Below are positions 1-33,966 of a stretch of DNA of 33,966 nucleotides, one piece after another. The DNA is taken from the NCBI GenBank assembly GCA_001179505.1, contig CDMY01000667.1, positions 1 through 33,966 on the forward strand. Direction: 5' to 3'. Position numbers and translations under genes: made by a program. The first letter of the stretch is position 1. Each line of letters begins with the position of its first letter. This stretch comes from Vitrella brassicaformis CCMP3155 (Eukaryota; Protista; Chromerida). Under the pieces are notes generated by a model. That model was not told the origin of the DNA. It saw nothing but the letters and a program-made list of their open reading frames with translations, and searched no databases.

Positions 1-153
1 GCAAGCGGGAAGCAGCAGACAGTCGATGGTAACCGCATTTGCAGAGAGGAGCCTTGCAAGCATGTCCACTACCAAGTCCACTGCACGATAGTCGGCGAGA
101 TCTCTTTCGTTAAGCGCCAGAAGCTCGACAAAGTTGATGCGGCACTGAGGGAC
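1..153 (-). CDS. Possible internal exon of an unidentified gene running off the left edge
   Basis: An acceptor-like ttttcgcag ends at 154 on the minus strand. It is followed by a stop-free frame VPQCRINFVELLALNERDLADYRAVDLVVDMLARLLSANAVTIDCLLLPAC to position 1. No motif recognised; other frames are also partly open. Confidence 0.3.
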
Positions 154-683
154 CTGCGAAAAGGCACCCAAGAAGGACCAAGCTCAACCAGCTGCATGAA
201 CGGACAAGAGAAACATCCCATCCACCACAAACTGGCGCGTTCGTGTGTTTGTTCAGTCAGTTGATGCTTCTTCCGTTACGGATCTTGCTTTTTTAAGAAG
301 TTCGCGGCCAGAGAGACCCTTGTTCGTTGATTTTCTCCGGGAAAGCAATCGCGATCTTTTTCAAGCAGCAGCGGTTTCAGGGAGCACCCTAGACGGCCTG
401 ACGGCCAATCTTTGTTCACTAACTTGTCGCTTTAGGGTACATCAGTTTAACGGTTACTTGTCCAAACGTGAGAAAAAACACGAAGCTTCTCCCTCATATT
501 AAAGTGTCTGTGGTTCTGCAAGCAACACATCACCGCTACCGTTTTTCCTTTTCTCTTCCATACGATCGTGATCGAACGTTTTGTCTGCCGAACGTGTTGT
601 TTCTTAAAGGCGCAAATTGGGCATTAGCCCAATTCGCGGAAAGGCGGAGCAGTCGTTGGCGTCGTTCCGATGCTGGCATAGAA

Positions 684-2856
684 ATGCGTCCACAAGATCT
701 GCTTCTCCAAGTGCTTCTCGCTTTGTTCATGGCCCTGGCAGCGACAACCACGCTTTCCGAGGCGTTCGGACCGCCTCTCCTCCGCCGCCATCTCTCTGCC
801 AGGAGGCGTCATCTTTCAAATGTGCATGCTAATGGAGGCCCGGAACATGTCGAGGTGAGTGCACGCTGATCTGCTTACCGGTGATTTCTGACAGACAAAC
901 AGACTGTTTTGCTTGCAGAATCCGATGGTGCTGGCAAACACGGAGAGGCAGGTATCGCTGAATCAACGCGATCTGCGTCTTTCTCCCTCTTCTGCATGAT
1001 GTTGTCCCCAGGGTGTTGGCTTGCTCAACATTCCTTCAGATTTTTATGGTACGAACGCCTGGATGAATCACTCAGACACACATCACATGGCGTGCGTTGC
1101 GTGTCATGATTGGTCAGACGAGGGATTCCGCCTGGCATTCTGCACCCACAACAGCAGATACCCTATCGGCGTGGCCATCAACAAGGCCACCAACACGCGA
1201 GATTTAAGTGGAGCGACACACACACACACATGCACGACACGCGCCTGCCAGCATGTCATGCGAGTGGATCTTGTCCACACCCAGCACATCCCTGCTCTGT
1301 GTGTGCGTGTCGCTCCATGACTGGTGCAGTTTTCTCGCTATATGACTTCGGCGTTCAAAGTCGGGTCAGGTGCAAAGGCGAGGTGTGCGCGTCATGCTTC
1401 GAGTGGGCGGAGAAATACGGTGATCTGAAGACGGAGGAAGAACTGCTCAAGATCTTGAGGGAGGAACATCGAGAAATGGGCTATGGGGGAGAGGATTTCA
1501 TGAGGAGCCATCCAAACACTTCTCTGCGTATTCCCACGCAACTTGACCGGGTTGTGCCCTGTGAATGCACACCGGACCTCACGCAGATGCCCAGTGAGGT
1601 AATCACCCAGGCTGCCGGAGACCGAAGGCGCACGAGGCTCTTTCGTTTTGCGTGTCCTGTTGATGAACAGGTGATCCGTGAGATGGTTGACCAGATGCTG
1701 ATGATTCAATCAACAGAATTCCCCAACGATGAGGAAGTGAGAGTGTTGGTGTTGGGCGTAGGTGGGTTAATGCGAGCATCCATCCTCAAACAGAAAGAGT
1801 GGATTTGCACCCGATTGGGTTTCTATGCAGGCGGGGGCCAGATGCTTCTGTATGCACAAGACAGACTGACCAATCCACGGACGTCGACTGTCCTCGTGGA
1901 GGGGGTAGACTTCGGTATGACACAACACAGCTCACAGAGGTCAGCCGTCTGTCATGAATGGCCACATGTCATCTGCATTTCAGACCCGTGTGTCATCCGC
2001 GTGGCGGAGCTCTTCTTTGGATTCAAGAGGTCAGCTTCATCTGCAAATCAGATGTCCCTCTCTCTATCGCTGTACACTGGTTATGTGTGTTCACGCAGGA
2101 GTGACACGCTGCATGTCGAGATAGGTGATGCATTTCAGGCGCTGGAGCGGCGAAGGCGTCTATACCAAGATGTGTGTGCCCTTGACCCTGTGACGGGGCT
2201 TGGGGTTGGCCCATACCACTTTATATGTGTCGGTAGGCGACAGAGGGAGATACAAATGCCTTCATTGACGGTTCCTCCATTCCCTGCTGGTCCAGATTGT
2301 TTCGCCAACAACATCAGTCTTCCCGCGGAGTGTCGCTCCGTGTCTTTCCTTCGGGGAATGAAGAGCCTACTTAAGCCAGGCGGTGCAGTGCTGCTAAACA
2401 TTTGGGCGTGGATTCCTTCCTTCACCCATGTCGATGCCTACTCACCCACCGTGGAACGGGTAAGAAATATGGGAGTGCAGCACATGTCAATCGGCGGATA
2501 TTGAAGGGAGTTTTCCAAAGTTCTATCCCATGTATGATGGATGCAGGAGTTTCGCGAGACGTTGGACGCTTACAAGCGAGTGTTCGGCGATGAGCAGACC
2601 ACGTGCCGACCAGTTCAGCTTAATTATGCAAATCATGTCATCTGTGCACGGAGGGCCGTGTGAGGGGGATGTTGTGGGTGGTTTTGAGGAAGCGATGCAG
2701 TGCTGTGCTGTAGAAGATAGACGAGAGAGACGACGTGGGCTCGTGCCGACCGTTAGATGGCAGACCTACGTGCGAATGAGAGCAAATGGTGTGGGAGTGG
2801 ATGTGCTCGTTGATTACTGGTGCCGACCTGAGTGTGATGAGCACCAAGATGCTTGA
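684..2856 (+). CDS. Multi-exon spermidine-synthase-like / METTL13-C-type SAM-dependent methyltransferase with a putative bipartite plastid presequence
   Basis: Phase-consistent first exons 684-854, 919-951, 1012-1048, 1118-1207 and 1330-. The spliced product gives RVLVLGVGGGQMLLY (Gly-rich SAM loop), VDFDPCVIRVAELFFGF, LHVEIGDA, FLRGMKSLLKPGGAVLLNIW, EFRETLDAYKRVFG and NHVICA. The N-terminus is a hydrophobic signal ending SEA-F followed by an Arg/Ser-rich stretch. The 3' end (2856) is tentative. Confidence 0.75.
1208..1329 (+). other. Intron with a 20-bp terminal inverted repeat
   Basis: TGGAGCGACACACACACACA (1209-1228) is complementary at 19/20 positions to TGTGTGTGCGTGTCGCTCCA (1298-1317). 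GT-AG boundaries are phase-compatible with the flanking exons. Confidence 0.8.
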
Positions 2857-2887
2857 AAAGCTGCTCAGATGATTTGTGTGTTGTGAT

Positions 2888-2917
2888 TGTTGATGTCTCT
2901 GATGTTGATGTCTCTGA
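2888..2917. repeat. 15-bp tandem duplication
   Basis: TGTTGATGTCTCTGA x2, downstream of the methyltransferase gene. Confidence 0.9.
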
Positions 2918-3019
2918 TGCCGCAAACACATTTCCTCATCGCAATGCTGCACCTCTCAGCAGTGAGTTAATCATCGGTCTAGTCGTATGCTTCCAAAACA
3001 CTGCGTCATATAAGTAGGG

Positions 3020-3059
3020 GCGAGGACAGTGGCGGTTTAGCGAGGACAGTGGCGGTTTT
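3020..3059. repeat. 20-bp tandem duplication
   Basis: GCGAGGACAGTGGCGGTTT(A/T) x2 in the intergenic region upstream of the membrane-protein gene. Confidence 0.9.
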
Positions 3060-3233
3060 GCCAGTTACATCTCACCCTAAACCTAAGGCCCCAGGGGCCC
3101 ACGACATCAGCGAACCGACGAAATGGCCTTCTGACAGCAATTTTCGCCCACCGAACCGAAGCAGAAGCGGAGATACAACCTTCCGCCCCTTTGAGCGTTT
3201 CGTCAATCTAACCTCGGTAGATTCCTGCAAACA

Positions 3234-5677
3234 ATGTCACCGCGCCAAGATGCCCCGGGGGGCCGGCAGCAGCACTCCGACAGGTCGAATGTCAAGTCGG
3301 CGACCGACTTAATGAGTGTCACCTCAAGAATGACTGAAAGGGAAGAGTTCCTGGACACGCGCATAAAAGACAGGTGACAGGATGTGTGGGGTGGGACCGC
3401 ATGGGAGAGTCACGAAAGAGGCACAGGGGGGAGGCATCATTCTTGTCTGGTGTTTCATACAGGAAGGTCGTCCGGCAGTGTCCCCTAGAAAAAGGTGTGC
3501 CTATAAAGAGACGGCAGTGCCCCCTGTGTTGGGACGACGGTGTGTTGCTTCTTCAGACGTCTTCGGGCTCGCATGGGTGGCACGCTTCGGAGCGTATGCT
3601 GTTGTCCCCGGCATTCGGATGGCCGGCTCCTTCAAAGTGCGAATCAGCAAGTCCTTCAGCATCATCCTCTCTGTAGTGGCGTTAGTGCTTCACTTTGTGG
3701 GCTACGGTGTCCTCTTTGGCATTCATTACGACAGTGACTATTTTTCCACCAAAGTCAAGACCAGGTGCACACAAAGGACACATACAGTAGACAGATGGTG
3801 TCCTCCCTGGTGGCGTCTGCGTATTTGCCGGTGTCTCTCTCGCAGGGACGCCAAGGAATTGGCCGCTGTGCTCAAGGAGGGGTTTGCTGACTCGCCCGCT
3901 CTATTCGGTGCTCGCTTCCTCGCAGTCTGTATTTTCACGTCTTTCTCGCTTCCATCTCTGGCCAACCGGTGCCGCCTGATCGAGATGTGGGTGATGGAGC
4001 AGCGACTCGTGTGGTTTGCCGATGTTTCCATGCTCTCACGCAACTAGTAAGGGAGAAGTAAAGGATGGCCATCCTGCTCTGTATATCGACTCTGGTGTCT
4101 GCCCCCTGCAGTTATCTGCTTCTCGGTGACTGTCATCCCCAATATACCGAGCAGCAGCTGGGGCAGCTGGACATTGCAAATGCGTGGGAGTGGGTCACCG
4201 GCTTCGTGTGCCTTCTCATCAACTTGGTAGAGGTGATCTGGATCTTCTTGTTCACCTATGGTGCCACAGACTCCATCATTCGCGCCACAGACGTCTCAGT
4301 AAGGTCAAATGCCTGAGTGCGAAAGAAAAACGTCATGAAAACATACGTATGTTGTGATCAGGACATCTTCATTACATCGGTGATCACCATTCTCGTCGTC
4401 AAGTACCTGGACCGGGCTGTCTTGCATCTCTTCACGAGTTTCTTCGACATGATAATTGGCCCGAGATGCTGGTTGTTCCAGCTCGCCGAAAGGTTCGAGC
4501 GGGAGAGGGAAGTCGCCGAGTTGCGGTCTACCGCCACCGGCAAACTCTGCTCCTGCTTCGGCGCATCTATCGAGGTCGTCATCGGGCTGATCATAAGGTG
4601 CGGTCGGACTGACTGACACAGTGACACTCGCACAGAATCAGGCACACTCACTGTACTTAGAAGGTCGCTGGGTCTGCACCTGCAGGGAGATTCTTCGGCT
4701 TCCGATTGGGCTTCTATTTGCCATTGCCTTCTCGCCCTTCATGTAGGAGGAGAGGGAGAGGCAGGTTGAGAGATGCGCAGGATGACTGTCGTGGTGTCTC
4801 TCCACTTTGTTTTCTCCAGACGTTTCGGTGCCGTCAAGCTGTCTGACAGGTTGTCTCAGCGAGGCCTGACTAATGAGGACGAGTTCACCGACTTCATCGC
4901 TTGGGCCCTCACTCTCTCTATCGTCCTCTTTGGCATGCTCACACCCCTTGTCAATCGCACATTCGGCTCCGTGAAGCGGATGGCGAAACGAGAGATAGTC
5001 CATCCGGGAGACGCCGAGGACAGGGACGAAGACAACTTCTCCATTGTGACCAATACGCGCTCCCGTCCTCCCGACTTGATGACCGAGATGTCACCGTACA
5101 GTCCTTTGCCTTCCCCCAGGTGGCCCCAGGATGACGCCATGAGCCAGACCAGCCGCACCAGCCGCGGCAGCAAACACCCACGGCAGAACCGTCCACACGC
5201 CAAGAGGGCCATGCCGCTGACTGAGCCACAGCCAACCGACGCGGAGGCGCCTGCGCGAGCACCCAAGATCATCATCATGACGCAGGATGGTACTGAGCGG
5301 ACACAGAAACAAGAGACTCTTGACTGGACCCTATGGCTACGTGTCTCTCTATCTGTCTTGAATAGACACGCGCATCGATCAAGCCATCGACAATTTGTTT
5401 ACTTCTGCGCCGCCGAAAGGTGAGGAGGGCGGTGCCGCTGCTGCAGTGGCGGGGAAGGCCCCAGCTGAGCTCGACATATTTGCCTATGAGAGCAGTGAGG
5501 AAAGCGACTGACACTGAACTGACTTTGCACGCTGAGTGGTACGTAAGTCCGAGTCTGGGAGGGGATCAGTTTGCTCAATGTGTGTCTTGCGTCTTTGAGG
5601 CTACAGCCATTGTGCAGACACTTATGACCAAGGCATATGAAAACGAATGCCATACGCTCGTCGAGTCATATGAATGA
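3234..5677 (+). CDS. Uncharacterised multi-exon multipass membrane protein
   Basis: The first exon MSPRQDAPGG...DTRIKDR ends at a GT donor (3373). Successive exons carry hydrophobic helices (FSIILSVVALVLHFVGYGVLFGI; WEWVTGFVCLLINLVE; DIFITSVITILVVKYL; FIAWALTLSIVLFGMLTPLV) and then a polar, disordered tail. No family recognised; exact exon boundaries and the 3' end are uncertain. Confidence 0.55.
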
Positions 5678-5840
5678 ATTCAAATACGAGTAATGGGAAT
5701 GTCAATACTGATATCAATTGTGGGTTAGTCCTTCATGCTGGATCAGTGTAGCTACGTGAGTGCATGAATTCACTAGGCGCCAGATAGCAGTGGCCAGACA
5801 GAATAGGCGCTGCATTCACATACCTGTGTCTTCAGTGGTG

Positions 5841-8055
5841 TCATGGGGCATGCAGGGGGTCCGTTTGGTGGTGTGAAGGGTGCAATTGGCACTTCACTCC
5901 CCTGTTCGGTCCGAGCGAACTCACCATAGGCGAAGAATTAGCTCGACAACACGTGAACAGGATACACACAACACCGACAACGTCCCAGAGTCTTCTCCCG
6001 GACCATTCCCCGGCCAACGGGCCAGCCACCCACCGACCTACCCAGCACTGCACCCCTGCTCAGCGCTACACACTGTCCTGACTGTGCAGTCAATACATGC
6101 AGGGTTAAAATGTCAAAAGCTGAACATGTTCCAGCCCCCCACATGTGCCTCGGTGGCCAGCACGAGCGACTCCGCGGTGAGGGATGGGTGTGAAGTCACC
6201 GTTTGCCGTATCTGGTTCAGCTCATCAGGAGCCACGAAATAATCGGGGATCTCCAGCTGCAGCAAATAACAACAATGGCAGATAGACACCATGAGCAAAC
6301 GATACGCAGCAGGAGATGTTGGCAATGCTAGCCAACCTGTGTGAGGCTGGTGCACGAGTTGATGATGAACATGACGTCGGTGGCGACCATGAAGACCCCT
6401 GAAAGTACATAGCGAGAGCGGGGCGAACACTGTGCCTGCGACATGGGTCTCCATGTGCTTGTCTTCTTTGTCTGTCTGTCTGTCTGTCTGTCTGTCACAA
6501 CCCACCTTTGAGTATGAGTTTCTTGAGGCTGGTTCGCGTGCCGAAGAGCTCGAAGACCACGTGGCTGGGGAGAAAGTAACCCTACAGCGGCCAGCACAGT
6601 CAACAGGGAGTCCATGTGAGTGAGAGATGGGGTGCATGCACACGAGCTGACGCACCTTCTGCAGCAGGCTGCATGCGGCGGGCTGCTGCCCCGAGTACTC
6701 AAACGTAAACTCCTCCAACTGATCACCTATCGTCAGGAAAAAGCCCTGACACCAGGCAGGCGAAAGCAGTACACTCATTTTGCGGCACGTCGATGGCAGG
6801 TCTCTGTTTCGTCAGCTTACGATGATGCCATCATAGCTCCACGTCAAGTACGGAAGGTTGGCGGTCTTGACGTGACACCGCAATATCGACTGCACATTAA
6901 CACACGCCACACACAGAGAGGCGGGATCCAGCACTCGTCTGGTTGTGGTTCATCATCCGGCAGAGAGACAGACAGACAGACAGACCGACGCCCACCTCAT
7001 TGCTCTTCCTGGGCACTCGCTGCACCATGGCTGTCGAAAATACGTCCATGGCGTAATCAAACCTGCCGAGCAACACGTATGCTTGAATGGCCGTGCCTTA
7101 CATCCATCTGGCCATACCTGAAGGTCGTCAGCTGCGTGAACTGCATGACCGAAGCTATGAGCGACTCGCATGACGCGAATGGCGTGGTGGGGTTCCACTC
7201 ATACAAACGGCGATCACCGCTACCTGCACACCAACCCAGCGTTACCAGGCCCACGTCCCTCCCCCCTCCCGTCTCACCTGTAGCGATGGAGAAGCTCCTC
7301 ATGTTGGTGGCGAGCACCAGGGAGCTCTCGAAGGCCCGGACGCTATCGGCACTGAGGAGTCCCTGGAAGCCTATACTAAGGGGCTCCAGGTACAGACACA
7401 CCAGGGTGCCCATGAGACAGTCGTGGCCTTCCAAGGGCTCCCCGCCGATGCGGTTGAGTGCCCGGTCGCTGAGCAAACCCACATAGTGCAGCGACTGCAG
7501 CACGGGTGCGTGCAGCCGCTCCATGATGATGCGGTTGAGGACGCACTGATTGGTCGTGAAGCCCTCGAGGTGCAGCCGTCGGAGGTTGGGGAAGACAAGC
7601 ACGGCAGGGGGGGCCTGGGGCGCCATGTCGAGGCCTACGGTGGGGTTGCGGTTGAGCTCCAGGTGGGTGAGGGACTCCGCCAGCCCCGCCGTGCGCTCGA
7701 GCATGCCGATGAAACTCCTGGCCGATGCGATGGACCGCTCTCGCACTGTGAGGGCCGACCAGAATTCGGGGTTGTTGCATACGTCCCTGAAGCACCTGCA
7801 CAGCCGCCGCAGCCGCTGCAGGTCCTGACGCGCCAGATACTTGAGGATGTGGAACACCAGAACTGGACACGTGCATCCACAGACACAGCAATACATTCAT
7901 ACGACAAGCTAGAGCAGAGCGACCCAGAAACATCATGTGTTTGTGCGTTTGTGTTATTTACCTTCATCCATTTCCCACTCGGGCAGCGTCATGGCGCTGA
8001 ACCGCACCATCTGAATCTCCACGGGGTGCCGGCGAGTCCCACGTCGAGACTGCAT
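5841..8055 (-). CDS. F-box protein with downstream LRR-like repeats (multi-exon)
   Basis: Exon 1 from the ATG at 8055 splices in phase to give TLPEWEMDEVLVFHILKYLARQDLQRLRRLCRCFRDVCNNPEFW, which fits the F-box consensus. It is followed by LTHLEL, FPNLRRLHLEGF, PVLQSLHY and LTTFRY LRR-like segments. The 3' end is approximate. Confidence 0.75.
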
Positions 8056-8312
8056 GGCTAGTGTGTGTGCGTGCGTGTCTGTGTATAACGTCGCAGGACT
8101 TTCACACTTGGGGGTGAGAGACCGGTTTCACGGTGAAACCTGCGAGCTTCCTCTCCAGAAGGACTGAGGAAAAGAACACCCTCAACATCAGTTCAAGCAG
8201 ACACCGGCGGCTCAACCAGCTGTGAGATCCGCCGAGTGTTTTTGAGACTTAGTCCTGCGAGAGCGACAACTTGGATTAGCCGTAGCACTCGTCTGTGTGC
8301 CTGCTGTTGAAG
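8056..8312. promoter_or_regulatory. Putative bidirectional promoter, F-box gene / EF-hand gene
   Basis: 257 bp between the divergent predicted start codons (8055 minus, 8313 plus); inferred from gene geometry only. Confidence 0.4.
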
Positions 8313-9963
8313 ATGGCTCATTCGTCGAGTCCTGTTCCCAGCGCCCGAACAGAGGCGTTTCAGACCGCTGTTGGGCCTGAACATCAAGCAGACCGCATCG
8401 TCGCCGTGCTCAAGGTCAGGACAAACTGCGACTCAACACGAGACTGAAAAGGGCTACATGATGGCATGACGCTCTACATTGGATGGTGTTTTCTTCTGTG
8501 TCTCGACATCAGTCGTGGGATCGTCAGGGTGACGGCAAATTCACACTGGAAGAAGTCGCGCTGGCCGCCAAGCAGCTCCACGGGTATGTATGCACCATGC
8601 GGAGGCTCAGTCAGCCTCGCTGCATCTTCTCTCCCTGGATGGCCTGCCTGCCACTGTGTGTGTGTCAGTGAGCGGCAGAAGAACAAGAGCTACCGGGTGG
8701 CCATCATCGCGCTCGTCTGCCTCTGGGTCGTCACACTCGCCGCTGTCCTGGCACTCGTCATCGCCGGCGTACAACGTGAGCCAGTGGGACGCAGAACGAT
8801 CGAGGGAGGGAGTTTCTCTGTGTGCGTTTGTGTATGCGTGTGTGTCAGTGATGAAGGAGGAGACGGTCCAGGAGGGCATCGGGATGTCCGTCAAAGACGG
8901 CGCACCCGTCCGTAAGTGACAGCCCATCCACCCCCTCACCTAACGGACCGTGGCTCTTTGCTCATTTGTGTGTGGCGTGGGGTGGCTTGGTGGATGTGTG
9001 ATGTGCGCAGGCGTCCAGTCTCACGTCGACACGTGGTCGATTCCCGATATGTATGCGTTCGACCTCGAGCCCTTCGAGAAGATACACTCAATATCCCTCC
9101 AGGTGACTCACCCACCACCACCTACTACACACACACCTCCCAGACTCTCTGAACGTGTTCGTGATCTACGTATGTGTGTGTATGGCCCTCATCCATCCAT
9201 CCATCCAACATCTGTCAGCTCAATGAGGAGGACCAGGCTTTGTTCAACGTGGATTACGTCATCAAGCGTGCCAACCACACCGAGGTCTATCTATCCGGCG
9301 GGCCAAAGCTCGTCGTCAAGAGGGGTGAGACACACGAGCAGGTCACATGGACGCGATGCGTCAAGCCAAGCAACGATCCCATGTGGTGTACGGTTGCTTA
9401 ACGATGCCCATCAGACGAGGCGATAGTGTACGATAAGGACGGCAACGTGCTGCGTACGCTCGAGTATGAGGGTTACCACGACTACGAAAACCAGGAGGAG
9501 CGCCGGCGGCTGCAGCCAAGAGGGTTCTCCCCGCGCAGGGCACCAGAGCTCGGCGGCAAGGGGCGAGCAGTCGCCTGGTGTAACCCTTACAGATGCGGCG
9601 CCGTAGGAGGTCAGCAAACAACCACCTGGCCCACGCGGCACGAACCAGACAGACCAACACAGAGACAGACAGACAGACAGACACTTGAGCACGACCCCAG
9701 AACGCCTAACTGGCCACCTATCTGCGTGTGCATGTGTGTCACTCAGCCAATGTGGAGATCTACAACCCTCGTCGTTACTACTGGTACGCCCGAATCGATC
9801 AATCCGAGACGATCATACAACATTTGTGTGTGATGTACAAACGTCCGTGTGTGTGGCATTCAGGGCTACTGGGACGGCCGGTCGTACGTTCCAGCCCAGG
9901 GGGCCCCCCACGAAGCGCTTCCCGCAAGGATTTCCCATCGGCTACGATACGGGCGGATACTGA
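8313..9963 (+). CDS. Single-pass membrane protein with an N-terminal EF-hand-like loop (8 exons)
   Basis: All predicted junctions are phase-consistent. The product contains DRQGDGKFTLEE (EF-hand-like loop), a basic KNKSYR, the TM helix VAIIALVCLWVVTLAAVLALVIAGV, then KEETVQEGIGMSVKDGAPV, an EERRRL motif and the stop after GYDTGGY at 9963. Confidence 0.75.
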
Positions 9964-10010
9964 TGTCATATGTGGGTAGTACAAGTCAGACGGCGAGCAT
10001 GCATATGGGT

Positions 10011-11130
10011 CTACTCTGACTCTGGCTCTGTGTACGCCTCGGGGTGGCGTTTTTCGTCGGGACCTGGTGGGTCGATGATCTGTCGGTCGTGATGGCGTGG
10101 GGGGTGAATACTGTACGTGTCTGAGTACGCTGGCTGTCGAAAGGACTGTCGATCCGTATTTTTGTCTGTCTCCCTGTCGGTCGGTGGGTCGGTCGATCGG
10201 TCGCGTGACGGTGTCTCCTCCTTTATGAAAGGTGTGGATGGATGCATGGATGGACGGTGTTTTTCTGCATGGGTAGGTGTGCGGGCAGGTATCGGCAAGG
10301 GAGCTCTCCACTGTGTTGCCCTTGCCGTACTGTCTGCATTATCCTACGCACAGGGCGCGGTGTCTGCTTGTGTAAATAACTCCCGTTTTACACTTTGCCC
10401 AGCCCTAAAGTACAGACGCACCAACGCAAGCACCTTCATGATGATCGCAGCGTGGGCCCCCCGTCGATCGCTGTGCGTGCCCACGCATGCCCTGCACCCA
10501 CCTGGCTTTCTATGTGTCGCTGTGCATGGTTCCTCTCACCCACACACGACAAACACCCACCACGAACTGCGCACATGTATCCCTCCCCCTAATTCGAGAC
10601 GATGATAACATGTGCGTGATGGGCTGCTTTCGCGACGGCAGGGAGGAAAGTGAGGCAGGCGTACATGCAGCTGCAGGTCGGTCGATTGCGCTACGCGTTG
10701 AATACTCTTGTCTAATAGGGTCGGGCCAATCGATGTACTGACTGCTGCACGCAACCTGGCTGTCGTGTGAGTGCTACGTACGTCTGGATGCAGTGCGTCG
10801 GGCGGTATCATGAGGTACGGCTCACTGATTCAGTACACTCATGCACGTGTAGACCAGGGGGGAAGGAGGGAGGGATGGAACCCATGTGTGCACTTACTCC
10901 CCATGTGTGCATTTACTTATTTTACGTAGGTACGCACGTACGAATGGATGCGGACACTCACACACCAGACTTTATTGTGACATAACGTCTACGGGTTGCT
11001 CATCATCCTCACACTCAGTTGCATCACCTGTGTGCCATTGACGCAGGCACCTGCCAAGCGTCCACTCACGTTCACACACTAGTGTCTCGTGCTCGCATCG
11101 CCCCTGCAGCCACCACCGCCACCAAGAAAT
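10011..11130 (-). CDS. Putative small multi-exon gene missed by the ORF track
   Basis: Short GT-AG-bounded segments join in phase to give ...VMQLSVRMMSNP-EPYLMIPPDALHPD-YIDWPDPIRQEYST.... Start and stop are not resolved. Confidence 0.3.
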
Positions 11131-11287
11131 ACAGACAGGCATGGACAGACAGTGTACCAACATAACAATCAATCAATCACCCACACCAGCCCTTTCCCTC
11201 TCCCCGTCCCCCAGGGTGAAGCTGTGAGCCATCCATCAGTTCGCTGTCTCCCGTCCGTCCGTCTGTTGGTGAAGGTGAATGGATGAA

Positions 11288-13072
11288 TCAGGTGCCCATG
11301 TCCTCTTCAAGTTCGTCCTCGTCGTCGTCTCTACCGCCCTTCTTGTCCTTCTTGGCGGCGATGCCCAGCAAGGCGGCCCGCTCCTCATCTCGCTCACGCA
11401 TGGCCGCCTCCTCCGCCTCATCGTCGTCATCGATGCCCTGACCCGCCGATCCACCTACGCCCTTCTCCGCACTGCTGGCATAGGCCACAGAGAAGTCCAC
11501 CGATGACCAGTCGCGCCACATGCCGTCGACGGGGTCGTTGCTCGACGTCACCTGACGCACCTCCACAGGATTGCCCTCTGATATAAAACCCTGCACAGAC
11601 GGATGGATGGATGGAAGACACACGTGCGGACATGAGAGTGCGTGTGTGTGTTCGGCTCCCCCCTCTCTCCCGTCCCTTGTTTACTTGTCTGATCCACTCC
11701 ATGATGCTCTCGGATGTGAACGGGCCGTAGAGCTGCCCGCTGTCCGGTACTGAGGGGGTGGCAGATGACGCGGATGGCTGCGCTGCTCCGGGCGCGGAAG
11801 GCTTCTTCCACCTGATGATTGATTGATTTGATTGAAAGCAACCATGGAATCGGGGTCATGCAGGTACTTTGCCCGAGTGTGCGCCTTTTACCTGTATTGC
11901 CAATAGAGCAGCTCGCGGTCCTCAGATGAGCCGACAGGCCCACCACCTACAAGCACCACCACGAGATCAAAGGCAAACCACAAAAGCACCAGACATGGTG
12001 GTTGGGTCAGGCAGCGGTGGGTGTGATAGATGATGAACATGAAGGGCTTTATGTACCTGCCGCTGGTCTCCTCTGCCCACGTCCCTGGCTGTGCTTCTTG
12101 AGCGCCTCCTCGATCTCCTCACGGGTCATGAAATACGCATCTGATGATCCACACACAACCATCATACACACTTTAGTCCCTTCGTTCCTCACTTTTCTGC
12201 CTGTCTGTCTGTCTGTCTGCCTGTGTGGCTCCCTACTGCTTCCTTCGGCCATGAGCCCATCGCAGAGCTCCGTCACGCGGTTGAAGGTGGCTACCTCCTC
12301 GTCGGTCATCCGGTGCTCCTTGCCGCCCTCCCTCTCCGTGCTGCCCCTCCCACCCTTCTTGTTGCGCCCCTTGACGATCCCTGGAATCCCGCCCCCGCCA
12401 CCTTTCGTGGTCTCCCCGCCGGCCTTGATGCGTCTGAGGGCTGCGGTGGGTGTCTCACCCGGTTGCAGCACCTGTATGAGGGCGGCGAGGGATGTGGGTA
12501 CGTCCACCTGGATGACCTCTGCGTCACGATTCATACGCTGCATCACCGCCCGCCGCTCATCGTCGTTCTAGCAGTGAATGGTACGATGAATGAATGCATA
12601 CCATCGGGTGTGGTGCATAGTGTTTGCCTACCTTGAATGTGGTCGATGCGGCGCCTCCATCGACGGAGTCGAGCCACGAGTCCTTGAAGTCCTCCTCCTG
12701 CTTCTTGCGGTCGACGAAGAGGAAGTTGCCCTCCTCGTCGATGTTGCCCTCCTCCATCTCCTGACGCATGTTGAACGGCTCAAACTTGACGCCCTCCTCA
12801 TTCACCTGCAAACACGCACACAGAGCACACCCACATGATGCGGTGCTCTGTGTGGGCTGTTCTGCGTCTGGCTGACTGACTTGCACATCAGGGTCCGCCT
12901 CCTCGAGGTTGCCGGTGGTATCCAGCTCGTCGGTTACGACGCCGGCGGCCTTTTGCTTCTTCCGAGATCTTATCTCATCGACAGTGTCCCTGTCAAACTG
13001 CCAATCCAGCTCCGCCCCGTCATCACCTTTGAGATCTCGCTCAATGTCGGCCCCGCGCTTGCCGCTAGACAT
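11288..13072 (-). CDS. CD2BP2: CD2BP2 / U5-52K / Lin1 homologue (U5 snRNP-associated GYF-domain protein)
   Basis: Conserved blocks EPFNMRQEMEEGNIDEEGNF, DSWLDSV, LQPGETPTAALRRI, FNRVTELCDGLMAEG.NAYFMTRE. The spliced C-terminal GYF domain reads YWQYRW...LYGPFTSESIMEWIRQGFI...WRDWSSVDF. Splice phases are consistent. Confidence 0.9.
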
Positions 13073-13193
13073 GCTCAACAGAAGGGAGGGAGAAAGTGAT
13101 GGCAGGAAGCGATCGTTCTGCAAGCTCAGCGCACAGACCTCCAGTGAATTTCGTTTCGTGTGGAAGATCTGAAGCCTGAAGCGCATTTGTGTG
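13073..13193. promoter_or_regulatory. Very compact putative bidirectional promoter, CD2BP2 / RIC1
   Basis: Only 121 bp separate the divergent ATGs (13072 minus, 13194 plus). Confidence 0.5.
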
Positions 13194-16100
13194 ATGCTGA
13201 CGACTTTCGGTCCTCCCAAGCAGTACTGCTTCGGCCACCGCGAGCCCATCCAGAGCCTCAGTGTGTCGCCATGCGGCCGCTACCTCGCCGCCATTTCCCC
13301 GTCGTCGGTGGCTCTGTGGAGCAACGAACAACACCGGGTGCTGCTGTCCTTCACCAAGCGCGAGACAACCCAGACGAGCGCCGACACGCAGTCGTCAAAA
13401 GCCGACATCTTCGGGTCTCATCACATGGCCGTGTGGTCGCCGTCTTCGTCTCACCTGTTCGTGTCGACGGTACCGGGCCGCAGCTTGTGCGTCTATCGCA
13501 TCTTGGCGACCCGCAGGGGCCATGAGGGAGAGGGGGATGAGTCGGAGGGGCTGCTGGATGCGGCGGATGAGACTACCCCCCGTTTCCAGTCGCGGCCGTA
13601 CATGGTGGTGCAGCAGCCGCCCACCCATTGCGGCACGCGCATCGAGCTGCACATGGTGCTCAATCTGCCCGTGTTGGTCAGCTGGATGGCCGCTAGCCCA
13701 CGCTATCTCATCGCCGCTTGCCGCAAGCAGCCAGCCATCTTCCTCCTGGACTACTCCGACTGTCGCTCTCTCAGCCACATCGTATACCTCACCCCATTCC
13801 TCACCGACACCGCCCTGGGCGCCACAACCCCACACCCACACCACGGTGGGCATCATGACCCCACTGTGGGCGGCACACCCACTCCTGCCGCCAACGTGAC
13901 GCCTTCCAGCACCACCCGGTCGGCCTTCAGGCCCTTTGACCCACCGGCGCACGGCGAGGCGCTGTATGATCCGGATGGCGCTGAGTGTCTCAAGAGGCAC
14001 CTGGAGAACGTCCAGCAGAGCCGCACCACACCCATGCTCAAGAGCGACGTCGAGGCGTACCCCCCGCCCTTCGGCTCGCCCCTCCCCTTCTCGACTGCAC
14101 CACCGCAGGCAGACCAGGACCACCCCCCCACCAATGGGTTGCCATCGCACCCCAAGGGCCATAGAAGGTCGTCTTACGGCGGTGAGGCCGTCGCGTCGCC
14201 ACCGACGGGCATCCACCACATCAGTGTCGACACGCGGCTGGACTTGGTGGGGGTGGTCCTCAACAGCGGGGCGGCGATGGTGTTTGCGTGGAAGAAGCCC
14301 TTCCTCTACCCAGGCAGGCGGCGAAACAATGACGACTGGCGAGCGGCGCTGCTCAGAGGGGGCAAGGGCGGGCTGGGTGTCATTGTGAGGGCTACTGGCG
14401 CCACTCAAATCGAGTTCAACGCCGCCCAGAACATGATGGCCGTGGCGCTCGCCAGCGGCGTGGTGGAATTGATCGACATTCCCAAACTGCGGGAGTGCAC
14501 CCTTGAGCGGGCGACGTCAGGGCGTGATACTACCCCGCCCCCCACGTCGTTGCCGGCGTATGTGGTGCGTCAGCTGAATGTGGCCGAGGCGATAGGGCTG
14601 GACGTGCAAGTGAGCGAGATGGGCGGCGTGGTGACCATGCAGTGGTCCAGTGACGGCAGGGCACTCGTGGTGGGCTATCGCAGGGTGGGATGGGCTATCT
14701 TCTCATACCTTGGTACAGACAGACAGACAGACAGGCAGACAGACAGACAATGAGAAGGACGCCTACAGCCAGGATTCCTGGGTGCTTATTTCGGTCCGTC
14801 TGTGTGTGTGCAGGCAAGCCCCTGGCGGCCCCGTTCCGCCGCCCCGAGGGCAAGGGCCCTTCGGCCCCCTTCCCCTCATCGCAGAGGGCTTCCCCAGCGT
14901 CCTACCTCCAATACACCCGGCGCACGTCGTACGCCTACTCGTTCCCGTATGGCTATGCCACTCCCGAACTGCAGCCCTCCCCGCCCCCGGCACATGCCAT
15001 GGGCACCCCCAGCGCGGCCGTCCTGCCGCCCCTCAGCCAGAGCGCATCGGCCACGCCCACTCACGGGGGCAGCGCATACCACCGGGCCATATCCACTCAG
15101 TCCATCCTGAGCAGCTGGTCGCGGGGCGTCCAGGGGCGCGCACTGTGCTGGGGCAGCCACGGCATGGCCGTCCTGGTGGCCTACCAGGGCGAGGACGGCG
15201 TCCTCTATGAGTTCGACATCTTCCGGAGCGCCGACTGGGCGCCACTCGTGTCACTGTCGCCGCAGGCGTTCGTCATTGGGCATGGGCAGCGGCAGAAGAG
15301 GGGGCTGGCGGAGGGGTGGAGCGCCAAGAGGACCTATGCACCCATCCCGCCGCAGTCGCTGTCTGGGGCATGCTGCTCTGCCGACCTCAACCACATGTGA
15401 GAACTTCACCACATAACGCTTGTTCTGCACGTACATCCATATGCGTGGATTTATTGTACTTGCACCGCATTGTGTTGTATGTACGTGTTGATATGAATGC
15501 AATGGATGCAGGGTGCTGGTCGGTCCCCACCGCTTCCTGGTGTGCGAGGCGCTGCCGTGGGAGCCGTCCCACCCCCAGTGGACGTCCATCCCCCTCCCAC
15601 CCGCACTGTACACCTGCCCCAACTGGCCCCTACAACTCGCCGCCATCAGCCCCGACGCTGACTGGTTCCTCGCCGCTGGCAGACGGGGCGCCGCGGTCTA
15701 CCACATGAAGACCAGAAGATGGCAGCTATTCGGCAATGTCCAGCACGAGGCCGCCCTCAAAACCATCGGCCTGGCCTGGTACGACTCCCGGACATTCTTC
15801 CTCACCTACGCGCAAGACTCGTCGACAGCCGCTGAGATGCAGCGGGGCGCGTCATCGGGCGACGTCAGCGCGCCGCAGACCCCGGCGGCCAACCCCCCCT
15901 CCCCATCTGCCACTGCCCCCGTGACGTACTCGATTGTCTTTCTAGACCCGTCGCTGCGTCTGGACCTGGACCTTGCAGTGGCCAAGATAGAGGACCTCCA
16001 CTACATGCCGCTGCGCGTGGCCCTGCTCGACCCCACACACCGACTGGTGCCCTCAATGAACCTCAGCAAACGCCTCGGCGGCGGGTCGGCGCGGCGGCAG

Positions 16101-19100
16101 TCCGCAACCGGCAGCAGCGCCCCACCACGCGGTCCCCTGTTGCCGAGGCTCCCGAGGGACGATGAGAGCGCCTCCCCCGTGTCTCGACGGACTCCCCTGC
16201 TGGCCGTCTATGACGAGAATTACGAGGTGACGGCCTACCGGCTGATGGCCTTCGCAGACTCTGTCACATCCGATTGGCTGGGCGGTGGGCTGTCGCGTGC
16301 CAAGACCAGGAGCCTGACGGTGGCGACGCTCTGGAAGGTGGACTTCAAGGCCCTCATGTGGATCGACCACCCGCTGAGCGTGCGGTTCCTGGTGGACCAA
16401 AACCACTTCCTCATCCATCATGCGGGCGGCGATGTCACGGTCGTTCATCTGCGGGTGGGGGTGGGCCAGGGCGATGGCGAGCCGGACGAAGACGACGAAG
16501 GAGGTGAGAAGGCCCTCACAAAACCGCACTTTGTTCCCAGTATCTGTTTCTGCTCTGACTGGTTCAGGTGTCGCGACAGGGCCTCTGTGCATTCCGGAGG
16601 AGTCGGCCCCTCTGGTGCGTGACGTCGACTCTCTCTGGACCGGCCCGGCCGGCCAGCTGCCAGAGTTCTGCCCCCTGCCTTTCCGCCAGCGCCGGTCCCC
16701 CTCACCGCCGGCGACCCGTAACAACAACAGTAACAGCAGGCCCCCTGCATCCCCAGCCCCACCTGCCCAGGATGACGTCGGCACACCCCTTCGTCTGGCG
16801 GCCATCTCGCTGCCTGCCAAACAGGACAACCAAGACAGTGACCTCTCACCGTCCATTGCCCCAGACACGCCGTCTTCACGGGTGGAAGTGGCTGCTGCCC
16901 AGCCGAAAGCAGCGGCAGCACCACCGGCATCAATTGACAACAGCAACAAGCCTCCTGTTGCGGGCACGAGTGTCGCCGGTGGTGGTCGCGTCAATATGAC
17001 TGAGGCGAGGAGGATCCAGTTGGACCACCAGGACAGCATCGATGGTCTCCTGCAGCCGTCTGGGTCGTCGATCAGTCTGGGTGGCAGCAGTGGGCCGGAG
17101 GGTTTTGTGCCGCGGCGAGTGGAGAAGTTTGGTGGCTGGGTGGCGGAGATCGTCCCCGATGACATTGCTGCAGGCGAGACGGAACTCGACTACAACACTA
17201 TCACAGGTGCGCTCGGGACCTGCCCGTTCATAATAACTGAATGAATGCATCGTCTATCCGTCCATCCTCTGCCTGTCGCCTGTGTGCCATGCAGTTTATT
17301 CGACGCAAGAGGAGGGCATCAACAGGACTGTGCAGCGGTACACTCTCATGCCTCTGCCACAGCCGGGCGTCGTCACGCTCTCGTCCAAAGCATCACCCCC
17401 ACCCTCATCGGTCTCACGCTCGCAAGGTGGTGCCCCCCACCACCATCCCCAGTCGTGGTGGTTTCCCTCCCTGGGCCTCTCGAAGCCCAAACCGGACGCA
17501 TCCACGGACCTGTCCGACCGGGAGAGCAGCAGCGTGCCGCCCCCGTCACCGTCGCCAACACCGCCCCCGTCACGGGCGCAGCTGACGGCCGTGAGTAGTG
17601 AGACGGACGGTGGGACGGCAGTTGCAGAAGATGACAATAACGAGACGGGGACGGGTCGCAAGGGCTCAGTGGACAGGAAGGGCGGTCAGTGGCAGGTGGA
17701 GCCGCGAGGAGAGGAAGCCACGGGGGGCAAGAGGTGCGACGAGAGCAACAGGCGAGGCAGCATCGTGGAAGCCATCAAAGCCAAGGGCACCAACGCACAA
17801 CCGAGTCCATCCTTCTTCGCTCTCCAACGGTAAAGACACGATGCATACTAGCTACACCACTCCTCCGTGCGACCAGTTCCCATTTCTCCCCACCCATTCC
17901 ATCCTATGTTGCCGGTGCATTTATTTCTGGTGTGCACAGTCGCGGCATCAGTGGGTCCGATTTGGGTCTGCTGTACAGCGACTTGCGTTACGGGTCGGCC
18001 GACAGGGGCACCGTGGCGGGCGGCATACACGACGTCAAGTACTACGAGAAGCAGGCCGAGGACTACCGCACGCTGCTCAGGTCCCAGCACCAGCGCATGA
18101 AAGAGCAGTACGACACGCAACACAGGAGCCACGAGCTGCAAGGTCACTGAGGGGTGAAAGGTTTGGCTTGCTCCATTCCGTCCATCACGCATCTCTCTGT
18201 GTGTCTGATTAGGCCCCCAAGCCGACCTCGACACGTGTCGTGGCGGCATTTACGTGTGGTGCCAGAATACAGAGGGGCTGCAGCTCATCACCGTGGCCGC
18301 CAGCATGAGGAACAAAAAGCCTGCAGCTGGTGGCCAGCAGGGCCACGATGACAGCGCTGCACCGACACCACCACCAGCAACAGATGATGGTGTGAGGGAC
18401 TCGGTGGATCCGCTGGAGTATCGGACAGCCTCGCTGCTGCCCATCGACCAGAGGCCGCATCCCGTCAAGCTGCTCGCCGTGCTGCCACAGGTGTGTAAGC
18501 TGTATGCAAGGGTGGCTGTAGATCGGTTCATCTGTCTGTGTGTCTGTCTGTCTGTCCATCTGGGCGTCTGTGTTGTCTAAAGGTTGGTGTGCTGCTGGCG
18601 TGTTCGCCGGCCAACACGTTTCCCACGTCGCCCACTGCAGTGCCATCGACGTCGCTGCAGCTGCAGTTCCAGCCCTTCCTGCACCCACTCCTCAAAGTCT
18701 TCCTCGCCACCGCACCGCCACTGGTGTGTATACACAGATAGACAGACATGACCGCTTCGGCACCGCATTGACGCTGTCTGCCCGTGTTGGCCAACCATCG
18801 CCTCTCTCTCTGTCTGTGCCTGTCCTGTCAGGCCAGCACAGTGGAAGTGCCGTCGCCATCCTTCCAGGTGGCCGAGCGGCTGCTGGGCTTCCTCGAACCC
18901 ACCAACGCATTCAAGCCGACGCTCGAGCTCCTCTTCCACGACATCCTCGAGGAGGCCATACCAATATACTCATCCCACCACCGCAAGACGCAGACACGCA
19001 TACAAACCACACTGGCATTCCCCCAGCAACAGCAGCAGCAGCAGGAGCGGGATGCCGCACCCGACAGTTCTCCCCGCCGGTCGGTGTCATCTCATGTGAT

Positions 19101-20820
19101 GCAGCTTGGGTCGCCTCTCTTGCCGTCGCGGGGAGGGGTTGGTGAGATTATGGATGACGCCTCGCCGAGGGGTAATGGGTATGCGCTGGTCAGCGGTGGG
19201 TGGAAGGTGCGGCCCACGTCCATACTCAAGATGTGCTGCAAGACGTCGAGTGTCTTCATCATGGTGGAGGTGGCACTGACTCTGCTCAAGCGCTTCGACA
19301 CGGTCATGCCCGAAGTGCTGATCGCGCTGATCCGCAAGACGGAGCCCTTCACGACGCCCCTGATCCTCTTCCCACTGGGAGGCGTCCACCCACACCACCT
19401 CTTCTCCCTGTGCGTCGAGCGACATCAGCTCTCCGTCGCCTCCCTCTATCTGGTTGTCCTCCAGAACCTCGTCGGCCCCCTGCGGGTGCGCGCCGACTAC
19501 GCCCTCCGGCTCTTCGAGAAGGCCCTGCACAACAGCGCATTCACCCTCGCCAAGAACATCCTACATTTCTTCCGATCGCTGTTCGTCCACTCGTCACCAG
19601 TCTCGGCCACCCACGCCCCCGACGCCGTAGAGAGCCAGCAGCACAGCGACGACGAGACCCTGACGGACATCATCGACACGTCCGGCGGCGAGGCCCTCAC
19701 GAATCGGTCGACAGCTGTGACGACACAGGTGACAGAGGGCGCCGGTAGAGGCAACCATGGCGGCCATGCGGACACCTCTGAGGCGCCATCCCCGTCCTTG
19801 TCAGCGCCCGACCAGGGAAGTGCCATAGTGGCAGACCTGCCGCCACTGGCGAGGGCCAGGACGGCCAAGGCCCCCCACGCACCAGCTATCACAGCCATCC
19901 ACCACTCACAGCGGCTGTGGCGGCCAGTGCGTGACGAGCAGGCCGCCCCGCCGGTCGTGGCGGCCGACTCGGACGGCATCGACAGGTATGCGGCAGCGCG
20001 CGTCTTCGTGCAGTTCCAGAGTGTGCTGAGCGATTTCCTGGCCGAGTCACTGATCCAATTGCAGTGGCTCCGTGTCTTGTCGGCCGTCGTGACGCTGCGG
20101 CTGGACCTGCTCCAGTGGCTCATGTATCCTCGGCTCCGCAGGCACCTGGGACATCTCATCTCGATCAGTGGTGGCGGTACAGGCGCGGTGGGAAAGCAGT
20201 CGCAGACACAGGGCAGCAGTGACGACGAGATCGAGGCGGGGTTCGTGCGCAGCCAGCTAGAGTGGCTCGCCGAGGTGGCCACTGCCCTCGTCGCGCAATT
20301 TCAGCTGTCTGGCCGTGTGGTGCGACTGCATCTCAAGGGCAACAGGGCCCCAGGATTATGCCACACCAGCCACAAACACGAAGAGCAAGCCACCGACGCA
20401 GCGGAAACGTCAGCATCATCGTGCCTGCCAGGCCACTTCTACTACCCGAGCGACTGCGCGTTGCAGTACCTGCTGCATGTTTGCTGGGAGGGGCTGCCAG
20501 TGGCGGCGCTGCTCATCTGCCACTGCTCAGACGCGTCGATGGGCGGAGTGGGCGACAAGTGGGAGAGCGGCGTCTCCGAGGGCAGTCGCCTGCTCCTCAG
20601 CAGCCACACCAGGCTGAGAGGCGCTCTGCGCAACCTCATGACGCGTGTGCGTCGGGTGTGTTGTGGTGTGGGTCATGCAGTGAATGACGGAGGCGATGTG
20701 GCTGAGGGAGGGAGAGGAGAGGAGGGGCATGAGAGTAGCAATTATGTGTCAAAGGGGCGGCTGCACCTGTCGCATCAGGCATTGGCTGTGTTGAGCTGGC
20801 TGGAGAAGGCGCTGGCGTAG
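13194..20820 (+). CDS. RIC1: RIC1 (Rab6/Ypt6 GEF complex subunit), 9 exons, ~2292 aa
   Basis: Exons 13194-14712, 14814-15396, 15512-16503, 16568-17206, 17295-17829, 17940-18142, 18213-18490, 18583-18723 and 18832-20820 sum to 6879 nt in frame. The N-terminus FGPPKQY resembles the RIC1 GWPK start. Motifs include LQWSSDGRALVVG, NWPLQLAAISPDADWFLAAGRRGAAVYHMKTRRWQLFGNVQHE, LHPLLKVFL and RKTEPF...LFSLCVERHQLSVASLYLVVLQ. Confidence 0.9.
14715..14749. repeat. (GACA)n microsatellite at the 5' end of RIC1 intron 1
   Basis: ACAGACAGACAG... starts immediately after the GT donor; similar tracts occur in many introns of the window. Confidence 0.9.
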
Positions 20821-21777
20821 AGAGACGTAGGTATGTATGCAGATGTGGGGAGAAGCCTATCTGCGGAGACGCAGGGCATAGAGCATAGGTGTGACAAGCG
20901 ATCAAGACCCTCGTATTGTCAACATACATTTCCATCCTATTCGCTCACATTCGCCGGCCCCCTACCACTCTTCATAACTCTGTCTGACTGTCTCCAGTCA
21001 CAATGACACATGATACAATTATAAGAATGGTGTGGCTGCATGTCTGTATAGTACCGGCCAGTCGCACGGAGGCCTGCACTTCACCACGTTGAAAGCTCCT
21101 CCCTTGACAGAGCCGTTTTCAATATTTTAAAGCGATTTGTGGCACACAGGAAGCATCCATCCGTCTGTCCATGCGTTCATCCGTCCATCCATCAGCTAGA
21201 ACACAAAAAGCATACATACATGCATACATACATAAACAATGCCGGCAGACACACCACACACATACATGAGACACAACACATACAGCCAGACAGAAAGGCA
21301 GGCACATATCAAGCCATCCATCCGTCCAAAATCCAAACCGCCGTTCTTTGGATTTTGGAACGAGGGAGAAGCCTTCTACGAGGGTGGACACGGCACTGGT
21401 TACTTCGTGAGTGATGCTTGGCATATGCGGTGAGATGTGTGGCTGCCTGCATGTGATGTCTGTGACTAAACATGTTTCCAATCCGGGCTCGACAATTGCT
21501 CGTGCAATTGCCTTAAGCGGCGATTCCAAGCAAGTATGTCTGATACATCTCGTCGCGGTAGTTTGCACTGTGTGTGGGCTCTTGGAAAGGCGTGCATTAG
21601 CGTGAGACATGTTTTCGAGCGTCATCCTCTTCCCTTGCGCCATGCATGTGCTTCCACTCCACCTGAAAGAGGTGCCTGAGTACCTTCCTGTGTGCTCTCC
21701 TGTCGTTATTCTCCTGAAGGTAAGCAAGGCCAGTGCCGGAGAATAACACACTGTCAAAAAATGACTGAGGAGGCGTT

Positions 21778-22191
21778 GTGAACGCCTGGACGCACAGTGT
21801 GGGATGGGTGTTCATCACCTCTGTACTTGGCAAGTACTGTCACTTCCGCATCCTCTCAGCCACCGAGGAGGCAGTGAAGGATGCCATTTGTGAGGCCACT
21901 ATTTGGAGGGACCAGAAACGGGAGCGCATCGGTTGGGACGGCACGGACATGTCAGATTACACGTTCGCCAGCCGAGAGGGGGCCGAAGAGGCGAAGGCGG
22001 CGGTGCACACGCGTCTGGACCTTTTGCCCCCTCAAGACGAGGAAGGCTGGCCGGACAGGAAGCACTTGCCTGTTAAATCGCGAGAGACGCATATGATTCA
22101 GTCGCCGGTAGGGTCTACGTTCTGTGTCCACAAATTCGTCAAGAGTTTCCCAGTGTTGTCAGCTGACAGATGTCTCTATGATGGTTGTTGA
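21778..22191 (+). CDS. Probable coding exon(s) of an unresolved hypothetical gene
   Basis: The ORF has protein-like composition (ATEEAVKDAICEATIWRDQKRERIGWDG...), an internal pyrimidine-CAG acceptor and a GTAGGG donor. Further exon-like pieces follow. No full model or motif was obtained. Confidence 0.3.
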   Translation: MNAWTHSVGWVFITSVLGKYCHFRILSATEEAVKDAICEATIWRDQKRERIGWDGTDMSDYTFASREGAEEAKAAVHTRLDLLPPQDEEGWPDRKHLPVKSRETHMIQSPVGSTFCVHKFVKSFPVLSADRCLYDGC

Positions 22192-22441
22192 GTATGGGGA
22201 GTGGGTCAGAGAGGAGGTGAGTTCAATGGAGAGGATGAGGGCGCTGATGAGTGTGTGGCTATGCGTACGAGGGTAGACAGAGGAGTGCGGGACAGAAGAG
22301 AAAGAGGGAGGATGTGGTCGACGCGTCGTCGTCCTCGTCCGTCCAGGTGCCCTCGTCCGTCCAGGTTCTGGGGGTCGTGAATTTACCGGGATCTATCCCT
22401 AGAAGATCTTTTGCCGCCAAGGTTCCATCTCCGTACGTCAG

Positions 22442-24368
22442 ATGCGTCTTGTCGCTGTGGTCCTCGTTCTGATAGGCCTCTCGTCGGCGGAGTATCTATG
22501 TCCACCCCTTCCCCATGCAACCAACACCGGGCGCCCTCACAAGGCGTCCTTCCTGAGCACAGAGTGGGCCCTGCACCAGAACACCTTCACCTGCAACACA
22601 ACAGACGACGGTCAGGCACAACAGACTACCGTGAGTTTTCATGGCGGTCTGTCACCCGAGCAGGCGATGAGGCGTTTGTGCCCAAGACCGGCCTTTGCCG
22701 CAGCCAAGGTGCAGACACCGAAGCTCCCGCTCGCGTTTGTCTGACAAATAGCCCCCTTCTCGGAGCTGACGATGATGACGATTACCGACGCCTGAACTCG
22801 GCGACGGATAAGACCGCCTGCGAGAAACGTCGGTGCTGTTTCCAGAGGCGTCCAGTTGACAACGAGCAGTGTTTCTTCTCGCGTGAGAAACCAAATGACA
22901 GAAGTACTCGGGATTCCGATGCTTTCTCTCGATTTTCAGAGTGCCCGCCCTTTCTCCAGCAACAGAACAACAAGGGGCTGACGTATCCTCGAGACCTCGC
23001 CCTGACGTGTCCAGACAGGCATGATTTGTTTTCTCCACTGTGTACAATAATCCTTTGTGTGTGTGTTTGGCGCAATGTGAGGAAGGTGAAGGGCGGGTTT
23101 GTTGATCTACTGTCACCTCTCGTCAAGGTTCCCTTCTGGCGGGTGCCGAAATTCCCTTCTCGACCGCCACAGCCCATCAAAGACACGGGCGACAGACGAG
23201 TTATCCACTTCGGCCCCCATCTCAAGCGCCTGCCTGGATTCATCGACAAGAAGGAGGGGTCGGGGGGGTCTGATACCCGGTGTGACAGATCCCTAATCTC
23301 GGATGAGTTGACGTCTGGGACGAGTAATGAAGAGTTGGATGCAGTTGTAGTGCGATTTCCATGGCTTGTCAAAACCAAGGCGCGGCATCATTCCTTCTCC
23401 CAAACGATTCACGCTCGTAACAAGAAGGATGATGACGATGATCGTGACGATGACCGTGACGATGACCATAACCTTCGAGACTTGCGAGAGGTCTAATATA
23501 ACGTACCAAAGAGCTCAGATGTTCACCAGGTCTCATTATCTGATCAGGTCTTGAAGCATAAGTTGAGAGGCAAGAATTCCGCCAATACGTACGTTGTGGA
23601 CTTTGAGTGGGAGATATTCGTTCCGCCCCCACCACACAACACTCAGGAGGTGAGCTATACTAAACCAGTGGCGCTGACATCACGTCCTCTCGTTGTTTCG
23701 TCAGTTTGTGGATTCTGTGATCTTCGGTATTAATTATGGGGTTGAGAGGAAATACTGACTTGATATTCTGTGTGCTGCAGGGCTCAACGGCCGGGAGTGT
23801 TGCACAGGTGAGACAATTTTCTTCTGATGAAACTCTTTCGCATTTGTGTGTCGTTATCTTTTCTCAGGGACGTGTCCAACGACTGGGTTTTTTCCGCCTT
23901 TGGACGGATTCAGTGTATTCTACAAGGAGCTGTCTGCATCTGTTCCAGACCCCTACCCATCTGTCAATGTTGCTAAGTGCTGGTATGTCACCGAGAGCCC
24001 CATTTGACACAGATGTACTCATGGTCGGTCTCCCTTTGCGCAGCGAAGACTGGGACAGCTTCACATTCAACCAAGAGCAATATGGCAAGGGTCGCCGGTA
24101 AGAGTTTTCCGAACACAAACCCGCGATAATTTACTGTGTCTAGTCATTGTCATTGCCTCTGTCTGTATGTCCCCACGAAAGGTTTTTTTGGGTTGGCGTC
24201 ATTGGCAACAAGAGCGGAAAGGTGGAGGTCAGAGGCAGGGCGTACAAGCGTCGGTTCGACGAGGAGTCTATCTTCTTCTCCTGCTCGTCGTTCGGGGCTC
24301 CGGCCAACAATGCCACATGTCCGGCCTTTGAGGCGCCGCCAGATTTTAATCCGGACGATTTCAATTAA
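22442..24368 (+). CDS. Gene A: secreted Cys-rich protein with a trefoil (P-type)-like module, 10 exons
   Basis: Signal peptide MRLVAVVLVLIGLSSA. Exons 22442-22610, 22664-22882, 22940-23018, ~23082-23490, 23548-23649, 23705-23726, 23781-23807, 23868-23982, 24044-24097 and 24182-24368. The Cys pattern is C...RVC...C-x4-CCF-x9-CFF, with Asp-rich tracts. It is collinear with gene B throughout. Confidence 0.8.
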
Positions 24369-24905
24369 TTCACTGACAAAAAGACCTGTTACGTGAGTTG
24401 TTTCAGTTTAACGACATTGAGGATGCAAGAGCTATTAGCTTATCATTCCCACGGGCACGATACAAAGAGACGGAGTTGTTCGTTGAATGTCAGAGACGGA
24501 ATATGTTGGAACTTCACGCATAAGGGCTAGTCGGTCAGTTATCGATTTGCACTATGCATGGCATTTGTAAGCCATCCCAACATCGGGGAAGAAGATGCTC
24601 TTCTGTGATGGCCATCTGCTTGGCCTCGCGCGCAGGGAAGTTCTTGTGTACGTCGGCTCTTCCTACTGCATAGGTAGTCAACATGCTCCGCTCGCTGAGA
24701 CACCTCACCACTGGTGATCAGGGGTCTGTGCTTGCAACATTCACAACACCACCTATACATCACCTATCACCCCGCTCCGTATGCACAAGCAGCGGACCCT
24801 AGCGCACAACACACGCACAGCCACTTGAAAAAAGTGAGCCTTCAAGCAACCATCGCCGGTCGTCTCTGTCTCTATCCTGCCCGCAAATACCGGCGTGCGA
24901 TGGTG

Positions 24906-25030
24906 CAGTCTCGACGGACACCCTGTCAGCGTGAGCGTGACGCACGTACATCGACAGATCCTGTCCCGCGGCGCATCACAACCAAGTTATGCAATGTGAT
25001 GGCTGTCACAGTCTCGACGGACACCCTGTC
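24906..25030. repeat. 22-bp direct repeat
   Basis: CAGTCTCGACGGACACCCTGTC at 24906-24927 and 25009-25030, with a degenerate partial copy (TCGACAGATCCTGTC) between them. Confidence 0.85.
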
Positions 25031-25996
25031 GCCCGCCGCCATCTCACGAAAGCCTGAAACTGTCGGGATTGCTACGATGCTCGCTGTTTCGTATGTCTGT
25101 CGACCCTTTCAGCGAGCGGGTCTTGGGTGGATACAAGAGGTCTTGTTGTCGAGTGTGAGTCTAAGGTGCAGAATCAATCAAGATGGATGTCCGCACACAC
25201 ACGGGGATGCTGGGAAGGACTGTCGAATGCTTATTCAAGCCGCAAACGAAGAAACAAAACAATACAGAAGTCACGCCGAGACGATACTCGCATTTATATG
25301 AGCGACTGACTGATAGAAAGAGTCCCACACACCCAATGGAAGGAGGATATCAAATGAACTGAACGATGAAGGTCTACAACGTCCAACCACACACATCATC
25401 AGTAGAGGAGAGGGGAAAGGAGGGAGGGAGGGAGGGGGGGGGCAGGGGAGAGACAGGCTGCCTACCTGTGTACACAGATGCGAGACAGACTCGTATACGC
25501 ACCATACATCGCACGTCGCCTCCCCCGGACCGAGGGAAGTATACAAGCCGGGCCCGCCCCCCCGCGCCATCGGGGTGACACGTCACGACACATCGACCTC
25601 CAGAAAGAACCAGGCATTTTTTCCGGAATCCAGGGGTGTCAAGGGAAACCTTGGTGTGCCGGACATCCATCCGTGCCTCGTTTTCCCATTTCTGTTGGAT
25701 GCGTCTCTTTCCCCCTTTTTTTTCCTTTCCGGTTCTCTTCTGTGTCCTGATGATCTGATGTTGATGATCTAGATCAGCACAAGTCGACTTAACTACGGGA
25801 ACAGTGGAACTCGACTGAATGAACGAAGGCGTGTAGGTCCGTTATGCAGTGCCGGTCATGCAGCCCAGCTGCCATGACCAATGGGCGCTGTAGCGTTAAC
25901 AAGGCAGGGAACTGCCCCTGCCAAACTCGCTGACGACCGGCAAAACAACCAACACGGCGCCTGAAAACCACTGCATAAAACATTGGGCATGCACCC

Positions 25997-26064
25997 ACAG
26001 CCAGACAGCCAGACAGCCAGGCAGCCAGCCAGCCAGCCAGACAGACAGACAGAAAGACAGACAG
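25997..26064. repeat. Compound (GCCA)n/(GACA)n microsatellite
   Basis: CAGCCAGACAGCCAGACAGCCAGGCAGCCAGCCAGCCAGCCAGACAGACAGACAG... Confidence 0.9.
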
Positions 26065-26487
26065 CACGTATGTGTGTCGGGACACTAGTGTCTTGTCCGA
26101 CTCCGCACCAGGGAGTGTTGTGAAGAGCACCCAAATCAAAAGAGCGACACGACAGAGGCGTGCACGAACAACCTGCCAGCACAACGCCCACACACATGCC
26201 AGCCAACCAGTCAGTGTGCGTACGCAGATGGCCCCATATCTGTCTCAACGCGCACTGCAACGACAAAGCAGCCAGGTGGCGGGTGCGTTAAAGCCGGCAT
26301 TTTCATGACGTCCTAAGCCTAGGCTGCCTAGGGCGCCCGCTTCCCCCTTTCTTTGGAAAAGTAAACAGACCGCACAGAAAGGCTGCTCCAGGTGAGACCA
26401 TCTGTCCAGTCCATCGTCTGTCGCCACATCCCCCTGCCGTCCGTTCCTGCCGTCCTTTCCTGTCCTGTTGTCGCTGCCGCAGGCAAG

Positions 26488-28498
26488 ATGCATCTCGTGG
26501 CGGTGGTCCTCATCGGCCTCATAGGCCTCACGTCGGCGGCCGTCCCCTGCATGAACGCCACTATCCGCCGGCGCCTTTCGCGTCCCCATGGCTCCGCGGT
26601 GTCCTTCCTCGATTCATCGCATCAGAGCGGCCTCACTTTCAGCACAACAGATGGTGGGCCACACACGAAAGATGACCATATTTTCCTGCCCGTATCCTCT
26701 CACGCGAGCAGACGATGACGACACTCGCAAGCATCGGCGCGAATACGACCTGTGTAGCAAAGAAGGCACAGACACCCATCGAGTCTGTCTCACCGATTCC
26801 CCCCTCTATGGCGGCCATGATGACGATGACGATGACGATGACGGTTACCGCCTACGCACGAAAAAGTGGCCGCTACGCACGAAAAAGTGGCCGCTGAATT
26901 GGAGGGCTACGCAATTTTGCGAGGAGCGCGACTGCTGCTTCGAGGGGCATCCAGTCGACGGGGAGAGATGCTTCTTCTCGCGTGAGTAAATAGAGATGGG
27001 TCGAACACAACACACATCGCACACACGCACTTGCAGGGTGCCCGCCTTTTCTGGAGCAACAACACGTCAAAGGACTGACGGACCCTGAGGGTGTGACACT
27101 CACCTGTCCCGAGAGGCATGTATTTTGACGAATTGTCCTTTACAGACCATGCGCACGCGCGCGTGTGTGTGTATGTGTGTGTGTGTGGCGCACGCAGCGT
27201 GAGGAAGGTGAAGGGTGGGTTTCACGATTTACTGACGCCTTTGATCAAGAAGAGACATCCTCCGACACCCCCGGAGCCCATTACATATGACAAGGGCGAC
27301 TGGCGCACTATTCACTTCCATCCGAAGCTGAAGCGGCTGCCTGGGTACGTCAATAAGAATACCGAAGAGCTTGGCCACTACGGCAACTCAATATGTGGCA
27401 CCGATGGCACCGGTGGGTGGGTGGGTGAAGCGTGCCTGCAGAGACAGCACTATTTCATGACGGACCCGCTATTCTCCTTTGCAGATAGAACGTTTTCCAC
27501 GCACAATGACGACTTGGATGTGGTTGTGGTGCGAGTGGCCCAATTAGTGGAGACCAAACAAAGGCGTCGACGTCGTCATTATTACGCCCAAACGATCTCA
27601 AGCGACGACCATGACGACGATTACTATCGACACAAGGACCGTGATGACGACGACGATCACCGTCGACCCATTTTCGAGGTCTCTTCAAAAGAGGGTGTTC
27701 AGGTGTTCGGCCATAGTGCTATTTGTCTGTTTCCCAGGTTCACAAGAAGGATCTCCGCCCATATGGTCCTTATGTGATTGACTTCGAGGTGGAGATATAC
27801 GTCAACCGCAGCGACCCGTACAACGACCATGACGTGAGAAGCAGCGACGCAACTGGGCTTACGCGTGTATCTTTCCCTCTTCTCTGTCGTTGCTTTTTAG
27901 TTCGCTGACCACGTGACCTACGGTATGGTCTTGGCTACAGTGAGGTGGTTAGAAGGAGGTGAACCGTGTGCATTCGATTTGTGGTGCAGGGTGGAACAAC
28001 CAAGAGTGCTGTACAGGTACAGGTAGTGAACTCCCTTGCATTTGTTATGCGTTTCTTGTGCGTCTGACTCTTGTAACTAGGGAACTGCCCCGCAACAACA
28101 TACCTTCAGGGACAAGATGGCGGCAGTGTCTACTACCACAAGCTAGAAGCGGGGGTGATAGCAGGTGACTGGGCAACCGTCAATCTTGCCAGCTGCTGGT
28201 AAGCACATCGGTATTCCCCTCCACCGCTCGGCATGTCTCTTGCCTTGATCCTTGCAGCGAGGATTACAACAACTACAGATTCGTCCAGGACGAATATGGC
28301 AAGGCCGCGCTCTTTTTGTGGATCGGTGTGATTGGTAACAAGAAGGGCAGACTGGAGGTGCGCAGCAGGGCGTACAAGCGCATGGCCGACCAAAACAGCA
28401 TCTTTTTCGTTTGTTCAACGACCGCGCCTGCCGAGTGGGAAACCGGGCCCCCGTGCGCCGAGTTCAACCGATCAGCGATAGATTGGCCCCCGCATTAG
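26488..28498 (+). CDS. Gene B: tandem paralogue of gene A (secreted, trefoil-like, Asp/His-rich), 10 exons
   Basis: Signal peptide MHLVAVVLIGLIGLTSA. Exons 26488-26653, 26712-26981, 27037-27115, 27198-27412, 27485-27678, 27738-27833, 27901-27922, 27990-28016, 28081-28198 and 28258-28498. Blocks shared with A include CCF..PVD.E.CFFS.CPPFL, KVKGGF.DLL.PL, IHF.P.LKRLPG, ECCTG.CP, CCED, YGK...F.W.GVIGNK.G..EVR.RAYKR and SIFF.CS. Confidence 0.8.
26852..26895 (+). repeat. In-frame 21-bp tandem duplication (LRTKKWP x2)
   Basis: CTACGCACGAAAAAGTGGCCG x2 within exon 2 of gene B; absent from gene A. Confidence 0.9.
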
Positions 28499-28901
28499 GT
28501 CGGACGGCGTCCTACGGCTCATAGGTTTCAGGCACTGGCCCTCCCCCCCGATTCTTCTTTGTGTCTCGAGCTGCCCGCCCGAAGAGGGTGCCTGCCAATC
28601 GTGTTGTACTGTCTTACGGCTTGCGACCTTAGGAACAACTTTGTTGTTCTGAAAAAATGAGACGCGCGGGCGAGACACGAACACACAAAGAGATCTTGAA
28701 AAGTGGGCGTCTCGTAAAACTCCTAGGAACCCCGCCTCTAAAGGTTTTCTATTAGGCGTTTTGTCTCGGTCAATATGATCTTCACGCCGAGGGGACGCCA
28801 TCTGTTCCTCTCAGGATATTACTTAGTGAACATCTAAATCGGTCAATGCAAAGCAATGGACAAGCACGCGGGAACAAAGTAGAAAAAGTATTGAATCAAT
28901 T

Positions 28902-29073
28902 CACTGCATCAATGCGGACAACCCTCTTCGGTTGCTTCGCTTGGAAGACGGCCGTGGTCCTGGCCTAGCTGGCCACGAGTGTCTCAGATCACCCATACAT
29001 GGTCACCATAGCCGCCGACGGTTTGTCCGCCGGACAAACCGACGGGAGAGGGTACGTGTAAATGTATTTGTAC
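28902..29073 (+). repeat. Left terminal/subterminal arm of the outer element
   Basis: Inverted copy of 32557-32773: a 78-bp block at 79% identity, then ATGGTC..AGCCG, a palindrome, CGGGA(G)AGGG and an exact GTATTTGTAC (29064-29073). Confidence 0.8.
29015..29045. other. Palindrome/hairpin in the left arm
   Basis: CCG-A-CGGTTTGTCCG-C-CGGACAAACCG-A-CGG: an 11-bp perfect stem with a 1-nt centre, plus 3 bp beyond one mismatch. Confidence 0.9.
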
Positions 29074-29083
29074 ACGTTGCGAG

Positions 29084-29465
29084 GTTTTTCTGTTGCTGGA
29101 GAAAGGGCGGGCACTCTGAAAATCGAGAGAAAGCATCGGAATCCCGAGTACTTCTGTCATTTGGTTTCTCACGCGAGAAGAAACACTGCTCGTTGTCAAC
29201 TGGATGGCTCTGGAAACAGCACCGACGTTTCTCGCAGGCGGTCTCATCCGTCGCCGAGTTCAGGCGTCGGTAGTCGTCATCACCATCAGCTCCGAGAAGG
29301 GAGCTATTTGTCAGACAAACGCGAGCGGGAGCTTCGGTGTCTGCACCTTGGCTGCGGCAAAGGCCGGTCTTTGGCACCAACGCCTCATCCTATGCTCGGG
29401 TGAGAGACCGCCACATGGTAGTCTGTTGTGCCTGACCGTCGTCTGTTGTGTTGCAGGTGAAGGTG
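29084..29465 (-). pseudogene. Captured inverted fragment of gene A, part 1 (copy of 22582-22971)
   Basis: Hand alignment gives 15 substitutions over 382 nt plus an 8-nt intronic deletion (~96%). Both introns are retained. The intron-1 acceptor CAG|GC is changed to CATAG|GA, which would give TGA if used. There is no start codon or signal peptide. Confidence 0.95.
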
Positions 29466-32092
29466 AACACGTTATCACGTCTGGGTTCTTTCGTGTGATG
29501 TGACCATCCACCCCCTCCCCCTTTCCCCCACCCCCTGTCCACCCTGAGTGCCTCGTACGTACGGTTCGTCTGTGTGATATGGGGTCAGTTTGGGTGAGTT
29601 TTCACGATTTTTCTTCGATGTTGTGCCTTGGTCTGCTCCCGCTCCCTGTCTGTCACCGCATATCCCGAGACTAATAGCCGTTGCGGTTTGCTGCATGACG
29701 ATCCTCTCTACAGTGCCTCGTACGCCAACAGGCGACCGTTCGCACAGACTTCCTTTCGTGCAGCCTTTGACTTGATCGACGTATGAGCGGCTGTAAAGCA
29801 CGTCCACAGATAGATACACGTGAATCGGACTTTTTCTCAAGTGTCAGACTTGCGTGTCATATTATTTTCAACCATCAGACTTTTCATGTTTGCACAATGG
29901 ACACGAGGAGACGAGCCGGCTGAGCATTTATGGCTACAAATGGACAACTGCACTGGTGAGAACAAGAACCAGTACATATTCGCCTACGCCAGTCTACCTG
30001 TCCATCTTGGCGCCTTCAAAGAGGTGACTAGGCGTGCAGCACGCTTCCACATCGGTCGTCACGAACCATGGCCGCACTCTGTGCCTGCTGTGTGCAATGA
30101 CAGGTCACGGTGAACTTCTTACCTGTGGGCCACACGCACGAGGACATTGACCAGCTGCACTCTGTCACCTCCAAGACACTGAGAGGTACGCTGTCTGGCC
30201 TTTCTGGCGGACGCCAACACAGGTTGGTGTGTTGTGCTGTTGTGTTCTATATGTAGTTTCTCGATTTGCTACGGCAACTCAGCTGAGGGAGCTCATATTG
30301 GGTGCTCATCGCAATCCCAAGTACCCGAACGGTATGCAGGTGCGGTTCATGACGCAGACATGGGATTGGAAGGCATTGCTGGAGCCGCACACTGATCCCC
30401 CGGTCAATTTCTGCACGGCACAGTCGTATCGATTTGCACGGGTACGCCAAATCTGTATGTGCGCACACCGGACACACCCTGAGGCTCCATCGTGCACTGC
30501 ATGTGCTTGCTGCAGTTGCCCCCGTCATACGAGCACGTGGGCATGTACTTCAAGTCTCTCATAGCCGACAGAGATTGGAAAGGTATCTCACAATAGACAC
30601 GATATGCGCTGCCCACTGCCTTCCTCTGGCTCTGTGTTTGCTGCAGGTCCCCTTCCATTCATGAAGTCATATCCACCAGCCGGCAGCGGTGCGTCAGTCG
30701 CAGCAACAGAGGACCTCCTCAATCCAGGTGCCAACAGCAGGCGCGATCCTGATCGTATGAACAAGACTGTAAGCGAATCGGATGGCTACAGGGAAGAAAA
30801 GTGTACAGACTTGATGTCTTGGTAAATGATCATTACTGCAGATGTCCGCCACGTTGGCCGCGCTTGACAAGCTTCCCGATCAGCTTCGTTACAGAGACCA
30901 GACGCCTATGTTCACACGCGAGGATGTCAGCTTCTGCAAGGACTTGATCACGGGCAACTACGAGAAGGAGAACACCCCTTTCCGTCTGCCGGCCAAGATG
31001 CATGACTCATCATTTGCCGCTGACAGCCTGTTCACATCCACGGCAAGCGGACACAATGCACATAGTCAAAGGCCAATGGCAACAAATCATGTTCCCGCTT
31101 TCTGTCGTTGTCAGTCATCTTTGTACAAGATCGACAGTGGTGCCAGGACCATCGATTCTGGCATGTTGGCGTCAGTTTTCGACCGACTCGGACTCAAGTG
31201 CCAGTCAGTTTCTGTCGGAGATCCGACTGGCGTATCCACTGCTGATCAGCGCACACTGGCTATGTGGGAGAGCCGAGCAGAGGATCCGCAGAAAGGGGAC
31301 ATGGTTCTGATCGACCCAGGTAAGGAAGGAAAGACAGCCACACAAACAGGCAGACAGACAGACAGACAGACAGAAAGCACAGCTGTGTCCTGCGGATGTC
31401 TTCTCGTTTCACAGACCGCGAGGACATGGCGGATGGAGACGCAAGTCCGGCATGGGTCGGGCAATTCATTGAGGACGCCGAGTCAGCGGGTGATGGACTC
31501 CCTCTCGCGAGCATTTGGTGGTATGAGGGGAGAGGACCTCTCAATGGCTGGTCGCCAAAGGGACACTTTGAGCCGGCGATGCGCGTCGCGCCGTCAAAGT
31601 GAGTGAGCCACTGCAACGAATCGGATGTCTGGCATCCGATGTGGTTTGTGTGTGCGTTTGTATGTCATGCAGGTCAAAGCGTAGGAAACAGGTGACCGCT
31701 GAGCCGTGGCGTCAGTCAATCCCCAAAGGCAGCATACTGCTTGCTGGGTATCAGCTCACCAAGAACAATCGGCTACCTAGTGTTGTCAGAGAGTTTGTTT
31801 TTCGGCTGAGAGAGATGGAGGCGTTGAATGAGGAGAACCTGCCAGACGGCAAGGACGATTGTGTAGATTGTGTAGAGGAAGAGGATGCTGTATAGCTCCG
31901 TGTGTGTGGGTGGGTTGGTGGTGGGTGGGTGGGTATGTATGTGTGTGGGTTGTGAGTAAGGGAGACGGAGGGTTGATGAGATGGATGGATTGATAGACAC
32001 ACACATGGTGCATTCAATCGATTGGCGTGTCCATTATGCAAACAAGCAAGTCTGATACTTGAGAATTAGTCCAATTCACGTGATAACGTGTT
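29466..32092 (+). mobile_element. 2627-bp TIR DNA transposon, Sola-like, probably internally deleted
   Basis: Perfect 15-bp TIRs AACACGTTATCACGT (29466-29480) and ACGTGATAACGTGTT (32078-32092). The 4-bp TSD GGTG lies at 29462-29465 and 32093-32096. The empty site is the single CACC at 22582-22585 of gene A. Confidence 0.9.
29879..31895 (+). CDS. Spliced C-terminal half of a Sola-like / DUF7869-type DD(D/E) transposase (5' truncated)
   Basis: Phase-consistent exons give LWLQMDNCTGENKNQYIFAYASLPVHLGAFKEVTVNFLPVGHTHEDIDQLHS, QTWDWKALLEPH, YRFAR, VGMYFK...DWK, KGDMVLIDP..PAWVG..IWWY and EPWRQSIPKGSILLAGYQLTKNNRLP. Only ~400 bp lie between the left TIR and these exons. Confidence 0.8.
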
Positions 32093-32132
32093 GGTGTTCT
32101 GGTGCAGGCATTCTGTGCTCAGGAAGGACGCC
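32093..32132 (-). pseudogene. Captured inverted fragment of gene A, part 2 (copy of 22543-22585)
   Basis: The reverse complement GGCGTCCTTCCTGAGCACAGA-ATG-CCTGCACCAGAACACC matches gene A except for a 3-nt gap and one substitution. Confidence 0.95.
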
Positions 32133-32153
32133 GTTTCGTTTCGTAAAGGCTGA

Positions 32154-32172
32154 GACATGCGCTGCGCATGTC
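32154..32172. other. 19-nt palindrome
   Basis: GACATGCGC-T-GCGCATGTC, 21 bp from the end of the captured fragment. Confidence 0.85.
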
Positions 32173-32556
32173 AACGACGCATGGCTGAATCTGGTGTATA
32201 ACACAGACTCAAGACTGAAGAATGTGCGCAGCGTATCGCCGGCCGACCGAACGGGAGAAATCAAGACGACTCCACTGTGCTATTTTCGTTGGTCGGTCAA
32301 TGTCACAAAGTAAAGCATGTGTCTCCCGATGGATTGTCAACGAAAGCGGTTTGCATCGTCTCTTGCTTGCCTCATCCTTTCCTTCACACGATCATGCCGT
32401 GGTGCAACAGAAATGTTTGAGCTTGGAATGTGCGTGTTGGACGTGTGTAGTGGGAGACATCTTACAACCAATGTTCTTGTGTTTAGCCAGCATGGGATGC
32501 TCCATGAACTTTTCCAAGACACACTCATGATGTGCTCTGGAATGAAAGTAATGAAA

Positions 32557-32773
32557 GTACAAATACCGCCCTTCCCGCCCCAATGTCGGTTCGACAGGCT
32601 GTCGGGCCGACATTGGGGCGGGCCATCCATTGCCTCACTCAAAGGTCGGCTGGATGGACCATACATAGGTGTAATGACCTACGACCCACCCTCATCTCGT
32701 GGCCAGCCTGGCCAGGATTACGGCCATCTCTCGCGGGAAGCAACATAGGAGGGTTGTCTGTAGTGATGCAGTG
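32557..32773 (-). repeat. Right terminal/subterminal arm of the outer element
   Basis: Inverted counterpart of 28902-29073; contains a 49-nt palindrome and TGGCCAG-C-CTGGCCA (32700-32714). Confidence 0.8.
32574..32622. other. 49-nt near-perfect palindrome/hairpin in the right arm
   Basis: CCCGCCCCAATGTCGG-TT-CGACAG-G-CTGTCG-GG-CCGACATTGGGGCGGG: 16 + 6 Watson-Crick pairs, 2 T:G pairs and a 1-nt centre. Confidence 0.95.
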
Positions 32774-33966
32774 ATTAGCTGAATCAATGAATGAATTGAA
32801 TGACAATGACCCATCATTGATTGACTCATTGCTTGACTGACAAGCACACACTCGTGTGACTCGACTGGCGCCGCATCACTGCAGAATGGCAAGGTGATCC
32901 GTTCGTTTCTTGCAGCCGGCCGATCAAATCCCATTGCAAACTTACTATCCTGACACTCATATGAGAACACAAAACAGCAGCAGAGTTACCATACGAGCGC
33001 ACGCAGAAGTCCGTTTCTAATGAGAGCGAATTACGTCATTGACCCAGGTTTTTTGCGGCAAAATTAAAACCATTGTGACATAAACATTGCTGCACTCACC
33101 ACGAGAGTGCCTCGTGGGGCTGTGGCATGTGGTAATTGTGGGATGTCTAGATTCATCATACCGGTGAAGACGAGTAAAGTTGCCGGCCCAAGCTGATACG
33201 GTTGCGGCCTCAGTGAGGGGTGACTCCGCCTCGAGGCCTCGAACACATTCAGCAGTTCCTCATCTACAACCCTCCCTTTCAAGGCGAGGCCCCCCGGTGG
33301 CCATGAGATCATCATGGAATGGTGGTGGTGGTGGTTAAGGGTAAGATTTATGGAATGGTGTGTCAGCAAGTCACCTTCGTCCGACTCGCCCGCTTCATGT
33401 ATTCTACTTAAGCACTCCCTTGTTGTTGTGGTGATTTTGTGGCAATTGTGTTCAGCCGGACTCAGAGGAACAGTCTATGTCCCTTGTGCATGATCCGTGA
33501 CGGTGGCCCTTTGGCGAGCATGATGGTGATCCAGGGACACGGCAGATCGGGTCTCTGGTACAATGCAAAGAACAAGAGCGAGATATGCGGTTTCAAGATG
33601 ACTACGAGGCATCACATCTCTCTGAGCAGACGTGTCTCGTGAGAAACCAGCTAAATTCCCTCTTCTCTCGAGTGGGAGAATCTTACCTCGGATTTCACTG
33701 TATAAGCCACGTCAGACATGCACACGTTCCGGACAAAAGTGTTGATTGCGTTTCGGCGTGGAGTTTGAAGGCTCTTGGTTGGTTGAAGCTTTCTTTTGTG
33801 TCCCAACAATCGAGGCTAGATTGGGGCAAATGTCTTGTCAGAATGATATCTCGCGGCGATCAGGGGGAGCCCAGTTGTGTATGTTAGTACGCGTGTGCGA
33901 AATGCTGCCTGCGGTAGATGGATGTCGTCTGAGAGAGAGGCGGACCCCATGGATCCGAGATGCACC

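Follow-up and report, generated by a model that had tools for sequence, protein, structure and literature searches.

The locus lies in Vitrella brassicaformis CCMP3155 (GCA_001179505.1, contig CDMY01000667.1), of which positions 1-33,966 of the forward strand were analyzed (the window). A unit of 3872 bp between two ATT triplets (28899-32776 with both ATT, about 3.9 kb) carries inverted arms and holds an inverted piece of gene A; a transposon interrupts that piece and is itself interrupted by a third-layer insert. An earlier note on this DNA described the unit as a Pack-CACTA-like element with CACTG termini and a duplicated ATT. The features are as follows (strand given where one applies).

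22543-22971, plus strand: donor segment of gene A, running from within exon 1 through exon 2 and introns 1 and 2 into the beginning of exon 3
28899-28901: left ATT, the proposed target duplication (chance of match, 0.017-0.04)
28902-28911: left tip CACTGCATCA, directly inside the left ATT
28902-29016, plus strand: left arm, part common to other genomic copies (depth, 96/155 against a baseline of 6/12; loose ends at 29014-29016)
29015-29045: left subterminal palindrome (hairpin; -14.7 kcal/mol, z -3.6)
29084-29465, minus strand: first part of the gene A fragment, in inverted orientation to gene A
29462-29465: GGTG, left copy of the inner element's target duplication
29466-32092, plus strand: inner transposon (2627 bp) with a DUF7869 transposase-like gene truncated at its 5' end; its terminal 51 nt are about 88% alike without the third-layer insert
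29481-29816: third-layer insert (336 bp) splitting the left end of the inner element, with CACGT on both sides
29892-31895, plus strand: gene of the inner element, expressed and spliced (8 introns, including a GC-AG intron at 31043-31114; the open frame covers about 500 aa)
32093-32096: GGTG, right copy of the inner element's target duplication
32097-32132, minus strand: gene A fragment, second part
32133-32573: single-copy internal DNA (baseline depth; no Pfam match in the tested ORF)
32574-32622: right subterminal palindrome (hairpin; -28.5 kcal/mol, z -6.8)
32640-32773 (start approximate), minus strand: right arm, part common to other genomic copies; 32696-32774 pairs with the left arm
32764-32773: right tip TGATGCAGTG, directly inside the right ATT
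32774-32776: right ATT, directly outside TGATGCAGTG
32774-33050 (right end approximate): conserved multi-copy sequence outside the right tip, consisting of ATT, a (TGAA)n-like tract, and about 250 nt (depth, 57-350; variant letters at 32777-32987 in 6-9 contigs)

The tips and flanks of the earlier description, ATT-CACTGCATCA…TGATGCAGTG-ATT, are present at these positions, and the exact CACTGCATCA 10-mer (either strand) occurs at just two sites in the 33,966-nt window, the two tips. Segments 28901-28979 and 32696-32774 are 80% complementary over 79 nt, in agreement with an ungapped 78-nt alignment, and this complementarity is far beyond chance. Arms of 172 and 217 bp had been claimed; the outer 78-79 nt stand at about 80%, and likeness past 78 nt is marginal (local score, 16 versus 9.9±1.8 for shuffled sequence, reached by 3 of 300 shuffles). 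Both arms have a hairpin at comparable depth and a common GTATTTGTAC motif, and the left palindrome starts where other copies of the family diverge from this locus. The arm inverted repeat extends 1 nt into ATT. A 3-mer flank match has a chance of 0.017 window-wide and 0.03-0.04 in the A/T-rich, microsatellite-like flanks; taken alone, the ATT pair is weak evidence.

Repeat searches of the window revealed one palindrome per arm and no subterminal arrays of short direct or inverted repeats. Left and right flanks compared in both orientations had no significant similarity, and a CACTGCATAA pair at 25842/25969 was inspected and showed nothing related. As an miRNA family, the right hairpin scored below threshold in Rfam (E 0.13; 24 bits versus a gathering score of 90) and was taken as a chance match.

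Gene A fragment and inner transposon

Gene A runs on the plus strand from about 22442, with a signal-peptide-like start and a weak, sub-threshold Trefoil match; gene B, its tandem paralogue, lies about 4.1 kb downstream. The earlier note placed a host gene fragment inside the unit, and this is confirmed as an inverted, intron-bearing copy of gene A: 29084-29465 plus 32097-32132 aligns in reverse orientation with 22543-22971 at 96.2% over aligned bases (11 gap columns), far closer than to gene B, although gene B is the nearer paralogue (74-77% identical). The copied piece measures 418-429 bp, and its donor lies 6.1 kb upstream on the same DNA strand. An RNA contig with gene A's letters skips 46 and 57 bases within the fragment (joints 29389->29436 and 29115->29173); with two introns inside it, the fragment is therefore a copy made at the DNA level and not a retrocopy. 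One RNA run contained gene A's letters alone and no RNA with the fragment's own letters; the fragment is silent.

Gene A reads …GAAGGTGTTCTGG… with one GGTG (22582-22585), and the fragment has GGTG-element-GGTG. Gene A with its single GGTG thus represents the empty site, which proves the 4-bp GGTG duplication, and because GGTG is doubled within the fragment and single in gene A, the inner element was inserted after the fragment had been copied. The order of events given in the earlier note (gene A piece first, inner element second) is borne out by this comparison, as is its three-layer nest, with the inner element in the fragment and the 336-bp insert, flanked by its CACGT duplication, in the inner left end. 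When 29466-29480 is joined to 29822 onward, the inner left end matches the contiguous right end at about 88% over 51 nt. The 336-bp insert itself lacks inverted ends; contigs contained a second genomic copy of 29526-29903.

An RNA contig matches the gene of the inner element with 0 differences and includes its splice joints. DUF7869 (PF25273) matches fall on two exons (E 4e-9 and 1e-8) and span profile positions 59-175 of 192; the first 58 positions of the profile have no counterpart, and the open frame begins within the terminal repeat. The exons include DNC..NKN and GHTH.D.D motifs. Although its interior is single-copy, the element is transcribed, with correct splicing. Inverted ends, an empty-site-backed duplication, and a transposase-like gene mark it as a DUF7869-type cut-and-paste element. 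With DUF7869 transposase-like cut-and-paste genes it shares motifs, inverted ends, and the 4-bp duplication; unlike them, it has no profile positions 1-58 and a single-copy interior.

Without the inner element and one GGTG, the unit measures 3872 - (2627 + 4) = 1241 bp, the size given in the earlier note, which described this remainder as lacking a transposase. That also stands, for the unit's own 1241 bp contains no transposase: the one cargo ORF scanned had no Pfam match, and the fragment and arms are non-coding. Cargo at 32233-32574 is at baseline depth, which makes the cargo-bearing unit single-copy; depth over the fragment is about double the baseline, corresponding to gene A plus this copy. 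The earlier note looked to an empty single-ATT allele; the corresponding joint, 28901->32777, was absent from the joints listed in four runs (contig data, weak evidence). Nor is there a paralogous empty site downstream of gene A, where similarity stops at 28380/24250, well short of the site. With single-copy cargo, a nearby donor, and no empty site, movement of the cargo-bearing unit after capture is not supported, and one locus is no basis for the claim that transduplication of gene fragments operates in this genome.

Other copies of the arms

Two genomic runs (from different studies), a sediment metagenome, and an RNA run supplied contigs that were placed on 28300-33400 at a likeness of at least 80%, and family structure was read from contig depth, variant letters, and loose ends. 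Depth is that of assembler contigs, not reads, and the inverted repeat makes left/right placement of foreign contigs ambiguous. Contig depths in two of the data sets, X4 and X3, were as follows.

Single-copy neighborhood: about 6 (X4), about 12 (X3)
28813-28983 (left arm): 96 (X4), 155 (X3)
32575-32745 (right arm): 64 (X4), 169 (X3)

Across the two genomic runs and the sediment metagenome, the arms stand at roughly 10-25 times the single-copy contig depth, and 5-10 distinct foreign contigs cover the right arm. The arms are members of a dispersed multi-copy family, which makes a mobile-element origin likely. The part common to the family runs on the left from 28901 to 29014-29016, where loose ends of foreign contigs start, and on the right from about 32640 to 32773; its ends are equivalent in the two arms, each just outside the hairpin. 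Loose ends of other copies remain similar to one another for about 12 nt past 29016.

Depth is unbroken across the right tip (X4, 267 at 32761 and 272 at 32777; X3, 729 and then 671). At 32777, 32778, and 32785, C, A, and G replace the window's letters in 7-8 contigs (6 at 32785), and contigs with these variants hold 88-99% of the depth in three DNA data sets. The family consensus across the right tip reads …GCAGTG-ATTCACTGAATGAATG…, and homology in the other copies crosses CAGTG and ATT, continues through a ATTCACTGAA(TGAA)n tract that is itself conserved, and takes in about 250 more bases of repeat. In foreign contigs placed on the left arm, the sequence ahead of the arm is exactly the ATTCACTGAATGAATG string in reverse complement, and the arm start in other copies follows …GAAT, not ATT. 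Since the sequence outside CAGTG is conserved in other copies, the right ATT appears to be family sequence, not duplicated target; since homology passes through CAGTG, CACTG is not established as a terminus. ATT as a 3-bp target duplication is not supported, and depth is continuous at 32773/32774. The earlier note had named arm copies with different boundaries and no 3-bp duplication as evidence against its own reading, and such copies are what the contigs contain on the right side.

Past the (TGAA)n-like tract, the right flank is covered to about 33017-33050 by 6-9 foreign contigs with few differences; 32798-33017 is multi-copy, and two loose ends past 32796 are similar to the window's own continuation. 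The left flank at 28800-28884 has one additional genomic copy. The right copy extends to about 33050 and the left has just about 127 nt, an asymmetry explained equally well by one truncated element and by two separate copies of the repeat. At 32719 and 32726 the right arm departs from the majority of the family, and the left arm has the majority letter; with arms 80% alike and majority letters in the left arm, both are diverged family members, older-looking than the 96% fragment.

The arm core pattern had one match in metagenome contigs, in a bacterial-looking contig (L001), attributed to chance, and viral contigs scanned with the arm pattern and the family junction gave no match. At the protein level, ORFs that span the right arm and flank had no match in word-based searches, and exact-ORF look-ups around the right junction returned no record. 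A single HMMER hit (P0001), to a tandem-repeat ORF on an unrelated 1.56-Mb ENA contig without DNA similarity to the arms, was judged spurious. Contigs also show "opposite strands" joints at 28942->32797 and 28979->32738; their reading is ambiguous, and they were given no weight.

Origin of the unit

Our tentative reading, which we hold at somewhat under an even chance, is of an old non-autonomous inverted-repeat unit with diverged arms that received a local, repair-templated copy of gene A and then the inner transposon; the unit's true outer boundaries would then not lie at CACTG. The gene A piece (418-429 bp, introns included) would have been copied as DNA, inverted, into the unit interior, most simply by repair synthesis or template switching at a break (with a few bases, GTT, as possible microhomology at the junction). 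A DUF7869-type cut-and-paste element subsequently entered the fragment, duplicating GGTG, and at some point a 336-bp piece entered the left end of that element. The two arms may be both ends of one element, and the fragment may have arrived in place by repair, not carried in by transposition. Single-copy cargo, no empty-site joint, a donor 6.1 kb off, and arms older than the fragment favor such in-place copying over capture plus transposition. The family-common parts of the arms stop at matching points (29016 and about 32640) before the hairpins, which points to the same architecture on both sides; independent insertion of two inverted members 3.7 kb apart, from a family of a few dozen copies, is unlikely.

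That inverted pair is a coincidence, unless related by origin, for an explanation that dispenses with a single element: a dispersed repeat of roughly 400 nt, made up of arm, (TGAA)n tract, and extension, would be present twice, as two members or as one member plus a truncated inverted duplicate, the copies facing each other 3.7 kb apart, and what lies between would be ordinary intergenic DNA with an inverted gene A duplication and a transposon. Such facing repeats would account for other copies breaking away solely at the inner arm edges (29014-29016 and about 32640), not at CACTG, and for the single-copy interior and the full extension on the right (to about 33050) with about 127 nt on the left. 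Both arms, however, lose family likeness at equivalent positions and then have a hairpin and the common GTATTTGTAC, and foreign ends past 29016 are alike for about 12 nt, so that 29016 is not a clear family boundary; we consider facing repeats rather unlikely, without dismissing them. Misjoined arms or a misjoined gene A fragment in the reference assembly would be another way to dispense with the unit, and repeats together with a 96% paralogous fragment are classic causes of misjoins. Contigs of independent runs (2012-2015) show no difference from the window over 28300-28975, 28946-29244, 32015-32603, and 32368-32669; Logan contig L006 spans left flank, arm, and hairpin and enters the fragment; and at 32777/32778 the letters of the window itself occur at roughly baseline depth. 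With independent contigs spanning flank, arm, hairpin, and fragment start, an assembly artifact is scarcely credible.

The model of the earlier note, a Pack-type non-autonomous CACTA/EnSpm element with CACTG tips and an ATT duplication that captured the gene A piece and is movable by a CACTA transposase elsewhere, also draws on real features of the locus: CACTG within a perfect 10-nt tip and ATT on both sides are the pattern expected of a CACTA element, the arms are multi-copy, and 1241 bp without transposase enclose a host gene fragment. Against it, homology crosses CAGTG into ATTCACTGAA(TGAA)n and depth holds steady at 32773/32774, the conserved sequence includes the right ATT, the arm start of other copies follows …GAAT, and an ATT pair has a local chance of 2-4%; subterminal arrays are absent, the cargo is single-copy, and the four runs contain no empty site. 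We regard this model as improbable. A true Pack-type transposon, CACTA-like or of another cut-and-paste kind, whose conserved "flank" would be a preferred repeated target or part of a co-amplified composite, is likewise doubtful.

Likeness to known elements

CACTA/EnSpm (CMC) elements have a direct target duplication of 2-3 bp directly outside their tips. Here CACTGCATCA at 28902, with its reverse complement up to 32773, provides tips of the 5'-CACTA/CACTG form, five bases that are weak evidence alone. CACTA copies end at their tips with unrelated flanks, whereas flank letters and depth continue past 32773 here, and the subterminal short-repeat arrays of that group are not found. CACTA membership, with five bases and a 3-mer to rest on, is not supported; the earlier assignment gives way to other copies that stay conserved through CAGTG and to the missing subterminal arrays. 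CACTG with a 3-bp match can thus mislead unless other family copies are consulted.

Gene-fragment capture by Pack-type transposons is documented in plants, and the mechanism is thought to drive exon shuffling. A true Pack-type element at this locus would mean that DNA transposons capture gene fragments outside plants too, here in an alga closely related to apicomplexan parasites. Capture in an alveolate alga, if demonstrated, would broaden the range of the Pack-type mechanism; this locus does not demonstrate it. We file the locus not as Pack-CACTA but as a decayed DNA-transposon-like repeat that is nested and contains a gene fragment copied locally. Its parts form an ordered nest in which one insertion is proven (by the GGTG empty site) and a repeat-bounded unit holds one local copy of a gene piece made at the DNA level, and it points to a dispersed repeat family in this algal genome.

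Pack-TYPE elements are recognized by ends common to a cluster of related elements, not a singleton (PMC8903248). The unit has no transposase of its own, contains a host gene fragment, and has non-singleton ends; mobilization is the one mark of these elements not seen. With plant Pack-CACTA and Pack-TYPE elements (Catoni et al., PMC6379663; Gisby and Catoni, PMC8903248) it shares inverted-repeat bounds, the lack of its own transposase, an intron-containing host fragment, a multi-copy arm family, and CACTG tips. Unlike those elements, its family has copies that overrun the CACTG tip and a 3-bp duplication that is not credible at family level, and the unit is single-copy, in a chromerid alga, with its donor 6 kb off and no linked partner transposase. 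The plant literature proposes capture via neighboring insertions followed by re-mobilization of the outer ends (PMC8903248, PMC6379663). Capture and re-mobilization would leave a similar structure; the re-mobilization step is without support here.

Foldback-type and MITE-like repeats resemble the unit in their long imperfect inverted arms, hairpins near the arm ends, absence of coding capacity, simple-repeat tract contiguous with the arm, and interior varying between copies; they differ in that the left arm here is without the outer extension present on the right. The fragment itself is comparable to the templated ("filler") insertions and short inverted local duplications that arise in double-strand-break repair or replication template switching; the likeness lies in its size (about 420 bp), its nearby DNA-level source, its inverted orientation, the few bases of possible microhomology at its junctions, and the lack of a duplication of its own. 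Its location inside an inverted-repeat unit suggests, without proving, that a transposon-related break lay behind the gene A copy.

DUF7869 gene and ends of the inner element

The inner element (29466-32092), a DUF7869-type transposon lying in the gene A fragment between the two repeat arms, carries a gene identified by profile match and RNA contig.

29892-31895, + strand: DUF7869 gene of the inner element

This gene is present at single-copy DNA depth and is transcribed, with RNA spliced at eight introns and zero differences from the window; one of the eight (31043-31114) is a GC-AG intron. The first 58 positions of the DUF7869 profile are absent, and an open frame of ~500 amino acids begins inside the terminal repeat. 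The gene may be a domesticated or a recently disabled transposase gene.

The left end of the element is split by a 336-bp third-layer insert (29481-29816). A second genomic copy of 29526-29903, with a 42-nt deletion (29663-29704), has the insert joined to the end sequence of the inner element; the insert is either older than a duplication of that end or native to a subfamily. In other copies of the end, the match starts at CACGTGAAT (29817) and is preceded by A-rich sequence ending in GTAT or GTCT, not by AACACGTTAT, so the inner element's 10 outermost nucleotides may not be common to its family.

Genes A and B and the left arm

The donor of the copied fragment (gene A) and its downstream neighbor (gene B) are tandem paralogues, ~75% identical and spaced by ~4.1-4.2 kb.

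22442-24100: gene A
26392-28760: gene B

Both have a signal-peptide-like start, acidic D-rich tracts, and a Cys pattern that weakly matches Trefoil. For gene B, two JGI transcript assemblies (loci L005 and L007) stop at 28896, on the left arm's edge, and at 28918, 17 nt inside it, and the repeat arm appears to be located at the 3' end or polyadenylation site of gene B. The adjoining left flank (28800-28884) has one additional copy in the genome, which differs at three positions (28835, 28843, and 28847) and is present in both genomic runs and in a sediment metagenome.

Sediment occurrence and other repeats

Between 6 and 22% of sampled words of 28600-33100 were present in five marine sediment metagenomes, 2023-2025 (runs X13-X17), and contigs in X13 match the single-copy interior exactly or almost exactly. 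The alga, or a relative very close to it, is thus present in those sediments.

Right of the proposed terminus (the CAGTG end at 32773), 32798-33050 is itself a multi-copy repeat. Part of it (32915-33017) was found in RNA contigs (depth, ~90) with the letters of other copies and different surroundings, and some copies are therefore transcribed within other transcripts.

(GACA)n/(CAGC)n microsatellites were found repeatedly across the window, the last within an intron (31320-31414) of the inner element's gene.

6452-6501: (GACA)n/(CAGC)n microsatellite
9646-9691: same
12181-12238: same
14696-14765: same
18520-18577: same
25986-26091: same
31324-31388: same, intronic

What the first reader, a model, noticed from the sequence alone, without database searches (positions are those of the whole stretch)
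29462..32096. Sola-like transposon with atypical AACACG termini and a proven 4-bp GC-rich target duplication
Seen: perfect 15-bp TIRs and a GGTG TSD. The pre-insertion site can be read directly in gene A, which fixes both ends to the base. The transposase carries LQMDNC.GENKN and FLPVGHTHEDIDQ. Known: Sola elements make 4-bp TSDs and have DNC..QNKN and GH....D motifs; described groups favour AT-rich or TTAA targets, and Sola2/3 have G-R-G ends. Inference: this defines the ends for a GHTHEDID/DUF7869-type lineage that is often annotated only as hypothetical protein, and may be a distinct Sola clade.
Basis: partly seen in the sequence, partly recalled or inferred. Interest (0 to 1): 0.8.

Follow-up and report, generated by a model that had tools for sequence, protein, structure and literature searches.

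The report
Truncated Sola1 transposon in Vitrella
This is a real, precisely bounded cut-and-paste transposon in the alga Vitrella brassicaformis, but it is a broken copy of the already described Sola1 group, not a new kind, so it is a useful annotation and not a surprise.

Summary
Window 29466-32092 is bounded by perfect 15-bp inverted repeats (AACACGTTATCACGT). It is flanked by a GGTG duplication. An inverted paralogue (gene A, 22582-22585) carries the uninterrupted site with one GGTG, so the duplication is exactly 4 bp.

The element's gene is the public 450-aa protein of Vitrella brassicaformis CCMP3155, filed as "DUF7869 domain-containing". It has the motifs MDNCTGENKN and VGHTHEDIDQ.

Pieces of three published Sola1 transposases match Pfam DUF7869 in the same register as this protein: Sola1-1_AP, an aphid protein, and Ectocarpus Sola1-1_Ec32. 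The Ectocarpus piece scores 80.5 bits (E 1.5e-22). Sola2 and Sola3 pieces do not match.

Sola1-1_Ec32 is on record with AACCG...CGGTT termini and a 4-bp duplication that is not AWWT. So neither "distinct clade" nor "atypical termini" is supported.

The copy is non-autonomous. The N-terminal half, with the first catalytic aspartate, is missing. The interior is single-copy, while the ends are about 4-8 times deeper in read contigs. The left end carries an extra 336 bp. The whole element sits inside a captured gene fragment within a CACTA-like element.

Other readers of this scan noted the same stretch (s1-233259, s1-233342), and one noted another Sola-like element elsewhere in this genome (s1-202007).

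Verdict: a new member of a known kind, of low-to-moderate interest.

The parts
29462..29465 (+). Left copy of the 4-bp target-site duplication, GGTG
29466..29480 (+). Left terminal inverted repeat, AACACGTTATCACGT
   Evidence: 15/15 complementary to 32078-32092; 0.04 matches expected by chance.
29481..29816 (+). 336 bp present only at the left end, flanked on both sides by CACGT (29476-29480 and 29817-29821). It has no inverted repeats of its own and no Pfam match. It is either an insertion into the left repeat or left-end sequence followed by a copy of the right end.
   Evidence: Read contigs show about two genomic copies; the second has a 42-bp gap (29663-29704) and runs on to 29903.
29817..29905 (+). 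Left subterminal repeat. It matches the reverse complement of 32026-32082 at 83-88% identity, with a short internal duplication.
   Evidence: Contig depth here is about 4 times the single-copy level.
29940..31895 (+). 5'-truncated Sola1-type (DUF7869) transposase gene, equal to public protein P0003 (450 aa). Exons: 29940-30023, 30104-30185, 30257-30441, 30516-30582, 30647-30768, 30842-31042, 31115-31319, 31415-31598, 31673-31895. All introns are GT-AG except 31043-31114, which is GC-AG.
   Evidence: Exon phases and splice sites. P0003 is identical to the exon translations. Pfam DUF7869 E 1.6e-27, profile positions 65-177 of 192. The N-terminal half and first-aspartate block of full-length relatives are absent.
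31178..31840 (+). Coding region for the C-terminal beta-barrel module (P0003 residues 293-432, approximate DNA span). It is shared with full-length relatives.
   Evidence: Alignments A3 and A4. AF2 model pLDDT 77.5. Best structural matches are chromo-barrel and BAH domains, Z up to 7.8; suggestive only.
32026..32077 (-). Right subterminal repeat, contiguous with the terminal 15 bp
   Evidence: Contig depth is about 7 times the single-copy level.
32078..32092 (-). Right terminal inverted repeat
32093..32096 (+). Right copy of the target-site duplication, GGTG
22582..22585 (-). Uninterrupted target site (CACC on the + strand) in the first coding exon of gene A, the source of the captured fragment
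29084..29465 (-). Captured, inverted fragment of gene A (left part). It continues at 32093-32132 on the other side of the element.
   Evidence: 94% identity to 22582-22971.
28902..32773 (.). Outer CACTA-like non-autonomous element. It has CACTGCATCA... inverted repeats of about 80 bp and a 3-bp duplication ATT at 28899-28901 and 32774-32776. It holds the gene fragment and the Sola1 element.
   Evidence: Contig depth at its ends is about 15 times the single-copy level.

Best explanation
Window 29466-32092 is a non-autonomous, internally deleted copy of a Sola1-superfamily DNA transposon of Vitrella brassicaformis.

Shown: a Sola1-type DDD transposase, supplied in trans by a full-length copy that is now lost or not seen, cut the element at its AACACG... 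ends. It pasted the element into a GGTG site inside a gene-A fragment already captured by a CACTA-like element. Staggered cutting and repair duplicated the 4 bp.

Shown: the copy keeps both ends and the 3' two thirds of the transposase gene. That part holds the second aspartate (DNC..ENKN), the third (GHTHEDID) and a C-terminal barrel module. It has lost the N-terminal C..C region and the first catalytic aspartate (the IIDGxDQsK block of relatives), so its product cannot catalyse transposition.

Inferred: trans-mobilisation by an autonomous partner; deletion by abortive gap repair; and the origin of the 336 extra bp at the left end.
For: - Ends and duplication.
- Public gene model and organism.
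- Family: DUF7869 E 1.6e-27 for P0003. Published Sola1 pieces hit the same profile in register. hhalign of the family alignment against Sola1-1_AP gives 93% probability, E 3e-7, against 1.5% for Sola2 and 0.07% for Sola3. BLASTP to Sola1-1_Ec32 gives 40% over 55 residues, E 3e-12.
- Published Sola1-1_Ec32 has AACCG-CGGTT termini and a 4-bp duplication.
- Truncation: Pfam profile positions 1-64 are absent from P0003 (1-46 in the exon-1 reading). Full-length relatives have 130-420 more N-terminal residues including the first-aspartate block. tblastn finds nothing upstream of 29859.
- Copy number: the interior is at single-contig depth, the ends are 4-8 times deeper.
- Invariant residues in the family alignment are D, N, NKN, GHTH and D, as expected of a DDD core.
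Against: - Only one insertion is seen, so target preference and the generality of the 4-bp length rest on n = 1.
- No autonomous partner was found. The next-best protein in 5.8 billion is 48% identical over 23% of the length.
- The left end is irregular: 336 extra bp sit between the terminal 15 bp and the subterminal repeat.
- The transposase remnant could in principle be a passenger in an unrelated 4-bp-duplication element.
Confidence: 0.85

Rival explanations
1. The element belongs to a separate, undescribed Sola clade with its own termini and a GC-rich target preference.
For: The duplication GGTG departs from the AWWT/AWDT preference called a Sola1 hallmark in insects (PMC3845634). Insect Sola1 pieces score only 21-23 bits on DUF7869, so Sola1 has deep internal branches. 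The C-terminal 330 residues have almost no detectable relatives.
Against: Curated Sola1-1_Ec32 (best BLASTP hit Repbase Sola1-1_PPa) scores 80.5 bits on DUF7869. It shares the DN..ENKN / VGHTH..IDQ layout, AAC-type termini and a non-AWWT 4-bp duplication. Target preference cannot be inferred from one insertion.
Confidence: 0.1
2. The inverted repeats belong to an unrelated transposon that makes 4-bp duplications, and the DUF7869 gene fragment is captured cargo. This would resemble the gene-A fragment inside the outer CACTA-like element.
For: Gene capture clearly happens at this locus. The interior is single-copy while the ends are repeated. The gene lacks its 5' half.
Against: The gene runs parallel to the element and stops 197 bp before the right end, the usual layout of a deletion derivative. 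The 4-bp duplication and AAC-type termini both fit a published Sola1. No other transposase is present.
Confidence: 0.05

Closest known systems
Sola1-1_Ec32 of Ectocarpus (curated DNA/Sola-1; PMC12477816, supplementary files 2 and 3)
   Same: Both have a 4-bp target duplication and termini starting AAC (AACCG there, AACACG here). Both have long imperfect inverted repeats. The transposases share the DN..ENKN.Y and (M/P)VGHTH..IDQ motifs. Both match Pfam DUF7869, and they are 40% identical over the 55-residue core.
   Different: The Ectocarpus element is 21.5 kb, autonomous, has 282-bp repeats and carries an accessory gene. Its duplications tend to end in A. The Vitrella copy is 2.6 kb, has lost the N-terminal half, and sits at GGTG. 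The quoted Ectocarpus protein ends without the C-terminal barrel segment seen here (read by eye).
Insect Sola1 (Sola1-1_AP; Sola1_NA MITEs of Bombyx and Rhodnius; PMC3845634; PMC3985635 supplement)
   Same: Both have a 4-bp duplication, inverted repeats, and the D-N-C-x-G-x-N-(K/R)-N and G-H-(T/S) motifs in the same order. hhalign probability is 93%.
   Different: The insect elements prefer AWWT/AWDT targets and start GGACCGTTTATT.... Their core is much further from the DUF7869 profile (21-23 bits against 72-97 bits here).
Sola2 and Sola3
   Same: They also make 4-bp duplications (own knowledge of Bao et al. 2009, which is not held in the library). They have a D-(G/N)-x-x-x-x-x-(K/G)-N stretch after the second aspartate.
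   Different: There is no Pfam DUF7869 match. hhalign probabilities are 1.5% and 0.07%.

Membership tests
Sola1 (Sola superfamily) | 4-bp target-site duplication | tested here: met
   GGTG lies on both sides, with a single copy in the uninterrupted paralogous site. The flank matches overlap by exactly 4 bp.
Sola1 (Sola superfamily) | Terminal inverted repeats | tested here: met
   15/15 perfect, continuing to about 67-89 bp at 83-88% identity.
Sola1 (Sola superfamily) | Transposase homologous to reference Sola1 transposases | tested here: met
   Pieces of Sola1-1_AP, aphid XP_003249065 and Sola1-1_Ec32 hit the same Pfam profile (DUF7869) in register: E 8.1e-5, 2.4e-4 and 1.5e-22. hhalign probability is 93%. 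BLASTP to the Ec32 piece gives E 3e-12. Only published pieces were used, not full Repbase sequences.
Sola1 (Sola superfamily) | Complete DDD catalytic triad (needed for an autonomous element) | tested here: not met
   The second and third acidic residues are present (D of DNC, D of EDID; both invariant in A3). The first-aspartate block (IIDGxDQsK in relatives) and everything N-terminal are absent. The copy is a member by descent but is non-autonomous.
Sola1 (Sola superfamily) | AWWT target preference (called a hallmark for insect Sola1) | tested here: inconclusive
   The single insertion is at GGTG, which does not fit AWWT, but one site cannot measure a preference. Curated algal Sola1-1_Ec32 also departs from AWWT.
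Sola2 / Sola3 | Transposase homologous to Sola2-1_HM or Sola3-1_HM | tested here: not met
   No DUF7869 hit for their core pieces. hhalign probabilities are 1.5% and 0.07%.
BAH / chromo-barrel (Royal family) reader domains, for the C-terminal module only | Fold match clearly above background, and an aromatic cage | tested here: inconclusive
   Foldseek's top hits are nearly all BAH domains, but at E 0.03-0.2 and TM 0.35-0.40. VIA-align gives Z 7.8 for the MRG15 chromo-barrel and 6-7 for BAH domains, below the tool's caution line of 8. Pfam calls no BAH or chromo domain. Cage residues were not examined.

The most novel reading that the evidence does not exclude
A branch of Sola1 transposases (this one, P0021, P0050, P0044 and others) carries a C-terminal chromo-barrel/BAH-like histone-reader module that tethers integration to a chromatin state. 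The intact, spliced, single-copy Vitrella remnant keeps that module and two of the three catalytic residues but has no DNA-binding N-terminus. It might be expressed as a truncated protein that interferes with, or regulates, its family, and not be mere debris.
Probability: 0.1. Interest if true: 0.5.

Novelty: new member of a known kind. Interest (0 to 1): 0.27.

Why it matters
- It gives base-exact ends and duplication length for a Sola1 family in a chromerid alga, a close photosynthetic relative of apicomplexan parasites. I found no paper that names Sola elements in Vitrella.
- It shows that Pfam's "domain of unknown function" DUF7869 is the catalytic core of Sola1-type transposases. That would let thousands of "hypothetical" or "DUF7869 domain-containing" proteins be annotated as transposase-derived.
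- It adds one more case, besides Ectocarpus, of an algal Sola1 with AAC-type termini and a target that is not AWWT.
- None of this changes how Sola elements are thought to work.

Tried and rejected
- Word search with stop-free pieces of the gene found nothing. I used the 97-aa ORF 29820-30110 and the 254-aa ORF 30842-31603. The tool's length window excludes the 450-aa model and full-length relatives.
- ESM Atlas on exon 6 gave no usable hit.
- A viral-contig scan with exon 6 found no relative.
- A metagenome scan for the 19-mer end AACACGTTATCACGTGAAT gave two hits. Both lie inside a bacterial coding sequence and are chance matches.
- I scanned seven fetched loci (L003-L009, the loci of six relatives: P0044, P0071, P0081, P0021, P0022, P0007) for inverted repeats with duplications. 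I found no convincing ends; the contigs are too short or end near the gene.
- Bao et al. 2009 and Yuan & Wessler 2011 are not held in the library. Statements about them rest on citing papers or on my own knowledge.
- I looked for a Helitron, solo-LTR or MITE origin for the 336-bp left-end segment. It has no matching termini, no inverted repeats and no Pfam hit.
- A profile search of solved structures with the family alignment returned only a Nipped-B-like protein, E 4.5e-6, over the C-terminal profile positions. It may be compositional; I did not examine it.

Full report
**What is in the sequence.**
The window holds a 2,627-bp unit, 29466-32092. Its outermost 15 bp on each side are perfect reverse complements (AACACGTTATCACGT). 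The 15-mer has no other match in 34 kb even with two mismatches allowed; 0.04 are expected by chance. GGTG stands directly outside both ends.

The left flank, 29084-29465, is 94% identical to 22971..22582 on the opposite strand. The right flank, 32093-32132, continues at 22585..22543. The two matches overlap by exactly four bases, and the three-way alignment shows one GGTG in the uninterrupted copy. The bases next to the two GGTG copies differ, so the duplication is 4 bp with no ambiguity.

The uninterrupted site lies in the first coding exon of "gene A", which starts at ATG 22442 with a signal-peptide-like start. It is therefore a paralogous empty site, not an allelic one. A read-contig joint 29465->32112 carries gene A's own letters and is that paralogue too.

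**Context.**
The gene-A fragment itself sits inside a larger element, 28902-32773. That element has roughly 80-bp inverted repeats beginning CACTGCATCA and a 3-bp ATT duplication, so it is a CACTA-like non-autonomous element. Contig depth at its ends is about 15 times the single-copy level. Earlier notes of this scan on the same stretch said as much, and I confirmed both points.

**Fine structure of the ends.**
The right end is contiguous for at least 67 bp. Its reverse complement equals the left terminal 15 bp followed by 29817-29905 at 83-88% identity. On the left, 336 extra bp (29481-29816) lie between the two parts, bracketed by CACGT on both sides. This segment has no inverted repeats, no coding similarity and no other copy in the window.

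Read contigs show about two genomic copies of the segment. The second has a 42-bp gap and runs on into the subterminal repeat. I see two possibilities and cannot choose between them without other copies. It may be an insertion into the left repeat. Or it may be genuine left-end sequence followed by an inverted copy of the right end, laid down during repair.

**The gene.**
Eight exons with compatible phases give an open frame from 29922 to a stop at 31895.
- Exons 1, 2 and 3 hit Pfam DUF7869 at profile positions 47-92, 93-119 and 124-175.
- The exhaustive protein search with exon 1 returned P0003, a 450-aa database protein identical to the exon translations.
- The word search names P0003 "unnamed protein product [Vitrella brassicaformis CCMP3155]" / "DUF7869 domain-containing protein", on a 33,966-bp contig, which is this window. 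That settles the organism.

P0003 starts at the M of MDNC. It also removes one more intron, 31043-31114 (GC-AG, 72 nt). P0003 scores E 1.6e-27 on DUF7869, at profile positions 65-177 of 192.

**It is truncated.**
Full-length relatives are P0021, P0022, P0007, P0050, P0044 (the ostracod Darwinula), P0038 (a bacterial MAG) and P0040. They cover DUF7869 positions 1-190. Upstream they carry a C..C motif, a helical stretch and a block reading s-I-I-i-D-G-m-D-Q-s-K-..-l-P-H-F. This block is the counterpart of the first-aspartate strand of Sola1-1_AP (VAVFDLEKVL).

P0003 begins only at the second aspartate. Only about 10 codons separate the end of the left repeat (29905) from LQMDNC. tblastn of eleven proteins (P0003 and ten relatives) against the window finds nothing upstream of 29859.

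The invariant columns of the family alignment are D, N, N-K-N, G-H-T-H and D, which fits a DDD core. With the first aspartate and the presumed DNA-binding N-terminus gone, this copy cannot move itself.

**Copy number.**
In contigs of three runs of the organism or close kin, the interior (30033-31265) is covered by one contig at the depth of the unique flanks. The subterminal regions are 4-8 times deeper. So the ends belong to a small family of mostly non-coding relatives, and the coding part is unique. No close paralogue exists among 5.8 billion proteins: the next hit is 48% identical over 23% of the length.

**Which family.**
The supplement of Majorek et al. 2014 (PMC3985635) gives the core rows of Sola1-1_AP, Sola2-1_HM and Sola3-1_HM.
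- The Sola1-1_AP piece hits DUF7869 at E 8.1e-5, in the same register as the window's exons. The aphid Sola1 piece hits at E 2.4e-4. The Sola2 and Sola3 pieces do not hit.
- hhalign of the family alignment A3 gives 93% probability (E 3e-7) for Sola1, 1.5% for Sola2 and 0.07% for Sola3.

The curated Ectocarpus library (PMC12477816) settles it. [quoted passage not shown] Its transposase reads ...MMDGANQSNF...VQVDNTVAENKNNYL...CFMMVGHTHIQIDQIFS. An 86-residue piece of it scores 80.5 bits on DUF7869 (E 1.5e-22, cut-off 26) and aligns to P0003 at 40% identity over 55 residues, E 3e-12.

The "GHTHEDID/DUF7869 lineage" is therefore published Sola1. AAC-type termini and a non-AWWT 4-bp duplication are already on record for an algal member. 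The AWWT "hallmark" comes from insect elements (PMC3845634), whose cores are much further from the DUF7869 profile.

**Mechanism.**
- Shown: ends, duplication, homology and truncation.
- From established knowledge of DDE/DDD cut-and-paste elements: the transposase binds the inverted repeats, excises the element and inserts it with 4-bp staggered cuts that repair into the duplication.
- Inferred: this copy was moved in trans by an autonomous relative. It lost its 5' half by incomplete gap repair, either before or after arriving here.

**Side observation.**
The last ~140 residues of P0003 are shared with full-length relatives (A4). They fold with fair confidence (pLDDT 77.5, pTM 0.69) into a small beta-barrel plus a helix. 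Foldseek's best PDB matches are almost all BAH domains, but weak (E 0.03-0.2). VIA-align puts the MRG15 and MSL3 chromo-barrels at Z 7.4-7.8 and BAH domains at Z 6-7, below the tool's caution line of 8. Pfam calls nothing there. A chromatin-reader module in a Sola1 branch is a lead, not a finding.

**Limits.**
- One insertion only.
- No access to the rest of the genome.
- No Repbase sequences, so no tree.
- Bao et al. 2009 could not be read.
- The short peptide pieces compared (67-86 residues) were copied from the two papers' supplements.

**Verdict.**
This is a new member of a known kind, and its interest is low to moderate.

Noticed in passing
window 28902-32773 (duplication ATT at 28899-28901 and 32774-32776): An outer CACTA-like non-autonomous element with roughly 80-bp inverted repeats (CACTGCATCA...). 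It holds an inverted 94%-identical fragment of neighbouring gene A. Contig depth at its ends is about 15 times the single-copy level.
   Followed up: partly
window 29481-29816: A 336-bp segment at the left end only, bracketed by CACGT. A second genomic copy with a 42-bp gap (29663-29704) continues into the subterminal repeat. Its origin is unexplained.
   Followed up: partly
window about 31178-31840 (P0003:293-432); alignment A4: A C-terminal beta-barrel module shared by a branch of DUF7869/Sola1 transposases. Its best structural matches are chromo-barrel (MRG15, MSL3) and BAH domains, at sub-threshold scores.
   Followed up: partly
window 31043-31114: The public gene model removes a 72-nt GC-AG intron inside what otherwise reads as one open exon. 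Either form keeps the frame.
   Followed up: no
window 29459-29465 and 32093-32099; also 22579-22588: The target reads GAA|GGTG|TTC, so the three bases on each side of the duplicated GGTG are reverse complements of each other. This is one case, with a chance of about 1 in 64.
   Followed up: no
window 22442-24100 and 26900-28300: Tandem paralogues about 4.1 kb apart (74-76% identical blocks). They have a signal-peptide-like start and a Cys-rich motif, CEKRRCCF...EQCFFS. The first exon has no Pfam match.
   Followed up: no
L008:1-4412 and protein P0038: DUF7869 proteins appear on prokaryote-looking DNA. P0022 lies next to CheC and CheD genes on a metagenome contig, and P0038 is filed under a Vulcanimicrobiaceae MAG. 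P0022's serine-rich N-terminus looks eukaryotic, so the contig may be chimeric.
   Followed up: no
L004:1000-7226: A metagenome contig with a 750-aa DUF7869 gene has the same 40-70-bp palindromic repeat (CACAGATCTGTG core) in several intergenic spaces.
   Followed up: no
window 29741-30034, 31046-31204, 31451-31897: Marine-sediment metagenome runs (X13-X17) hold parts of the element, some without any difference. So Vitrella or close kin occur in those samples.
   Followed up: no
window 31340-31378; also 14717-14750 and 26019-26060: (GACA)n / (CAGA)n microsatellites recur in introns and spacers across the window.
   Followed up: no
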